64,000 bases of DNA, taken from positions 413,568 through 477,567 of the forward strand of contig CAZLEV010000001.1 in the NCBI GenBank assembly GCA_964558645.1, in the 5' to 3' direction. The stretch's first letter is position 1, and each line of letters starts with the position of its first letter. The notes beneath the pieces were generated by a model. The model saw only the letters and a list, made by a program, of their open reading frames with translations. It did not search any database and was not told the DNA's origin. Positions 1 to 64,000 of this stretch are shown here, in pieces. Made by a program: the position numbers and the translations under genes. The DNA is from an uncultured archaeon (GTDB lineage: Archaea; Asgardarchaeota; Thorarchaeia; Thorarchaeales; Thorarchaeaceae).

Positions 1-1669
1 GCGCCAGATCATAGTAGTCCATTACGTTGTTCATGATTTGGATGGTCTCGGGCTCTGCCCGGTTACTAATGGTGTCCCACGCGTCCAGGAAGTCCTGATA
101 GTAATCATACTCCATCTGATCAAGATATGTTCCCTGCACCCAGTTCTGATCAAAACTAGACGTTCCATTGTGCATTCCAAAGTATCCCATGGGAGAGGAT
201 GAGAAGTCCCCGACATAATGTCGATAGACCCACGTATGCCCCATTCCGATTGCATGCATGGTCTCGTGCATCTGTACGCCAGATACCCCCTCTCTCTTAG
301 TTGTTCCATCATCACGGTAGTATCGCTCCCAAGACTTCCAGACACAAGTCTGTCCTCCGCCACCTAGCCCGGTGAATGATCCAGTGGGAGTGTACATGGT
401 CATATTCTGTTTGATGAAGACAACTCCGAAGACGTTGATGTTCTCATCGAAGACATCTACATAGCGCCATCTCACATTTTGATAGATGTCTTCGAACAAA
501 GCATACCCATCGACCCATGTGTGCCCGTTCTCAACATGGGAGTGCTCATCGAACAGACCCATTATGTAGGGAAGATGGATGTGATCTCTGAATTGCACAG
601 TCGCAGTCCATGGTATGAACGGTAGGAGATCTGAAAGGAAATCTTCTAGCAGCTCTTCACTTGTGACCCATGTGAGGCTGTCTAGCGGGATTCCCTCCCT
701 CGTGTCCATTGCTATCACAAGCGTGGTTAGACTGCCACTGTCAACAAATGCAGTGGGCTGGTGTTGGGATGGGAAGAAGACATACCTGACGATGTCACTC
801 AGATAGTTCGCTAGATACGCGCTCAACTCCAATTGCCCTTCAGATGTTGAAAGGTCCAGTCCAGCCACAACATCCTCTAGGTCTTCGGTGCAGTGCCTTG
901 GATGTTGATCATAGGGTGCTGTTCCCCACCAGATTCGGGCCCACCTCAGATACCACTGGTCAGCAGAGGGGTCGAGGACGAACACATTGCCCTTTCCACC
1001 GAAACCTGCGTACTGCAGTTTCACATCACGATTCAGCTCGTTGTCCCACTCGAGCCGCCACCAGTCAATCTCTTCACCACTGTCAGGATCCACAGGGTTG
1101 TAGTCGTACCAATGTTCAAGCTTGTGGTCTGGTGAATCGAACTCGGAGAAGTTGAACAGATAGAGATTGTAATGCAAACCACTCGAAACTACCAGCGGGT
1201 TTTCTATGAGCCATTCCTCTATCGGGTCTGCGTCTATGGACATTCCTGCGCGGGGGTAGAAGACTCTCTGAGGTACTTCTGGATTGGCCTTCTGATACTC
1301 CAAAGCCTCCTCATCCAGACTGGTTCCTGTGGTGCTACCATTGATGTGGTTCTCGAGCATGAGGTTTCTGATTGAATCAGTGTAGTCCGAGTTGGCGTAG
1401 AAGACCTCGTATTGTATGCTGTAGATTATATCACAAATCTCCGCGACATGCTCTCTCTGTGTCGGTAACCATTCGTAGAGAGCAGTGTCGTCAATGACGT
1501 CAGAATCGTAATTCACAAGGATGATATTTACAGTCCAGTCACGCTCTATCTCTTGCATGGGTACCGGGTCTTCCGAATGGGTCGAAGACGCCGGTGCCAC
1601 AAATAACCCACCTGCTACAGCAGATGCAAGGAGAACGGCTAGTACTACCGACGCGACGACGGACCGCAT
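1..1669 (-). CDS. Secreted metzincin-type zinc metalloprotease (runs off the left edge of the window; absent from the ORF track)
   Basis: ATG at 1669 gives a signal peptide MRSVVASVVLAVLLASAVAGG. In-frame HETMHAIGMGH (HExxHxxGxxH, His codon at 268) is followed by a Met-turn-like SSPMGY. Confidence 0.8.
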   Translation of the reverse strand, partial: MRSVVASVVLAVLLASAVAGGLFVAPASSTHSEDPVPMQEIERDWTVNIILVNYDSDVIDDTALYEWLPTQREHVAEICDIIYSIQYEVFYANSDYTDSIRNLMLENHINGSTTGTSLDEEALEYQKANPEVPQRVFYPRAGMSIDADPIEEWLIENPLVVSSGLHYNLYLFNFSEFDSPDHKLEHWYDYNPVDPDSGEEIDWWRLEWDNELNRDVKLQYAGFGGKGNVFVLDPSADQWYLRWARIWWGTAPYDQHPRHCTEDLEDVVAGLDLSTSEGQLELSAYLANYLSDIVRYVFFPSQHQPTAFVDSGSLTTLVIAMDTREGIPLDSLTWVTSEELLEDFLSDLLPFIPWTATVQFRDHIHLPYIMGLFDEHSHVENGHTWVDGYALFEDIYQNVRWRYVDVFDENINVFGVVFIKQNMTMYTPTGSFTGLGGGGQTCVWKSWERYYRDDGTTKREGVSGVQMHETMHAIGMGHTWVYRHYVGDFSSSPMGYFGMHNGTSSFDQNWVQGTYLDQMEYDYYQDFLDAWDTISNRAEPETIQIMNNVMDYYDLA

Positions 1670-1925
1670 GTATCACTTATCTCGTTGACGAATATTAACG
1701 AAGCGGTACGGTTTTGTTAGAAGATATATGTTTCAAACCACATGCATAACTATATTAGGATATATGAATAACGCATAGTAAGCGTCGGCATTCGATCAGC
1801 GATTGACATGGACCAGTGAACACCTCTACGGCAATTCGATTTCACATCAACACCACCGAAAGCATTGACCTCGCTGACGCATCTCATCTTTTCATACCTT
1901 AACTCATTAGACAGAGAGGTTCGTT

Positions 1926-3953
1926 TCACGTGGGCTCTACCTGCTTGGGATGAGTAGAGCTGGTGCTCATAGGCAGCTCAATCACGAATCTCGTCCCCTT
2001 TGTATGGTTTCCTTTCACCCTGTCTTCAATCCAGATGCGACCTGAATACCTGTCAATGATTCGTTTGACAAGTGTAAGGCCTATCCCGTGACGCGCTCCT
2101 TTCCTGTCACCAATAGAGACCAAGATATCTTCCTTCTCCTTATCGGGTATTCCCTGCCCGGAGTCTTCCATGGCGATGCTCAGAGTTTCCGCTCCTATCG
2201 CCTTTGCTCTTACCTCTATTCTCACAGTTGCTTCAGGGTCGAAACGGATGGCATTGTGAAGCAGATTATAGAACACATCCTCGAGAAATCTGTCTGCCGT
2301 AACGATATACTCTCCCGGTCCAAAGTCGATGGCAACCTCAAGCTGTTTATTGGGGAAAGACTCGCTAGCGGTTTCGGCGGCTCTTGTGAGCATCTTATGC
2401 GGGCAAACCGGGTGAAGAGTGACCATGCCGCCCCTGAGCTGGGCCAGTCTCTTCACATTTGTGGTCAACAGGATTCCTCTCCTTGTCAGCAGGAATGCTG
2501 TGTCTACCAACTGTCTAACATCATCAGAAACGTTTCGTAGCTTCATGAGATCAAGGCTTGCTATGATGCCTTGTTGTATGTTTGCTAGATCATGCGCCAA
2601 GATATCATTGTAGAATTCAGCGGTCCTCTTGGCCATCTCGAGCTCACCCTCCGTGTTCTTTCTCCTGGTTATGTCTCTGGCAACACCTACCACTGCTGTA
2701 GGTCTCTCTTTGTCATCACGAATGAAGGTTCGGGTGACTTCTATCCATATCAGTGAACCATCATAGCGTTTTGCCTCAAGTTCCAGTGTGGGCGTTTCAT
2801 AACCATTCCGTCCAATCTCTTTATTGAGGGCCAGCATCTTTCGTATTTCTTTGGCAATGATGTCTGTTGATTCTGGTGTCATGAACGTAGATATTGGGCT
2901 ATTCAGTACCTCTTCTGGTCTGTAGCCGAATACCTCTTGGACGGACGGACTGACATATTCGAGCTTCATGTCAAGACTGATAACCCATATCACATCCTTG
3001 ATGTTGTCTGCAAGTAGCCTGTATCGTTTCTCGCTCTCCTGAAGCGCATGTAGGTTTCGTCTGTGCTCGGTAGTATCAATGAACGTTCCGAGCACTGCAG
3101 GGCCTCCTTCATAATGAATTCGTGTCGCAGCTAATTCCCACCACCGGATTTCTCCGCTTCTTGTTATGACTCTCACAGCTGATCTACTTGGGCCGATTTC
3201 TCCTCTAAGGTGCTGCTCGAATCGTGAGAAATACCATTCTCTGTCATCAGGATGAACGGTATCTTCAATGCCTTCACCCCTCAGTGACAATAACTCATCT
3301 CTCGAGTAACCAATCATGGAGCAGAGCGCCGAGTTGGCATAGACGAACCTCAGAGGGTTTCCCTTTGCAATGGCAATCCCTTGAATAGAGTTCTCGACTA
3401 GCATTCGGAATTTCTCTTCGCTCTTCGTTAATGCTTCGAGATTCTGTTGATGCTCAATGAGAGCTCCGAACGCTTGCGCTATGGACTCGAATAGCCTCTT
3501 ACCTTCTGTTGCTAGCGGTTTCTTGCTATGGCTAGCAAGATTAACAACGCCCATAAGTTTGCCATTCCCCCCTTTGATGGGCCAGAAGACTAGCGTTCTT
3601 ATCTTGAGTGCTCGAATGATCTCAAGACGTGACTCAGGCAGGTCTTCTGTTGGCGCATCAAGCATGAAGACAGGTTCACCGCTACGCGCGACAGAGGCTG
3701 CAAGATTTTCTGGATCACCAAGCGGCAGTTCGGGTATGAGTCTGTCTTCCGGCACACCTCTGGCGGCAACTAGTCTGAGTACGTTGTTCTCATGGTCTAT
3801 CATTTGCAGGGTTCCGATATCCAGGTCCAAGGTGTTCAGAAGCTCTGCAAGCATTCTTGAGTAGACATCTGGAGTTAACTCATTCTGAAGTACGAATTCT
3901 GTGATGAGTTTGAGTGCGTCTACTTCCTGCTGCAATTTGGTTTCTTCTTCCAC
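1926..3953 (-). CDS. GAF-PAS-PAS sensor histidine kinase
   Basis: N-terminal GAF-like region, two PAS/PAC repeats, H-box LAHDLAN, N-box NLLHNAIRF, G1 EDSGQGI, G2 GIGLTLV. Confidence 0.9.
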   Translation of the reverse strand: MEEETKLQQEVDALKLITEFVLQNELTPDVYSRMLAELLNTLDLDIGTLQMIDHENNVLRLVAARGVPEDRLIPELPLGDPENLAASVARSGEPVFMLDAPTEDLPESRLEIIRALKIRTLVFWPIKGGNGKLMGVVNLASHSKKPLATEGKRLFESIAQAFGALIEHQQNLEALTKSEEKFRMLVENSIQGIAIAKGNPLRFVYANSALCSMIGYSRDELLSLRGEGIEDTVHPDDREWYFSRFEQHLRGEIGPSRSAVRVITRSGEIRWWELAATRIHYEGGPAVLGTFIDTTEHRRNLHALQESEKRYRLLADNIKDVIWVISLDMKLEYVSPSVQEVFGYRPEEVLNSPISTFMTPESTDIIAKEIRKMLALNKEIGRNGYETPTLELEAKRYDGSLIWIEVTRTFIRDDKERPTAVVGVARDITRRKNTEGELEMAKRTAEFYNDILAHDLANIQQGIIASLDLMKLRNVSDDVRQLVDTAFLLTRRGILLTTNVKRLAQLRGGMVTLHPVCPHKMLTRAAETASESFPNKQLEVAIDFGPGEYIVTADRFLEDVFYNLLHNAIRFDPEATVRIEVRAKAIGAETLSIAMEDSGQGIPDKEKEDILVSIGDRKGARHGIGLTLVKRIIDRYSGRIWIEDRVKGNHTKGTRFVIELPMSTSSTHPKQVEPT

Positions 3954-4155
3954 GTCTGGATGCCGCTCCCTCTTGTTTTGGTATCTCTGAGTCTATTTAG
4001 CACCTTTCTTGTTATTGTCGTAATTATGTCTATGGTTTTCTAACCAGGAATGCTGGGCGAACAACTGACGAGTCAAACATCGCTCGCTGAACAAGCAGCA
4101 GACACACCTAAACGTTCAATGTCTTCTTCCATGCAGGTCATTTGTTGATTAAAAT

Positions 4156-4542
4156 CTAAACGCGCCGTTTCACGGTGGGCATAGTGGCGCCACAATAGGG
4201 GCATTTGACTGTCAACGGCCCGACCCACTCTACATTCTCGAGACTGATACTTGCACCACAGCTCCTGCAGAAGCTCGGTGGTTCATGAATGTACGATGAG
4301 GCATCGGGTCCATTCTGCCCACGTAATGAGCCAAGGAATCCAGTGTGGCCACCATCCATTGATTTGACGATGAGCGGAACTCCTATGATTATCCCAATAA
4401 TGGGCACAAAGAATATCCAGAAGAGAATCGTACCAATTCCTGTATTCCCCGCTTGGAGTCCTATAATCATCATGATGAAGCCGCCTACGAAAAATATCAT
4501 GATAATTCCGATACCGGCCCAGAGTTTAGTAATGTCCGCCAT
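4156..4542 (-). CDS. Small two-TM membrane protein with C-terminal zinc ribbon
   Basis: Two hydrophobic segments, then CRSCG...CPYCG. Confidence 0.75.
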   Translation of the reverse strand: MADITKLWAGIGIIMIFFVGGFIMMIIGLQAGNTGIGTILFWIFFVPIIGIIIGVPLIVKSMDGGHTGFLGSLRGQNGPDASSYIHEPPSFCRSCGASISLENVEWVGPLTVKCPYCGATMPTVKRRV

Positions 4543-4841
4543 CTCTCTCAACTCTTGTGAGCCAACTAGGGCAAAAAACCCTTGCTCTCATAGACTCTTT
4601 CATGTTCTTCTGGAAGCGAGATGTGATGGTCTTGACATCTCTGGGTGTTTGTGTCTTCAGGCTCACAAGTGTCTTTATAGCCTCCGTAGTTGCACTAGTT
4701 GTGGGTTGAGGTCGTGGACTAGAAGGTACAGCAATAGCGCATTATGGTGCTGCTCACGCCTGCGGTAATAATGTCTTATTGTGGGCCTTACATCCTAAGG
4801 ACAGGAGAGAACGAACTGGACGAAACGAAGGGACGAATCTG

Positions 4842-7037
4842 ATGAACAACTCAGAAAGACGATTCAGTGGTTTTTCAATAAGGTTATTCCAGGTCCTCAT
4901 TCCTGTCATTGTGCTAAACGGGTCGTTGAGTGCCTTGGGGACAGGGTATGCCGTGACCCAAGGAGACAGCGCTGCATTCGAAGGCCCCTTTACAGATGAG
5001 CTGATTTTCAATGTTATCGAGCAGTTCGAAGACGAAGCCCTTGCCCTGCAGAATGGTGATATCGATCTCATTGGTGGCGACATCGATTTGGCCTTTGTAG
5101 CGACTCTTGATGCGGCTGAGGGCATCAATGTCACCAGCAGACTGAGAAACGGATACGGATACCTAACCATCAATACTGCGAAGTATCCATTCAATATCAC
5201 TGCCTTCAGACGGGCTGCGGCATTTGCCTTGGACAAAGAAGCAATATCTAACGAGATCTGGAACGGACAAGCTGTGCCCCTCGACTCCTGCATTCCGGAG
5301 GTGAACCCCTTCTCGATAGAGGGCCAACTGCCGTATTCGTACTACGAGAACGATAGTGCCTACGGCAACTACCTATTGGATTCGGCCGGCTTCTACGATG
5401 TAGATGACGATGGATTTCGCGAGGCCCCTGATGGCTCTGACTTTCACGTTCTCATCCAGTGTGCGGCCTCAAGTCTCATTGGACAACAGATATGCAACGA
5501 GTGCGTTGACGCTCTCAAATCTCTCAAGACAAACGCTACCGCGTCATTTTCTGGATATGATTTAGGGGCCATACTCTACTTCCACGGGGACTACGATATG
5601 ATCTTCCTGGGATCCTCCTTTAGGAACTTCGATGTAGACTGGCTTGCCTACGAGTTCTGGTCTGAATACCGATATGAATCCTACTGGAACTTCGCCAACT
5701 TTGCCAATGAGAGTTTCGATGCTCTGCGCAATCAACTGCTATACTCAACTGACCACCAGGAGGTATATGAGGCAGCCATAGAGATGCAGGAAATACTCGT
5801 CTATGAGTCACCTCTTCTGATTTGCTATCAGAATCAGATGTATTCCGCCTATCGGACAGACAGGTACGAGGGTCATGTCACAGCAGTCCAGTCTGGTGCT
5901 GCATGCTGGTGGACGAAGTATCAGGTCCGGTTGAAAGAATCGCAGGGCGGACCTGTAGGCGGGACGTTCAGGGTCAGCAATAGACTTGACATTGACACCT
6001 TCAACTTCATGGTCACATCGTCTAGGTGCACTTGGAACGTTCTTGAGATGGTCTACGACTCTCTCTTTCGTCAACGACCTGACGGTTCTCTCATGCCTTG
6101 GATGGTGAACGACTACTCGATTGACAGTGTTCAGCCCAATATGACGCGAATAGTAATCGACCTTCATGAAGACCTGCGCTGGAGCGACGGGAGTCCTCTT
6201 ACTGCTGAGGATGCTGCGAGGACGTTCCAGTTCTACCGTGATGCTCCCTCTCATCCTTACGGCAGCGGATTGAGAAATCTAAGTCGAGTCATGTATAGTG
6301 ACAGCCATCGTTTCACTCTCGAATTCAACTCGAGCTCTTACTGGCATTTCACGAAAATTGCGGAGATGCCACTGCTCCCAAAGAGAGTCCTAGACGCTCT
6401 TGGCGAGAAGAACTGGAGCACCTGGAACCCAATGCCTGAAGATGGTATGCTCACATCGGGCCCTTTCGTCGTTTATGAGTACGTTGTCGGCGAATCCGTT
6501 CGTTTGGTGCCCAATCCTCACTACTTCAGAGCACCCCTAACACAGAGAGAAATCCCCGTTTCTAGTTCGTCCTCAACGATTGAGATTGAGCATGGGATGC
6601 TTGGTGGTAGGATTCAGTGGAATATCAACAGAGCTGGAACCTACACATACTGGATATACCATAATGGATCGATGGTGGACGAGGGGTCAACATCTATGGA
6701 TCATATTCGGACGAGCCTTGACGGGCTCGAGCCAGGTCAGCATAACTTCACTCTTCGGTTGATGGACGAGAGGTTGGGCATCATGGCTATAGATACGGTC
6801 TGGGTGCAGGTCCATTCGGCGGCCCCAGGGCAATACCCCATGGTTTGGCCACTCCACCCGCTCAGCATGATCATCACCATTCTTGCTGTTTCTGTGATAG
6901 TCTACTTCACACCTCGGCTTTTTACAGAGCGGACGACATCGAGAATGACGCCTCCGCTGTGGTACAAGCTTACCTTCCACACCGCGGGTGTGAGATTCAC
7001 TATAACTACTCTCCGACGGCCTAATGACACCTGCTGA
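4842..7037 (+). CDS. ABC peptide-binding protein (family 5, OppA/DppA-like), circularly permuted, with C-terminal membrane anchor
   Basis: Motifs YLTINTAKYPF, RRAAAFALDKE, LRWSDGSPLTAED and TSGPF..PNPHYF; signal peptide; C-terminal TM helix. Confidence 0.85.
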   Translation: MNNSERRFSGFSIRLFQVLIPVIVLNGSLSALGTGYAVTQGDSAAFEGPFTDELIFNVIEQFEDEALALQNGDIDLIGGDIDLAFVATLDAAEGINVTSRLRNGYGYLTINTAKYPFNITAFRRAAAFALDKEAISNEIWNGQAVPLDSCIPEVNPFSIEGQLPYSYYENDSAYGNYLLDSAGFYDVDDDGFREAPDGSDFHVLIQCAASSLIGQQICNECVDALKSLKTNATASFSGYDLGAILYFHGDYDMIFLGSSFRNFDVDWLAYEFWSEYRYESYWNFANFANESFDALRNQLLYSTDHQEVYEAAIEMQEILVYESPLLICYQNQMYSAYRTDRYEGHVTAVQSGAACWWTKYQVRLKESQGGPVGGTFRVSNRLDIDTFNFMVTSSRCTWNVLEMVYDSLFRQRPDGSLMPWMVNDYSIDSVQPNMTRIVIDLHEDLRWSDGSPLTAEDAARTFQFYRDAPSHPYGSGLRNLSRVMYSDSHRFTLEFNSSSYWHFTKIAEMPLLPKRVLDALGEKNWSTWNPMPEDGMLTSGPFVVYEYVVGESVRLVPNPHYFRAPLTQREIPVSSSSSTIEIEHGMLGGRIQWNINRAGTYTYWIYHNGSMVDEGSTSMDHIRTSLDGLEPGQHNFTLRLMDERLGIMAIDTVWVQVHSAAPGQYPMVWPLHPLSMIITILAVSVIVYFTPRLFTERTTSRMTPPLWYKLTFHTAGVRFTITTLRRPNDTC

Positions 7038-7171
7038 GCTATGAAGGTTTCAAGCCTAGGGACTGATGCGTTGCAATTCGTGCTGACTTACCATGAAGGC
7101 TGTTAGGTTCTTCCCAATATGGCTGCAGAAAAAGCTTCAGAAAGAAGGCATATAAATCAAAAAGGAATCTC

Positions 7172-7423
7172 ATGCTCTTGGTGAGTTTAGTGACCGATGA
7201 GGGTTCTTCCACTCTCGATGAGACTGCTGTTAGACAAATCGTGGATAGGGCTCTCGCAAAGCGTGCCAAGGAATGTAGTTGCTGTGGGCTCTATTTTCTC
7301 TTCGTGTATCATCTGACCATATTTGCATTCTGGCGCTTCTTTAGCAGCAACTTGGGACTCCTGATCGGATTCCAAATCCTCATCGGAGCACTTGCTGTGA
7401 TAAGTATCTGGAAGCTCAGTTAG
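7172..7423 (+). CDS. Small hypothetical membrane protein
   Basis: 83-aa ORF with a Cys cluster and two hydrophobic segments, filling an intergenic gap. Confidence 0.45.
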   Translation: MLLVSLVTDEGSSTLDETAVRQIVDRALAKRAKECSCCGLYFLFVYHLTIFAFWRFFSSNLGLLIGFQILIGALAVISIWKLS

Positions 7424-7555
7424 CCAGAGAAGATGCGCCAGTCGTGGTTTAGTGCGATTCACAGAAGTCATGTATCGTCTTCTAGTGGCACGTTGCCCAA
7501 GGAATCTCCACGTGTAGCATCATATCGAAACACCTCCTGTGTCTACACAACCTGC

Positions 7556-8332
7556 CTACCTCAGGATGAGCCGCAGCGGATCGACTCTCTCTCGTAGCGT
7601 CTTCAACTCCTCTTTTGTTGGTGGAGGCTCCACCTGAGACTTAGAGGTGTCAAGTTCAAAACCTGTGCAAGCCTGTATTTCGTTCGGATTGGTGTAATCG
7701 AAATGGTTTTGCACATACATTCTCTTCGTGGTGCTCTCAAATGCCATAACTCCCAGGGTTGTGATCACGGCCTCGGGACCCCCTTGAGAAAGGCCCGCAA
7801 GTCTTCTGGAGTCATATCCATCAAGCCAGCCAGGGCTTGTCAGATAGTCGAGCTCTTCCACAAATCGCCTTGGCTCGTGTTTCATGAAGATCATTGTTCT
7901 ACCCACAAAACATGCCACATCGCATGCGCCACCGCTGCCGGGCAGACGGACTGTGGGCTTCTTGTAGTCGCCTATGACCGTGCTGTTCAGATTCCCATAG
8001 GGGTCTATCTGAGCTCCTGACAGAACGCCCAGAACGGTTGGACCGCTGAACCGATTCTGCATATATGCAAAGGCGTCCGCGAGACCTCCATGATGCGAGG
8101 CGTTGTGCATCACTCTTGAGTCCGCTACCGTCAATGGAATCTCAACTAGTTCTGGGTCAATGGAGCCTGTCTCGAAGAAGACGGTGCAGTTCGGGGCATG
8201 CGTACACTTCGCAGTCATCACGGCAAGCATTGGCAGTCCAGTGCCGCAGAAGACCACATCACTGTCCTGAATCCTTCTTGAACATGCAATAGCCATCATC
8301 TCGAGATGGTTGTACTTCATCTTCTCTGACAC
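7556..8332 (-). CDS. Family I CoA-transferase subunit B (glutaconate CoA-transferase B-like)
   Basis: GTGLP, FFETG (catalytic Glu position), GAQIDPYGNLNST, RLPGSGG. Confidence 0.9.
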   Translation of the reverse strand: MSEKMKYNHLEMMAIACSRRIQDSDVVFCGTGLPMLAVMTAKCTHAPNCTVFFETGSIDPELVEIPLTVADSRVMHNASHHGGLADAFAYMQNRFSGPTVLGVLSGAQIDPYGNLNSTVIGDYKKPTVRLPGSGGACDVACFVGRTMIFMKHEPRRFVEELDYLTSPGWLDGYDSRRLAGLSQGGPEAVITTLGVMAFESTTKRMYVQNHFDYTNPNEIQACTGFELDTSKSQVEPPPTKEELKTLRERVDPLRLILR

Positions 8333-9285
8333 CTCCTTGCGTATCCCAAGGTGTGGTCGGCCTCGAGACTTCTCAGTCGTTCTCTCCCTATTACATCGAG
8401 ATACTCATCAAACGACTGAAGCTCGAAGACATGCTTCGCCAGATACTCTCCATATAGACTGTCATCCTCCGCGAGTTTCCTGTATTCCAGTAGATGCTCT
8501 GCGTCGTAATCGTAGCAACCGAAGCATGCAGTAGGATGTGCACCAAATGGCTGGTGCACCACTGCATCAATCAGCGTATGAGGCAGGCTGTTCGTCCAAG
8601 GTTTCTCTCTCATCTTATCTGATGGATGAAGCTCTTCGGTTGAAACGACAACATGCTTTGACGCACGTGCCTGTTCAATGTCTGCAAATGTCAGTCCTTC
8701 AATGCTCACTGTTCCGTCTTCAGCGGCTTTCTGTACATGAAGGAGTGTCACATCGGGATTGACGGCCGGGACCAATACCAAAGGCTTCTGTTCACCGCTG
8801 AAAGGGTCCTGGTATTCAATGAGCTTCCTCTGAGGTAGGCTTTCGCGAACTGCTCTTAGCTCAGGATCAAGACCCCATTTCCTCAAGATGTCTGAACCAA
8901 GTGCTGAGGATGTTGGCAGGAATGGAACTCCCATTGCGCCGGCCATGAATCTCAGAGTCATGTGGTAGTTGGTGTAGTCCTCGACCAAGATGGACGAACG
9001 TTCCACTGCTCTTCTGAAGCGAACGCACGTGGACGCGAATCTACCATTCGCTCCATAAGCTAACTCAACAATTCCAGCAAGTCCAGCTCCTATGAGTAGA
9101 TCGAGTGCTTGTCCACCTGAGTGCATGACAATGTGCATATCAGACAAGCCCTGTCTAATCACTTCATGCACCAAGCTCATTGGGTTTCGACTGACTGTAA
9201 AGCCTCCCAGAGATATGCAGTTGCCGCGATGGACATAACGGCGTATGGCTTCTTCAGCACTCATCAATTTGCTAGACGAGTTCAT
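8317..9285 (-). CDS. Family I CoA-transferase subunit A
   Basis: GGFTVSRNPM, DLLIGAG, AGAMGVPFLP, PFGAHPT; overlaps the start of subunit B. Confidence 0.9.
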   Translation of the reverse strand: MNSSSKLMSAEEAIRRYVHRGNCISLGGFTVSRNPMSLVHEVIRQGLSDMHIVMHSGGQALDLLIGAGLAGIVELAYGANGRFASTCVRFRRAVERSSILVEDYTNYHMTLRFMAGAMGVPFLPTSSALGSDILRKWGLDPELRAVRESLPQRKLIEYQDPFSGEQKPLVLVPAVNPDVTLLHVQKAAEDGTVSIEGLTFADIEQARASKHVVVSTEELHPSDKMREKPWTNSLPHTLIDAVVHQPFGAHPTACFGCYDYDAEHLLEYRKLAEDDSLYGEYLAKHVFELQSFDEYLDVIGRERLRSLEADHTLGYARRCQRR

Positions 9286-9382
9286 TTTCATCCCTTTCAT
9301 GATAGCAGCATCCACGCTACTCGCTACGATATACGACTCTTTTTTAGATACTGATTCAAAGGTGGTTTCACCGGTGCATGAG

Positions 9383-10714
9383 ATGGTTCGAAACGATTTA
9401 CCTAACATGAAGACAGGAGTTCCTGGAGAGCAATCTTCTGAGCTGATGAAGACAGCAGAGAAATACATCCCTAAGGCAGTCTATACAGTGACTCCCCTGT
9501 TTGTTTCCAAGGCAGAGGGAAGTGTCATTGAGGATGTCGACGGTAACCGATTCATAGATTTCGCGACAGGAATAGCATCTGTGAATATGGGGCATAGACA
9601 CCCCAAGGTAATGGAGGCAGTCTCTCATCAACTGGAGGAGTATCTTCATGTGTGCTACCATGTGACTCCGTATGAACCCTACGTTCGTCTGGCGGAGAAG
9701 GTGGCAAACTTGGCTCCCGGTGAGTTCGACAAGAAGGTCGTACTGCTAAACAGCGGTGCCGAGGCAGTAGAGAATGCTATCAAGATTGCCATGAAGCACA
9801 CGGGTAGGCCGAAAGTCATTGCTTTTGAGAATGCCTTCCATGGACGCACCCGAGCTGCACTGGGACTCACAGGAAATGTCAACCCGTATAAGCACGGCTT
9901 CTTCCCACTTGAGACCGGAGTACATCGGGTTCCCTACGCATACTGTTATCGGTGTGCCTTTGGACAGATCTATCCCGATTGCGGTATGAGATGTTTACAG
10001 TACCTTCGAGAAAGGTTAGAAGTGAGCATCGCGCCGGACTCCGTGGCTGCAATTATTGTAGAACCTGTCATCGGTGAGGGTGGATTCATTGTTCCGCCCA
10101 AGGAGTTCTTGACGGGTCTTAGAGAGATATGCGATCAGCATGGGATTCTGTTTGTTGCCGATGAGATTCAGAGCGGCATGGGAAGGACGGGGCGGTTCTT
10201 CGCAGTCGAGCATTATGATGTGGTTCCAGACCTCATTACCATGGCAAAGTCTCTTGGAGGTGGACTGCCCATCTCTGCTGTTGTCGGTCGAAGCGAGATT
10301 CTCGATTCAGTTCATATCGGCGGACTGGGGGGGACATTCATCGGTAACCCTTTGAGTTGTGCTGCTGGGCTTGCTGCGGTAGATGTGATAGGGGATTGCA
10401 TGGATCACGGTAAGAAGCTCGCAGAGATCTTTGCGGCTAGAATGGATGAGTGGTATGAGCAGTATGAGATAGTGGGAGATGTACGAGGATTGGGACTCAT
10501 GCGAGCCATTGAACTGGTGAAGGACCGGGGCACAAAGGAACCTGCAAAGAATGAAACAGCTGAGATCCTGAAGAGGTGTCGGGAGGCCGGACTGATTCTA
10601 CTGAGTGCCGGACCCTACAAGAATGTCATCAGATTTCTCCCTGCCATGAATATGGAAGAGGAGCTCTTTGAGAAGGCCCTTCAGATATTTGAATCATGCA
10701 TTGGAGTGGTATAG
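9383..10714 (+). CDS. gabT: 4-aminobutyrate aminotransferase (class III PLP aminotransferase)
   Basis: NSGAEAVENAIKIA, FHGRT, EPVIGEGGF, DEIQSGMGRTG, AKSLGGG (PLP Lys). Confidence 0.85.
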   Translation: MVRNDLPNMKTGVPGEQSSELMKTAEKYIPKAVYTVTPLFVSKAEGSVIEDVDGNRFIDFATGIASVNMGHRHPKVMEAVSHQLEEYLHVCYHVTPYEPYVRLAEKVANLAPGEFDKKVVLLNSGAEAVENAIKIAMKHTGRPKVIAFENAFHGRTRAALGLTGNVNPYKHGFFPLETGVHRVPYAYCYRCAFGQIYPDCGMRCLQYLRERLEVSIAPDSVAAIIVEPVIGEGGFIVPPKEFLTGLREICDQHGILFVADEIQSGMGRTGRFFAVEHYDVVPDLITMAKSLGGGLPISAVVGRSEILDSVHIGGLGGTFIGNPLSCAAGLAAVDVIGDCMDHGKKLAEIFAARMDEWYEQYEIVGDVRGLGLMRAIELVKDRGTKEPAKNETAEILKRCREAGLILLSAGPYKNVIRFLPAMNMEEELFEKALQIFESCIGVV

Positions 10715-10779
10715 TCTGCCGATTCACCACAGCGTTTCACCTACGGATGGAGATCATCATTCCCGCTCCGTTGTGTGTT

Positions 10780-10807
10780 GAGTGAGTACGGTGATCTGTA
10801 CTCACTC
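10780..10807. terminator. Hairpin between convergent genes (possible terminator)
   Basis: GAGTGAGTAC-GGTGATCT-GTACTCACTC, a perfect 10-bp stem. Confidence 0.45.
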
Positions 10808-10960
10808 TGGTGGTCTGAAACACACGCAAGGAATGCAACGACTTGGAACGGAGTTTCATGTCCATCCTGGGAAAGGACACACATTGGCCTAGTCCCTGAT
10901 TGTACTAGTGAGTCTTTGGGCGCTTTCCTAGCCTAATTCCTCTGACTGTAATGCAGCTCC

Positions 10961-12880
10961 TCACCGACTCCTCTTCAGGGCAACAAGTACTACAACAGAA
11001 AACGCCCCAATGATAATCCATACCATACCTATGGGTGGACTGAAGAGCCCCGGGGCCGCTACAAAGACTCCTGTTGTCTGAGCTGTAGTTGTGGCAGTTG
11101 CTGTAATGCTCCAGGTAGCGGCGCGATCATACTCCCCTCCCTCTGTTACCTCGTAAGCTGTTAGAATGAGGGCAGTGTACCCTGCAACAACCAGTCCGTA
11201 TCTCATAGCCAGTCCTATGATTTCATTCTCAAGTTCTTCGGTGGAACCTTCAAGGCTTGTCTGTCTGAGAAGGCAGGATATCCTCTGTTGAGCCCATAAC
11301 CTCTCAATGTGCGGCTTGTCGGTATCGCCAACTCCTTGGGTGTTGGTGTATTGTTCAGGTCCTATCGAATAGTTGATTGACGTGCTTATACTGATCGACT
11401 CTTCGTATCGACCCGTTACCACAACTTCTGTCCCATTGAAGAATGGGCTGTCTGCGAGTGGTTGAAGAGAATTCACCTCTGAGGCACCAGTGAAATGGAT
11501 ATCATAGGAGTCAGCAATCGGGGTTGCGAAGAGCCTGTAGAAGTCCATGAGTCTTGTCGCCGCATCGTCAAAGGGCTCGATGAATGTGAAAAAGCCTTCA
11601 TTCTGGGCGGCAAGGTTAGCCATCAGCCCCTCATCCGCGCCTGCACCAAACGCCACAGTGGAAATAGAAACGCCAAGATCGTTAGCCTCTGCAGCTGCAC
11701 TGAGAATCACTGACGGTTGTATGCTAACCCCAGACGTCGGCTGTCCATCGGACAGAACCAACATGACCTTCGTGGTGTCGTCAGCGGTGAACATGTTCAG
11801 CCCATCAACAACGGCCCCATGGAAGTTGGTAGAGCCGCCTGCGGCGAGGCCGTTTATCCATGACTTGGCTTCGGACTTCGACGAATCACCTGCCTGATGC
11901 GGCTCGACCCAGAGAGATCGTACCTCACTATTGAACTCGATGACATTGAACAGGTCGTTTTGTTTCATGTCATCGACCATGGCACTGAACGCAATCTTTG
12001 CCTGCTCAATCGGAGTACCAGTCATCGAGCCAGAAGTATCGACCACAAACACGAATTGTCTGCGTGTGATGTCCTCCACTTCTGTGATCGTTGGGGCAAG
12101 AAGGTATACGAAGAAGTTCTCTGTGCCGTTGTTGTAGGTGAGCAGCTGGCTGCCCCCTGTCTGGCGTTCCGTAGCGTATTGGACGCCAAGCCCGCCAGGG
12201 ATTACCATATTGGCATCATCATATTCGACTCTGAGACCATCTGCAATCGGTGTGGCTAGAAAACCTGATATTCCCTTTACGGAGTAGCCGATGATTTCTC
12301 CATAATGTGAAACAATCGACATGTTAAGGTTGAATGCTGATTCGATGGGCGCATCTTTAGATATTGGCAGCTCCAAGAGATAACGACCTGAGCTGCGTGT
12401 GAGAAGCCCCTCGAGGAAAACCGTGAGAATTGCCTCAGTGTTGTTCTCTACATTGAGACTCACTTCGTAACCATCCCAATGCCGCGTAACCAGTACTGCG
12501 GTCTTGTTCAATGTCACGCTCTCGTTATAGGTTTCAATTGCCTGTTGTTCTATTTCGACTTTACCCCAGTAGATGAGGTCTTTGAGGGCGACACACATAT
12601 TGCTGAGTCGCAGTCCGGGCTGTAATCCGAACAGCCAAGAGACCTCTCGATCATCGTCGCTCAAAGTATTGTTATACACCATCGTATAGCTGAAGTTGGC
12701 ATAGTTGTCGACGATAGTTCCTTCAACCGATACGCTGCTTGGTCCCAAGGTATCTTGGGATATCAGCCTGGTGTTTTTTTGTGTTTCACCTACTCTCAGA
12801 CTTACCGCTGTGGTGGCAGTTGTGCCGAGCAACAACAAGATCACCATCCACAGTAGTCCTACTAGTTTCCTCCTTTGCAT
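10961..12880 (-). CDS. Membrane-anchored VIT + von Willebrand factor A domain protein (ITIH-like architecture)
   Basis: Signal peptide, VIT-like N-terminal region, MIDAS DTSGSM, GGSTN, LSDG, ERLWAQQRI, C-terminal TM. Confidence 0.85.
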   Translation of the reverse strand: MQRRKLVGLLWMVILLLLGTTATTAVSLRVGETQKNTRLISQDTLGPSSVSVEGTIVDNYANFSYTMVYNNTLSDDDREVSWLFGLQPGLRLSNMCVALKDLIYWGKVEIEQQAIETYNESVTLNKTAVLVTRHWDGYEVSLNVENNTEAILTVFLEGLLTRSSGRYLLELPISKDAPIESAFNLNMSIVSHYGEIIGYSVKGISGFLATPIADGLRVEYDDANMVIPGGLGVQYATERQTGGSQLLTYNNGTENFFVYLLAPTITEVEDITRRQFVFVVDTSGSMTGTPIEQAKIAFSAMVDDMKQNDLFNVIEFNSEVRSLWVEPHQAGDSSKSEAKSWINGLAAGGSTNFHGAVVDGLNMFTADDTTKVMLVLSDGQPTSGVSIQPSVILSAAAEANDLGVSISTVAFGAGADEGLMANLAAQNEGFFTFIEPFDDAATRLMDFYRLFATPIADSYDIHFTGASEVNSLQPLADSPFFNGTEVVVTGRYEESISISTSINYSIGPEQYTNTQGVGDTDKPHIERLWAQQRISCLLRQTSLEGSTEELENEIIGLAMRYGLVVAGYTALILTAYEVTEGGEYDRAATWSITATATTTAQTTGVFVAAPGLFSPPIGMVWIIIGAFSVVVLVALKRSR

Positions 12881-13166
12881 GATTGCTGACCTCTCACTGT
12901 CATTACATCAGGTCCTGCTTATCCCCTCTGGTGCCCATAGGCACACATTGGACGACAAAACCCCCAAGATAGACCTCGCAATAAACTAGGCCTAGCCTAG
13001 ATATTGCTCTAATTGTTGAACAATCTGTTCAGGATTTAGAACCGTTACTTCTGGCAGAATGAGTTTGAATTGGATGATTGTTTGCAGTTCTGACGGCAGA
13101 TGAACAAGAGCGGGAGGCTGATTCCTCCCTTGTTCATGACCACGTTGACCTGACCTATCCTCGATG

Positions 13167-13763
13167 CTACGGCCCACCTAGCATACTGGCAATGGTGAGT
13201 ACGACGAATAATCCAAGGAATGCTAGGCAGCACAACAATCGACAGCCACAACCTTTGCCCCTAAAGAATATCCTGTCAACCACTATGGCTGAGGCCACGG
13301 CGTGCTTCCAGTCCATGTAGTCTCCTACCTCGACGCGGAATTGGTCGCGGACTGCGATTATCTTCTTGTCAAGTTTGAAGGCAAAGTGCCCTGATCGACT
13401 CACAGCCTCGAAACCCCAGGCCATGATACCCCCTTGCGCATGAATCTCATCATCGCGATAATGCATTGTGAATCTTTTCCTGAACATGATCCAGGGGCGG
13501 GTAATCTTCGCAATCTTGTTGCCAGATGGGTCTAGAAGATGGAATGTCTTGTCGAAGAATCCACCTTTGGCGGTTAGAATCTTGTTCCCTGCTGGGTCTT
13601 CGAAGTGGACCGTCGAGCGTAGGAAGCTAAGCCATGTTTGTCGGGCAACGCCGACCTTCTCTCCGGTCTCTTCGTCGTAGATCTCGTAGACTGGTCTTGC
13701 TGCGACCAGCTTCTGTTGTACTTTGTAGAAATGACGTCCTTCTTTCTTAGGTTCGACTTCCAA
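13167..13763 (-). CDS. LURP-one/scramblase (Tubby C-like fold) family protein
   Basis: VQQKLVAARPVYEIYDE...RDQFRVEV...AIVVDRIF beta-barrel pattern; Cys-rich segment and TM tail. Confidence 0.75.
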   Translation of the reverse strand: MEVEPKKEGRHFYKVQQKLVAARPVYEIYDEETGEKVGVARQTWLSFLRSTVHFEDPAGNKILTAKGGFFDKTFHLLDPSGNKIAKITRPWIMFRKRFTMHYRDDEIHAQGGIMAWGFEAVSRSGHFAFKLDKKIIAVRDQFRVEVGDYMDWKHAVASAIVVDRIFFRGKGCGCRLLCCLAFLGLFVVLTIASMLGGP

Positions 13764-13827
13764 ATCAATCTCCCTTGCAATCCGTAACCTCTATTCCTTT
13801 TAAGAGCTTCTTAGATACGCTGCTATC

Positions 13828-14475
13828 CTACTTGATCGATGGTCCTGTGTCAGCGACCTGAAACCACTGGCCGCATTGTGGACAGTTGATGCCGCCTGAG
13901 GTGTCGAGTCGTGAAGGCCCAACCACGGACTGAGCTCCGCAATGCGGACACGTCGCATGCCTGTCATGGATTGATGCTAGTTCTTCCGACTCACCAGGCT
14001 CATCAGCAAATTCGACTGCGACGTTTCGTCCGATATAACCCCCGGCAAGTGCTAGGATGAAGAATGCCACGACAAATGAGCCTATGCCAAAAAGCATTGT
14101 AGATGCAAAGGCAATGACGACTAGATCGAGAACGGGGATTATCAGGAATTGCATGAATGTGAAGAGAACGCCCTGTCCAAGGAGGCTAGTGATGCTCTTC
14201 CTCACTCTTGTTTTCCAGACGAGCTCCGTTACGAAGGTGTTCAATCCACCGATTGTGATCAGATACCCGATGGTCATGACGAGCAACAGAATGAGCATCT
14301 CTGTCAAGGTACTCGTTATCATCATCATCAGGACGAAGTCCAATAGGTACACAAAAAGAAGCGATTGAATCGCAAATGGAATTCCGTGAATGAAGTACCT
14401 GGTCAGGTTGTCCCCACTTCGTTTCTCGTGAAGACTGGTCTGTTCAATTCCCCACCGTTCGTTCATGGTAGACAT
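13828..14475 (-). CDS. Multipass membrane protein with C-terminal zinc ribbon
   Basis: Several hydrophobic helices, then CPHCG...CPQCG. Confidence 0.75.
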   Translation of the reverse strand: MSTMNERWGIEQTSLHEKRSGDNLTRYFIHGIPFAIQSLLFVYLLDFVLMMMITSTLTEMLILLLVMTIGYLITIGGLNTFVTELVWKTRVRKSITSLLGQGVLFTFMQFLIIPVLDLVVIAFASTMLFGIGSFVVAFFILALAGGYIGRNVAVEFADEPGESEELASIHDRHATCPHCGAQSVVGPSRLDTSGGINCPQCGQWFQVADTGPSIK

Positions 14476-14654
14476 CATTGAAACCTTAACATAAAAGAAT
14501 GAGCTCTTCTTGTCGCTCAACCAAAGAATTGGCCTCATCCCCCCCACTGGACACACATACGTTCGTTCCACCTCCTTGGTCGATAGCCCCGAAACAGACA
14601 CGAATGTTTTAAATACAAAGTGTTATAAAATAATAGTAACTCATAGCACGCTCA

Positions 14655-14875
14655 ATGACTGGAGAAACGCGCCGGTGGCGAACCAGTAGCTTTAACTACA
14701 CGCGAGTCCCCGGTTATTTCCGGGCACACGAGGACGATGGGTCGACTGTGTACTTTGGCGTGCGGTGCCAGTCTTGCATAGGTTCTCAAAATAGGCCTGT
14801 GGAGTGCAACGTGCAATTACTATTAGGTGGTGGCGCGGCAAGCGTTGCATTGCCCGGACTTGTGTGCCCACCTCA
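14655..14875 (+). ncRNA. Candidate structured non-coding RNA (alternatively an 83-aa ORF at 14655-14906)
   Basis: TTATAAAA box at 14623-14630; long-range stem GGGCACACGAG/CTTGTGTGCCC and several internal hairpins with G-U pairs. Confidence 0.35.
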
Positions 14876-15040
14876 TTCTTCTGATAGCCTACTATTAACA
14901 CGTTGATAGAGCATGACTATAGGGTTCACTGGTGCGTGTGGATGCTCACGGTTTAGACGGGCCACGTCTAATACTCGAGCTGCTTTCTGCGTCAATGGCA
15001 GAGATAAATAGGATTGGGGCACAATTTCCAGCTGAACAAC

Positions 15041-15607
15041 ATGAAGGGCAAGAAATCGTTTCACACTGGGATACCATTCCTGATGATGACACTTCTCATA
15101 GTTGTCGGTTTATTGCCTTTCACAACAGGAAAGCCTCTGGGTATCGACGCTGCCCACTCACCGAACAGACTATCGCAAGATACAATCCGTCCTGAGATCA
15201 GCAGTTGGGGGATTGAAGGGAGAGCATCTGCGGGAGAGAGTTTCGTGGCATGGGCCAATGTGACCGACTATCAATCAGCTGTCAGGAATGTGTCCTTGAT
15301 TCTGAACTCGGATAACGGAACTGTGAGAACCGTGGAGATCTATCCCCTGTTCGACAACGGCACTCTATACGTGAGGCAGATTCCCGGTCTCCCTGCAAAC
15401 CGAACATACCTGCTTCGTGTGCTTGCGTTTGATCTGGCCAACAACTCCGCCATAAGCTACTCGAGGACTATCAACAGGTATCCAAGTCCTGATCCCCCGA
15501 TAGACCCCAATGTCACCATGCCGGTTGTTGTGACCAGCAGTCTCGTCTTATTTGCGATCGTATCGCTGCTTGCTTATGTGTACGACAGGCGGCAACACAA
15601 TAGTTAG
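15041..15607 (+). CDS. Membrane-anchored extracellular beta-sandwich (Ig/FN3-like) protein
   Basis: Signal peptide, YLLRVLAFDLANN strand motif, C-terminal TM. Confidence 0.7.
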   Translation: MKGKKSFHTGIPFLMMTLLIVVGLLPFTTGKPLGIDAAHSPNRLSQDTIRPEISSWGIEGRASAGESFVAWANVTDYQSAVRNVSLILNSDNGTVRTVEIYPLFDNGTLYVRQIPGLPANRTYLLRVLAFDLANNSAISYSRTINRYPSPDPPIDPNVTMPVVVTSSLVLFAIVSLLAYVYDRRQHNS

Positions 15608-15700
15608 AGCATTGCCCCACCTCGTGAACTCTGGCTGTATGTATCATACATTCTCCTTATAATCGAAGACACAGGGTCTTGCTACAGGCTGTGGACGAAG

Positions 15701-18469
15701 ATGCTGAGATATGCCTTCAAGCGGGTGATCCGTGGGTACCGACTGTTTGCCGCACTGACTGTAGGTGTACTCATCGCGACTACATTCTTCGCCAGTATGA
15801 TTATTTCAGCAGACGTTCTATCACGGGAGGCTCTTACTAGCGCCCTGGCTGAAATAGACTATGATGTACGTATCAATGCCAACAACATGACTTGGACTAA
15901 CACTCAGACCCAAGAACTGAATGAACTGCTTGAGGGCCTTCCCGAGGTATCAACTGCACACCGCTATGGTCGCCTGCCATTCACATTCAATGAGACCTTA
16001 GGGCAGTCATTCAATCTGATAGGACTCGAAAGCGACTCTACGGTGTGGAATACGTTAGAGCATGTGAATGGTAGCATTGGGCTTGGAGTGAACGAGACTT
16101 GGGTAGTTGCCAGTTCTGTGAATGCCTCGGTCTTTGATATTGGCGATATAGTGGAGGTCCCGATTAGATATAGGATCACCGAATTCCCGTTCATTGAAAC
16201 AGTTGCACTGAATCTCACAGTAGCAGGGTTTGTCGATATTCCTGAGCGGACTGCTCGGCTCTTGAACCCACCGAGAGCCATTGACCTAGGGTTTTTCTCA
16301 ATTGAGATTGGCAACTGGCGTGATTACAGCCTGCTTGTGGCCGACTGGACACTGACCTTTGAACCCATAGTCGACTGGTTTGGAGCACAAGAGAATGCAA
16401 CACAACTCGGCCTTACTCAGGGTTTCATGTGTCAATTGAACCGAGAGTTGGTCATCAATCCCTATGACTTGTCAGCCTCTTCAGCAAATGTGGGAAATGC
16501 CATTGCCAAGATCGAAGACCGGACTGTCGCCTACAACACACAGGTAACGAACCTTGTGGGGAGAACTCTTTCTCTATTGTCTTTGACATCAGGACTCCTT
16601 GTTCTTGCCTTTGTAAGCTTGGCTGCACCTGTGATATTCATGAGCTGGTACTCTTCAACGATGCTGAGTGATGTCAGCTACAATCTCAGACGACGTGAGT
16701 TTGGCCTCCTTCAGACCAAGGGCTTTCAGTCGAAGGTCATCAAACGGATGCTCGTTTTTGAGGGCCTGATAATCGGACTCATCGGAGGTATAGCAGGCCT
16801 CTCACTGGGGACCATCCTTGCACATGTGATTGTGGATGTGGCGCTGGACAATTTCCTTCTCGCCATGACAGGTAACTGGGTAAATGTCTTTGCTGTCATA
16901 GGTTTCGGACTATTCATCGCCTACTGGTCCGTACGCGGTCCGGCTGACAGAGCCTCGAAGCTCGAGCCTCTGGACACTCTCAAGCAGTATGTCTATGTTG
17001 AGGAGCAAAGGGAATACAAGCGACTATTGCCCACAATTGCACTGGTACTCGGTACATACAAGATTGTTGCATGGCTTCTGGGAATCAATATGCAGACTCT
17101 CCTTGGAGCCGCTGCTGGCTCTGGTCTAATTCTGATAATCGCCATAGCACTCTGGACTCCGGTGGATGCCTTTCTGAATTTCGCAGGTCCAATCATGTTT
17201 CTCTACGGTGTAACAAAGATTCTTCTGAGAGGGTCCCAGAAGTTCCAGCAGTACGTTGTAGAGGCAGGTAGAAGATTCTTCGGAGCCTTTGGAAACTTGG
17301 CCACGAGAAATGTCAAACGCAATCCAGTGAGAAATGCGGCACTTGTGTTTGTGGTTTCCCTGATCGTGTCTTATGGCCTATTCAGTGTAGGGAGCCTGTT
17401 CTCCGAGCAGGACCGACTCAATCGGACGAATCTCTATGAGGTTGGCTCAGATGTTGCCGCCGTATTCAGCGCAGGAACAGATCTCTCTGAGATCATCGAC
17501 GATATCAATGCGATTGATGGTGTTCACGCAACTACTGTCGAGTATCATGTGTCCATGAGTTCGACCCGTGGAACAGTAATGACGCGGGGGATATCGCCAG
17601 ACAACTGGACAGACGCTGCATTCTATGAAGAGAACTGGTTTTCAGGGGACACTGTGGAAGGCATGCTACAAGAATTCGCGGGGGCGAAGATCATCCTATC
17701 TGTTGCGGTTGCAAGGCAGCTTGAACTCCGAATCGGTAATCAGATCGCGCTACGTGCTCCAGACACTGGGACCTACCATCAGATGGAGATAGTCGGACTC
17801 ATCGGTTATGTTAGTCCCATTGAAGACGTTCTGGGACAATTTGCGTTCAGTGGCTCCTATCCTTCATACGTACCCGCAGGATTCCTCAAAGATATTGGCT
17901 TGTTGCAGTATGCAGAGAGTCACGTTCTTCTGAAGACGCAAGCGAGCGTGGACGGAACATATATCGAACAGCAGATTCGTGAGATTGCTCCGGCTGTTGC
18001 TTCAACTGATTCCATGACCTCGCGGACCACTGACGCCTCGGAGAATCTTTTTCAGCTTGGCGGCACCCGGGCACGATGGGTCGGCGTGGCATTTGGCGCA
18101 GTACTAGCCATACTAGGGACGGGACTTGTCGTGGGACTGACCTTGAAGGAGAAAGAATACGAGATCACTCTCCTCGCGGTCCGCGGCTTCACAAAACGAC
18201 AGGTGCTCAAGGTCTTGACTGCTGAGGTCATGGTGATGGTGCTCTTCTCCCTGATCTTAGGGATAGGTACTGGGTTTGTTCAGCTCTTTGGGGACATCGC
18301 GAATACTACTCAGAACGCACAGACGCTTGTCGTACCTCGAGTAGTTCTGAGTCCTGTATCAGTACTGAGTATGCTCGCCATAGGACTGGCAGTTGTGGTC
18401 TCGGCCCTTGTTCCGGTGGTCTGGGCAGCACGATTCAATGAACAAAAGGTGGACGTTCTAAGAGAGTAG
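15701..18469 (+). CDS. FtsX/MacB-family ABC transporter permease (duplicated FtsX domains)
   Basis: RRREFGLLQTKGF and KEYEITLLAVRGF motifs, multiple TM helices. Confidence 0.9.
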   Translation: MLRYAFKRVIRGYRLFAALTVGVLIATTFFASMIISADVLSREALTSALAEIDYDVRINANNMTWTNTQTQELNELLEGLPEVSTAHRYGRLPFTFNETLGQSFNLIGLESDSTVWNTLEHVNGSIGLGVNETWVVASSVNASVFDIGDIVEVPIRYRITEFPFIETVALNLTVAGFVDIPERTARLLNPPRAIDLGFFSIEIGNWRDYSLLVADWTLTFEPIVDWFGAQENATQLGLTQGFMCQLNRELVINPYDLSASSANVGNAIAKIEDRTVAYNTQVTNLVGRTLSLLSLTSGLLVLAFVSLAAPVIFMSWYSSTMLSDVSYNLRRREFGLLQTKGFQSKVIKRMLVFEGLIIGLIGGIAGLSLGTILAHVIVDVALDNFLLAMTGNWVNVFAVIGFGLFIAYWSVRGPADRASKLEPLDTLKQYVYVEEQREYKRLLPTIALVLGTYKIVAWLLGINMQTLLGAAAGSGLILIIAIALWTPVDAFLNFAGPIMFLYGVTKILLRGSQKFQQYVVEAGRRFFGAFGNLATRNVKRNPVRNAALVFVVSLIVSYGLFSVGSLFSEQDRLNRTNLYEVGSDVAAVFSAGTDLSEIIDDINAIDGVHATTVEYHVSMSSTRGTVMTRGISPDNWTDAAFYEENWFSGDTVEGMLQEFAGAKIILSVAVARQLELRIGNQIALRAPDTGTYHQMEIVGLIGYVSPIEDVLGQFAFSGSYPSYVPAGFLKDIGLLQYAESHVLLKTQASVDGTYIEQQIREIAPAVASTDSMTSRTTDASENLFQLGGTRARWVGVAFGAVLAILGTGLVVGLTLKEKEYEITLLAVRGFTKRQVLKVLTAEVMVMVLFSLILGIGTGFVQLFGDIANTTQNAQTLVVPRVVLSPVSVLSMLAIGLAVVVSALVPVVWAARFNEQKVDVLRE

Positions 18470-19360
18470 ATGAATATGGTATCTTACATAGAAACGAAGG
18501 ACTTGGTTAAGGTCTATCGGCTTGGTGAAGTGGAAGTACAGGCCTTACGAGGGCTGTCCATGAAGATTGAGCAGGGCGAGATGGTTTCGATTGTCGGACC
18601 TAGTGGTTCAGGGAAGACTACGCTTCTCAACATCATAGGCGGGTTGACAGGTGCCACGGCAGGACAGAGTTGGGTTGCGGGTCGAGAAATCACGAATGCC
18701 AGTCCTGCCCAGCTTGGAATCATGCGCCAGAAGGTGGTCGGTCACATATTCCAGACGCTCAACCTCATCCCGACCCTTACCGCATATGAGAACGTGGAAC
18801 TTCCTATGCTTGCAGTCAAGACCCCTACCGGTGAACGAAAGATACGAGTGAAGGAGCTTCTTGAGACCGTGGGTCTAGGTCTGCGGATGAACCACAAACC
18901 GGACGAGCTCAGCGGTGGCGAGAAACAACGGGTGGCAATTGCTGCAGCTCTGGCCAACGACCCGCCAATCCTCATCTGTGACGAGCCTACTGGAGACCTC
19001 GACACGGATACTGGTGCCATGATAATCGAGTTTCTGCATAGAGTGAACAAGGAGATGGGTAAGACAATCATAATCGTGACCCACGACCCGGCTCAGGCCA
19101 GACAGACTGACAGAATCTACAGAATCATGGATGGCCGTATCATTTCGGTCCAGAAACCGAGCGAATCAGAAGAGGCAAATGCTGCGATGAGGGCGCAGAT
19201 GTACAAGGACAGACTGGCTGAAACCAAGGCAGAACTCACAGACCTCAACCTGATGTTTCGTGAACAGAAGATATCTCCTGAGAATTTCGCGGAGCGATAC
19301 CAGAATCTTACTCAGACGAGGCAATTCTTGGAGCAAGAGCTCCACAGAATGGGTTTCTAG
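18470..19360 (+). CDS. ABC transporter ATP-binding protein (LolD/MacB-type) with C-terminal helical extension
   Basis: Walker A GPSGSGKT, signature LSGGEKQR, Walker B LICDEPTG, H-loop VTHD. Confidence 0.95.
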   Translation: MNMVSYIETKDLVKVYRLGEVEVQALRGLSMKIEQGEMVSIVGPSGSGKTTLLNIIGGLTGATAGQSWVAGREITNASPAQLGIMRQKVVGHIFQTLNLIPTLTAYENVELPMLAVKTPTGERKIRVKELLETVGLGLRMNHKPDELSGGEKQRVAIAAALANDPPILICDEPTGDLDTDTGAMIIEFLHRVNKEMGKTIIIVTHDPAQARQTDRIYRIMDGRIISVQKPSESEEANAAMRAQMYKDRLAETKAELTDLNLMFREQKISPENFAERYQNLTQTRQFLEQELHRMGF

Positions 19361-19578
19361 TGAGGCTGAAGTCGCACCATGCGAAACCGTGTCGATTTGG
19401 GTCAACGTCCAACAAAGATATCATCCGCAGATAACGCGAAGTTGATCTGATTGAACGGCAGTCTTCTTCAGATACGAAGAGGTGGCCCTGAGTTCTTTTT
19501 GTCTGACAGCGGGACTCTTCTTACGAACATGGCGCCGGCTGAGTGTTCGGTAAGAATACAGACGCATCTCTTAAGCGA

Positions 19579-19914
19579 TTACCAGACCATCGGCGTATAG
19601 CCCTTCTTGATTAGGCCTGCAATCTGAGCACCTACATAGTCAACTTCGATTCCCATGCTCTCGATCGACTCCGTTAAGTTGTCTCTGTCTGCCAGGAACT
19701 TGCAGGCAAGTGGCTCCATCTCATCAGCAAGACTCGCAGACTCTGCGGCGACTTCCGAATCTTCCACAAGGAGTCTTTCTGCGGGCCCAAAGAATATCAC
19801 TTTGACATCATCCAGCCACTCATACTTCTTGGTGTTCCTCGCATACATTAGAGCAGTAAGGACCTTGTCTCGCTCAGCTGATGCTATGATGACAAGAATC
19901 TTGTTGTTCGACAT
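19579..19914 (-). CDS. DsrE-family protein
   Basis: VKVIFFGPAERLL and conserved ACK motif. Confidence 0.75.
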   Translation of the reverse strand: MSNNKILVIIASAERDKVLTALMYARNTKKYEWLDDVKVIFFGPAERLLVEDSEVAAESASLADEMEPLACKFLADRDNLTESIESMGIEVDYVGAQIAGLIKKGYTPMVW

Positions 19915-20103
19915 GTTAATCACTAGAGACCCCATTCAGACACAGATAAACGTCGTCATGGGGGTGTTCTATAGAAGCAAGAGAAAGCTGATGGCATGCG
20001 TATTCTGACGCGTATAACGGATTCCTTGACTCAATTTCCACATTTGCTGAATACTCGATACCCTTTTCTTGAAGCCAGTACCACGAGGTCTGAGTGGTCA
20101 AGA

Positions 20104-20973
20104 ATGCGAACTCCTATCGTTGTTGTCCATGGCGGAGCAACTGAGTTTGAAGAAGAAAGCCATGAGGCAATCATTGCAGCAGTCGAGAAGGCTGCTCGGA
20201 TCGGATACTGCACCATGGGAAACGGGGGTTCAGCGCTGGACGCTGTTGAGGCCGCAATCTGGCAGCTGGAAGAAACCACATTGTTTACCGCGGGTCGGGG
20301 TGCCAAACCCAACGCTGATGGCGAGATTGAGCTTGATGCAATGATAATGGATGGTAACCGTCTGCAGAGTGGAGCCGTGATGGCAATCAAGGGTATCGTT
20401 CACCCCATCTCTCTTGCTCGGTACATCTTGGAACGCACGAACAACTCTCAATTCGCATCGGGAGGTGCCAAGCGTATCTATGACAAGATGGTTCACGAAG
20501 GATATAGGCAACGGAGTGATGTTGATTCTACTCTTCCCCCGCTGGTTTCTCAGGGTTGTGATACGGTCGGTGCAGTAGCCGTAGACCTGTCAGGCCGGAT
20601 TGTGGGAGGTTCATCCACTAGCGGCTGGACAGGGAAGCTTCCTGGACGGATAGGCGATTCGCCCATAATTGGAGCGGGTGTGTACGCCAACGATGTTGCT
20701 GCGGCCAGTTGCACAGGTAGAGGAGAACAGATACTTCGTATAGTGATGGCTCGCATGGCTGTGTACCATGTCGAATCGGGGAAGGACGTCCAACAGGCAG
20801 TTGACACAGTCATGAGGGAACTCAGGGAGAAGACTAGTGGCGAGGCCGGTCTGATTATGGTTGACCGGAACGGAGAAGTAGGTCTTGGATTCGATACCAA
20901 GCACATGCCCGTGGCAATCAACGGCGGGGATAGGCTTCGAGCATACTCGTCTATGCAGCCCGAACGGCCATAA
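20104..20973 (+). CDS. iaaA: Isoaspartyl peptidase/L-asparaginase (Ntn hydrolase)
   Basis: VVHGGA, ELDAMIMDG, autoproteolysis site DTVGAVA, GRIGDSP, TGRGE. Confidence 0.9.
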   Translation: MRTPIVVVHGGATEFEEESHEAIIAAVEKAARIGYCTMGNGGSALDAVEAAIWQLEETTLFTAGRGAKPNADGEIELDAMIMDGNRLQSGAVMAIKGIVHPISLARYILERTNNSQFASGGAKRIYDKMVHEGYRQRSDVDSTLPPLVSQGCDTVGAVAVDLSGRIVGGSSTSGWTGKLPGRIGDSPIIGAGVYANDVAAASCTGRGEQILRIVMARMAVYHVESGKDVQQAVDTVMRELREKTSGEAGLIMVDRNGEVGLGFDTKHMPVAINGGDRLRAYSSMQPERP

Positions 20974-21048
20974 CAGTGACTCGCGGCTGTTGACTCTTGC
21001 ACCAGAGAACTTTTGAGGGCAACTTCAACTATGATAGTAGTTTCAGAA

Positions 21049-21471
21049 ATGGAAGTGACACTAGTGAGTCCAAGAGATCGTGAAGCAGTTGAAGCCTGTC
21101 CTGTATTCGAGACCTCTCAGATCCTCGGCAAGAAATGGGCAATACTTGTTCTCCAGACGCTGATGACGCCCGAGGCTGATGATGGTTTGAGATTTAACGA
21201 GATACAGAAGGAGCTGAGCTGGGTGAGTCCGAAGGTCTTAACACAGCGGCTCCGGGAGTTTGAAGACGAAGCGATTCTATTGAGAGATGTAGACGCCTCA
21301 GAGGTTCCCGTCAAAGTATCGTACTCACTTACTGCAAAGGGGCGGGATCTTCTTCCAGTTGTTGAGGCAATGCAGAAATGGGGAATGAAGCACGGCAAGA
21401 CGGAGACTTCCCAATGTCTCGGGAATGGACTAAGAAGCTGTTATGGTTGCCATGCAACAGCTGAAAAATAG
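21049..21471 (+). CDS. HxlR-family winged-helix regulator
   Basis: ACPV...LGKKW, LRFNEI, SPKVLTQRLRE, VSYSLTAKG. Confidence 0.9.
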   Translation: MEVTLVSPRDREAVEACPVFETSQILGKKWAILVLQTLMTPEADDGLRFNEIQKELSWVSPKVLTQRLREFEDEAILLRDVDASEVPVKVSYSLTAKGRDLLPVVEAMQKWGMKHGKTETSQCLGNGLRSCYGCHATAEK

Positions 21472-21475
21472 GGCC

Positions 21476-21961
21476 CTAGTTCTCGCTGTCCTTGATAATC
21501 TTCAGGATCTCTTCTTCGACTGTAGGGGTCATTTTGGGTCTAGTCTTGATCCTTCCCACTTCTTCTCCTGACTTCTTGAATACGATTATCGTCGGGCTGC
21601 TGGTGATCTCGAATATATCCACTTCCCTAGGACTCGGCGGGACTGCCCAGTACTTGTCTGAACCGGGCGGAGGCTTCTGCATGCCTCCGAGTGCTCGAAC
21701 TTCTATATCGATTTCTTTTTCCAGGAGAGACAGCACAGGAACAGCTCGTCGTGCATCTCCACACCAATCTGCAAACACAGCTACGATGACATAGTCATCA
21801 GCATACTTCCTCAGTTCTTCAACGACGTCGTCCTTCAACTCGTAGCTCTGGGCAAAACGAACAAAACCTCCCCTATACACTGGGGTCATCTCTTCTATGT
21901 ACTGCTCACATCTAGGGCAGTCGTCTGTAACTTCGTTTAGTGTCGGCATCTTACTCACCAT
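21476..21961 (-). CDS. Thioredoxin-fold protein (WCGD motif)
   Basis: FADWCGDARRAVP and cis-Pro SPTII. Confidence 0.8.
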   Translation of the reverse strand: MVSKMPTLNEVTDDCPRCEQYIEEMTPVYRGGFVRFAQSYELKDDVVEELRKYADDYVIVAVFADWCGDARRAVPVLSLLEKEIDIEVRALGGMQKPPPGSDKYWAVPPSPREVDIFEITSSPTIIVFKKSGEEVGRIKTRPKMTPTVEEEILKIIKDSEN

Positions 21962-22033
21962 CGCATGCTCTGTTCAGTTTCATGGTCAATATCCATAAGG
22001 TGTTTGCGCAAGAGGTATTCTGGTTTCGTTACC

Positions 22034-22516
22034 TTAGTCTGGAGGGCACACGATATCAGTTCCCTTCTCGCCTTTCCTTGATTGAAGAGGGAGCTGTTTC
22101 ACCATTGTGATCACACTCTCCAGATTTCTCTCATGTTTCTTTTCGTCTTCTGCGAGGTGTTCCAGGAGGAACTTGCCTATCGGGTCATCCATTTGTTTGG
22201 CGGCCTCAGCAGAAAGCTTTGCCATGGCAGTTTCTTTGCTCATCAGCGAACGCATCTTCCTTTCCATCTTCACACGGTCAACGTATCGCTGGACCTTGGC
22301 ACTCCATTCGTCACACGGAGTAGTTGTTAGAGTTTCGATTACCCCCTCAAGAAACTTGACATGCTTCCACGTGTCTAGCCTGAGATCTAGATAGACTAGT
22401 CTTACTGCGGTTTCTCCTGCTTGGTTCTCGAGCTCCGCAAGCTCCTCTAATGCCTTGTTCTCTATGTCTATCTGATCCCTTAGTGTATTGATGAGCATAG
22501 TAGTATCACTTACCAT
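22034..22516 (-). CDS. Ferritin-like four-helix-bundle protein
   Basis: Paired E...DxxKH / E...DEKKH metal motifs. Confidence 0.7.
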   Translation of the reverse strand: MVSDTTMLINTLRDQIDIENKALEELAELENQAGETAVRLVYLDLRLDTWKHVKFLEGVIETLTTTPCDEWSAKVQRYVDRVKMERKMRSLMSKETAMAKLSAEAAKQMDDPIGKFLLEHLAEDEKKHERNLESVITMVKQLPLQSRKGEKGTDIVCPPD

Positions 22517-22633
22517 TCTGCTAAACTCCTAATCATAAGTCTTGTTCTCTATTGTTAAGTAACTATATTTAAGTCTATCGTAGACCCGAGGCTGTACATG
22601 GTGTGTACATCATGAAACCATGGATCGAAGCAT

Positions 22634-23641
22634 CTAGTCGAGATGAAGAGGCGACCTGCACTCTGGATGATCGAAAATCTTCTCGCTTTCATATTTGTTG
22701 CCGAGGAACTGATTAATCATGAGTGCTGCGTAGTTGCCAGTACCTGTTGCCATCGACACTTGCTGGGTGATTGGCCTGCAATCTCCTGCGGCCCAAACTC
22801 CCTCTACGTTTGTCTTTCCTCTGTGGTCTGTGACGATATTGCCTCTCTGGTCAACCTCAACGCCAATCTGTTGTGCCACTTCTGACCGTGGTTCGGCAAC
22901 AAAACCAACGAAGAAAACGTTACATCGAATCCTCTCTCCTGATTCCAGTGTGAGACTCTGAACCTTGCCAGGCCTTGGGAAAGATATCTCCTTGATCTTC
23001 CCTCTGAGCCACTCGTACGGCGAGTCGTCCAGCCGGGATAGGTCTTGCTGGTCGATCGGCATGTATGCATCTTCAGTCATCAAGATTCGAACATCCTTTG
23101 TGAATCGACTGAGTGAGTGGGCTACATGAAGTGCACTACCAACAGTTCCGGCGTTGACCACTAGTACATCCTTTCCCTTGCAGAGAGGCGCCTCGCAATC
23201 CGGACAGTAGTAGGCCGCATTGCCCACATTGGCAACCGGCAACCATTTCCTCCACATTCCATCCACCCTGGGATGTTTCCGAGCCGTGCCTGTTGCAAAG
23301 ATGAGCGTTTTGGCCTTGTACTCTGACTGATCAGAAGTCCTATAGCTTCTATCTGTCTGCACAACGAATTCGGGATACTTGCCCTTGACTTCAGCGACAT
23401 TGCCCTCTTTGAACTCTGCCCCAGATGACTTGGCCACTCCCTGCAATTGCCGGAGGAGAGTCCTTCCCTCATAGTATGTCGGGCCAGCGGGGAAGTTCAT
23501 GATTGTATTAGTGTGATAATGCATCGGGCTTGTTCCACGGTCCAAGACCAAGACAGAACGATGATGATAGGCCAGATGAAGTGCGCCAGCAGCTCCTGCT
23601 GGTCCTCCGCCAACGATGATGGTGTCGTAGAAATCAGTCAT
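22634..23641 (-). CDS. Thioredoxin-reductase-like FAD/NAD(P) oxidoreductase
   Basis: GGGPAG, ATG, YCPDCE, GVWAAGD. Confidence 0.85.
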   Translation of the reverse strand: MTDFYDTIIVGGGPAGAAGALHLAYHHRSVLVLDRGTSPMHYHTNTIMNFPAGPTYYEGRTLLRQLQGVAKSSGAEFKEGNVAEVKGKYPEFVVQTDRSYRTSDQSEYKAKTLIFATGTARKHPRVDGMWRKWLPVANVGNAAYYCPDCEAPLCKGKDVLVVNAGTVGSALHVAHSLSRFTKDVRILMTEDAYMPIDQQDLSRLDDSPYEWLRGKIKEISFPRPGKVQSLTLESGERIRCNVFFVGFVAEPRSEVAQQIGVEVDQRGNIVTDHRGKTNVEGVWAAGDCRPITQQVSMATGTGNYAALMINQFLGNKYESEKIFDHPECRSPLHLD

Positions 23642-23728
23642 GAGCTAATACCCGTTATAGGTGTCACTGCCTCCGTCTTAAAACTCTATGCGAGCTTCAA
23701 AAAGAGAACGAAGGTTGTGATTGCAGCT

Positions 23729-24361
23729 CTAGCCCAAACATTCTCCTCCAGCATCTCGGCCAAGGTCAAATGCTTTGGAATTGGCATGGCGGGTCTTGGG
23801 AGGGACGAGGTCAAGTACTGCCTTCCTTACGCTCTCGGTATCAATCGGGAAATCCCTGCAGCTGCAGACCGCCCCAATCAAGACTGAATTCTCCGTCCTC
23901 GGATTGCCCGCCTCTTCTGCGAGGGCGAGCGAGTCCAGCATCACAATGCTCTGGGTCACCTTACGGAGTTTCTCTTCTATGTTTTCAACGGTAAGATACT
24001 TCGTGCTCCTTTCTTTGTCGAGTGCCACCATTTCGGTCTCACCGGGTGGGGGCATGATGCGATTGCTCATGATGATGACCCCGTCGTCCTTCAAATACTC
24101 TATGTAGCGGAGCGCCTCTGTGGCTTCCATGGCTATCATCATATCAGCAGTGCCGTAAGGGATGAGGGGAGATATCGGCTTGCCCATTCTGAAATGGACG
24201 TAGATTGAACCTTGCCTCTGTGACAGGCCATGCTGTTCTCCTGTGACCACTCCTATGCCGGCATCTACTGCAGCCTTACCCAGGATGGATGACAAAAGCA
24301 TCAGGCCTTGTCCACCAACTCCAGCAAAGATGATGTCAAAGCCATCTTTGATTTTGCTCAC
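23729..24361 (-). CDS. iorB: Indolepyruvate:ferredoxin oxidoreductase beta subunit
   Basis: AGVGGQG, EQHGLSQRQGS; coupled to iorA. Confidence 0.9.
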   Translation of the reverse strand: MSKIKDGFDIIFAGVGGQGLMLLSSILGKAAVDAGIGVVTGEQHGLSQRQGSIYVHFRMGKPISPLIPYGTADMMIAMEATEALRYIEYLKDDGVIIMSNRIMPPPGETEMVALDKERSTKYLTVENIEEKLRKVTQSIVMLDSLALAEEAGNPRTENSVLIGAVCSCRDFPIDTESVRKAVLDLVPPKTRHANSKAFDLGRDAGGECLG

Positions 24362-26259
24362 CTCTTCACCTCCATCTGATGCGGTGCATCTACGGGACAC
24401 ACCTGTCTACATTCAAGGCAGCCGTCACACAGGTCTTGTTGTATTATCATCTTCCCGTCTGACTCGTCAACAAGAATTGCTGGACAGTAAAACTCCTTGA
24501 CGCAGGCGTAGATTCCTCGACAGGTTTCTTTATCGTTCTCGCTAGGAATGATGCTCTGTCCCTGCTGTTTCTTGAGCCGATCTCCGTAGAGCGCACAGGC
24601 TCGCCTTGAGATTATCACGTTGAACCCATCTGCTTCTATCGCATCCTTGATTGGGTTGATGCAGTCACGGGTTTCATAGGGATCAATCACGGTGACGGAA
24701 TCTGCACCCATGGCCTCGAGCATCTTCTCCATGTCAATCTTCCTGGCAGGATGTCCTCCTGCGTCTTTCGGACTGTTTGGGTTGAACTGCTGCCCCGTCA
24801 TGGCCGTCACTGCATTGTCGAGCACAAACAGTGTGACATTTGCATTGTGATGGATGAGGTTGATGATGCCTGGGAGCGCAGCGTGATAGAGCGTGCTGTC
24901 TCCAACCATAGCGATAATATGGTCCTCCAGTGTCATCTCCATCCCCGCAGATATGCCAACAGAGGCACCCATCGCAAGCATCGAGTCGCTGAACCTATTG
25001 GGTGCCAGGAATGCCATGCTGTAACAGCCTATGTCATTGTTGAAGACAATCCTGTTTCGTATCTTCAATCGGTCGAGGGCCTGTCGAAATGCCCATAGCG
25101 TCCCGCGGTGAGGGCACCCCGGACAGAAGATGGGGTGTCGTTCAGGTAGGATCTCTTTCAGTCCATTGGCCCGTTTCAGGACAGAATCGTAGTCAAGGCT
25201 CAGGTCTTTTCCTGTGACTTCGGCAAGAACCTTCTCAACGATGGGAACGTTATACTCCAGCATTTCACTGAAGTGGCCGCTTCGTTTTCCGATGATCCTG
25301 AGAGAAGGATTTACGTCTTTAGTAATTGCTGCAATGCGCCTCTCAAGATAGGGTGTCAGTTCTTCGACTACAATGAGAACCTTGAGTGTCTTCAGATACT
25401 TTGCAATCCTACTCTCTGGGAGGGGGAACAGCGTGCCGATCTTCATCACAGGAAGATGCAGACCGAGGTTGCGGAGCGCTTCCTTGGTGTGGAGATATGA
25501 AACACCTGCGGTGAGTATTCCTATGTTGCCTTCACCTGGGTCAATGTGGTTGTGAATACTGCCCTCGAACTCCTCTCTCAGAGATTCGCGCTTCTCAAGT
25601 AGTTTTCTCTTCAAAGCACGAGCCACAGCACCAACAGTGAAATACTGGTCCTCTACGTCCGTCCATTGCCTTTTCTTGAACTCGGTTCTATTGAGCTCAC
25701 CCAGCTGTACCATACCTCGTTGGTGATTCACACGAGTAGTTGTACGGATAATGACCAGGGTCTTGTGACGTTCCGATATGTCAAAGGCCCATTTTACCAT
25801 TTCCAGAGATTCCTGAGGTGTGGCTGGCTCGAGCATCGGGACATAAGCCGCCTCACCGAAGTACCGCCCATCTTGTTCTGACTGAGAGGAGTGGGCATGG
25901 GGGTCATCGGCCATGACTGCAACACACCCTCCATTCAACCCGGTATACGCCGTTGAGAACATTGAGTCACTTGCGACGTTCATTCCCACGCTCTTCATGG
26001 AAGTAAATGAACGGAAGCCGGCCATCGAGGCGCCGGCTACTGTTTCAAGAGCTACTTTCTCGTTGACAGCAATCTGCATCCGATAGTCGCCAAAATGATC
26101 CAGCAGCTCGCTGAATGTGTCCAAGATTTCTGATGTTGGACTGCCCGGGTAAGCCGCAACCACTTTCACATCTGATTCAAGTGCGCCTCTGACTATGGCC
26201 TCATTTGTGAGCATCAGTGCTCTGCCATGATCTGTCCGCTTCACATCTTCTATGGTCAA
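24358..26259 (-). CDS. iorA: Indolepyruvate:ferredoxin oxidoreductase alpha subunit
   Basis: YPGSPTSEI, NEKVALE, SQSEQD, FCPGCPHR, DIGCY, TPP motif GDST..H, C-terminal ferredoxin CDGCLECRQVCP. Confidence 0.92.
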   Translation of the reverse strand: MTIEDVKRTDHGRALMLTNEAIVRGALESDVKVVAAYPGSPTSEILDTFSELLDHFGDYRMQIAVNEKVALETVAGASMAGFRSFTSMKSVGMNVASDSMFSTAYTGLNGGCVAVMADDPHAHSSQSEQDGRYFGEAAYVPMLEPATPQESLEMVKWAFDISERHKTLVIIRTTTRVNHQRGMVQLGELNRTEFKKRQWTDVEDQYFTVGAVARALKRKLLEKRESLREEFEGSIHNHIDPGEGNIGILTAGVSYLHTKEALRNLGLHLPVMKIGTLFPLPESRIAKYLKTLKVLIVVEELTPYLERRIAAITKDVNPSLRIIGKRSGHFSEMLEYNVPIVEKVLAEVTGKDLSLDYDSVLKRANGLKEILPERHPIFCPGCPHRGTLWAFRQALDRLKIRNRIVFNNDIGCYSMAFLAPNRFSDSMLAMGASVGISAGMEMTLEDHIIAMVGDSTLYHAALPGIINLIHHNANVTLFVLDNAVTAMTGQQFNPNSPKDAGGHPARKIDMEKMLEAMGADSVTVIDPYETRDCINPIKDAIEADGFNVIISRRACALYGDRLKKQQGQSIIPSENDKETCRGIYACVKEFYCPAILVDESDGKMIIQQDLCDGCLECRQVCPVDAPHQMEVKR

Positions 26260-26489
26260 TCTATATTCCCTCAGCAACGGCAGTTTCGATATTTCACTCG
26301 GCCTTCTGTCCCTGTTCAGATAAGCATTCGCTTGACCCACAGATGTCCACCGGTAGTACACAGGAACTATTCTTTTAAGAACTGAGAAAATGTCTGCTGA
26401 TACACGCTATCAGTAAGGCCAACAGTGGGGCATCCTAGTAGGCCATGTCCTGCAATAGCGTGCTTGAACCATCGGAAGTGACCAGAGTG

Positions 26490-26774
26490 ATGCTTGTATT
26501 CTCATGTCCGGAGTGTAAAGGGAAGGCCTCGATGGATATTACTGAAGAAGAGGTTGCAGATGTGAAAGCCCGGATAGCCCAGGATGGTCGATCTCCCACA
26601 GTGATTGTCAAGTGTGAGAACGGGCACGATTTGTTGGTGACACTCTATAATATGGGGGATGGACTTGGGGTTCGTGACGTAGTTGTGGCCATGACGAAGG
26701 CCGAGGTTTCAGGCAACAAGACAGAGGTTTCAGAGATTGACTGGTTGAAGAGGGCCTTCGGGGGTGAGCGATGA
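26490..26774 (+). CDS. Small putative zinc-binding protein
   Basis: CPEC...CENGH ligands; ATGA overlap with the next gene. Confidence 0.65.
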   Translation: MLVFSCPECKGKASMDITEEEVADVKARIAQDGRSPTVIVKCENGHDLLVTLYNMGDGLGVRDVVVAMTKAEVSGNKTEVSEIDWLKRAFGGER

Positions 26775-27148
26775 TGGTCATTCATCTTGTTGCTCGTGTC
26801 AATCTAGAGAACCTTGACACTCAAGTTATCTATCCGCGAGATCAAAAGGAAGAAGAGCGGATTGCACTTCTGACTGGAATCGTCCAGCTTGTTTCAACTG
26901 CTCTTGAACGGTCGGGTACCCCATCCGCCAAGGGACAACCCATGTTCATGAAATCCGAGAAGGGAGTTATAGGTTACTGCGTTGTGAAAGAGGATCTATT
27001 CATCTGTCAGGGTGATGCTGAACGGGAAACGGGTGACGCACTCAAGATGCTGGCGAACACGCCAAAGGCATCTGACGAGGAATTGTCCGGTAGTATCGCT
27101 GACCTGGTGTCTAAGCGCGGAAAGGAAATCGGAGATCTTTGGAGGTAG
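26771..27148 (+). CDS. Longin/roadblock-like small alpha/beta protein
   Basis: 125 aa with a beta-beta-alpha-beta-beta-beta-alpha-alpha pattern; in an operon with a GTPase. Confidence 0.5.
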   Translation: MMVIHLVARVNLENLDTQVIYPRDQKEEERIALLTGIVQLVSTALERSGTPSAKGQPMFMKSEKGVIGYCVVKEDLFICQGDAERETGDALKMLANTPKASDEELSGSIADLVSKRGKEIGDLWR

Positions 27149-27153
27149 AAAGA

Positions 27154-28563
27154 ATGGATTTCAGGCTAGCTTTTATTGTTGGCGGCGCTATTGCAACATT
27201 CATTCTAATCATCTCTCTGATACTATTTGCCCGGGCATACATGCGACTCAGGGACCGTCTGTCCTCTCCAGTGAAAAGATCGCTTCTTCTCATGGGTGCG
27301 GCAGGTTCTATGATCGTCTTGGTGGGGTTCACTGCAGCGATAGCAGTCATCCTGATCGATATCTGGCTTGTTATCTTCGCCTCTCTTATAATCAACTCAG
27401 AGGTTAGCCTGCTGAGTGATGATGCCGACACTCGTTTCATTGGAACGGTTTCGTCTGTAGTTGTCATGTTTCTTGTTGTGTTGTTGAAATTCGCAGTACC
27501 CGAAGTGGGAGCCTTACTGGCTGGTCCGCTATTGGTGGGAATGTTTGGTGTAGCTTTTCTGCTTGGCGTTAAGCTGATTCTCACCTCTCCGTCACCGTTC
27601 AGTATTTCGCTGATTGTTCTCTTACTCGCAACAATCTCGACCTATGTATTGGCATCAACAGGTATTCTCGGAATTGCTCCTGAATACTTTATTATAATCA
27701 TAATCCCCGTCGTTGTTCCAGCTGCCATTTTTGCTGGGATGTCCCGCCCATGGCGTTACATGGTTGTATTATCAATAGTGTTTCTGGCCCTATCCGTAGG
27801 CATGTCATTGACTATTGTTTCATATCTCTCAAATGAACCCCAGATATATGGATATGTTCTTGCAGCTGCTGCAGCAGCGCTTGCAGCGCTATACCCTCTG
27901 AATTACTTCTTGGAACAAGCTTCTATCACCGGTGCAAGAACGCCGGCATTCATTGCTGCTACCCAAGTGGCAATATGCCTCCTAGTTATCACTCACAGCA
28001 ATGCGTGGGCCATAGCTTGGAACCACGCCGTAGCTCAGGGGCTGACAATTGCAGACAATGTCTGGGATGTGCATTTCCTGTTTGTTGACTGGGTTCTTGG
28101 AGTTGCAGGCGTTTCGTGTCTCCTGCTCGCTGCGATTTCGACGAGTGCCAGCGAGAAGGCCATTTCTACGACCATAGATTCTCTGACATTCATCGGCTTT
28201 GTCTTGATTGTTCTCGGTCATCCGTTTGTACGGGGAGACAAGTACGAGCTCGCCCTTCTCTATATGCCTTTGGCCGTATTGATTGTGATTGCCACTGGAG
28301 CATTCGTAAGAGTGGCGGCCCGGATGAAGAAGACAGGATCCACTTCAGCAGCAGCTCGCTTTATCATGTTTATCTTCGCTTCTCTGGGTGCTGGGTTGGC
28401 TGCGATGTTTTCAGACATGATGTGGATGATGTGGCCACCTCTGGTCCTGTCCATCATGGTTGCAGTAGCATTAATGCTGCTAGCAAGCAGCCCGAGCGGT
28501 TTCAGGACTCTGACTCGACTCAAGAGTCCGACCATTCCGTTAGCAGGAGAGGATAACGCATAA
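27154..28563 (+). CDS. Multipass membrane protein (paralogue A)
   Basis: About a dozen or more hydrophobic segments; shares motifs with the next gene. Confidence 0.85.
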   Translation: MDFRLAFIVGGAIATFILIISLILFARAYMRLRDRLSSPVKRSLLLMGAAGSMIVLVGFTAAIAVILIDIWLVIFASLIINSEVSLLSDDADTRFIGTVSSVVVMFLVVLLKFAVPEVGALLAGPLLVGMFGVAFLLGVKLILTSPSPFSISLIVLLLATISTYVLASTGILGIAPEYFIIIIIPVVVPAAIFAGMSRPWRYMVVLSIVFLALSVGMSLTIVSYLSNEPQIYGYVLAAAAAALAALYPLNYFLEQASITGARTPAFIAATQVAICLLVITHSNAWAIAWNHAVAQGLTIADNVWDVHFLFVDWVLGVAGVSCLLLAAISTSASEKAISTTIDSLTFIGFVLIVLGHPFVRGDKYELALLYMPLAVLIVIATGAFVRVAARMKKTGSTSAAARFIMFIFASLGAGLAAMFSDMMWMMWPPLVLSIMVAVALMLLASSPSGFRTLTRLKSPTIPLAGEDNA

Positions 28564-29945
28564 TGGATTTCACCTTGGCAGTGCAAATTGGATCCGTAGT
28601 CACAGCCGGCATTCTTGTTTTCTCAGCTGCTGAGTTCGGAAGATCAATCTACCGTATTCGTGGTGATGTGGCCTCCTCAACCTTCAGGGCACTTGTCTTC
28701 TTCGGAGCCGCTTCGCTTACACTTGGCCTAATAGTGATCAATACGACCTTCGTGGCCGGTACCATTGGACAACGAACGTGGATTGCATTGTTCTTGGTAT
28801 TCATCATAGTGTCAGAGGTGCACGTTGCCACCGATAGTAAAAGGGCACATCGGGGCATCTATCTAGTTGCCGTATTCGCACTTGTTGCAGCGGCATTGGT
28901 CGCCATGCAGAGTCCAACTGAAGTTTCGCCAGTTCTGGCCACCGCTCTGACCATCGCGGTTACAACTGCAGTCTTGCTTGGCGCATGGTTGACGTATGAT
29001 TCTCCTTCGCCTTTCACCGTGGGTCTGCTTCTCCTTCTCGGTGCTTTTCTTGCGTCTTGGTCGATAATTACGCAGGGGGTCTTTGCCCAAGAGATTGACT
29101 TGAGTTCTTTCAATCTCTTTCTGATTCTGTTCCTGCCTGGGATGGTGGCCTCGTCCATCATGATCTCGATGCTGAAGCCCTGGCGACGAATCCTCACCTA
29201 CTTCATAATCTTCACTTCGGTCATGACAGCTGCTTCAATCGGACTTGCTGCACTTCTCACTCATTCGGCGGCGGTCGACCTTCAGATTGCAATCTTTGTA
29301 TTCGCAACGTGCATAATAGTGGCAGCTTCGACTGGTTCAGTCGACTTCTTCCTCGAGCAATCTGCTGAAACCAAAGCACGCATCCCCCTTTACATGGCGC
29401 TTACGCTTGTTTCAATTGCTGGGTTGCTCATATTGCATATGTTGTTCTATCCGATGTTCCTGCTGACAGGTATCAGCGAGGATCCTTTGCTCTCGTATAC
29501 TCAATGGATTCTCGGCATGACTGGGACTGCAGCCTTTGTTATCGGAGGATTCTACTCTGTTATCAGCAAGAGGGCTGTTAACTACTTGCGGCGAGGGCTG
29601 CTGGTATTCGTCGCCGTGATGGTGGTTCTAGCCAATCCTGTAATTCGCTTGGATTCTCTTGGACTCGCATATCGATGGGTGTACAATGACCTCTTCCCAT
29701 ACCTCATCGGCGTAATCTTAGTGGGTGTGGTCGGTTACATGCTAGTAGTCAGGCGGTTGCGTCGAGTGGGCTCTCAACGGGCAGCACGAAACTTCATGTC
29801 CTTTGCATTCTCTGCGTTGGCCACTGCGGCTGCCGTATTCTTCTCTGACGACCTTCCGTACCTCGTTGTTCTAGCTCTGATTGTTATACTTGGCAGCCTG
29901 ATGTTGTCAAGCAGTCCGAGAAGAGTCGTTGGAGATACAAGGTAA
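28563..29945 (+). CDS. Multipass membrane protein (paralogue B)
   Basis: TAATG overlap with paralogue A; shared SPSPF, PWR, FLEQ, FSD and SSP motifs. Confidence 0.85.
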   Translation: MDFTLAVQIGSVVTAGILVFSAAEFGRSIYRIRGDVASSTFRALVFFGAASLTLGLIVINTTFVAGTIGQRTWIALFLVFIIVSEVHVATDSKRAHRGIYLVAVFALVAAALVAMQSPTEVSPVLATALTIAVTTAVLLGAWLTYDSPSPFTVGLLLLLGAFLASWSIITQGVFAQEIDLSSFNLFLILFLPGMVASSIMISMLKPWRRILTYFIIFTSVMTAASIGLAALLTHSAAVDLQIAIFVFATCIIVAASTGSVDFFLEQSAETKARIPLYMALTLVSIAGLLILHMLFYPMFLLTGISEDPLLSYTQWILGMTGTAAFVIGGFYSVISKRAVNYLRRGLLVFVAVMVVLANPVIRLDSLGLAYRWVYNDLFPYLIGVILVGVVGYMLVVRRLRRVGSQRAARNFMSFAFSALATAAAVFFSDDLPYLVVLALIVILGSLMLSSSPRRVVGDTR

Positions 29946-30001
29946 GATTTAATGATACTACTGGGTAGGCAAGGTGCGGACAGAAGTACCGAGGTGCACA
30001 G

Positions 30002-30544
30002 ATGGCCATAATAAAAGCAGTAGTACTAGGGGAGACCGAAGTCGGGAAGACTTCGTTCACTGCCCGCTGGACAACTGGCAGTTTTCCGGACCCAAGCTCG
30101 CTGAAGACCACTGTTGGTGCAAGCTTCGACACGAAGCGTGTGGATCTACCCAGTGGCATGACAGTGACCCTGAGCCTTTGGGACTTCGGGGGACAATTGC
30201 GCTTCATTGAAGCACTGAAAGGGATGATTCGTGGAACTAAGATAGGCGCCTTCTTCTTTGACGTCTCCAAGATGGCCACTCTGGATGCAATCTTCGGCTA
30301 TTGGATTCCGACAGTAGAGCAGAATAGCACGCTCAGCTTCTCAGACGGTGCGGGTGAACGCTTCGTTCTCGTGGGAAACAAGATTGACCTTCTGGATGCT
30401 CCATTTAATCAAGTCCAAGATGAGATGGATCGCCTTGCGGAGCCATACGGGATGAAAACCCAGCTTATATCCGCGAAGACTGGAATCGGCATCGAGAGTC
30501 TTGATTACAAGTTCCTTGAGATCATAAGCAGGTTTGCCGAGTGA
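30002..30544 (+). CDS. Ras/Rab-like small GTPase
   Basis: G1 GETEVGKT, G2 TTVG, G3 WDFGGQ, G4 NKID, G5 SAK; no CAAX. Confidence 0.92.
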   Translation: MAIIKAVVLGETEVGKTSFTARWTTGSFPDPSSLKTTVGASFDTKRVDLPSGMTVTLSLWDFGGQLRFIEALKGMIRGTKIGAFFFDVSKMATLDAIFGYWIPTVEQNSTLSFSDGAGERFVLVGNKIDLLDAPFNQVQDEMDRLAEPYGMKTQLISAKTGIGIESLDYKFLEIISRFAE

Positions 30545-30608
30545 ATGGGTTACCTCACTGTTTTGGGTGTGGCACGAATGCTTTGAGGGCTTGAACCATC
30601 GGGCAGAT

Positions 30609-32453
30609 TCACTTCGCAGTACGCAAGAAGACGCTAACACTGAGACCTTTCTCTTGATGCCCATCAATGCGGTCCTCCAGCTCAATACGGCCGCCATATT
30701 TCCGGACAATCCGTCGAACGAGGTGCAGACCAACACCAGCTGAGCGTCTCGAGAGCCTGAAGAGGTGCTGTTTCTCTTTGTCACTCATGCCTGGTCCATT
30801 GTCACTGAATCTGAGCTCGAAGAAATCACCGTGGTCTTCTCCATATATCCAGACTTTCTTGTCATCACCAGGATTATGTTTGATGCTGTTCTCCATTAGA
30901 TTCCAGAAGAGATGCCCAAGAGCACTATCAGCCATCACCCTCACGTTGTCTGGAAGACCCGAGATCTCTGGTGTTACGTTGTACTGGCTTGCGAACAGAC
31001 GTGCTTGGGAAAGCAGCAGGCTTGCTACATCTGTTGGATGCAACGGTTCGCTCTTGAACCTCTCTGCCCGTCTGATATTGTCAATGAGTTCAAGGCACCT
31101 ACTGGCTCCGTCCAAAACATACTGCCGCGCATTCTTAATCTGATTACTTCTGGAGTCATCGTCAAGCAGGTCAGCGCCCGCCACAATCAGCTGCAGCTGG
31201 TTCCCTATATCATGGAGCAAGAGATCTAGCAGGAACTTCACCTCAGCCTCGGCATTCTTGAGTTCAGATACATCTGTAAAGACTGCAAAATTGCCCTGAT
31301 ACTCTCCGTCCGGTCCGAACACAGGTGACGCATGAACAATTGCCGGGATTATGTGCCCATCTTGGTGCAGCAGTTCGATTTCGTAATGATCCGCCTCTCC
31401 CTTCCTGCGTTCCCGGATCTTTTCTTCGACTTCTTTATCTGTCCATCCATAGGTCCACTTGGTTATGGATTTACCGATCAGGTCTTCTGGCGAGCTGTAG
31501 CCCAGCATTTCGCATAGCGCGTCATTGACGAGGAGCGTCTTCCCCCTATCATCATCAATACAGAAGCCGGAGTCCATGGTTTCAAGGAGCCTGCGGTATC
31601 TCTGTTCGCTCTCTTGCAATGCCCTGTGTGCTTCTTTCTGTTCGGTAATGTCTTGAATCTGTGCGACGGTCTTCACAGAGTCTTCTCCTGTCACCATGAC
31701 AGCACTGCTGATAACTACATCTCGGGGCGTTCCGTCACTTCTAAGAATCTTGAACTCGTATACGCGAGGTACTTCTTCTCCCCTTTGCCGTTTCACGTAT
31801 CTCTCCGCTACCAAATCAATGCTATCCGGATGAAGGAACTCTCGAAAGTCGTGCCCGAGGACTTCGCTACGAGTGAGTCCCAGCATATCAAGTAGTTTGT
31901 CGTTAACATACTCGAACTGATAGTTGTCGTTGACCACGAAGATACCAGCAAAGCTTGAGTATTCTATGATGAACTGGAAGATACCCTCCCTCTCTTGGAA
32001 TTTCTCTTCAATCGCCAACCGCCGAGTCAAATCAAGAACATAGACCACAAAACCAACCGGATTTCCCTCCTCAAATACCAACTCAGCCCAGGTTTCTGTG
32101 AGAATCTCAGCGCCATCTTTGCGATTGACCTTGAGAGTGATTGGTGTGGGCTCTGCCCCATCAAGGAGAGCCTTCAGACCTCTCTCCACTAAACCCTTCT
32201 CTTCTGACGAAACCATGCTCGTGGCATTGATCCCATGTTGGAGATCAGAATCGTCAATACAGAGAAGTCTTCTGGCGTTCTTGTTGGCATACATGATTCT
32301 GTAATCGAGGTCCAGCTCCACTATTGGAAGCAGAATATCTTCAACTGTATTTCTGAAGAGTGTTCTGTTGGTCTGTTCAGTACCTTCCGATTTTGCTTGC
32401 CGGTTCATTTGCTCTTGCCAACTTGAAGGGGGTTCTTGCCACCACTTGCACAT
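30609..32453 (-). CDS. Multi-PAS sensor histidine kinase
   Basis: Three PAS/PAC repeats, H-box LLHDIGN, NLMENSIKH, DNGPG, GVGL; the true start may be 32408. Confidence 0.9.
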   Translation of the reverse strand: MCKWWQEPPSSWQEQMNRQAKSEGTEQTNRTLFRNTVEDILLPIVELDLDYRIMYANKNARRLLCIDDSDLQHGINATSMVSSEEKGLVERGLKALLDGAEPTPITLKVNRKDGAEILTETWAELVFEEGNPVGFVVYVLDLTRRLAIEEKFQEREGIFQFIIEYSSFAGIFVVNDNYQFEYVNDKLLDMLGLTRSEVLGHDFREFLHPDSIDLVAERYVKRQRGEEVPRVYEFKILRSDGTPRDVVISSAVMVTGEDSVKTVAQIQDITEQKEAHRALQESEQRYRRLLETMDSGFCIDDDRGKTLLVNDALCEMLGYSSPEDLIGKSITKWTYGWTDKEVEEKIRERRKGEADHYEIELLHQDGHIIPAIVHASPVFGPDGEYQGNFAVFTDVSELKNAEAEVKFLLDLLLHDIGNQLQLIVAGADLLDDDSRSNQIKNARQYVLDGASRCLELIDNIRRAERFKSEPLHPTDVASLLLSQARLFASQYNVTPEISGLPDNVRVMADSALGHLFWNLMENSIKHNPGDDKKVWIYGEDHGDFFELRFSDNGPGMSDKEKQHLFRLSRRSAGVGLHLVRRIVRKYGGRIELEDRIDGHQEKGLSVSVFLRTAK

Positions 32454-32699
32454 GCACTCCAGAGTACCGCGTTCTTACTCTGTATTCAACACTAATATCT
32501 TTCCATCATGTATTGTCAACATGAGTGCTACATCGCTGAGCAGAATAGACAAGGAACGTCCACGGAACTCTCTCTGGTCCTTCTCGTATCAGCTTCTAAA
32601 GATAGTCATTGCTTTGGCTGGACGGTGTGAAAGGTGCTTATAGTATATTGTCGTTTCAGCAGAAAAGATTAGACATTCGCATAAGATTCGCTGCGATTT

Positions 32700-33176
32700 C
32701 TAGCCACCCGGACTGCCTTTCCAAGGAGTATCTTTCCACATGATGTCCCATAGCATATCTTCAGTCAGTGTTTCGGGCTCTACTATCATTTTATGAAGGT
32801 CTTTGAGCAATGCGTGATGTCGCAGCTCGTCTTCTCTGATGGTTAGGGCAATTGTCTTGACTTGTTTGTTATCGCTGCCGTCTGCGAGTTGCTTGTAGGT
32901 GTCTATTGCATGCTGCTCCAGTTCTATGTGCTTCTCAATACCTCTCTTGATCTCATCTCTTTCGCCGGTGCTGATGAAAGGTGTAGGGCCTTTCACTGCT
33001 GTCCTGAGAGATTTCAGTAATGCGGCATGTTTTTTCGAGTCTTGTGATATTGCAAGCAGCATATCCTTTACGAAATCATTGCCCAGTTTCGCTGTATTCT
33101 TTTCGATGATCTCGATAATCCTATTCTCAAGCTCAATCTGTTTGTCAATGAATTCCAGCGTTTGTTCCTTGTTCAT
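32700..33176 (-). CDS. Ferritin-like domain protein
   Basis: IELE...DSKKH / IELE...DELRHH duplicated motifs. Confidence 0.75.
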   Translation of the reverse strand: MNKEQTLEFIDKQIELENRIIEIIEKNTAKLGNDFVKDMLLAISQDSKKHAALLKSLRTAVKGPTPFISTGERDEIKRGIEKHIELEQHAIDTYKQLADGSDNKQVKTIALTIREDELRHHALLKDLHKMIVEPETLTEDMLWDIMWKDTPWKGSPGG

Positions 33177-33495
33177 TCGAGCGAACTCCTCACAGGTGTT
33201 TGACTATTCTTATCGGTTATCTGTCCACTTAAGACTGTTCGCTAGCTTGCATCTAAAAAGCTCAGGTCTTGGTGGTCTTCAGAGATTATTCCTTGATAGG
33301 CCATCGGGAGCGTAATGTGAGACCCGGCACCGGGCAGCATCCCTCTTCAAGTTACTCGATTTCGCCATCATATACTCGGGATATGGCTTAATCCGTCATT
33401 TAAACCGCTAATCTTCTACCCATCGGCCTCTGCCATGTCGCAATGTATTTCAGTCATCAACAGTTACTCTGCAAAAGAAATCTCGAAGAAGTGGT

Positions 33496-33747
33496 GTGTC
33501 CAGCGTGGCAAAAGTAACTCTCTATATGGCTCCCGAATGTCCTCATTCGGCCCAGGTCAAGTCGTTCCTTGAAGAGGCCGGTCTCGAAGTTGAAGAGAAG
33601 TCTGTCCTCGATGGGGAACAGATTCTCGAAGAGATGATTGATGTCAGTGGTCAGAAGGCCATTCCTGTCACCGTCATCGGCGGAGATGTATTCGTGGGAT
33701 TTGATAGGCGAATAGAAAGGAGAATGAAGCGGAAAATGGAGGAATGA
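33496..33747 (+). CDS. Glutaredoxin-like (NrdH/YruB-type) protein
   Basis: CPHS motif, SGQKAIP, VGFD. Confidence 0.8.
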   Translation: MSSVAKVTLYMAPECPHSAQVKSFLEEAGLEVEEKSVLDGEQILEEMIDVSGQKAIPVTVIGGDVFVGFDRRIERRMKRKMEE

Positions 33748-33750
33748 GTT

Positions 33751-34686
33751 ATGTATGATGTGGCTGTGATTGGTTCAGGTGTGACCGGCTATGCTGCTGC
33801 CATGTATGCTGCTCGCCTTGACATGAGTGTCGTCGTTATAGGTGATGTTGAGGGGGGCACCATAACTGAAACCAACGAGGTTGCTAACTACCCTGGTTTC
33901 GTCATGCTGACGGGAACAGAACTCGCAGATAAACTCAAAGAACACGCCCTTGATTACCCGGTCGATCTCGAGACCGGCAATGTCACCGATGTGTTCCGTT
34001 GTGAACAGGATTGTTTCTATGTCGTGACAGATAAGAAGACATTCTTGGCGAAGTCCCTGATATTCGCGACAGGCATGCGGGAGCGAGAGCTTGAGGTTCC
34101 GGGACATGACGAGTTACGTAACCGCGGCGTGAGTTATTGCGCTCTATGTGATGCTCCGCTCTTCAAAGATAAGACAGTGGCAGTTGTGGGGGGAAGCGAC
34201 GCAGCTGCAAAGGAGGCTTTGCTACTTGCGAAGTATTGCCCAAAGGTCTATCTCATTTATAGAGGCAAGAAGATACGTCCTGAGCCAATCAACGCCGAGC
34301 GAGTCGAGAAAGATAGTCGAATAGAGGTCATCACCGAAACCAATGTCACTGAGATTGTGGGGGAGAACCGAGTCAAAGCCGTGAAGCTGGACCGTCCTCA
34401 CAATGGGTCGACCACTCTTCCAGTGGACGGGGTCTTCATCGCTATCGGCGGTATCCCTCGTTCTGATTTGGCAAAGAAACTGGGGGTTGAAACGAATGAG
34501 AAAGGTGAGATTATCATTGATAGAAGTAGTCGTACGAACATCGACGGCGTGTTTGCGGCTGGAGATGTTGTCAACACCGAGTTCAAGCAGGCCATAACGG
34601 GGGTTGGTGAAGGTGTCCATGCTGCATACCAGGCCTATAGGTATGTCAATGAACGCGATTTCGTGTTCACATGGCAACAAGAGTAG
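33751..34686 (+). CDS. trxB: Thioredoxin-disulfide reductase
   Basis: GVSYCALCD, VVGGSDAA, GVFAAGDV, KQAIT. Confidence 0.9.
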   Translation: MYDVAVIGSGVTGYAAAMYAARLDMSVVVIGDVEGGTITETNEVANYPGFVMLTGTELADKLKEHALDYPVDLETGNVTDVFRCEQDCFYVVTDKKTFLAKSLIFATGMRERELEVPGHDELRNRGVSYCALCDAPLFKDKTVAVVGGSDAAAKEALLLAKYCPKVYLIYRGKKIRPEPINAERVEKDSRIEVITETNVTEIVGENRVKAVKLDRPHNGSTTLPVDGVFIAIGGIPRSDLAKKLGVETNEKGEIIIDRSSRTNIDGVFAAGDVVNTEFKQAITGVGEGVHAAYQAYRYVNERDFVFTWQQE

Positions 34687-34709
34687 ATCTGTCTATGTGC
34701 CTTCTTCAT

Positions 34710-35354
34710 TCAGTCTATTGCATCATAGAGCTTGTTGATGAAGATCTCGGGGGTTGCCATTCCCTCGATGAAAGTTGTTTCATTCAACACGGTCTTGGGT
34801 ACGCCGAAGACCTCGTATTCTTGAGCGAGCTCCTTGAATTCCAGCGACTCTATCATGTCTGCTCCGATGAGTGGGTTGAGGATCGCAGCCTGATTCGCCA
34901 TACGAACCATATTGGGGCAATAGGGACACTGTGGCGTTGTGAAGACCTGAATACGAACTTCTCTGTCTATTGCTCGAATGTCCTCAACTATGTCTGGAGG
35001 GAGAGATGGAACTCCTGTTGACGCATCGACAATTGTTCCAACCAAGGCCCCAAATTCGTGTCCAGCGGGAATACCATAGAACCGAATGCTGTATTCCTTT
35101 TCTCCATGCACTACGATGGCTGGGATGAATCGCACTCTGAGCTTCTTGGCCAAAGGGTCGTCGAGTGACCCCGTATGTATTTCAACACTGATCTTCTCTG
35201 ACAGCTCTGCTATCTGTTTGGCGATTTCTCGAGTATCATTGCAGTACAGGCAATCGTGGTCTTTCAGAAAGACATGAAGAGTAACATCATGCTCGAGGTC
35301 GAGAAACATCTCCTGTACTTGTTCTCGGGTTCCTTCATCCATCTCTACAACCAT
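34710..35354 (-). CDS. Protein disulfide oxidoreductase (two thioredoxin folds, PDO-type)
   Basis: CLYC and CPYC motifs, FYGIPAGHEF, GVPKT. Confidence 0.9.
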   Translation of the reverse strand: MVVEMDEGTREQVQEMFLDLEHDVTLHVFLKDHDCLYCNDTREIAKQIAELSEKISVEIHTGSLDDPLAKKLRVRFIPAIVVHGEKEYSIRFYGIPAGHEFGALVGTIVDASTGVPSLPPDIVEDIRAIDREVRIQVFTTPQCPYCPNMVRMANQAAILNPLIGADMIESLEFKELAQEYEVFGVPKTVLNETTFIEGMATPEIFINKLYDAID

Positions 35355-35437
35355 TTAGATACCTCCGTTCTCATTCTCGTACACTGGGTGCTATATTGGC
35401 TTTGCTATTGCAAATATCTTTGGCGAGATTCTACGAC

Positions 35438-36511
35438 CTATTCCCAACGGATTCTGTTCTCTTCAATGAGTTCTCCGATGGCGAGTGGAAATTCATCTTG
35501 GTCTTTCAAGTTTTCGTCTGCAATGAGGTCAACATCTGCCGGGATTCCGAGGTCAACCAGTTCTTTGCACTGGAACAGAGGACCCAGGTTCAGCTCATCA
35601 AACTGGTTCTCCTGAGGATGGTTGGAGAACAGATAGACCTCTTCGAGATTAGTGCAATCGGCCAGAGGATTAAGGTCAATATCGGTGAGTTGATTGCCTG
35701 CAACATCGATGACCCTCAGTTCCTTGCAGTTTGCCAGAGCACTAAGATCCAATTCGCTAATGCCGTTCATCGCCAAACCGATACGCTTGAGGGATTTACA
35801 TTCACTGAGAGGACTTAGGTCGATTTCTTCTAGGTCGTTACTCCCTAAGCGCAAGATTGTCAGCTCTGGACAGTTTGCCAATGTGTCCAAGTTGATGCTT
35901 TGCAGTTCATTGTGATGAAGATAGAGGAATTTCAACCGCGTGCAATTACCGAGAGGAGTCAAATCTAACTGAATCAGCTGATTGTACATGAGATTGAGCT
36001 GTTCAAGATTTTTGCAGTGGAATAGCGGGCTAAGATCGATAGCAGCAATTTCATTATTCTGGAGGTCAAGGTCTTGGAATTTCGAGGTCCTCTTGAGGAA
36101 CGCAAGATCTACTTCAGTAAGCAGGTTATTGAAGAGCCGTAACCTGGTCAACGAGCTGCACGCTGCGAGTGGAGTGAGGTCAAGTTTTGCAAGCTTGTTC
36201 CCTCCAAGACTGACTTCTCCAAGGTTCCTCAGGTTGGCGAGGGGGCTGAGGTTTAGTTCCTTCAGTTCGTTACGTGATAGTTCGAGGAGTCGGAGACTAG
36301 CACACTCAGACAGAGGGTTCAGGTCTAGTTCGGTGAGTTTGTTTCTTCGCAGAATCAATTCTTGAAGATTCTTTGCTTCTTTGAGAGGCTTGAGGTCAAT
36401 CTCGGTCATGCCTCTTCCAGTCAAATCAAGGCTGTGGTCCTCTGGTTCTAGGTGTTCTCGTGAGACAGACCCTGATTTTTTCTTGAACTCAAGTTCGATT
36501 GAATCTTTCAT
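35438..36511 (-). CDS. Leucine-rich repeat protein
   Basis: About 12 tandem 22-aa repeats LxxLxLxxNxLxxIDLxPLxxC. Confidence 0.92.
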   Translation of the reverse strand: MKDSIELEFKKKSGSVSREHLEPEDHSLDLTGRGMTEIDLKPLKEAKNLQELILRRNKLTELDLNPLSECASLRLLELSRNELKELNLSPLANLRNLGEVSLGGNKLAKLDLTPLAACSSLTRLRLFNNLLTEVDLAFLKRTSKFQDLDLQNNEIAAIDLSPLFHCKNLEQLNLMYNQLIQLDLTPLGNCTRLKFLYLHHNELQSINLDTLANCPELTILRLGSNDLEEIDLSPLSECKSLKRIGLAMNGISELDLSALANCKELRVIDVAGNQLTDIDLNPLADCTNLEEVYLFSNHPQENQFDELNLGPLFQCKELVDLGIPADVDLIADENLKDQDEFPLAIGELIEENRIRWE

Positions 36512-36662
36512 CCTATGGACACCTCGAATCTAGCTAGAGGATGCGGTCGGGCATTGTGTTATGAATGTTGTTGAGTGTAGACCCCAAGGTGGCCACAGGG
36601 GATTCTTTTTAAAACACGGTTTCAGACGAATAGTGATTCAGACTTGGATGTGTTCTGGAAAT

Positions 36663-37022
36663 ATGACTACTCTTGGGATTCTTTTATTGACCGGGCCTTA
36701 CACTTATCAGAATAGTGAGACTCTCTATGAGCTAGCCAAGTCGGCCGTGGCGAAGGGGTATCACGTCAAAGTCTTCCTCTTTGTGGACGCAGTCCTCAAC
36801 GCCAAGAGGGGGCAAGATGTCGACCCTGAAGTTCCGCTGAGTGTTCGTTTCCAGGAGCTCGCTGATCTGGGCGTAGTCTTTCAGGCGTGTGGATTGTGCA
36901 CTGCCGCGCGGGGATTTGATCAACTAGGTACGGACTTCATTGAGGGTGTTGAAGTAACGGGGCTCACGGAGCTAGCAGAGATAGTAGGCGAATCAGATCG
37001 GTTCGTGACACTTGGATTATAG
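36663..37022 (+). CDS. DsrE/TusD-like sulfur relay protein
   Basis: GPY, VFLFVDAV, ACGLCTAARG. Confidence 0.85.
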   Translation: MTTLGILLLTGPYTYQNSETLYELAKSAVAKGYHVKVFLFVDAVLNAKRGQDVDPEVPLSVRFQELADLGVVFQACGLCTAARGFDQLGTDFIEGVEVTGLTELAEIVGESDRFVTLGL

Positions 37023-37030
37023 GAGGTAGT

Positions 37031-37384
37031 TTGTTGGAGTTCACAGAAAAGAAAGTATTGATTCTTATTCGAAGGCGACCGTTCGGTACGGTTATTAATT
37101 TCGAAGGTTGGAGGGCTGCGGTTGGTATGTTTGGTATGGATCATAGTCCAACTATTCTCCTCGTTGACGATGGGGTATATGCCGCATTGAAGTCGATGGA
37201 CCAGAAACCAATCAAGCTGTTCAAGTCCACCTACGAGAGCTTCGGCGGAAAGACATGCGTTAGCAAGGCATCAATGGATGAACGTTCAATCAGAGAAGAC
37301 GAGCTTCAAGAGGGAATAGATATTCTTGATTCTGATGCTGTGGGGCGGGCATTTGAAGAGAACGATGTTGTAGTAACATTCTAA
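37031..37384 (+). CDS. DsrF/TusC-like sulfur relay protein
   Basis: RRPFGT..EGWR, LVDDGVY; middle gene of an EFH triad. Confidence 0.8.
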   Translation: MLEFTEKKVLILIRRRPFGTVINFEGWRAAVGMFGMDHSPTILLVDDGVYAALKSMDQKPIKLFKSTYESFGGKTCVSKASMDERSIREDELQEGIDILDSDAVGRAFEENDVVVTF

Positions 37385-37397
37385 GGAGGCTAGTAGA

Positions 37398-37697
37398 TTG
37401 AGATTCCTGATTTGGCTATCATCGGAGTGTACAAGCCTAGATGAGCTTGTGAATTCGTTGCGTTCCGGAGGAAATGAAGTCAGTGTGCTTCTGATTCAAG
37501 ATGGAGTCTTCCTTGCAGATTGCGGATGTGTCCACTCCAGAGACTTGGCTGAGCTTGGCATTCCAGTCTATGTTAGCAGGTCTCATGCTGAGGAGCGTGG
37601 GATCCTATCGCGAATGATATCGGATGTTGTTTTGGTTGAGTACGACAAGGTAGTCGACCTTCTCATGGAGGAACACGATAAGATCATCAGCATGTAA
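37398..37697 (+). CDS. DsrH/TusB-like sulfur relay protein
   Basis: LLIQDGV, ERG, VEYDKVVDL. Confidence 0.8.
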   Translation: MRFLIWLSSECTSLDELVNSLRSGGNEVSVLLIQDGVFLADCGCVHSRDLAELGIPVYVSRSHAEERGILSRMISDVVLVEYDKVVDLLMEEHDKIISM

Positions 37698-37735
37698 GCG
37701 TCAAAGCTGAGTGCTTCGTCTCTGAAGACCTTCTT

Positions 37736-38143
37736 CTATCCTGACTCACCCGGGACAATCATCACTTGTCCGAGTAGGTCTCCCCTGAGAACAGCTGAAC
37801 GAATCCTGGATTGAAACATGGCTTTCATTGCAGTCCTCTTCTCATCAACGCGGCCGAACTCCATTGATCCGATGCAGTAGAGATGTCCCATACCATTGAC
37901 ACCCCAGAAGGAGTTTAGGACTATCGCATTTGCAGGAACCTCAATCGGACGGATGTCCAAGAGCTTTACTTCTCCTGCCTCGAAGTTTGCTTTATCAGTC
38001 GCAACAACCGGGACCAGTTTCACTCTGTTCCAATCGAGCTTCAGTTCTCTTGCGGCAAGGCCATCCACCGCAGTCCTCACACGGTCTAGTCCTATGGAGG
38101 TAAGGTCCTGTGTACATGAAATGACGTATATCTTATCGGTCAT
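37736..38143 (-). CDS. Hypothetical protein, possibly DUF22-like
   Basis: IRPIEVPANAI and GDLLGQV beta-rich pattern. Confidence 0.55.
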   Translation of the reverse strand: MTDKIYVISCTQDLTSIGLDRVRTAVDGLAARELKLDWNRVKLVPVVATDKANFEAGEVKLLDIRPIEVPANAIVLNSFWGVNGMGHLYCIGSMEFGRVDEKRTAMKAMFQSRIRSAVLRGDLLGQVMIVPGESG

Positions 38144-38326
38144 GAGTTGATTCTCCGCTGGACTTGAACAGGTTCGTGTAAACTGGTATGTTTTGGCTTA
38201 AGTAGTTAGCCGTTTTCTGCCGAGAGATTCTCTGATTGCGCGATGATTCAGGCTTACTGAGCCAGTTCATCGTGACAGAGAAGGATTTACATTCTGTTTG
38301 AGCGAGCCTTTTGCTAGCGTATAGAA

Positions 38327-39169
38327 ATGGTGACAGTGATGAACACAGATGAGATACTCAATTTGGCTCTAGAGATGGCTGAACTCGAAGATGTTCCGGG
38401 GGACACTGCAATCCATGTTCCTGGAGAGAATCTGAAGCGCGCTCTGTTCGGCATAGACATGGATACCGCAGAACTGCTTCTCGCAAAGCAACTCGGCTAC
38501 GACCTCGTTATAGCCCATCATCCTCCCGGTGGTCGTTCGAGGATTCACTTCGAGGAGGTTGTGCCGCGTCAGATTCATCAGATGATAGAAGAAGGAGTGC
38601 CCCCGCACATAGCTGAGAAGGCCATTCAGCCAAGGCTAGAACTTGTGAAAGTTGGTTCACATGTCAGCAACTATGACCGTGTCGTTTCTGCAGCCAGACT
38701 TCTCAATATGCCGTTCATGAACATACATCTTCCTTTGGATATCATCTGTCGGCGACGGTTCAGCGATGCTATTACAAGAGTCGACAAGGAGCTGGAGTGT
38801 CCGAAGGTCACTGATGCTATTGATGCCATGATGGAACTACCAGAGATGCAGATGGGCCTGACTGAGCCTGAGGTGTATGTCGGGTCTTCTGATAACCTAC
38901 TGGGGCGGTGGGTAGTAGCCATGGCTGGAGGGACAAATGGTGGTGCTGACGTTGCCAAGGCATACTTTGACTATGGTGTATCTACTGTCATCTACATGCA
39001 TCTCAGCTCCTCCGACAAGCAGAAACTGAAGGAATACAGTGGAGCTGGTAATCTTGTTGCCACCGGTCACATGGCCTCGGACTCTGTTGGTATTGCACCG
39101 TTTGTGAAAGCACTGAGAAAGAGGGGTCTTGAAGTCACACCCATGAGTGGCGTTTTCGTGCCCGAGTAA
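38327..39169 (+). CDS. NIF3/YqfO-like metal-binding protein
   Basis: FGID, IAHHP, NIHLPLD, GHMASD. Confidence 0.75.
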   Translation: MVTVMNTDEILNLALEMAELEDVPGDTAIHVPGENLKRALFGIDMDTAELLLAKQLGYDLVIAHHPPGGRSRIHFEEVVPRQIHQMIEEGVPPHIAEKAIQPRLELVKVGSHVSNYDRVVSAARLLNMPFMNIHLPLDIICRRRFSDAITRVDKELECPKVTDAIDAMMELPEMQMGLTEPEVYVGSSDNLLGRWVVAMAGGTNGGADVAKAYFDYGVSTVIYMHLSSSDKQKLKEYSGAGNLVATGHMASDSVGIAPFVKALRKRGLEVTPMSGVFVPE

Positions 39170-39198
39170 AAACGGTTTGAATCCCGAGAGCGCGTATA

Positions 39199-40086
39199 TC
39201 AGAGGCCTCGATTATGACTTGGTCTAAGACGCCGCTCATCTCCTGACTCGATGGCGTCATCAAGCAGCTCTAGAAGCCTAGCTCGATCTCTGTTGAGTGT
39301 CCCGCGCAGAGGAAGGTAGTTTGAGGCATGGTTTGTTCTGAAGATGCAGTTGGACACGTCAAGATGACGTATCAACATCCTCAGTTCCTTCAATGTGTCG
39401 AAGGGCTTCATGGATTGGAACTCACCCCTCTTGACCAGTTCATACATCGGCGTCCCAGGGGGAATCATCAATGTCAGTGCTCCCACGTATTCAGGGTCAA
39501 TCCGGTTCAGTGCAATCGCGGTGGATACCGCATGCTGTTCTGATTTCTCGACCCCTCCCAGTCCAAGGATAATGGTGATTGAAAGTGGGATATCGGCTTG
39601 CCGAATCTTGAGCGATGCCTGGACATTCTCTTCTGTTGTCACTCCTTTTCTGACCCATCTGAGGAGCTCATCATCGCCAGTCTCCAATCCTAGGTACACT
39701 ATTCCGAGACCTGCATCGCGTAGTGCTATGAGATCTCTGACTGACTTGTTCCGGACATCCTTTGCATAGGCATAGGTCCCCACTCTCTCAAGAGCCGGCA
39801 GTTCTTGTCTGAGAATCGCGAGGACATCAAGAAGCTCATTTGAATTCATGGCGAGGGCATTTCCGTCGGCGAGGAAGACCCTGCTTGTTCTGCTTTTCAC
39901 ACTGTGAGGAAGTGACTTCAGATCGCCCTGTATACCTTCGGCTCCCCTTACTCGATATCTCTTGTTTTTGTAAGAAACGCAGAAGGTGCATGCATTGTGA
40001 GAGCAACCAACGGTGGCTTGTAGAATGAGACTCCGGGCTTCGCTGGGGGGTCTCCAGATGCTTCCTTCGTAGTTCAGGAATGTCAT
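39199..40086 (-). CDS. Radical SAM protein
   Basis: CSHNACTFC, FLADGNAL, YLGLETGD, NHASNYL. Confidence 0.9.
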   Translation of the reverse strand: MTFLNYEGSIWRPPSEARSLILQATVGCSHNACTFCVSYKNKRYRVRGAEGIQGDLKSLPHSVKSRTSRVFLADGNALAMNSNELLDVLAILRQELPALERVGTYAYAKDVRNKSVRDLIALRDAGLGIVYLGLETGDDELLRWVRKGVTTEENVQASLKIRQADIPLSITIILGLGGVEKSEQHAVSTAIALNRIDPEYVGALTLMIPPGTPMYELVKRGEFQSMKPFDTLKELRMLIRHLDVSNCIFRTNHASNYLPLRGTLNRDRARLLELLDDAIESGDERRLRPSHNRGL

Positions 40087-40248
40087 GGATGATTCGAAAG
40101 AGCCCTCCGCAGTGCTATTTTTGTACGTTGCTCTCTCACCATTGAAGAAGCATCAGTACTACCAGCTCCAGCCAAGAGCATGGGCAAAGATGATTTGAAG
40201 TTTGGTTCGATATCACAGACTCTTTTTAGTGGAGAATCGTAGGACGAT

Positions 40249-40821
40249 ATGGTGATCAGAGTCGTGTCTGTTCCAGCTTACAAGCTACTACTAGTGGGCG
40301 ATGCCAATGTGGGAAAGTCATCGTTGATCCGTCGGCTTCTTCTGGAGGATTTTGACCCTGACTACACCGCAACTGTAGGTGTTGACCTGAGTGCTGTGGC
40401 ACTGAATGTGGACGGAAAGACTCCAGTTATCATGACCATGATCGATTTAGGGGGCCAGTCCGATTTCACGGACCTCAGGACGCAATACTACAAGGGAGCT
40501 CATGGTGCCGCACTTGTCTATGACCTATCCTGTCGTGATTCGTTTGAGAATCTAGAGACATGGCATGTGGAACTGAAGGAACACATCGAAGAGCCAAACG
40601 GGGTGTCGCTTCAGGGTGTCGTGATTGGTAATAAGATTGACAAGGCAGGTTCAAGAGAGGTGCCGCGAATCGAAGGCAGGTCCTTTGCAGAGAGTATTGG
40701 TTGGCCATTTCATGAGACCAGTGCCAAGTCGGGTGAGAATGTTGAGGATGTCTTTGCGGCGCTTGCAAAGAGAATGTACGTATCCCATCCCCCTCTGAAG
40801 ACCCGAGCTGACCACGCCTGA
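40249..40821 (+). CDS. Rab-like small GTPase
   Basis: GDANVGKS, TVGVD, DLGGQ, YYKGA, NKID, ETSAK. Confidence 0.93.
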   Translation: MVIRVVSVPAYKLLLVGDANVGKSSLIRRLLLEDFDPDYTATVGVDLSAVALNVDGKTPVIMTMIDLGGQSDFTDLRTQYYKGAHGAALVYDLSCRDSFENLETWHVELKEHIEEPNGVSLQGVVIGNKIDKAGSREVPRIEGRSFAESIGWPFHETSAKSGENVEDVFAALAKRMYVSHPPLKTRADHA

Positions 40822-40899
40822 CCCGCGTTAACCATTCCATTTTATAGTAGTTATCACCTTTCCAACCATCCTATCTTTAGTCTGAAAATGAGAGGTTGA

Positions 40900-42333
40900 T
40901 TGGTAATGCTTGAACTGCTTCAGGATTCAGTCCAGAAGGGAGAAGTCCTAGGTGCTGATTTCGTAGAATCTCGGTATGAGGATTTGACACTGCGGACTCT
41001 GCAGCGAAGTGACGATACGTGGAAGGACATTCAAGTGAAATCACGTATGGGTTTCGGTATTACATGCTATGTGGATGGCGTTTCGGGGTTCTCATTCACA
41101 CCCAGTCCGGATAAGAGCGACGTGTTTACTGCTACTGAACGAGCCTACAAGATGGCCAAGGCCTCAACAAGCGCAGCGAGTCTTAAGCTGCCTTTTGAAG
41201 GACGACCAGCTGTGACTAGTAAGGCATCCGACTCGGTCAGGCCCAAGGTTCATCCGAGTGACGAAGGTATCGGATTCAAGACCGACCTAGTGAGTAGATG
41301 CGTTGATGAGGCTCGGAAATATGGAGAGAACGTCCGGAATATCCGAGGGCTCTACGGTGAGCTTTACGGCAAGAAGATGCTCGTGAATAGCGACGGATCT
41401 GAAATTGACTGGGACTTCTTGGTCGCCGATCTGAGGATAACCGTGACTTCGCGGACTGAAAGTGGAGCCATGGTGATGGGCCATGAGGGCCATGGTGGAA
41501 GTTGGGGGCTCGAGGAGTATGGGACGAAGGGTCATATGCCGGAGGATTTAGGGCGGGAAGCAGGGGAGCGAGCTACCGAGCAGTTGAAGGCCAAGGCCTG
41601 CCCCGCAGGGAAGTTCAGAGCACTCTGCGAAGAGCGGCTAGTTGGTGTCCTTGCTCATGAGTCGTTTGGCCACCTGAGTGAGGGGGACTTCGTAGTGATG
41701 GGAGCTTCGCCCCTCACAAATAAACTGGACACCCCTCTTGGTACAGAGCACGCAACAATCATCGATGGTGGTGTACCTGACATTGAGGAGTACGGAGGCC
41801 TCTGGGTTCCTTTTGACGATCAAGGAACACCCTGTAGCCTGACTACTGTGTTAGACAAGGGTGTGCTCAAGCACTACCTGCATAACCGAGGGACAGCTCA
41901 GAAACTAAGACAGCAACCCACAGGTAATGCTAGAGCGGTCAATTTCACTTTTCCACCGATTCCGAGGATGACTAACACCTACGTTGCTCCGGGCGACTTG
42001 AGCGATGATGAAGCGCTTGAGCTATTGGACACGGGCGTCTATGCCATCCAGACATCTGGTGGCCAAGTCACGGGTGATGGCAGTTTTCTGTTCAAGGCTA
42101 TACGAGGCTATTGGGTCGAAAACGCCGAAATCCAGTATCCTATCCGTGAAGTTTCACTTTCTGGTAACATCCTTGAGCTTCTCGGAAATGTTGTGGGAGC
42201 GACCGACCAGCTGAGATTGTTCAGCGGGTACTTTGGGGGGTGCGGGAAAGGAGATCAATTCCCGCTGCCGACCGGTCTTGGAGGACCGAAAGTTGTCATT
42301 GACGATGTCACATTTGGAGGACAGTCTGATTAG
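40900..42333 (+). CDS. tldD: TldD-family metalloprotease
   Basis: HESFGHLSEGD, FDDQG, TGNAR, PRMTNT, GCGK. Confidence 0.9.
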   Translation: MVMLELLQDSVQKGEVLGADFVESRYEDLTLRTLQRSDDTWKDIQVKSRMGFGITCYVDGVSGFSFTPSPDKSDVFTATERAYKMAKASTSAASLKLPFEGRPAVTSKASDSVRPKVHPSDEGIGFKTDLVSRCVDEARKYGENVRNIRGLYGELYGKKMLVNSDGSEIDWDFLVADLRITVTSRTESGAMVMGHEGHGGSWGLEEYGTKGHMPEDLGREAGERATEQLKAKACPAGKFRALCEERLVGVLAHESFGHLSEGDFVVMGASPLTNKLDTPLGTEHATIIDGGVPDIEEYGGLWVPFDDQGTPCSLTTVLDKGVLKHYLHNRGTAQKLRQQPTGNARAVNFTFPPIPRMTNTYVAPGDLSDDEALELLDTGVYAIQTSGGQVTGDGSFLFKAIRGYWVENAEIQYPIREVSLSGNILELLGNVVGATDQLRLFSGYFGGCGKGDQFPLPTGLGGPKVVIDDVTFGGQSD

Positions 42334-42346
42334 GAGGTTCTTGAGG

Positions 42347-43741
42347 ATGGAATACGATTCAATAAAGGACGAGCTTATTGCGACAACGGACAGCGCTCTC
42401 AAGTATGCCAGGTCTCTTGATGCGGGTACAGAGTTTGAAGTGTTCGTTTACTTCAATAACTCTATGGAGGCTAAAATCGACCAGGGAATTGTTTCTGCAA
42501 AGGATGGAGCTATCGCCGGTAACACCGTGCGCGCAGCAATCGGAAACACAGTGGGCTTTGCCTGCGCAAGTGGTGTTTCTGCTGAGAGGGTGAAGCTGAG
42601 TGTCAAAGAGGCGCATAGCATTGCTTCGTCTATCAAGGTAGAAGATGACCGATTTGAAGGCTTCTGTGATCCAAATGAGCCTGGAAAGGAGGGAAAGTTC
42701 CATGAGCGAATTCTTGACCTTGGGACTGATGACTTGATCAAGGCAAGCGAATCCATGATTGAAGAGGCCAAGACTGCAGATGAGCGAGCCAAGGTCTTCA
42801 GTGCCTCTGCGTCAGCAAGCTATGGAGGATATGCGGTTGGCAATACTCGAGGTCTACTTGCTGCCACACGTTTTGGCGAGAACAGATGTATGGTGGATGT
42901 TCAAGCTATTCAAGGCGAGGAACGACGCAGTTCGTTCCGTTTTGACGTGGCGAGAGACCGACTCCTCGAGATAGAGAACCTGGGGAAAGAAGCTGCAGAA
43001 CAGGCAGTTGGTCTTCTGGGCGCGAAGAAGCTTGACTATACAGGGAAGATGACTACTATCTGGCGTCCCATACCAGCTGCGATGTACATCCAATCAAGCT
43101 TAGGTAGGTCGGTGCTTGGACAGCCTGTAGTCGAGGGTATCTCGCCGCTCAGTGACATGATTGGTGACACAGTTGCTCACGAGAGCCTTACCGTCGTTGA
43201 TGATGGTCAGAAACCCGAGTCTCTGGGAACGAATGCTATTGACTATGAGGGACACGGTCAGAAGAAGAACGTGATTGTCGATGGAGGCGTCCTGAAGGGG
43301 TTCCTGTTTGATAGCTACTGGGCTCGTGCCTTCGGGGTTGAATCAACCGGAAATTGTACTCGAGGTGGCGGTGAGTTTGGTGGAGCTACACCGTATGAAG
43401 ACTCTGTAGGTGTGACCGTCAAACATCTTACCATTTCTCCTGGAAGGCTTAGTCAAGAAGACATAATTGCTTCAATAGACGGAAGAGCATTGGTCATCGA
43501 CGGCTTCCCTCTCGGAATCTTTCATACGAGCGTCGCCACTGGCGAGTTCTCAGTTGTCGCCAACGCCGTGTATCTCATTGAGAATGGTGAGATGAAAGGA
43601 TCTGTTCAGCCAGTTTCAGTTTCGGGCGACTTCTATCGCGGATTCAAGAGCATCGCTCATGTTGGAAGTGATGTTGAAGTGGTGCCTTGGGCAATCGAGA
43701 ACCCGACCATAGCCTTCGATGACTTCACAGTTGTTGGCTGA
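42347..43741 (+). CDS. pmbA: PmbA/TldE-family protein
   Basis: Follows tldD; DYEG, STGN, TGEFS; lacks HExxxH. Confidence 0.85.
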   Translation: MEYDSIKDELIATTDSALKYARSLDAGTEFEVFVYFNNSMEAKIDQGIVSAKDGAIAGNTVRAAIGNTVGFACASGVSAERVKLSVKEAHSIASSIKVEDDRFEGFCDPNEPGKEGKFHERILDLGTDDLIKASESMIEEAKTADERAKVFSASASASYGGYAVGNTRGLLAATRFGENRCMVDVQAIQGEERRSSFRFDVARDRLLEIENLGKEAAEQAVGLLGAKKLDYTGKMTTIWRPIPAAMYIQSSLGRSVLGQPVVEGISPLSDMIGDTVAHESLTVVDDGQKPESLGTNAIDYEGHGQKKNVIVDGGVLKGFLFDSYWARAFGVESTGNCTRGGGEFGGATPYEDSVGVTVKHLTISPGRLSQEDIIASIDGRALVIDGFPLGIFHTSVATGEFSVVANAVYLIENGEMKGSVQPVSVSGDFYRGFKSIAHVGSDVEVVPWAIENPTIAFDDFTVVG

Positions 43742-43796
43742 CTTCGGTTGCGGTGTATGAGGGCGGAAGCGCCCTCCTCTCATTCTTCTTTCGTGT

Positions 43797-44684
43797 TCAC
43801 TCATCGCCAAAGACGATTCTGTATCTTTTGCTTAAAGACTCGTAATCCTCGCCGCTTGGCACAAACCTCTCTTTTCCTGAGAATCTTATAGGGATCATTG
43901 CTTCTTCGTCCAGTCGCCATGGAATGTCTACAACAATTCTCAGGAAGTAGGAGGCATGGATGAGTGAAGAGTGGAAGGCAGCTGGCCACCTGCTTGAGAA
44001 CATGAATGAGAGATTGTGCCAATGCTTTCCCGTCAGTTCTTCTTTCTTTGTTAAGTGTTCCAGAAACTTCCTTCGGGCCTTTGCTTTCACTCCCCGAGGT
44101 GCAACTCTCTCAATATACAGGAGTTCGGCTCTAATTCCTCTCATGTTAGGGTCTCCCTGAATGTGATATCGGAAAGTGAACGGTTCATCATAACGAACTA
44201 GGTCTTCCGGAATCTCGATCCTGACCATGTCTTGCCCGTCCTGAAGAATCTGAGCCGTTTTTGCTCTCGGGCTCAGAATCGGAACGCGATGGCTAACATT
44301 AATGGGAATGCTTGATTTGAGGTCGAAGGCCCATGAGATTTCTGTCTTCGCACGAAGCTGATATCTTACGCGGCCATGAACTCCTTGATACGAACCCGGG
44401 ATTTGAACGGGAAGTCTAATCCTAAAGGGGTAGTGGTGCTCTCCTGACTCTATGGGCGCGCCGGTTATCAACTCGACAACTTGTGATACATGAGTAATCT
44501 TCTCCCTGTATACACGCCTGTTGTCGCCTGAACCTCGAACCACGCGGCTCTTCTCTTCGCCTTGCAGATGGATGGTGACGCGATTGCATTTGAAACCGTC
44601 ATCGCAACGCAGGATGACATGACCCTCAACGTATTCGCCTGGGTTGAATACCGGCTTCCCTGTTTCTATACACATTTCCCTCAT
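43797..44684 (-). CDS. Arrestin-fold (alpha-arrestin/Spo0M/Vps26-like) protein
   Basis: VFNPGEYVEGHV, GEHHYPFRIRLP..IPGSYQG.HGRVRY. Confidence 0.75.
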   Translation of the reverse strand: MREMCIETGKPVFNPGEYVEGHVILRCDDGFKCNRVTIHLQGEEKSRVVRGSGDNRRVYREKITHVSQVVELITGAPIESGEHHYPFRIRLPVQIPGSYQGVHGRVRYQLRAKTEISWAFDLKSSIPINVSHRVPILSPRAKTAQILQDGQDMVRIEIPEDLVRYDEPFTFRYHIQGDPNMRGIRAELLYIERVAPRGVKAKARRKFLEHLTKKEELTGKHWHNLSFMFSSRWPAAFHSSLIHASYFLRIVVDIPWRLDEEAMIPIRFSGKERFVPSGEDYESLSKRYRIVFGDE

Positions 44685-44883
44685 GGCAGGCTTTCTTTTC
44701 TTATGAGTCCTCTAATATCTTCTGCGAGTTTGCAGCAAGCCAATACCTGGTTACCCACTCACAGCTACGACTCTTCGACCTGCGTTTCAAGACCTCTTTT
44801 CGTCAACTGCAAGAAGGATGAAGATCAACTGATCGTACAAACTCGACAACGGTTTGCAGAACTCCACGAAGAAAGGAATCTCA

Positions 44884-44901
44884 GGGGGCCAAAAGCCCCC
44901 C
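44884..44901 (-). terminator. GC hairpin just downstream of the carboxypeptidase gene
   Basis: GGGGGC-CAAAA-GCCCCC about 10 bp beyond the stop codon. Confidence 0.4.
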
Positions 44902-44910
44902 AGATTTTGT

Positions 44911-46431
44911 TCAGATGCCGAAGAGATCTGAATACTTACCGTTCAGGTAGTCCAGGAAGGGCTTTGCCTTGAGACTGCTGCCTGTAACCTTTTTGACAAG
45001 ATCTGCGGGATCATACATGGAGGAGTGGCGATGGATGTTTTCGACAAGCCACTTCTTGATTGCCGAGAAATCCCCGCTAGGAATGTTCCTCCTCCAGTCA
45101 GGCAAGTCTTGGCTTATCTGGTTAAACCACATCCCGTCGTAGACGTTTCCCATGGCATAACTGGGGAAGTAACCGTAGTATCCGCTTGCCCAATGCGTGT
45201 CCTGAAGAACACCTTCTGCATCGTGCTCGATCTCAACACCGAGATACTCATCATACTTTTCGTTCCAAATCTGCGGAAGCTCTGAGATTGATATCTTGTC
45301 TGAGAAGAGAGCCTTCTCTATTTCGAAGCGGATGATGACATGCAGAGAATAGGTGACCTCGTCTGCCTCGATTCGTATCTTGGACGGTTCAACAAGGTTC
45401 ACAGCCTTTACCCAGTCTTCCTTTGGCACATCAGCAAAGATGTCCCCCGTAAGTGTCCTGAATCTTGGGTAGTAGTAGTCCCAGAACTCGGGGGAGCGAC
45501 CATAGAGGTTCTCGACAAAGCGGCTCATCGATTCATGGATCCCCATACTGGCAGCCTCTCCTATGGGCTGGTACATCCAGTCGTGATTCAGGTTCTGCTC
45601 GTACAAGGCATGCCCTCCCTCATGCAGAATCGCAAAGATCATCGAAGCCACGTTATTTGCATGGTACTTGACGGTGATTCTAACATCATCAAAATAGCCT
45701 GTCGTGAATGGATGCTCAGTCTCGTCAATCCTGCCACCCGCCTCTTCAGAGCTGATGTCGTACTGGATTACTTCTGCCAAGTCCTCGGCAATCTTCCTTT
45801 GGGTTGCTACCAGTACTGGTCGCCTCTTGAATTCTCCATCGAAATCTGAAGCGGCCTCTACGCATTTCTTTACCAGGGGGATGAGACCATCTCTCAGTTC
45901 ACCGAAGACTTTGTCTATGTCGTCTTGAGTCATTCCTCTCTCGAAATCATCGAGCATCGAGTCATAGATGTTGGAAACACCCTTGACATCCAGCATATAC
46001 TCGTGCCTTTTGCGCTCGAGAGAAACCATCTTCTCGAGTTCTGGTTCGAATCTCTTCCAATCCTTTGCTGCCTTTGCCTTCTTCCAGGTTTCTACTGATA
46101 GTGCCTGCTGTTTAGCAATCTTGGCGACAAGCTCAGAGGGTACTTTCGTCTGTCGATCATACCCTAACCTTGCAAGGTATAGGTTTCGTTTCTGTACTCC
46201 ATCAAGTCCGCTGATTCGCTCAGCCTCGGATAACATTTCTCCAGTTTCCGGGGCAACAAACATCTCGTGAGCAATCTTCGACAAATAGGATATCTGCTCG
46301 CTCCTGAGCTGTACACCCTTTGGAGGCATGTAGGTCTCAAGATCCCAATGAATCTGGTTCCTTGCTGTACTCACAAGAGTCAGTTCCCTCATCCTTGCCA
46401 TAAGCTTCTCATAAGCATCCATATCTATCAC
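44911..46431 (-). CDS. M32 thermostable carboxypeptidase (Taq-like)
   Basis: HPFT, HEGGHALYEQ, HESMSR, IRIEADE, GYFPSY. Confidence 0.95.
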   Translation of the reverse strand: MIDMDAYEKLMARMRELTLVSTARNQIHWDLETYMPPKGVQLRSEQISYLSKIAHEMFVAPETGEMLSEAERISGLDGVQKRNLYLARLGYDRQTKVPSELVAKIAKQQALSVETWKKAKAAKDWKRFEPELEKMVSLERKRHEYMLDVKGVSNIYDSMLDDFERGMTQDDIDKVFGELRDGLIPLVKKCVEAASDFDGEFKRRPVLVATQRKIAEDLAEVIQYDISSEEAGGRIDETEHPFTTGYFDDVRITVKYHANNVASMIFAILHEGGHALYEQNLNHDWMYQPIGEAASMGIHESMSRFVENLYGRSPEFWDYYYPRFRTLTGDIFADVPKEDWVKAVNLVEPSKIRIEADEVTYSLHVIIRFEIEKALFSDKISISELPQIWNEKYDEYLGVEIEHDAEGVLQDTHWASGYYGYFPSYAMGNVYDGMWFNQISQDLPDWRRNIPSGDFSAIKKWLVENIHRHSSMYDPADLVKKVTGSSLKAKPFLDYLNGKYSDLFGI

Positions 46432-46484
46432 ATCATAGCCTATCTGATGTTCTGGTGAATGGGAAGACGATTCGGTCTCGGTTA

Positions 46485-46498
46485 ATTATGTTTGTATT
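46485..46498 (+). repeat. Putative attL core (direct repeat)
   Basis: ATTATGTTTGTATT, 13/14 identical to 57240-57253. Confidence 0.7.
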
Positions 46499-46509
46499 TG
46501 GACAGCTTC

Positions 46510-46572
46510 TGTCAGTTCAATGAAAATCAGGAGGGGACACCAGGAACCTCGGTCCGGATCTGGCTGATACCG
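46510..46572 (+). repeat. Left terminal inverted motifs (putative integrase arm sites)
   Basis: TGTCAGTTCAAT (46510-46521) and TGGCTGATACCG (46561-46572) are exact reverse complements of 57216-57227 and 57166-57177. Confidence 0.75.
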
Positions 46573-46632
46573 GCAAGACCGTCGGTCACTGGTGGCCGGG
46601 TGTCTCTAGGAGAGTCTTCCTATTGTGTCTTC

Positions 46633-46681
46633 CTAAATCCCCTGAAACCTCACTTACCTCACTTATCTAACTCATCTAATC
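46633..46681 (-). repeat. Iteron array (four 9-bp repeats) plus GGGGATTTAG box
   Basis: + strand AACCTCACT TACCTCACT TATCTAACT CATCTAATC, the same units as in the rep gene at 55598-55699. Confidence 0.75.
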
Positions 46682-46951
46682 CAACTCGTTGGTAAAAGCA
46701 GAGGCCCTTGGAACACGTGTTCTAGAATCATACTCCAGGAAGTTGGCGACCGCCAACCCAGAGAGCTGTCAATCCATCGGAAGAATGCGTAAGTAGCAGA
46801 ATGGCAATCCGGCGGGACTGTCGATCTCTTTCATCGGAGCATCGTGGCAAGAGAAGCGTCAATTCAAATGGAAACAGGAAACTGCCACTTCCCTTAAGTG
46901 GTCATTCATCGTTTCTGTATTTGTGCTAGAGAGGAGAAGGTAGGTGTAGAA

Positions 46952-47767
46952 GTGAGTGGGCGCAGTCGCTTAATGTTACTGTTGTTCTTAGCAATTATGT
47001 TGATAGTGGAACCATTAGAAGTCAAGTCGGTACCGGATGGGGCCACAGAAACTAGTTTGATATCTATTGAAGTGTATTGGGCAATAACAGCCGGTGGGTT
47101 TGGAGACTGGCCAGAAGAATCGGAATGGAATGTCCTGTACCAGAATCAAGACATCAACCTTAGCGAAGAAGAATACGGAGTATACCTCTATATCAAGGTA
47201 AATGGCACAGTACTCCTTGATTACTCAAAATGGGTCGAGGTTAGCTGCAGGATAGGGCATCTTTCTGAATATGGATTCTATTCTAGTAGCGGATTTAACT
47301 GCAGTAATCAAGCTTCTTGTATGTCAGGATTCCAGACGGAACACTGGGACCCGTATCATAATTCTGCCAATGCGACTGTCTGTGTGAACACCACCAATGG
47401 TGATTACTACTACAACCGCCGATATTTTCATATTCATTTTGGTGAAGAGCCAACCACCACGACTACTACCACTACGACAACGGCCGGAACAACAGATGAT
47501 GTCAGTGATACCACTACGTCAGACATATCGACTGATGATCATGTGGTCATTCCCCAAGTAGCATTACTATCTCTTGCCACAATCGTTGTCGTAGCTATCC
47601 TTTTCTTTATCTCTAAGAAGAAACATCCAGCAGATCAGGGAATCGAAACGCCTGATACTATGTCGAAGGAAATAACAAGAGAGGTCTTCTTGGTCGTCTG
47701 TCCCTACTGCGGGGCGAAGAACGAGCAGGGACGCGCCCACTGCAAGAATTGCGGTGGGAAGATATAG
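46952..47767 (+). CDS. Cargo surface glycoprotein: signal peptide, Thr-rich linker, TM helix, cytoplasmic double zinc ribbon
   Basis: Several NxS/T sequons, poly-Thr run, TM, CPYCG...CKNCGG. Confidence 0.8.
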   Translation: MSGRSRLMLLLFLAIMLIVEPLEVKSVPDGATETSLISIEVYWAITAGGFGDWPEESEWNVLYQNQDINLSEEEYGVYLYIKVNGTVLLDYSKWVEVSCRIGHLSEYGFYSSSGFNCSNQASCMSGFQTEHWDPYHNSANATVCVNTTNGDYYYNRRYFHIHFGEEPTTTTTTTTTTAGTTDDVSDTTTSDISTDDHVVIPQVALLSLATIVVVAILFFISKKKHPADQGIETPDTMSKEITREVFLVVCPYCGAKNEQGRAHCKNCGGKI

Positions 47768-47806
47768 CTCAATCCGATCTTTAGGGAATCGAAGACCACC
47801 TCAACT

Positions 47807-47941
47807 TCAAACAGTGCGACTGCAAGGGCAAGAGCAACGATGCACCAGAAGACGAGAACCATGGCCACATGCCCCGTTGTGAGATATCAGAAGCGCACCA
47901 CACTCTGTGCACGTGCAGGAATCGCGAGCCAAGGCCTGCAT
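47807..47941 (-). pseudogene. Truncated paralogue of the N-terminus of the element TFB-like gene
   Basis: MQALARDSCTCTECGALLISHNG vs MQVLVRDQHTCAECGSPLISHQG (15/23 identical); homology then ends. Confidence 0.7.
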
Positions 47942-48079
47942 CTATTCGTCCTCCCGGAGGGCCCTCCGCTCCTCGGGAGTGAGCTCGCTAAGGGCCCTTC
48001 TGACCTCCTCACGGACAATCTGTCTGAACCAGACAAGAACCTCTTCCTTTGTCGGCGTTGTATCGGTCAGATTCGTCAC
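47942..48079 (-). CDS. Small helical hypothetical protein (45 aa)
   Basis: GTG start, MTNLTDTTPTKEEVLVWFRQIVREEVRRALSELTPEERRALREDE; TAG abuts the ATG of the TFB relic, the same TAGATG junction as at 51297-51302. Confidence 0.5.
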   Translation of the reverse strand: MTNLTDTTPTKEEVLVWFRQIVREEVRRALSELTPEERRALREDE

Positions 48080-48368
48080 GCTCTCAATTGTCTTTCCCAG
48101 AAACTTCCTAATACTCTCTTCACTGCAGAGGAGATGGGCTCAATACAGACCGATGGGGCAAACTTATTAAGTTTCGTGGAAATCATAATAATGTGATGTC
48201 TTGTGGATTCTACTTCAAATCTTGTTTTCTGAAACAAGACACACCTGTTGTCCTCTAGGTCCTGATGGATATGTCAGGACCTCCTTCTTTCTCTCTCTCT
48301 CCTCTAGAACTCCCGCCAACCCGTATCACGGCTTACACTACTCATAAGAGGGTTGGGAAATCTTAATC

Positions 48369-48780
48369 TTTCCACGTGGAAACCGGCGTTTCTCGACATG
48401 ATAGGACACAAAGCGCACTTCATAGACTCAAGGAGGGAGGCAGGGGAGGAGGAGGTGCCAAGAGGTCATGCTGTCAGAGATTGTTCCCAACCCTCTTCTA
48501 ATACCGCTGACTGGATGGAAGAAGTTTTCTGGCTATGTACCTCCCGCACAGACCCCTATCTTCGCGAGCCGTGCTGCTGGACGGAGCACGCAGGCAGAGG
48601 ATCTGCAGCTGAATGCTTTCCACGTGGAAATCTGTGAGGTCATACTGGGACCTCGTGGGAGATCCTGGATCCGAACGAGCCTGAGAACCTTATCCAAGTA
48701 CGGGAGCATGGTCGCGGGAGGAGCTGGTGTGGGTGTTACAGTTCGGGGCGGTTGGCAGCCAGGGAGGTTTCCACGTGGAA
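48369..48780. repeat. Three copies of the palindrome TTCCACGTGGAA (parS-like)
   Basis: TTTCCACGTGGAAA at 48369-48382 and 48617-48630; TTCCACGTGGAA at 48769-48780. Confidence 0.8.
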
Positions 48781-48931
48781 GCCTATCGAGCTGCCATGGC
48801 GTTGGCAGGAACGAGAGTGTTCTCCATGGGTCTTCTGGAGGAGAGGGCGCAGCATGCCCCCGTAGAGGATTTCTGGGGAAGAGGGGGTGTGTGCGGGAAG
48901 TGCTTATAGATTCCGGCGAGTTAGGAGAGAT

Positions 48932-49381
48932 ATGAATCGAGAGAGAATCATATCTGGGCTTGAGCCACTGTTTATTGGACTCTTCATGATCATGGGAATC
49001 TGGCTTTCATATGAGCTGAGAATTATGTCTAGCACGTACTACACGCAGTATGAGCAATTCTTAGACATCGCTGATGAAGTGCTGACATGGGAGGAAGTGG
49101 GTTACTACACATCTTGGGCACACCAATATCGCACCTGGAGCGATACGTACTTGTTTTTCTCGTTCACTGTTATCTTCACAGTCATTGGACTGGCAGCGAC
49201 CTACTCAGGGCGCCAGGGGAGCGACAAGAGAGCAAAAGAAACGCAGTCGACCCTAGCCGAGATTAGGAATATGCTGGCCTATATCTGCAGACAGTATGCT
49301 GAGGATGATGCCTCTTCTCCTACCCCAGACGAGGATGGGGGCACACCAGCGGAGGAAGAGAGCACAGACAATCAGGAATAG
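48932..49381 (+). CDS. Two-TM membrane protein with acidic tail
   Basis: AGGAG RBS and two hydrophobic helices. Confidence 0.7.
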   Translation: MNRERIISGLEPLFIGLFMIMGIWLSYELRIMSSTYYTQYEQFLDIADEVLTWEEVGYYTSWAHQYRTWSDTYLFFSFTVIFTVIGLAATYSGRQGSDKRAKETQSTLAEIRNMLAYICRQYAEDDASSPTPDEDGGTPAEEESTDNQE

Positions 49382-49647
49382 GGCGATATCCTGATTCTCA
49401 CAACACTGCCTGACTGAAGTCTGTCTTCTTCTGGCAGACGAGGGATATATCCTCTCAGACCGTTCCGGTAGTTGTGGATGTCTGTCCAGAGAGATCTGTC
49501 GACTGCTAGATTCCTACGAAGTGCTACCTCTGCATCATACGTACCTGGTTGAATCTCGTAGAAGGCAATGACGTGCTGGGGAACGTAGTAGCCCCAGCGC
49601 TTATCGTCATGCCTGAAGATCTTCGTGACAAACTCAGCTATGGCCAT
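49372..49647 (-). CDS. Small beta-rich hypothetical protein (possibly AbrB/swapped-hairpin-like)
   Basis: GGAGAGG RBS; internal duplication GYYVP...PGTYDAEV / GYIP...SGSVVRIRI. Confidence 0.6.
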   Translation of the reverse strand: MAIAEFVTKIFRHDDKRWGYYVPQHVIAFYEIQPGTYDAEVALRRNLAVDRSLWTDIHNYRNGLRGYIPRLPEEDRLQSGSVVRIRISPYS

Positions 49648-49712
49648 GCCTCTCCAAAGGGGGCATCTGCAGATATGGGTTACTGGATAACCCATAGCCA
49701 AGGCAATGCGCA

Positions 49713-49925
49713 CTAGCCCTTCATGCAGATTGTCAGCAACAGGAACGTGACTGCAAATACGAAGATACCGACCATCAACACGCTGAACGACGCGCTCACG
49801 GGGTCCTGGTAGCCAGATATCACTCCCAGAAGCTGGAAACCAGAGAAGACCAAGAAGATCACAGCGGCAAGCGCAATCATCCCTGACATGACAAGTTTGA
49901 TGAGGATTTTTCCACTAAAGGCCAT
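49713..49925 (-). CDS. Small two-TM membrane protein
   Basis: GGAGG RBS; 70 aa, almost all hydrophobic. Confidence 0.7.
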   Translation of the reverse strand: MAFSGKILIKLVMSGMIALAAVIFLVFSGFQLLGVISGYQDPVSASFSVLMVGIFVFAVTFLLLTICMKG

Positions 49926-50016
49926 TCTATTTTCCTCCTCTCACGATTGAGAGTACTTAGAGTCAGCACTTCTTTCTGCTTAAACTCTTCCATTTCCTCT
50001 CGATGATTGACTTCAT

Positions 50017-50190
50017 CTATTCTCTACCGGTTTCAGAACGATGGAGTGACTCAATCTCTTCAAAGCGCCTTCTCATAGCATCGCGAGCGAACTCTGTGAA
50101 TGAGTCATATCCAAGAGCATATTCCTTGTTGAGCCGCTCGAACTTCTCTCTGAACTCCAAAGGAGCTTTCACAACAGCATAATCGGTCAT
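50017..50190 (-). CDS. Ribbon-helix-helix regulator (57 aa, not in the ORF track)
   Basis: MTDYAVVKAPLEFREKFERLNKEYALGYDSFTEFARDAMRRRFEEIE: beta strand, helix, GYxSxxEFxRDA helix. Confidence 0.8.
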   Translation of the reverse strand: MTDYAVVKAPLEFREKFERLNKEYALGYDSFTEFARDAMRRRFEEIESLHRSETGRE

Positions 50191-50288
50191 AAGGATACTA
50201 GTTGCATACCGAGAAATATACTCTTATGGTATCTTGTATTATCCAGCTTGGTAACTGTTATATACCCTAATGGATACTAGAAGATACC
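50191..50288. promoter_or_regulatory. Divergent promoter/operator region between two RHH genes
   Basis: TTATATAC at 50258-50265 (+) and a TATATTT-like box on (-) near 50214-50220; GGATACTAG repeated at 50193-50201 and 50272-50280; several other ATAC/GTAT half-sites. Confidence 0.65.
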
Positions 50289-50450
50289 ATGACGGTATAC
50301 AGGATTGTCAAGATTCCGGTGGCACTCGCGGACATCATTGACACAAAACTGGTCAGGAGTGCAAGCTACAGCTCTCGGACTGAATATGTGAAAGAGTGTA
50401 TCAGGAATGATCTCAGAGAGCGAGGTATTCTGGAGGAGTGGAATCAATGA
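50289..50450 (+). CDS. Ribbon-helix-helix regulator (53 aa, not in the ORF track)
   Basis: MTVYRIVKIPVALADIIDTKLVRSASYSSRTEYVKECIRNDLRERG; ATGA overlap with the next gene. Confidence 0.8.
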   Translation: MTVYRIVKIPVALADIIDTKLVRSASYSSRTEYVKECIRNDLRERGILEEWNQ

Positions 50451-50887
50451 ACGCAGATTGTAGAGCATGGGATTCTGGAGAAAGTGAACTGATGAATGCA
50501 GGTTCCGGACATCGTGAGTTCATTCCGCGCCGTGGCGGGAGAGAATACATGCATCCCTTCACGGGATTGCTGCCCATCGAAGAGGGGGTCCACTATAAGT
50601 TTCAGAGAGATCTCTCGTGGCTGTCCTTCGAGAAGGAACTACGTTTCCGACACACGGCTCTCGCAAGTTGCGCTGGGTTCATTATCAGAACCCGAGAGCC
50701 TGCATCTGATGTGATAGAGAAGGCAATCGAGCAGAAGACAGACACCTCTCCGGATTGGGCTGACCGTTCTGTGACCTTCGATATTGGAACCGTCCATCTC
50801 GCGGAAGACGTGGAGATGACAGCCACCGCCATTCGCCCCGATCTGGTTCTGCTGTTCTTACATCGGGTACGGGTCGCCTTTGACTGA
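50447..50887 (+). CDS. Hypothetical protein (mobile element)
   Basis: Translationally coupled ORF in the rightward operon. Confidence 0.65.
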   Translation: MNADCRAWDSGESELMNAGSGHREFIPRRGGREYMHPFTGLLPIEEGVHYKFQRDLSWLSFEKELRFRHTALASCAGFIIRTREPASDVIEKAIEQKTDTSPDWADRSVTFDIGTVHLAEDVEMTATAIRPDLVLLFLHRVRVAFD

Positions 50888-50900
50888 TTGGGAGGAGAAC

Positions 50901-51299
50901 ATGATGGTAGAACGGAGCGATTTGAAATCTTCACGGTTCGTGATGATTTCTCATCTACTGCGACGGTCAAGACTGCTTGAGGAAGAAGCCAAGAAGCAGA
51001 GGAAGGAATTTGAGGAGCTCTCAAAGGAACTCAGAGAGATACTACAAGGACCACAGCCTGAGAGGACAGAGCCCAGCAAAACAATACGACAGTATCTTGC
51101 ACACAAGCGTGGAGGAGGGGCAAGTAGTGTGGTCAAGTATTGCGAGTGTTGCGGTCAGGAAATCATGCCTGAATGTCAGAACTGTGGAGCGACTCTGCGT
51201 CCTGACCTTGACGACTTCGATGACCCAGAGGGAAGCTACTACTGTCCCGAGTGTGGGCACACAGTCAGCGGTTTCGAGCTGGAGCAGGAGGAGGACTAG
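50901..51299 (+). CDS. Coiled-coil plus multi-CxxC zinc-finger protein
   Basis: GGAGG RBS; CECCG, CQNCG, CPECG. Confidence 0.75.
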   Translation: MMVERSDLKSSRFVMISHLLRRSRLLEEEAKKQRKEFEELSKELREILQGPQPERTEPSKTIRQYLAHKRGGGASSVVKYCECCGQEIMPECQNCGATLRPDLDDFDDPEGSYYCPECGHTVSGFELEQEED

Positions 51300-52343
51300 A
51301 TGCAGGTACTGGTCAGGGATCAGCATACCTGCGCCGAGTGTGGATCTCCCCTCATCTCTCACCAGGGATCTCTCGTCTGTCGTGAGTGTGGCCTCGAGCA
51401 CAGTCGGGAACTGGTCCCGGGCACCTGTGAGCTCGGGGAGTCCATTGACTACGGTAATGACTACTCTGCAAGTAGGTCAATCAAGGCAAACAACGCAGCG
51501 ATCCTCATAGAAACTGATGGCCTGGGCACCTATATCTCGAGTTCAGCCAAGTCCACGTTTCGACGAGCGGATGTCCTTCGACTACAGCGGCTCAACCGAC
51601 GAGTCGTCTTGGGCAAACTGCGAGGAGAGAGAAAAGCACTACGTTTGTTGATTCGATATTGCTCTCTGTTAGACTTACCGGGGCATGTAGTCAGACGGGC
51701 TCGATATCTCTGCAAGCAAGGCATGAGAAGGTTGAGAGGGGTGGCTCGTTGTGGGGCTTGGTCGCCCAACAGGATTCTCCTCTCCTGCTGTGCAGCGATT
51801 CTCGCGACACGTGAGGCAAGAGTAGCGGTAGACCCACAGGAAATCATAGACCTCTGGGCAGATTCTTACAGAGTTCCTCCCTCTTCAGTAAGAAAGTGTT
51901 TCTTCTGGATACGGCGGCACCTGAATGTTACATACCTGCCACTTCAACCTTTGGACTTCGTTGAGAAGGTAGTCTCCAGACTCGCTTCAGATGATGATTT
52001 GAGAGAACGGTTCTCTGAGGAAGGACTGGATCTGACGCAGATTCTTCAAGAGACTCGGCGGAACCTGACCGATATCTTCAGCAGTATCAGTCCCCATGTT
52101 TACAAAGGCAGGAAGCCCTCGATAATGGTTCCATCTTGCGCCTACGTTCTTCTCAAATCGCAGTATTCATCTGTTGTGACTCAGAGAGCAGTAGCTGATG
52201 CTTGTGACGTACATATACAGACACTCCGAGAGCATTCCAAGATGTGGAGGAACTTTCTCGAGAGAGAGAATAGCCCGGTTGAAATGCCTGCAGACGATGG
52301 GATTGGAGCATTGAAGAGCACTGTGGAGAGGGATGACGAATGA
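51300..52343 (+). CDS. tfb: Divergent TFB/TFIIB-like transcription initiation factor
   Basis: Zn ribbon CAECG...VCRECG, DGLGTYI and RLQRLN linker, two cyclin-like repeats, GRKP..Y and TQRAVADACDVHIQTLRE helix-turn-helix. Confidence 0.85.
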   Translation: MQVLVRDQHTCAECGSPLISHQGSLVCRECGLEHSRELVPGTCELGESIDYGNDYSASRSIKANNAAILIETDGLGTYISSSAKSTFRRADVLRLQRLNRRVVLGKLRGERKALRLLIRYCSLLDLPGHVVRRARYLCKQGMRRLRGVARCGAWSPNRILLSCCAAILATREARVAVDPQEIIDLWADSYRVPPSSVRKCFFWIRRHLNVTYLPLQPLDFVEKVVSRLASDDDLRERFSEEGLDLTQILQETRRNLTDIFSSISPHVYKGRKPSIMVPSCAYVLLKSQYSSVVTQRAVADACDVHIQTLREHSKMWRNFLERENSPVEMPADDGIGALKSTVERDDE

Positions 52344-52738
52344 CGAGGCAACAAGAAACTCCCCGGTCTTCGTCTTCTGATTGCGACAAAGAGCCATTGA
52401 CGTCGCTTCTAGAGGATAACCACCGAGGAACAATAGTGCCACAGTGGAAGTATTGGCCGGACAAGAGCGGGAATTTGAGAAAGCTGGGTCCTTACCTCAG
52501 TCTGGTGCTGACCATCCACGTGTCGGGGGACAGATATCAGACCTGGTTCTATATCGGAAAGAGAGGGCGAGAAAGGACGCGACGCAGGCTAGAGAGGATA
52601 CTGGATGTAATGCGGGAAACTCTCTCAACCGATCCAGATGCCACAAATCACGATATCGCGCTCGCCCTTCGGGAGGTGCTTCCGTGGTCCCGACAAACAA
52701 ATGCTAGAGTTTCCAGAGGAGGTGACGGATACGAGTGA
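52340..52738 (+). CDS. Hypothetical basic protein
   Basis: ATGA overlap with tfb; GPYL...WFYIGK motif. Confidence 0.65.
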   Translation: MTRQQETPRSSSSDCDKEPLTSLLEDNHRGTIVPQWKYWPDKSGNLRKLGPYLSLVLTIHVSGDRYQTWFYIGKRGRERTRRRLERILDVMRETLSTDPDATNHDIALALREVLPWSRQTNARVSRGGDGYE

Positions 52739-52859
52739 CGAAGACAAGGGAACGGCTAAAGTAGATCGTATCGTCAATATGCTGCTGTCTCTCAGCGCAG
52801 ATGAGCTGGACCTGGCAATCGAAGAGCTCAACCGGCGCCGCAGGGTTGGGAAGAAGTAG
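52722..52859 (+). CDS. Small helical hypothetical protein
   Basis: KVDRIVNMLLSLSADELDLAIEELNRRRR; ends the coupled gene run; start uncertain. Confidence 0.45.
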   Translation: MTDTSDEDKGTAKVDRIVNMLLSLSADELDLAIEELNRRRRVGKK

Positions 52860-53028
52860 GACCCGGCCATTTCTCGCCTAATTCAACTCTTTCTGCTTAT
52901 TTCTGCATGGCACGATTTGAGCCTGTCACTTCCGAGCATTCTCAGTCCCCAATAGGCTCCCCACAATGAGCTTCCAACGTCCCTTTGGCAATTTGTTGTC
53001 TATAAATACCCTTACGAACGACATACAG

Positions 53029-53099
53029 TGTTTCCCTATCCTCCGGTGTCGGGCAACGGTATGCCGTGAACTCGGGCCGGGAATCAGAGGACGGAAACA
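53029..53099 (+). ncRNA. Candidate small hairpin RNA upstream of the replication genes
   Basis: TATAAATA at 53001-53008; nested stems TGTTTCC/GGAAACA, TCCT/AGGA, CCGGT/GCCGG, TCGGG/CTCGG, ACGG/CCGT. Confidence 0.45.
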
Positions 53100-53207
53100 G
53101 GACAACAAGAAATGTACACTTTTAACCTACTTGAAAGTGGGACTGAACGTGACAGGGCCTCCACGTTACCATCGTCAGACCCTGACCACGCGTGTCACAG
53201 TCCCAAG

Positions 53208-53561
53208 GTGAATAAAGATGTCTTCCCTAATGAAGGCAGCTGCAACACCGGTGGCATCGGCCACTGCAGTAAGATACTGTTTCTCAAGTACTCCAGGGTC
53301 TGCTTTGAGAGGCTCTACGGTCCTCTGCATCGTCTCCTGGGATTTCCCGAAGAGTTCCGACTGGACGTCGGGAATCGCATAGTGCAGGACAACTGGAAGA
53401 AGAGAGGCCTCTATATCAGTTACAGGTGGCTCAAGAGATCTCGAGGTTTCGTTGATCTGCTTGTTGTCATCACGAGGCCTGAAACAGCAGAGCGGTGGGA
53501 GAGAGTCATAGATCTCATTCCCAGAAGTCCGAGCGACGTCATCCAGGGGGTGTCCTCTTGA
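53208..53561 (+). CDS. Hypothetical protein (first gene of the replication operon)
   Basis: Stop overlaps the TTG start of the next gene; start uncertain (53112 or 53208). Confidence 0.55.
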   Translation: MNKDVFPNEGSCNTGGIGHCSKILFLKYSRVCFERLYGPLHRLLGFPEEFRLDVGNRIVQDNWKKRGLYISYRWLKRSRGFVDLLVVITRPETAERWERVIDLIPRSPSDVIQGVSS

Positions 53562-54286
53562 GTTCCAAGGATGAGTCTACGGATATCGTGGAACTTGCGC
53601 CAACACCCGTTCGCCCTCTGGTCTCGCCGGAGCAGGCTGCCAAGGAATGGCAGAAGTTCGAGGAGCTGAAGAAGCGGCTTCTCACAAAGAGCGACTATGC
53701 CACCATCAACGGCAAGCCCCACGAGTGCAAGTCTGCGTTTCGCAAGCTGGCTGTGTACTTCGGTATCTCAGATGAGATAGTGGAGCAGGTTCGGACGGAC
53801 CGCGAGGATGACTCGTTCATGTGGCGGATCGTTGTCAAAGCCACAGCACCGAACGGCCGATTCAGTACTGGAGTCGGGATCTGTGACTCACGAGAGCGAG
53901 ACTTTGCGCGTGTGGAGCATGATGTCTACAGTACAGCCCACACCCGGGCGAAGAACCGCGCGATATCCGATCTCGTAGCTGGAGGCGTGGTTTCGGCTGA
54001 GGAGATGGGTGCCGTCAGTGAGAAGTCGGCCCCAGATTCCTCTTCAGCTATAGGTAACGAGTCGCTATCCAAGGAGGATATTGCTGATGCACTCCAGGGA
54101 GCGGGGCTTGAGACTAGTATCCTTGGATTCCACGAAGAGAACGGTGTTGTCACCGTCACCGTTCAGGAGTTCATCAAGGACCGAGCAGTGTGGAACCAGT
54201 ACAACGAGGCCATGCGCGATATCGGTTATGTGTGGTCCAAGGAGAACGGGAAGGGGCACTGGCGACCGGCGGAGGTGGTCCGATGA
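53558..54286 (+). CDS. Rad52/Sak-like single-strand annealing protein
   Basis: KSAFRKLA, GRFSTGVGIC, HDVYSTAHTRAKNRAISDL, VSAEEM. Confidence 0.65.
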   Translation: MSSKDESTDIVELAPTPVRPLVSPEQAAKEWQKFEELKKRLLTKSDYATINGKPHECKSAFRKLAVYFGISDEIVEQVRTDREDDSFMWRIVVKATAPNGRFSTGVGICDSRERDFARVEHDVYSTAHTRAKNRAISDLVAGGVVSAEEMGAVSEKSAPDSSSAIGNESLSKEDIADALQGAGLETSILGFHEENGVVTVTVQEFIKDRAVWNQYNEAMRDIGYVWSKENGKGHWRPAEVVR

Positions 54287-55962
54287 CCAGGGAAGAGGAG
54301 AGATGGACCATCGAGCAACTCGAGCGAATGCCTGATATCGAGAGGTCTCAGGCGATTGTGTGCCCCCAGGTTGTGGAACGGATGATTGGAGGAGAGCGGA
54401 CCCGATTTCAGGTCTGCATTCATCCTGATGGAAAGGCTAGGGTTCTGGGAAAGACGTCCTCGGAACCGATTCCAACCCAGCCAAGCTTTGGATTCCATAA
54501 TGGAGGAGACGTACCCTGGGCCTGGTCCACCATCCACGAGAACCTGATCATGCGGTACATGGACTTCCTGTTTCTCGTGGACGAGGATGAGTACAGCATC
54601 ATCGCTCTTGGGGCCATGAGCACCTATTTCCGAGAGGTCTTCAACACCTACCCATATTTCGATTTCTTCTCGGCCGAGGTTGACTGTGGCAAGAGCACTG
54701 CCCTCAAGTGCCTGGTCTGGTCATCCTGCTACGGGGATCTCATGAACACGCCAACACCGGCGGTCATCTATCGCGATATCGAGGAGTCAAAGTGTGTTCT
54801 CGGAATTGATGAGATCGACAATGCTCTGAGTAACAAGGAGACGCGGGGGCTGCTTCTCTCGGTCTTCAATAGTGGGTATACGAAGGGCATTCCTGCGAAG
54901 AGAGTTGACCTCAATACTATGAAGGTTCAACGCTTTGACGCCTTCGGCCTCAAGGCATTCTCTCGAGTTGAGGACTTGGGCCCGCAGGCAAGAGGTCTCC
55001 TAAGCAGGAGTATTACGATCAACATGATCCGGAATCCAGCTCAGCACCGGCTGGAGGAACTGACAAGTCCTGACGTGTTTCAACCATATCGGGACCAGAT
55101 GTACAGGGCTCGTCTGGAACGGTATGAAGATGTCGCTGCAGCCTATCACTACGTTCTCGAGAATTCTGGCTTGCAGGACCGCATCCGACAGATCTTCGCT
55201 CCTCTTCTATCGATTGCCTTTCTTGTCGGTGAAGAATGCTATCATAGGACCCTGAGATTTGCCAAGAGCTACGCTCAAGACCGACAGAACAGAAGCGACG
55301 ACCCAATGATGAGGGCTCTCGTAGAGGTTCTACTGGATCCGGTCTATCTTGGCCATGAGGTGCCCACCGTCAACATCCGGGACGATCTCAACACGCGACT
55401 CCACTCCTATGGGGTCATCTCAGAGGACTATGGGCTCAGAAGTCGCCGGGTGAACAGCATGCTTGATGCCCTGGGTCTGAAACGATCTCCGAAAAGGAGC
55501 CAGAATTACGTCCATTACTTCATCAACAGAGACCGTGTGATTGCCTGGGCAACCAGGGTCTACAACATGACCATCCCCACCTCCCTTCAGGAGAATCTAT
55601 CTAACTTATCTAACCTTGAGAATGCCACAGAAGGCCCCGAAACGACGGGAGAAGGCAAAAGTGAGGTAAGTGAGGTAAGTGAGATAAAGGGGGATTTAGT
55701 GACTGATGACAAGAAACCGGAGGAAGCTCCAAGGACGTTCTCCGCCTTCCTTGAATGGATCAGAGAGATTCTGACAGAAGCACCCGAGAGCAGAATCAGT
55801 CTCGAGGAGATCCGTACTCGTTGGAATGGAGGGAATCAACGTCTCTCAGCTTGGTGGACCCAGGCAATTGAGAAGCAGTTTCTTCAAGAGGTAGAGGTGA
55901 GGGACGGAGTCCAGGTCTGTAGATGGAATGCCAAGACGTCAGGTGAGGGGGTGGTCTCCTGA
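54283..55962 (+). CDS. Replication protein: P-loop ATPase/helicase (DUF3631-associated type), no recognisable primase domain
   Basis: YPYFDFFSAEVDCGKST (Walker A), LGIDEID (Walker B), VFNSGY..G, LLSRSI; ATGA overlap with the upstream gene. Confidence 0.75.
   Translation: MTREEERWTIEQLERMPDIERSQAIVCPQVVERMIGGERTRFQVCIHPDGKARVLGKTSSEPIPTQPSFGFHNGGDVPWAWSTIHENLIMRYMDFLFLVDEDEYSIIALGAMSTYFREVFNTYPYFDFFSAEVDCGKSTALKCLVWSSCYGDLMNTPTPAVIYRDIEESKCVLGIDEIDNALSNKETRGLLLSVFNSGYTKGIPAKRVDLNTMKVQRFDAFGLKAFSRVEDLGPQARGLLSRSITINMIRNPAQHRLEELTSPDVFQPYRDQMYRARLERYEDVAAAYHYVLENSGLQDRIRQIFAPLLSIAFLVGEECYHRTLRFAKSYAQDRQNRSDDPMMRALVEVLLDPVYLGHEVPTVNIRDDLNTRLHSYGVISEDYGLRSRRVNSMLDALGLKRSPKRSQNYVHYFINRDRVIAWATRVYNMTIPTSLQENLSNLSNLENATEGPETTGEGKSEVSEVSEIKGDLVTDDKKPEEAPRTFSAFLEWIREILTEAPESRISLEEIRTRWNGGNQRLSAWWTQAIEKQFLQEVEVRDGVQVCRWNAKTSGEGVVS
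55598..55699. repeat. Intragenic iterons, putative replication origin
   Basis: TATCTAACT TATCTAACC (55598-55615), a spacer, then oppositely oriented AGTGAGGTA AGTGAGGTA AGTGAGATA (55660-55686) and GGGGATTTAG. Confidence 0.7.
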
Positions 55963-55986
55963 TGTCTGCGGCAGAGAAGAAGACTC

Positions 55987-57165
55987 TCAGGCCTCTTGTC
56001 CGGGCCGTTGCTTCAGAGCTTCTGAGACAGCTTCGGAAACTATCTCCTGAAGAGCTCCAGACTCTCTTAGGCGATCAAGAGTCCGCTGAACCGTCCGCTC
56101 CTGTTGACGAATCGCCTCCTCCTCAGTGAGTGCGAATCCACATCGGTAGCATTGCTGCTTGCCTGGGTCATTGAGTGCTCCACAGTTCGGACAGGACGTG
56201 GGTTGCGGGGTCTCAGACTCAGCTCTCTCTTCGACCCCCAGATATCGGAGCTCGGCACTTGCCTGGTCCTCCTCATCCAGGATCGCGTAGTACTTCTCCA
56301 GCATGTTTGAGTGCTTGGAGTGCCCCATCCGTCGTTTCAACTCGATAGGCTTGAGCCTGTCCTCCTTGAGAAGCCGGGTCGCTCTGGACTTTCTGAAGAG
56401 ATAGAGGTTGAGTGGTGCCTTTCCCCGTCCCTCTCCCCTTCCAAGTCTCTCCTGGTGCTGTTGCTTGAGAAGACTTGTCATGGCGTTGACCTTGAAGCGT
56501 CCTCCCCGTTGATTGATGAACAGAGGAGCACCGGGCTGATTCCTTCTCGGATGGATCGACCACCACTGGCTAAGAAACTGGTTCGCCTGGGGAGTGAGGA
56601 GTCTCACAGCCCTCTTGCTCTGTTCATTCTTGGTCTTCCTGAACTGGAGGACGAACCCATGACGGTCCTGCTCCACATCTCGGACGTCCAGGTTGCAGAC
56701 AGCTCCAGGCCTGGCGCCGGTGTCGTAGAGCACCATGTAGAAGGCTCTGGCTGCAGTGTTTCTGGTGTTGGTCGCGATGTCCATGAGCTCTTCGAAGGTG
56801 AGGATATCCTTGGGATGAATCCGGCGCTTTCTCTTGCCATGCTTGGCCTTGAGCATCTCCTTGATGTCATCGTCGAGCTCGAACCCTCGGAACTCACACC
56901 AGAGCCGGATGAACACTGACCGCATGGTGATCGTCTGAGCAGAGAGCCCACGTCTGACCATCTCGTTGATCATGCCAGGGATCTGCGGGACCGGATCATC
57001 CAGGTCCAGGTCGAAGACACTCTCCATAGAGAGGAGTTGTCGCAGGTAGTTGGTGAGTGTTGACTCGCGGAGGGTCTTGCGAGACCGTCCTCTCAACCAC
57101 TGGACGAAGGCAGGAAACTCGGGGTGCCGGTCAATGACCGACTCGAGATAAAGAGGTGCACTCAT
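55987..57165 (-). CDS. int: Tyrosine recombinase/integrase with C-terminal zinc ribbon
   Basis: DTGARPG (Arg), KTK, YLFR (HxxR variant), MGHS, LEKYY (Tyr), CPNC...CYRC; alternative start at 57201. Confidence 0.93.
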   Translation of the reverse strand: MSAPLYLESVIDRHPEFPAFVQWLRGRSRKTLRESTLTNYLRQLLSMESVFDLDLDDPVPQIPGMINEMVRRGLSAQTITMRSVFIRLWCEFRGFELDDDIKEMLKAKHGKRKRRIHPKDILTFEELMDIATNTRNTAARAFYMVLYDTGARPGAVCNLDVRDVEQDRHGFVLQFRKTKNEQSKRAVRLLTPQANQFLSQWWSIHPRRNQPGAPLFINQRGGRFKVNAMTSLLKQQHQERLGRGEGRGKAPLNLYLFRKSRATRLLKEDRLKPIELKRRMGHSKHSNMLEKYYAILDEEDQASAELRYLGVEERAESETPQPTSCPNCGALNDPGKQQCYRCGFALTEEEAIRQQERTVQRTLDRLRESGALQEIVSEAVSEALKQRPGQEA

Positions 57166-57227
57166 CGGTATCAGCCACTCTAGAGATGACTCCGGGTGCA
57201 TATTAGCCTTTCCGAATTGAACTGACA
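57166..57227 (-). repeat. Right terminal inverted motifs
   Basis: CGGTATCAGCCA (57166-57177) and ATTGAACTGACA (57216-57227). Confidence 0.75.
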
Positions 57228-57239
57228 ATTTTCTTGTGG

Positions 57240-57253
57240 ATTATGTTTGCATT
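57240..57253 (+). repeat. Putative attR core (direct repeat)
   Basis: ATTATGTTTGCATT, abutting the stop codon of the EamA gene. Confidence 0.7.
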
Positions 57254-58185
57254 CACGTTATGGGAAGCTCCGTGCCTGCTTCCTGTTCTCTGTTTCTGAT
57301 TGGGTAGTTCACAATAATGATAGCAATCGTGACACATGCAAGCCCTGCAAGAAATGTCCAATATATTACCTCGCTCAATAGCCACGCCGATAGCAGCGTA
57401 CCGAAGATTGGAACAAGGCTTAAGAAAACTCCAGAGCGCGTGGCCCCGATGTTCTTCACGGCCTCGAAGTAGAGAAGATAGCTCAGAAAAGTCACTACCG
57501 CTCCAAGAAACGCAGTGTTGATCCAGAATTCAGGAACTCGGAGAGCAGACTGCAGCCAGAAGCCTTCCGCAGACGCGGTGACGCTGAAAAGTAAGAATCC
57601 GACGAAGGATGCTCCCGCAACCAGATTCATGGAGGACATTCTCTCCATGATTCGTCTTCCTGCCACTGAATAGAGCGCCCAGATACAGGTAGCAATAATC
57701 AGGATTACGTTGCCAAGGAGGTGGTTGAAATTGAGAACTAGGAGATACTGAACTCCAACAACAATCACTATGCCTAGGAACCCTAGAATTAAGCCCGAGT
57801 ACTGCCATTTCTGCGGAAGGTGCTCGTGAAGTATGAGACCTGCGAATATTGCTATTGTGATCGGCTGGATGCCATCGATAATGGCTCCTTGGGCAGATGT
57901 TGTGTATACCAAGCCTGTCAGTTCCATGACCTCGAAGGCGAAGATTCCGAAACCACCCACAAGAATCAGCGGCTTGATATCGCTCTTCTTGAATCGCTTG
58001 TGCGCCGGCTCACCGCTAAGAGGCATGAAGATGAGGAAAGTGATACTTGCGAAAAAATACCTGAAGAGCCCCACAGTCATCGGCGATGCGAGCCCGACGG
58101 CCACATCCTTGGACACCCACGAAAAGCCCCACAGCAACATAGCCATTACCAACATGACATAGTACTTGAAATCGGGTCTTTCCAT
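57253..58185 (-). CDS. EamA/DMT-family transporter
   Basis: About 10 TM helices, LLWGFSW, duplicated EamA halves, LVPIFG..LSE. Confidence 0.9.
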   Translation of the reverse strand: MERPDFKYYVMLVMAMLLWGFSWVSKDVAVGLASPMTVGLFRYFFASITFLIFMPLSGEPAHKRFKKSDIKPLILVGGFGIFAFEVMELTGLVYTTSAQGAIIDGIQPITIAIFAGLILHEHLPQKWQYSGLILGFLGIVIVVGVQYLLVLNFNHLLGNVILIIATCIWALYSVAGRRIMERMSSMNLVAGASFVGFLLFSVTASAEGFWLQSALRVPEFWINTAFLGAVVTFLSYLLYFEAVKNIGATRSGVFLSLVPIFGTLLSAWLLSEVIYWTFLAGLACVTIAIIIVNYPIRNREQEAGTELPIT

Positions 58186-58327
58186 CTGAGTTCACAATCC
58201 GTCCCGGTTGGTCTGAGGACCCTGCAACGGAAATAAAAACACATGGATTCATCGTAAGATACTTTCTGGGGCAGTCATAACATTAGCTTTTTAGATATGA
58301 ACCCTATCTTCTAAATCTGAGGTACTC

Positions 58328-59740
58328 ATGACAACTTGGACTTCTTCTGCAGACTATGAGCAAATCAAGGCCGCAGTAACCTATTCTGGAGGCGAAGAGG
58401 GAAAGTGGCTCACTTTCGGCCCCATTGGAGACCATCCATTGTCTGGCAAGCTATTCCCTCCTTACGACCATCAAGGAATGATCAAAGACCTTGAGGAGAT
58501 AAAACGCATCGTAGAGTACGCTACTAATGCTATGGTATTCGACATGAAGCAACTCTTGCAAGAAAGTCTCAACGAATGGAAAGAGGACAAGCCCAGACTC
58601 AAGCAGATGATTCTTGGCTGTTTCCCCGATTACGAGCAAGAGCGGATTGAGAAGATTTTTCATAATCGGTATTGGATTGATATTTCTGCAGGAGAGCTCT
58701 TTGGAGAGAAATGCCCTCTCTTACCGGGAGAAACATTCGACTTTGGCATTCGACCTGTCAAGGGTATTGTCAACACCCAAGATTTGGCTCATATGACCGC
58801 CGAGGGCCTGATTCTGGGACAGATGTCGTCATGGTATCGCTCTCGAGAGAATCGCATCATGGATGTGGTTGTCAGAAATCACCCATTGTTCCTGGAGAGA
58901 TGTCCTTCTGTTATCAATCTAGATGATGGGCAATACCTCTCCGGCGGAGACATAGTCAACATCGATGAGAACCATATGGCGATTGGCATTCGGTCATTCA
59001 CAGGCAGAGATGCTGCCATCGAGATATCCAAGAGGCTTCCTGACAAAAGGATATACGCAGTGCTGAAATTTCCCCAGGAACTCGGAAGCACGTGGGTTGC
59101 TCACTACGGGAAACATCTCGACTACATGTTCACGATGTTGGATAAGGAGCGTGCGATGATACAGCCTTACATCTTCGACTATCCCAAGGGAAGCCGGAAG
59201 ATACTGCTCAAGATGCTTCAGGCCCTGAGCGATGATCTCTACAAATGGGAACCAGTGAGAGAGGAGTCTGATTTTCAGAAGGACCGATGGGCTGAGATTC
59301 CTGACAGACTCAAGCCTAGAATTGAATCTCGCGTATACGGTGGGCTCTCACGAGAACGAGTCAATGCCTTGAACGATGTAGGTAGTGTCGAGATATATCA
59401 GAACGGTAAGCTTGTGGGACAGAATCCAAGCTTCGTGGATTCTCTTGTGGATGAGGGATTGCTCGACCCTGATGAGATCATCCTCGTTGGGGGCGATCCC
59501 AACAACATCGATTATCGAAACGAATACGAGCATTGGCTGACTTCTGTCAGAGAGGGGGCATGGGCGTGCTCCGTGGCTGTTCTGAAGCCTAATACAGTAC
59601 TTGCCTACCATGACATGGAAAAGACCAACGAGAACTTACGTTATCATGGTGTAGATACCTACGAGATAGATGGACGCTTTGTGAAGCTGATTCATCGAAC
59701 TGGACTCTCTAATTTCATCCTACCCCTATGGAGGGCTTGA
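58328..59740 (+). CDS. Arginine-deiminase-like (pentein) protein A, lacking the catalytic Cys
   Basis: NTQD, RSRE, LSGGD, HLDYMF, C-terminal GLSNFILPLWR. Confidence 0.75.
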   Translation: MTTWTSSADYEQIKAAVTYSGGEEGKWLTFGPIGDHPLSGKLFPPYDHQGMIKDLEEIKRIVEYATNAMVFDMKQLLQESLNEWKEDKPRLKQMILGCFPDYEQERIEKIFHNRYWIDISAGELFGEKCPLLPGETFDFGIRPVKGIVNTQDLAHMTAEGLILGQMSSWYRSRENRIMDVVVRNHPLFLERCPSVINLDDGQYLSGGDIVNIDENHMAIGIRSFTGRDAAIEISKRLPDKRIYAVLKFPQELGSTWVAHYGKHLDYMFTMLDKERAMIQPYIFDYPKGSRKILLKMLQALSDDLYKWEPVREESDFQKDRWAEIPDRLKPRIESRVYGGLSRERVNALNDVGSVEIYQNGKLVGQNPSFVDSLVDEGLLDPDEIILVGGDPNNIDYRNEYEHWLTSVREGAWACSVAVLKPNTVLAYHDMEKTNENLRYHGVDTYEIDGRFVKLIHRTGLSNFILPLWRA

Positions 59741-59741
59741 T

Positions 59742-61172
59742 ATGTGGAATGTAAAGGCACGATACGATACTCTCAAGATTGCGATTGTTGAACCCGGACG
59801 CGCAGAGCGGTGGTGGGCCACACCTGTGAACGGAGAGTACCCAATCGCTTGGGGCTGCGTTGACTTGCCATATCACACCCATTTCACTAAACTGGAGTCC
59901 GACTTTCAGCGCCGAGATCTGCAGAACACCATGCAGAATGCCGTGAAGCGAGAGCTTCCAAGTGTGAGGCTGTTGACCTTCAGGCAGCTGCTCCAAGAAA
60001 CCCTTGACGAGTATCGAGAGGATGAATCCAAGGTCAAAGACATCGTTATGAGGTGCTTCCATGAGTGGGACCGACCACGAGTTAAGAAGATCATAGGAGG
60101 CAATTGGAGTGATGTCACAGCGGCTCAGATAATCGGTAGCGACTCTCCTCCTCTTATCAGGGATGGGGATGACTTCAAGGTCGGGATACGGCCGACGCCT
60201 TGGGTCCAGAACATCTCAGAAGAGGGCTGGATGACAGACCAAGGATGGGTGTACTGCAACAAGAAGACATGGTGGCGCTCGCGAGAGGATGAGATCACAC
60301 ACGCAATAGTGGAGAATCATCCCGAATTTATAGAGAACGTACAAGTGCTTCTGGATCTGAAACCTCCTGCTTACATGGAAGGTGGTGACCTGCGGGCACC
60401 AAGTGAGAACACGATTGCAGGCGGTGTGGGATGGCACACGAATCTCGAGGCGATGAGGCAGATCTCGGAGGCTCTACCGGAGAAGACAGTCTACGCAGTC
60501 CAGAAGGCTGACATTACCGAGGAAGACTTCACTGATGAGGTCTATGACTTCGGCTGGCACTTCGAGACCTTCCATTGCGAGGTTGACAAAGGGAAGGGTC
60601 TGTTCTTACCTTACATGAATGACTACCCGAAGGGCGGCAGGAAGAAATTCATCGAGTGGCTGAAGGCACTCAAGAAGGATATCGAAGAATGGCATCCTCT
60701 TCTCAGGAAACTGCGTGAGAAAGAGATCGAAGTGTCACCCGAAGAAGAGAAACGCATCAAGGAGAATGCCCTCAAGGACCTCACTGACGAGAAGATTGCC
60801 ACTCTCAAAGATGTGGGCAAAGTCTACACTTTCAAGAAGGGAGAACTGATCTCGAAGCGAGATAGCTACTTGCAGGCACTGATTGATGACGGTGTCATGG
60901 ATGAGGATGGCATCATCTGGTATGGTGGCGATCCGAGCTGGTTTGAGAATCCTCTGGAGCATTTGACTTCTCTTGCTGGAGCCTTCGCTGCAAAGGCAGA
61001 GATAGCTGAGTGTTTGAGTCCCGGAGTGGTCCTGGTCTTTGAGGAGGCTGAAAACACGATCAAGTCACTAGAGGAACACGGCTGTCGTGCTGTCACATAT
61101 TCGGCGTTCTATCAGAGAAAGACCGGAGGCCCCGGCCCCGATTGTTCGTTCTGTCCACTTCACAGAGAGTAG
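59742..61172 (+). CDS. Arginine-deiminase-like (pentein) protein B, retaining the catalytic Cys
   Basis: RSRE, MEGGD, HFETF, LSPGVV, GGPGPDCSFCPLHR. Confidence 0.78.
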   Translation: MWNVKARYDTLKIAIVEPGRAERWWATPVNGEYPIAWGCVDLPYHTHFTKLESDFQRRDLQNTMQNAVKRELPSVRLLTFRQLLQETLDEYREDESKVKDIVMRCFHEWDRPRVKKIIGGNWSDVTAAQIIGSDSPPLIRDGDDFKVGIRPTPWVQNISEEGWMTDQGWVYCNKKTWWRSREDEITHAIVENHPEFIENVQVLLDLKPPAYMEGGDLRAPSENTIAGGVGWHTNLEAMRQISEALPEKTVYAVQKADITEEDFTDEVYDFGWHFETFHCEVDKGKGLFLPYMNDYPKGGRKKFIEWLKALKKDIEEWHPLLRKLREKEIEVSPEEEKRIKENALKDLTDEKIATLKDVGKVYTFKKGELISKRDSYLQALIDDGVMDEDGIIWYGGDPSWFENPLEHLTSLAGAFAAKAEIAECLSPGVVLVFEEAENTIKSLEEHGCRAVTYSAFYQRKTGGPGPDCSFCPLHRE

Positions 61173-61179
61173 TTCAGAG

Positions 61180-62103
61180 TCAGTCGACAGCACCATCGGA
61201 CATAGTCTCTTGCGCAAGCGGATAGTTGATCAAAGTTATGCCCACAACCACCAGTATCAGACCAACAATGAATGTCCAGTAGATTGGCTCATTCAATAGT
61301 AGGAATGAAAGCAGGGTACCAAAGACTGGAACCAGATTGATGAACCCGCCAGCTCGTGTGGCTCCAAGTTTTCGAATGCTCTCGAAGTATAGAAAGAACG
61401 ATACGAACGTGACCAACAGGCCCAAGAATAGCACATTGAACCAGAAGACGGGGTCAGCAAGAGCAGGAAGAGCCAAGAGATTCTCTGTCATGGAGCCAAT
61501 GCCAAAGAAGAGACATCCGACCAATGAACCGCCGAAGTTCAATTCAGCTGCACTGACCTCCTTCATCGCCTCTTTGCCGACTGAGGAGTAGAGCCCCCAG
61601 ACAATCATCGCCATCAGTATGATGAGATTGCCGATGAAGTAATCAAATTGGAAGTCTAGCAATGCTTGTACTCCGATGACAAACACTACGCCTGTAAAGC
61701 TCATAAGAAGACCAGTGTATTGCCATCTTCTGCCTAGCTTCTCTCCATGAATGAAGTGAGCAAATATCGTGATGCTTGTTGGATTAAAGCCGGCAATGAT
61801 TGCACCCTGAGCGGCAGTGGTCAGACGCATGGCGAATAGGAACAGGACCCCGTAGCCGAAGACACCTGTCAGTCCAGCGAGAGATACAAGTTTCAGATTC
61901 CTTCCAGTGAACAACCGACGAACAGAACCGCCAGTAGCTTTGACCAATACAAGGAAGGGCAAAGTAGCAATCAAGAACCGGAAGAAACCGACGGTGAATG
62001 GTGGGGCAATCTCGACGATTATGTCTGCAGAGACCCACGAACCACCCCAGAAGAACATGGCTAGGATCAGCGTGAGGAAGTAGTATCTATCTGACCTTGC
62101 CAT
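61180..62103 (-). CDS. EamA/DMT-family transporter (paralogue of 57253-58185)
   Basis: FWGGSW, LGATRAGGFINLVPVFG, IYWTF shared with the first copy. Confidence 0.9.
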   Translation of the reverse strand: MARSDRYYFLTLILAMFFWGGSWVSADIIVEIAPPFTVGFFRFLIATLPFLVLVKATGGSVRRLFTGRNLKLVSLAGLTGVFGYGVLFLFAMRLTTAAQGAIIAGFNPTSITIFAHFIHGEKLGRRWQYTGLLMSFTGVVFVIGVQALLDFQFDYFIGNLIILMAMIVWGLYSSVGKEAMKEVSAAELNFGGSLVGCLFFGIGSMTENLLALPALADPVFWFNVLFLGLLVTFVSFFLYFESIRKLGATRAGGFINLVPVFGTLLSFLLLNEPIYWTFIVGLILVVVGITLINYPLAQETMSDGAVD

Positions 62104-62274
62104 AGTTTCAACTCGCCGTTGGGCTCTCAAGTCATGGGATGTTTCAGAATCTTGGGCGGCGTATACACACTCATTACACTCGCATTGGATTCTTGCTACC
62201 CATACGCTTGAGTGTTTGATTCGCGATATCCCATGCTATATAAGGACTCCCTGAGTTAACTATATAGAAGTGCG

Positions 62275-62439
62275 ATGCCGTATAGGTTTGAATGTCAGAT
62301 GTGTGACGGTGTGGTCACCGGCAAGACGAAAGAAGAAGTAGTCGAAGGAATCAAGAAGCATGGCGCTGCGGCGCACGGTCTTGATCCTATGCCTCAAGAA
62401 GAGGTCGACAAGCGCAAGCCGATGATAGAAGAGTACTGA
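62275..62439 (+). CDS. Small metal-binding protein, DUF1059-like (54 aa, not in the ORF track)
   Basis: MPYRFECQMCDGVVTGKTKEEVVEGIKKHGAAAHG, with CxxC and HxxxxH ligands; upstream TATATAA. Confidence 0.75.
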   Translation: MPYRFECQMCDGVVTGKTKEEVVEGIKKHGAAAHGLDPMPQEEVDKRKPMIEEY

Positions 62440-62647
62440 TGCAATATTACTCCACACGGTCCAGCGTGTAGTGGGCTTAGTGCACAGTACACGCATCACT
62501 TCTCTTTTTCTACCATGATAGGATGCAATCACAGATTCAGACGTGAGTTACCTAATCCCTTCCGTCTGGCTGTTCCCTTGTAGCGCATGTATCGAAGAGT
62601 TCATATTCAGTTGTTCGAGAAACTTGCACATCCGGTGGAGATTTGCG

Positions 62648-63067
62648 TTGACCGAAGACGATGAGTTGCTAGAAATACGACGCAGAAAGATGGACGAACT
62701 CATGAAAATGGCTCAAGAGCCTGAAGTTGCTGAACCGCTTTCGAAGGGGCAAGTTGTCCATTTGACCGAATCCAACTTCTGGTCGACAGTGAATCAGACG
62801 AAGATTGCACTCATCGACTTCTTTGGTGAGTGGTGTGGTCCTTGTAAGGCATTGGCCCCCATCTTCGCCAAGCTCGCTGCTGACTACAAAGGAGAGGCCT
62901 TCTTCGGCAAGATCGACATCGACAAGAATCCGAAGATAGCAGCTCAGTTTGGGGTCCAGTCTGTACCGAATGTTGTCGTATTCCGAGATGGGAGGCCCGT
63001 TGGCAATCTTCCTGGTCTTCGAGGCTATGCTGACTACTCCAACATAATCGAGAAGCTGCTGTCGTAA
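62648..63067 (+). CDS. trxA: Thioredoxin
   Basis: WCGPC, VQSVP; archaeal-type N-terminal helix DDELLEIRRRKM. Confidence 0.92.
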   Translation: MTEDDELLEIRRRKMDELMKMAQEPEVAEPLSKGQVVHLTESNFWSTVNQTKIALIDFFGEWCGPCKALAPIFAKLAADYKGEAFFGKIDIDKNPKIAAQFGVQSVPNVVVFRDGRPVGNLPGLRGYADYSNIIEKLLS

Positions 63068-63082
63068 GTGCACCTTAAACGA

Positions 63083-63961
63083 CTATAGGTTCTGTATCTC
63101 TTCCAGCATAGCTAAGGTCCTGACAGTCTTACCCTCTCCGGAGATGATACTCATGGGCATCGCCTTGGCGTTGGTTGCTGCTCCTACACTCCCCTTCTTA
63201 TCTGCCATGATTATGCCCGCCTCACTACCGGTCTTCGTTTCAAACATCTTCATTGCGCTGTCGCAGGCTTCCTGTACACTCCGCCCCTCTTCGTAGTATA
63301 GAGCACTCATTCTAGATAGGAGTACACGCATGATGTGCTCTCCGTAGCCTGTAGCACTCACCCCACATATCTCATCAGCATAGGCACCTGCACCCATCAC
63401 GGGACTATCTCCAACTCGACCCGGCATTTTTTTCGGGATTCCTCCTGTGGAGGAGGTTGCCGCAATCCGTCCATCAATGTCAATGGCCACGCAACCCACA
63501 GTGTCTCCCGTATCAAGATCCAAACCGAAATCCACTGCACCTGGCTCTCTCTGCTCACGGTACCCCTCGAATATCATCCTGTCATAGATCCGTTTGGCAT
63601 TGGGCCCTGCGAAGAAATTGTATTCCGTCTTCTCCATGATGTACCTTGCCAGCAAGATAGGGTTCTGTATTCCTGTGACGGCGGCGACAGACCCAAACTG
63701 TAGTTCACTACCATCCACAATCATTGCATCAAGTTCTTTGATACCCTCGATATTTGCTCGGGCACCCACTCCAGCATTCAGCTTGCCACAGCTCTCCATA
63801 TAGGCTGTGCATCTCTCTGCAGCATCGAGGGCACTACCTTTCTGTTTCAGCGCATCGAATCCAATGCGGGCCGCCTTCTCAACATGCGTCTTGCCGGGAG
63901 GAATCCTCTCGTCCTTCCATTTTCCGGCGCCACCATGCACTATAATCAATGGCAATTCCAT
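63083..63961 (-). CDS. iaaA: Isoaspartyl peptidase/L-asparaginase (second paralogue)
   Basis: IVHGGAG, ELDAMIVDG, DTVGCVA, STGG, GRVGDSP, TGYGE. Confidence 0.9.
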   Translation of the reverse strand: MELPLIIVHGGAGKWKDERIPPGKTHVEKAARIGFDALKQKGSALDAAERCTAYMESCGKLNAGVGARANIEGIKELDAMIVDGSELQFGSVAAVTGIQNPILLARYIMEKTEYNFFAGPNAKRIYDRMIFEGYREQREPGAVDFGLDLDTGDTVGCVAIDIDGRIAATSSTGGIPKKMPGRVGDSPVMGAGAYADEICGVSATGYGEHIMRVLLSRMSALYYEEGRSVQEACDSAMKMFETKTGSEAGIIMADKKGSVGAATNAKAMPMSIISGEGKTVRTLAMLEEIQNL

Positions 63962-64000
63962 CTGCCTATCGCCTCCATGAGGGACGGTGCCCTATCCCTC

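Follow-up and report, generated by a model that had tools for sequence, protein, structure and literature searches.

A conserved gene module confined to one Thorarchaeota family encodes a putative membrane-anchored small-GTPase switch

Analysis of a 64,000-nucleotide stretch of Thorarchaeota DNA (hereafter, the window) revealed a compact gene module at positions 26490–30544 that we interpret, with moderate confidence, as a membrane-anchored small-GTPase switch specific to one Thorarchaeota family, with putative partner binding and activities. An earlier sequence-only reading had proposed a membrane receptor or scaffold that recruits and switches a small GTPase; as a hypothesis, this is largely supported by our results. 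We propose that one or two 15-helix membrane proteins would act as a membrane-resident sensor or docking platform, whose conserved cytoplasmic loops could offer a surface to soluble partners. A longin-fold protein would set the nucleotide state of the module's anchor-less Rab-like GTPase, as a GEF or GAP platform, and a Brz-like zinc-ribbon protein would be the closest partner of the GTPase, as co-regulator or effector. The documented part of this case consists of gene order, co-inheritance, co-divergence, predicted folds, topology and the location of conserved residues. From these we infer mutual binding of the proteins, GEF or GAP activity of the longin-fold protein, signal sensing by the membrane protein, and the nature of the output. 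The whole looks like a receptor-to-G-protein switch of the archaeal membrane that has not been described before.

The ORF listing shows five co-oriented genes on the + strand that overlap or nearly abut, as had been noted from the sequence. The zinc-ribbon gene (26490..26774) has an alternative upstream ATG at 26445, and its homologues start at the position of 26490. It shares an ATGA overlap with the gene for the 125-residue longin-fold protein (26771..27148), which is followed after a 5-nt gap by the first membrane-protein gene, TM-A (27154..28563, ATG start); use of an alternative TTG start at 27139 would turn this gap into a 10-nt overlap. TM-A overlaps the second membrane-protein gene, TM-B (28563..29945), by 1 nt, and 56 nt separate TM-B from the small GTPase gene (30002..30544). 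Overlaps of 1–4 nt represent operon-like packing. No PADLOC defence model was matched at E ≤ 0.01 by any of the five proteins. Divergently transcribed from the module, on the − strand, are iorA and iorB (23729..26361), encoding indolepyruvate:ferredoxin oxidoreductase (NCBIfam IOR_alpha, 638 bits; IOR_beta, 170–177 bits), which functions in the breakdown of aromatic amino-acid derivatives and in aromatic amino-acid fermentation. This arrangement is kept in most of 38 related loci and also in reduced loci (see below). We conclude that iorAB is a conserved neighbour, with only a putative functional link to the module.

The gene order zinc-ribbon, longin, membrane protein (one or two), GTPase was found in 27 of 27 complete modules, which come from the window, 3 metagenome contigs and 20 genome loci and span at least 14 genera, all in a single Thorarchaeota family. 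The GTPase, expected to be conserved beside the other genes, is present in every complete module and belongs to a dedicated clade. Named Thorarchaeota MAGs showed the same order, at 38 loci. Conservation across Asgard genomes, on the other hand, held within this family only, as a search of 315 other Asgard genomes gave no credible module match; the module does not extend beyond one Thorarchaeota family, and all four of its protein families are limited to that taxon. Among 86 genomes of the family, the longin gene was detected in 40, the module GTPase in 39 and both in 36. All four longin-only genomes are explained by contig ends cutting the locus, and the three GTPase-only genomes carry a zinc-ribbon plus GTPase remnant at the same syntenic site. 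The GTPase can thus persist without the membrane and longin proteins, and these reduced loci point to the zinc-ribbon protein as its closest partner. Since the module is absent from 7 of 23 high-quality family genomes, it is not essential.

When the GTPase subclades I–III were mapped onto the longin tree, 2 changes were required (shuffled mean 12.9), and on the membrane-protein tree 3 changes (shuffled mean 21.8), in both cases the minimum number possible. The longin and membrane-protein trees therefore mirror the three subclades of the GTPase, which indicates that the module evolves as a unit. Tandem modules of one genome fall into different clades, and whole modules have been duplicated as units. 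Part of the gene order is kept by plain vertical inheritance, given the strong local synteny within one family: the flanking iorAB and thioredoxin-reductase-like genes are also syntenic across it, evidence of a generally stable local gene order. The five genes could then be mere neighbours in a slowly rearranging region, without a common function, yet we regard this as most improbable, because start and stop codons overlap, the four families share their taxonomic limits and are lost or kept together, and whole modules are duplicated in tandem with congruent paralogue trees within single genomes.

The module GTPase matches Pfam Ras (PF00071) with 77.1 bits, against a cut-off of 21.6, and carries the motifs G1 GETEVGKT, G2 TT36-37, G3 DFGGQ, G4 NKID and G5 SAK. 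The corresponding patterns GxxxxGKT, TT, DxxGQ, NKxD and SAK are invariant or nearly so among 27 orthologues, and the catalytic Gln of switch II is kept. Neither an N-terminal Gly2 nor a C-terminal Cys is found in the protein, which ends in ISRFAE, and a prenylation-type terminal Cys occurs in 0 of the 27 orthologues. The earlier description of a GTPase with intact G1–G5 and no obvious lipid anchor is therefore confirmed, and its recruitment to a membrane would need a protein partner. The nearest solved relatives are Rabs (E 7e-15) and the Thorarchaeota Rab 7ezb (3e-14), and on the strength of these nearest solved sequences we consider the protein a divergent, probably Rab/Ras-like GTPase. In a tree it forms its own clade (support 100/100, stem 3.39), apart from the 15 other Ras-like paralogues of the genome, and the module GTPase profile scored 316 bits on the window GTPase and 87 bits on the next paralogue.

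The AlphaFold2 (AF2) model of the 125-aa protein (pLDDT 86.2) has the order strand-strand-helix-strand-strand-strand-helix-helix around a five-stranded sheet (E4-11, E17-21, H28-47, E58-62, E65-72, E75-81, H84-96, H102-124), which is the longin topology. VIA-align matched this model to DENND1A (Z 9.9, 113 residues aligned), VAMP7 and CPLANE (9.6), Mon1-Ccz1 (9.5), TRAPP (9.2) and the Lokiarchaeota longin 8yqg (8.7); roadblock proteins aligned over residues 1-100 only. It also returned the SRP receptor (SRX domain) and small subunits from coat and adaptor complexes, and an ESM Atlas shape search gave Sybindin and COPI zeta (TM 0.70). At the profile level, the window protein matched no Pfam family at E ≤ 1 and so belongs to neither the longin nor the roadblock profiles, and among 29 members of its family Robl_LC7 was weakly matched by 2 (E 0.077) and Intu_longin_1 by 1 (E 0.12). 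The longin-like character suggested earlier is thus predicted with confidence from the model, which resembles longin domains found in Rab GEFs. Regulators of Rab, Rag and MglA are known to use longin and roadblock domains as their platforms (PMC3747258), and the protein is a candidate GTPase regulator, as a GEF or GAP platform.

The product of the first gene contains a CPxC...C...H motif whose ligand residues are invariant in the family alignment, as are GRSPT, RD and W..FG, and it has a conserved C-terminal tail, D-W-[LV]-x-x-A-F-G-G. The window protein scored 26.5 bits with the Brz zinc beta-ribbon family of Pfam (PF23454), just below the cut-off of 27.9, and 26 of 29 family members matched it at E ≤ 0.01 (best E 5.9e-7). 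Judged by these matches, it is probably a small, Brz-like CCCH zinc beta-ribbon protein.

TM-A and TM-B align end to end with 27% identity (BLASTP E 3e-34). Because this match is full-length, the ordered motifs that they had been reported to share reflect homology rather than chance, and by this comparison the two are true paralogues. TM-A sits in the T1 lineage of module clade II in the membrane-protein tree, and the pair, as read from sequence relationships, goes back to a single old duplication within one subclade. The module is not defined by such a pair, since 15 of the 27 complete modules have one membrane protein and the single-receptor form is the commoner one. Of the heterodimeric receptor proposed earlier, the heterodimer was not upheld as a general feature, but receptor-like bundles are indeed predicted. 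In the AF2 model of TM-B (pLDDT 90.3, pTM 0.90), 15 helices are arranged as two 7TM bundles, the first spanning residues 1-209 and the second about 235-460, connected by a linker helix (208-232). VIA-align gave Z 15.0 for residues 1-209 (202 aligned, rmsd 3.7) and Z 14.0 for residues 240-459 (216 aligned), and the best 50 rows for these halves were GPCR folds only, each covering one seven-helix half; these values are borderline, as helical models typically reach Z about 14 and helical proteins can match in this range through shared architecture alone. An ESM Atlas shape search returned HisKA_7TM, 7TMR-DISM and GPCR clusters (TM by row 0.50-0.55). With Foldseek included, three search methods gave bundles of the 7TM receptor type. 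The fold comparison called for earlier, of 7TM repeats against transporter folds, therefore placed 7TM receptor bundles first, and we propose that the membrane protein consists of two GPCR-like seven-helix bundles, with a resemblance that is borderline for helical bundles.

Neither TM-A nor TM-B matched 7tm, 7TMR-DISM or HisKA_7TM in Pfam at E ≤ 1, and an exhaustive profile search of 1.84 billion representatives returned 55 proteins, all of their own family, with no distant relatives. By these searches the membrane proteins are a new family. A microbial rhodopsin was considered and rejected, as there is no Lys in TM-B helix 7 (180-201) or helix 15 (433-450), nor among the positions conserved at ≥ 80%. 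The 15-helix proteins might instead be a new transporter or transceptor family that is gated by, or reports to, the GTPase in the manner of FeoB or SLC38A9. Fifteen helices are more typical of transporters, His292 is buried and nearly invariant, other polar positions are also conserved, and the neighbouring iorAB degrade aromatic amino-acid derivatives. Foldseek did list MFS and POT transporters at low probability, but with TM-scores of 0.14-0.23, whereas the best VIA-align rows and the atlas rows are all 7TM receptor or sensor folds. Moreover, neither membrane protein matched a transporter family in Pfam or NCBIfam, in line with the earlier observation that no transporter signature was recognizable, the exhaustive search led to their own family only, and comparison of the two halves revealed no in-register repeat, inverted or direct, of the kind that transporters typically have. 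A transporter is thus quite unlikely.

The membrane protein has 15.4 K+R per sequence in the loops predicted to lie inside, compared with 3.5 outside, an excess which by the positive-inside rule indicates that both bundles begin outside and end inside (N-out/C-in). About 17 of the 26 positions with at least 80% conservation lie at the cytoplasmic face, where the conserved loops contain SPSPF, PWR, FLEQ..T.AR.P and R-x-G-x-x-x-AA. The outside loops are short and poorly conserved, and no extracellular ligand-binding domain was recognizable. This distribution of conservation, the anchor-less GTPase and the likeness of the longin model to SRX and to coat and adaptor subunits would also fit a device for membrane recruitment or remodelling, in which the multipass protein would serve constitutively as an anchor or GEF platform and place the GTPase on the membrane, where the GTPase would organize membrane or envelope processes. 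Sec12 for Sar1, and SR-beta for the SRX longin domain of SR-alpha, are precedents for such recruitment. We consider this reading unlikely, since the conserved neighbourhood of the examined loci holds no coat, SNARE, ESCRT or other trafficking genes, the dispensability of the module argues against it, and the existence of three ancient paralogous types of module, frequently in tandem within one genome, agrees better with diversified inputs than with a single housekeeping anchor.

The GTPase switch that we favour could be extended to a full receptor-to-gene pathway, running from a double-7TM receptor through a longin GEF/GAP, the Rab-like GTPase and the zinc-ribbon protein to regulation of iorAB. 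In this complete form the proposal is very doubtful; if true, the module would give Asgard archaea an equivalent of the eukaryotic nutrient signalling that runs from a membrane sensor through longin/roadblock proteins to a small GTPase (LYCHOS or SLC38A9 – GATOR/Ragulator – Rag).

Several known systems resemble parts of the module. Prokaryotic 7TM sensors (7TMR-DISM_7TM, PF07695; HisKA_7TM, PF16927) and eukaryotic GPCRs are seven-helix, N-out/C-in proteins, as the TM-B bundles are predicted to be, and their folds are the best shape matches of TM-B in the ESM Atlas and the PDB. TM-B differs in having two bundles per chain, joined by an eighth helix, and no Pfam match to any of these families, and its proposed output is a separate GTPase rather than a fused kinase or cyclase or a heterotrimeric G protein. 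The zinc-ribbon protein shares with Brz of Halobacterium salinarum its small size, archaeal origin and, probably, the zinc beta-ribbon domain (PF23454). The gene of Brz (bacteriorhodopsin-regulating zinc finger protein) adjoins a 7TM protein gene, which Brz regulates (PMC2253796). The Thorarchaeota protein, in contrast, has the D-W-x-x-x-A-F-G-G tail and is always paired with a GTPase, and its regulatory role is only putative.

Among eukaryotic Rab/Rag regulators based on longin or roadblock domains, DENN, Mon1-Ccz1, TRAPP, Ragulator and GATOR1/FLCN likewise associate a longin-fold protein with a Rab-like GTPase, and longin domains of Rab GEFs are the best structural matches of the 125-aa protein. 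As with the membrane sensors LYCHOS/GPR155 and SLC38A9, a multipass protein with GPCR-like bundles appears to be coupled, here genetically, to longin and GTPase, with the likeness to LYCHOS (matched to the TM-B bundle through its GPCR domain, Z about 12 in VIA-align) limited to a generic 7TM bundle. The module has no sequence-level homology to these regulators, a single small longin protein instead of a multi-subunit hetero-oligomer, and no DENN, TRAPP or Rag partner. An operon widespread in Asgard encodes a LAMTOR1-like roadblock protein, a Rab-like GTPase and a DENN protein (bioRxiv 10.1101/2020.10.19.343400), and like the module it links a roadblock/longin-superfamily protein to a Rab-like GTPase. 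That operon lacks a membrane protein and a zinc ribbon, whereas the module is limited to one Thorarchaeota family and has a new membrane-protein family as its core.

The actinobacterial G protein systems of Streptomyces known as conservons (CvnA-D; PMC13343842, PMC13621833, PMC4316618) come closest. HATPase, Robl_LC7 and MglA-type signatures were absent from all five proteins in Pfam and NCBIfam, and membership was therefore rejected. The double 7TM-like sensor of the module has no histidine-kinase or HATPase domain, and the topology of its platform is that of a longin, not of MglB/roadblock. A Brz-like zinc ribbon stands in place of CvnC as accessory protein, the GTPase is Rab/Ras-like with a switch II Gln and not MglA-like, and the host is an Asgard archaeon. 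Both are nevertheless four-gene operons in which a sensor in the membrane and a small Ras-superfamily GTPase are encoded together with a roadblock/longin-superfamily protein and a small accessory protein, and both occur in several paralogous copies per genome. By analogy, we regard the conservon as the nearest known system, alike in architecture and logic rather than by membership.

The module comprises five co-oriented genes that overlap or nearly abut, as the sequence-only reading had proposed. Their open reading frames, all on the forward strand, encode a Zn-ribbon protein (26445/26490-26774, with two candidate starts), a 125-aa protein (26771-27148), two membrane proteins, TM-A (27139/27154-28563, again with two candidate starts) and TM-B (28563-29945), and a small GTPase (30002-30544). 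The first two genes are joined by an ATGA overlap, a 5-nt gap precedes TM-A, TM-A and TM-B overlap by 1 nt, and 56 nt separate TM-B from the GTPase gene. TM-A and TM-B could be aligned over their full length (27% identity, E 3e-34), and the ordered motifs previously noticed in both therefore reflect homology. The first protein carries a zinc ribbon of the Brz type, CPxC...C...H. A PADLOC search for defence systems gave no match for the module proteins, and a defence-system identity was dropped.

In a word-indexed collection of 5.8 billion proteins, TM-B had only three relatives, each in the same gene cluster, and one of these contigs harbored two tandem modules, a four-gene module followed by a five-gene one. 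When 400 genomes of the phylum were searched with a profile of the 125-aa protein, matches were found in 39 of the 85 genomes of the window's own family and nothing credible was detected in the other 315. The Asgard-wide occurrence that had been implied is thus replaced by a single Thorarchaeota family; the ESM Atlas neighbours of the module proteins are also Thorarchaeota clusters. Scanning the ORFs of 20 matched loci with HMMs of the four module families showed that complete modules, without exception, run from Zn-ribbon to longin to membrane protein to GTPase, with one membrane protein in 15 modules and two in 12. Tandem modules were common. A separately obtained set of 38 loci, from named Thorarchaeota MAGs, showed this gene order as well. 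Conservation of the neighbourhood, the check put forward from the sequence, therefore places a GTPase beside its partners in every complete module. We conclude that the module is real, strongly conserved and lineage-restricted.

Within the family, the longin gene is present in 40 genomes and the module-type GTPase in 39. The four genomes with longin only were all cut off by contig ends, and the three with GTPase only belong to one genus, in which nothing but the Zn-ribbon protein and the GTPase occupies the same syntenic site, between iorAB and a thioredoxin-reductase-like gene (L105:6668-7643, L106:6559-7558 and L107:2476-3411, in the numbering of each locus). The Zn-ribbon protein of the reduced loci no longer has its D-W-x-x-x-A-F-G-G tail and has a Lys/Arg-rich end instead, from which the tail is predicted to bind the longin or membrane protein. 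Since their GTPases are nested within the module clade with moderate support, the reduced form is most simply read as a secondary loss. In two other loci (L053:7019-9074 and L079:3622-5701), closely related modules of clade III, one of the three subclades of the module GTPase tree, stand in tandem, and the upstream one has Zn-ribbon, longin and membrane genes and no GTPase of its own. Because this GTPase-less module directly abuts the next, the arrangement suggests that one GTPase may serve two receptors.

In the window, iorA, iorB and a thioredoxin-reductase-like gene (22634-26361, reverse strand) lie divergently upstream of the module; NCBIfam models identified iorAB with 638 bits for IOR_alpha and 170-177 bits for IOR_beta. 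The same divergent arrangement recurs in each of the three clades, in most of their loci, and also in the reduced loci, and this conserved frame may be plain synteny. The window iorA ORF is 667 aa long, as against 618-638 aa in its relatives, which probably means that translation starts further inside the ORF and that the iorA-module intergenic region is larger. On the other side, the gene of a cytoplasmic multi-PAS histidine kinase (30609-32453, reverse strand) runs convergently towards that of the GTPase; as it neighbours the module chiefly in close relatives, and neither in the related locus L011 nor in most others, it was rejected as a module partner. A rubrerythrin/ferritin-like protein of 158 aa (32700-33176, reverse strand), kept downstream in loci L014, L015 and L105, and a glutaredoxin and thioredoxin reductase pair (33496-34686) follow; around the module, most related loci keep this pair as well as the upstream genes. 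The rubrerythrin/ferritin-like, thioredoxin and glutaredoxin genes give the region a redox flavour.

The GTPase passed the Pfam Ras model with 77.1 bits and, in agreement with the sequence-only reading, keeps all five G motifs, together with the switch II Gln, and has no C-terminal Cys to carry a lipid anchor. Its P-loop (30029-30052) reads G-[DE]-[TS]-E-x-G-K-T, and in 27 of 27 orthologues an invariant Glu occupies the Ras Gly13 position and Thr or Ser the Gly12 position. Residues of this kind are unusual in Ras-like GTPases and may be relevant to how a GAP would act. The source assembly (3.6 Mb) contains 28 Ras-family matches, and the module GTPase profile scored 316 bits on the window gene versus 87 bits on the best other paralogue in the genome. 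In a tree that included 15 paralogues of the window genome, the 27 module GTPases formed one clade with a long stem and 100/100 support, which splits into three subclades. The window also encodes a second Rab/Ras-like GTPase, of a more typical kind (Pfam Ras, 142.6 bits), in the region 40249-43741; two genes after it on the same strand, at 40900-42333 and 42233-43741, encode a TldD/PmbA metallopeptidase pair.

When the GTPase subclade labels were placed on the trees of the other components, they required 2 changes on the longin tree (shuffled mean 12.9) and 3 on the membrane-protein tree (shuffled mean 21.8), in both cases the minimum possible. Tandem modules of one genome, such as the clade II and clade III modules of locus L011, fell into different subclades in all three trees, so the congruence reflects more than species phylogeny, and whole modules diverged as units. 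That the module genes are held together by mere synteny, as the iorAB frame may be, is unlikely. The window module belongs to clade II, where one old duplication of the membrane protein gave rise to T1 and T2 lineages, both kept in 11 of 11 modules; a second, recent duplication was found in one clade III module. Given these two events, the trees indicate that the paralogous pair is a derived state. Of the heterodimeric membrane pair proposed from the sequence, the paralogy stands, while the pair is not general to the module, as those with a single membrane protein show. That clade II has kept T1 and T2 throughout would agree with the two acting as a heteromer or dividing their labour.

The 125-aa protein had no sequence match in Pfam, NCBIfam or PDB, so that membership of the longin family is unsupported by sequence. 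Its AlphaFold2 model (29-sequence alignment, pLDDT 86.2) has the order strand-strand-helix-strand-strand-strand-helix-helix, which is the longin topology, and every Foldseek row was roadblock or longin (best E 2e-3). In an exhaustive VIA-align search, longin proteins matched full-length, among them DENND1A in complex with Rab35 (Z 9.9), CPLANE and VAMP7 (both Z 9.6), Mon1-Ccz1 with Ypt7 (Z 9.5), TRAPP (Z 9.2) and a Lokiarchaeota longin domain (Z 8.7); the match to roadblock proteins extended over the first 100 residues only. Residues R30, K61 and E84 of the longin protein are nearly invariant. An ESM Atlas shape search also returned, at TM 0.70, Sybindin/Sedlin and COPI zeta, together with a Thorarchaeota GTPase that carries a similar domain as a fusion. 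A search for longer versions found no fused forms of the longin protein itself, which is weak evidence. The longin-like character first assigned to this protein is thus well supported at the level of the modelled fold.

An exhaustive profile search of 1.84 billion representatives with the membrane proteins recovered 55 members of this same family, similar in length, and no detectable link to any other family; no Pfam 7TM model matched. The AlphaFold2 model (74 sequences, pLDDT 90.3, pTM 0.90) has 15 long helices. In the alignment, alternate loops hold 15.4 Lys+Arg per sequence versus 3.5 in the others, which places the N-terminus outside and the C-terminus inside. Foldseek, the comparison suggested for the pair, found nothing in the PDB at E <= 0.001; the top row was LYCHOS (E 0.035), which a VIA-align re-examination of the list showed to align only through its GPCR domain, and GPCRs gave partial matches with probability 0.99. 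The membrane proteins could instead be a new transporter or transceptor, but transporters reached TM-scores of only 0.14-0.23, in keeping with the earlier failure to recognise a transporter signature. With VIA-align against 48,161 representative chains, all best 50 rows were GPCR-fold 7TM domains, from class C, adhesion, class A, class B and Frizzled receptors and two de novo GPCR-like designs, and the re-examined Foldseek list agreed. Residues 1-209 (Z 15.0, 202 aligned, rmsd 3.7) and 240-459 (Z 14.0, 216 aligned) matched separately, at values near the Z of about 14 that helical bundles can reach through architecture alone. An independent ESM Atlas shape search returned prokaryotic 7TM sensor modules joined to kinases and cyclases (HisKA_7TM and 7TMR-DISM_7TM), and clusters of eukaryotic GPCRs. 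Since these three comparisons agree, each membrane protein is best understood as a pair of receptor-like bundles of seven helices, N-out/C-in in both cases, with an eighth helix between them. The bundles appear alike in fold only: aligned with hhalign, the N and C halves matched only out of register and without significance (probability 14-24%), revealing no sequence-level repeat, and an internal duplication was dropped. No conserved Lys was found in helix 7 or 15, which rules out rhodopsins.

There is a little better than an even chance, in our judgement, that the module is a membrane-anchored G-protein signalling switch, whose contacts and activities we infer as follows. The receptor-like membrane protein would present a conserved cytoplasmic surface (of 26 positions with at least 80% conservation, about 17 are in cytoplasmic loops or at the cytoplasmic ends of helices), where the longin protein would control the nucleotide state of the anchor-less Rab-like GTPase. 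A rival reading makes the assembly a constitutive recruitment platform with no sensory role. In the switch, the Zn-ribbon protein would be the nearest partner of the GTPase, because only these two persist in reduced loci; complex prediction of Zn-ribbon and longin proteins with the GTPase (score 0.09, mark 0.32) speaks neither for nor against binding. As zinc-ribbon proteins of the Brz type regulate transcription in Halobacterium (PMC2253796), the data also allow a bolder reading, in which the pathway would end at the iorAB promoter.

Asgard genomes encode dozens of small GTPases and longin/roadblock proteins. According to a structural study of Asgard GTPases, the GTPase genes generally lie outside operons with roadblock or longin genes, and their partners therefore cannot be matched (PMC10933270). 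Here, one GTPase is genetically tied to a specific longin protein, a specific zinc-ribbon protein and a new membrane-protein family with receptor-like bundles, and the three co-diverging paralogous versions are natural specificity controls. The four families were uncharacterised or barely annotated before, and we found no description of the module in the full-text literature. With it, a small, defined and expressible set of proteins becomes available for asking how an anchor-less archaeal Rab-like GTPase reaches the membrane, and whether the GEF or GAP role of longin domains predates eukaryotes. Should the module indeed be a receptor system, the prokaryotes most closely related to eukaryotes would possess a link from 7TM protein to G protein. 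Because the module is restricted to one Thorarchaeota family, though, there is no evident ancestry to the eukaryotic systems.

Asgard archaea are known to carry an operon that combines LAMTOR1-like, Rab-like and DENN genes (bioRxiv 10.1101/2020.10.19.343400) and, unlike the module, lacks a membrane component. Among known systems, the module comes closest in logic and gene content to the conservon of actinobacteria, also called the G protein system, which occurs as several paralogous operons, each with a sensor kinase in the membrane, a protein of the MglB/roadblock type, a small GTPase and an accessory protein (PMC13343842, PMC13621833, PMC4316618). None of the conservon's defining families occurs in the module, which makes the conservon an analogue of which the module is not a member. 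The module is a new version of the receptor, roadblock/longin and small-GTPase theme.
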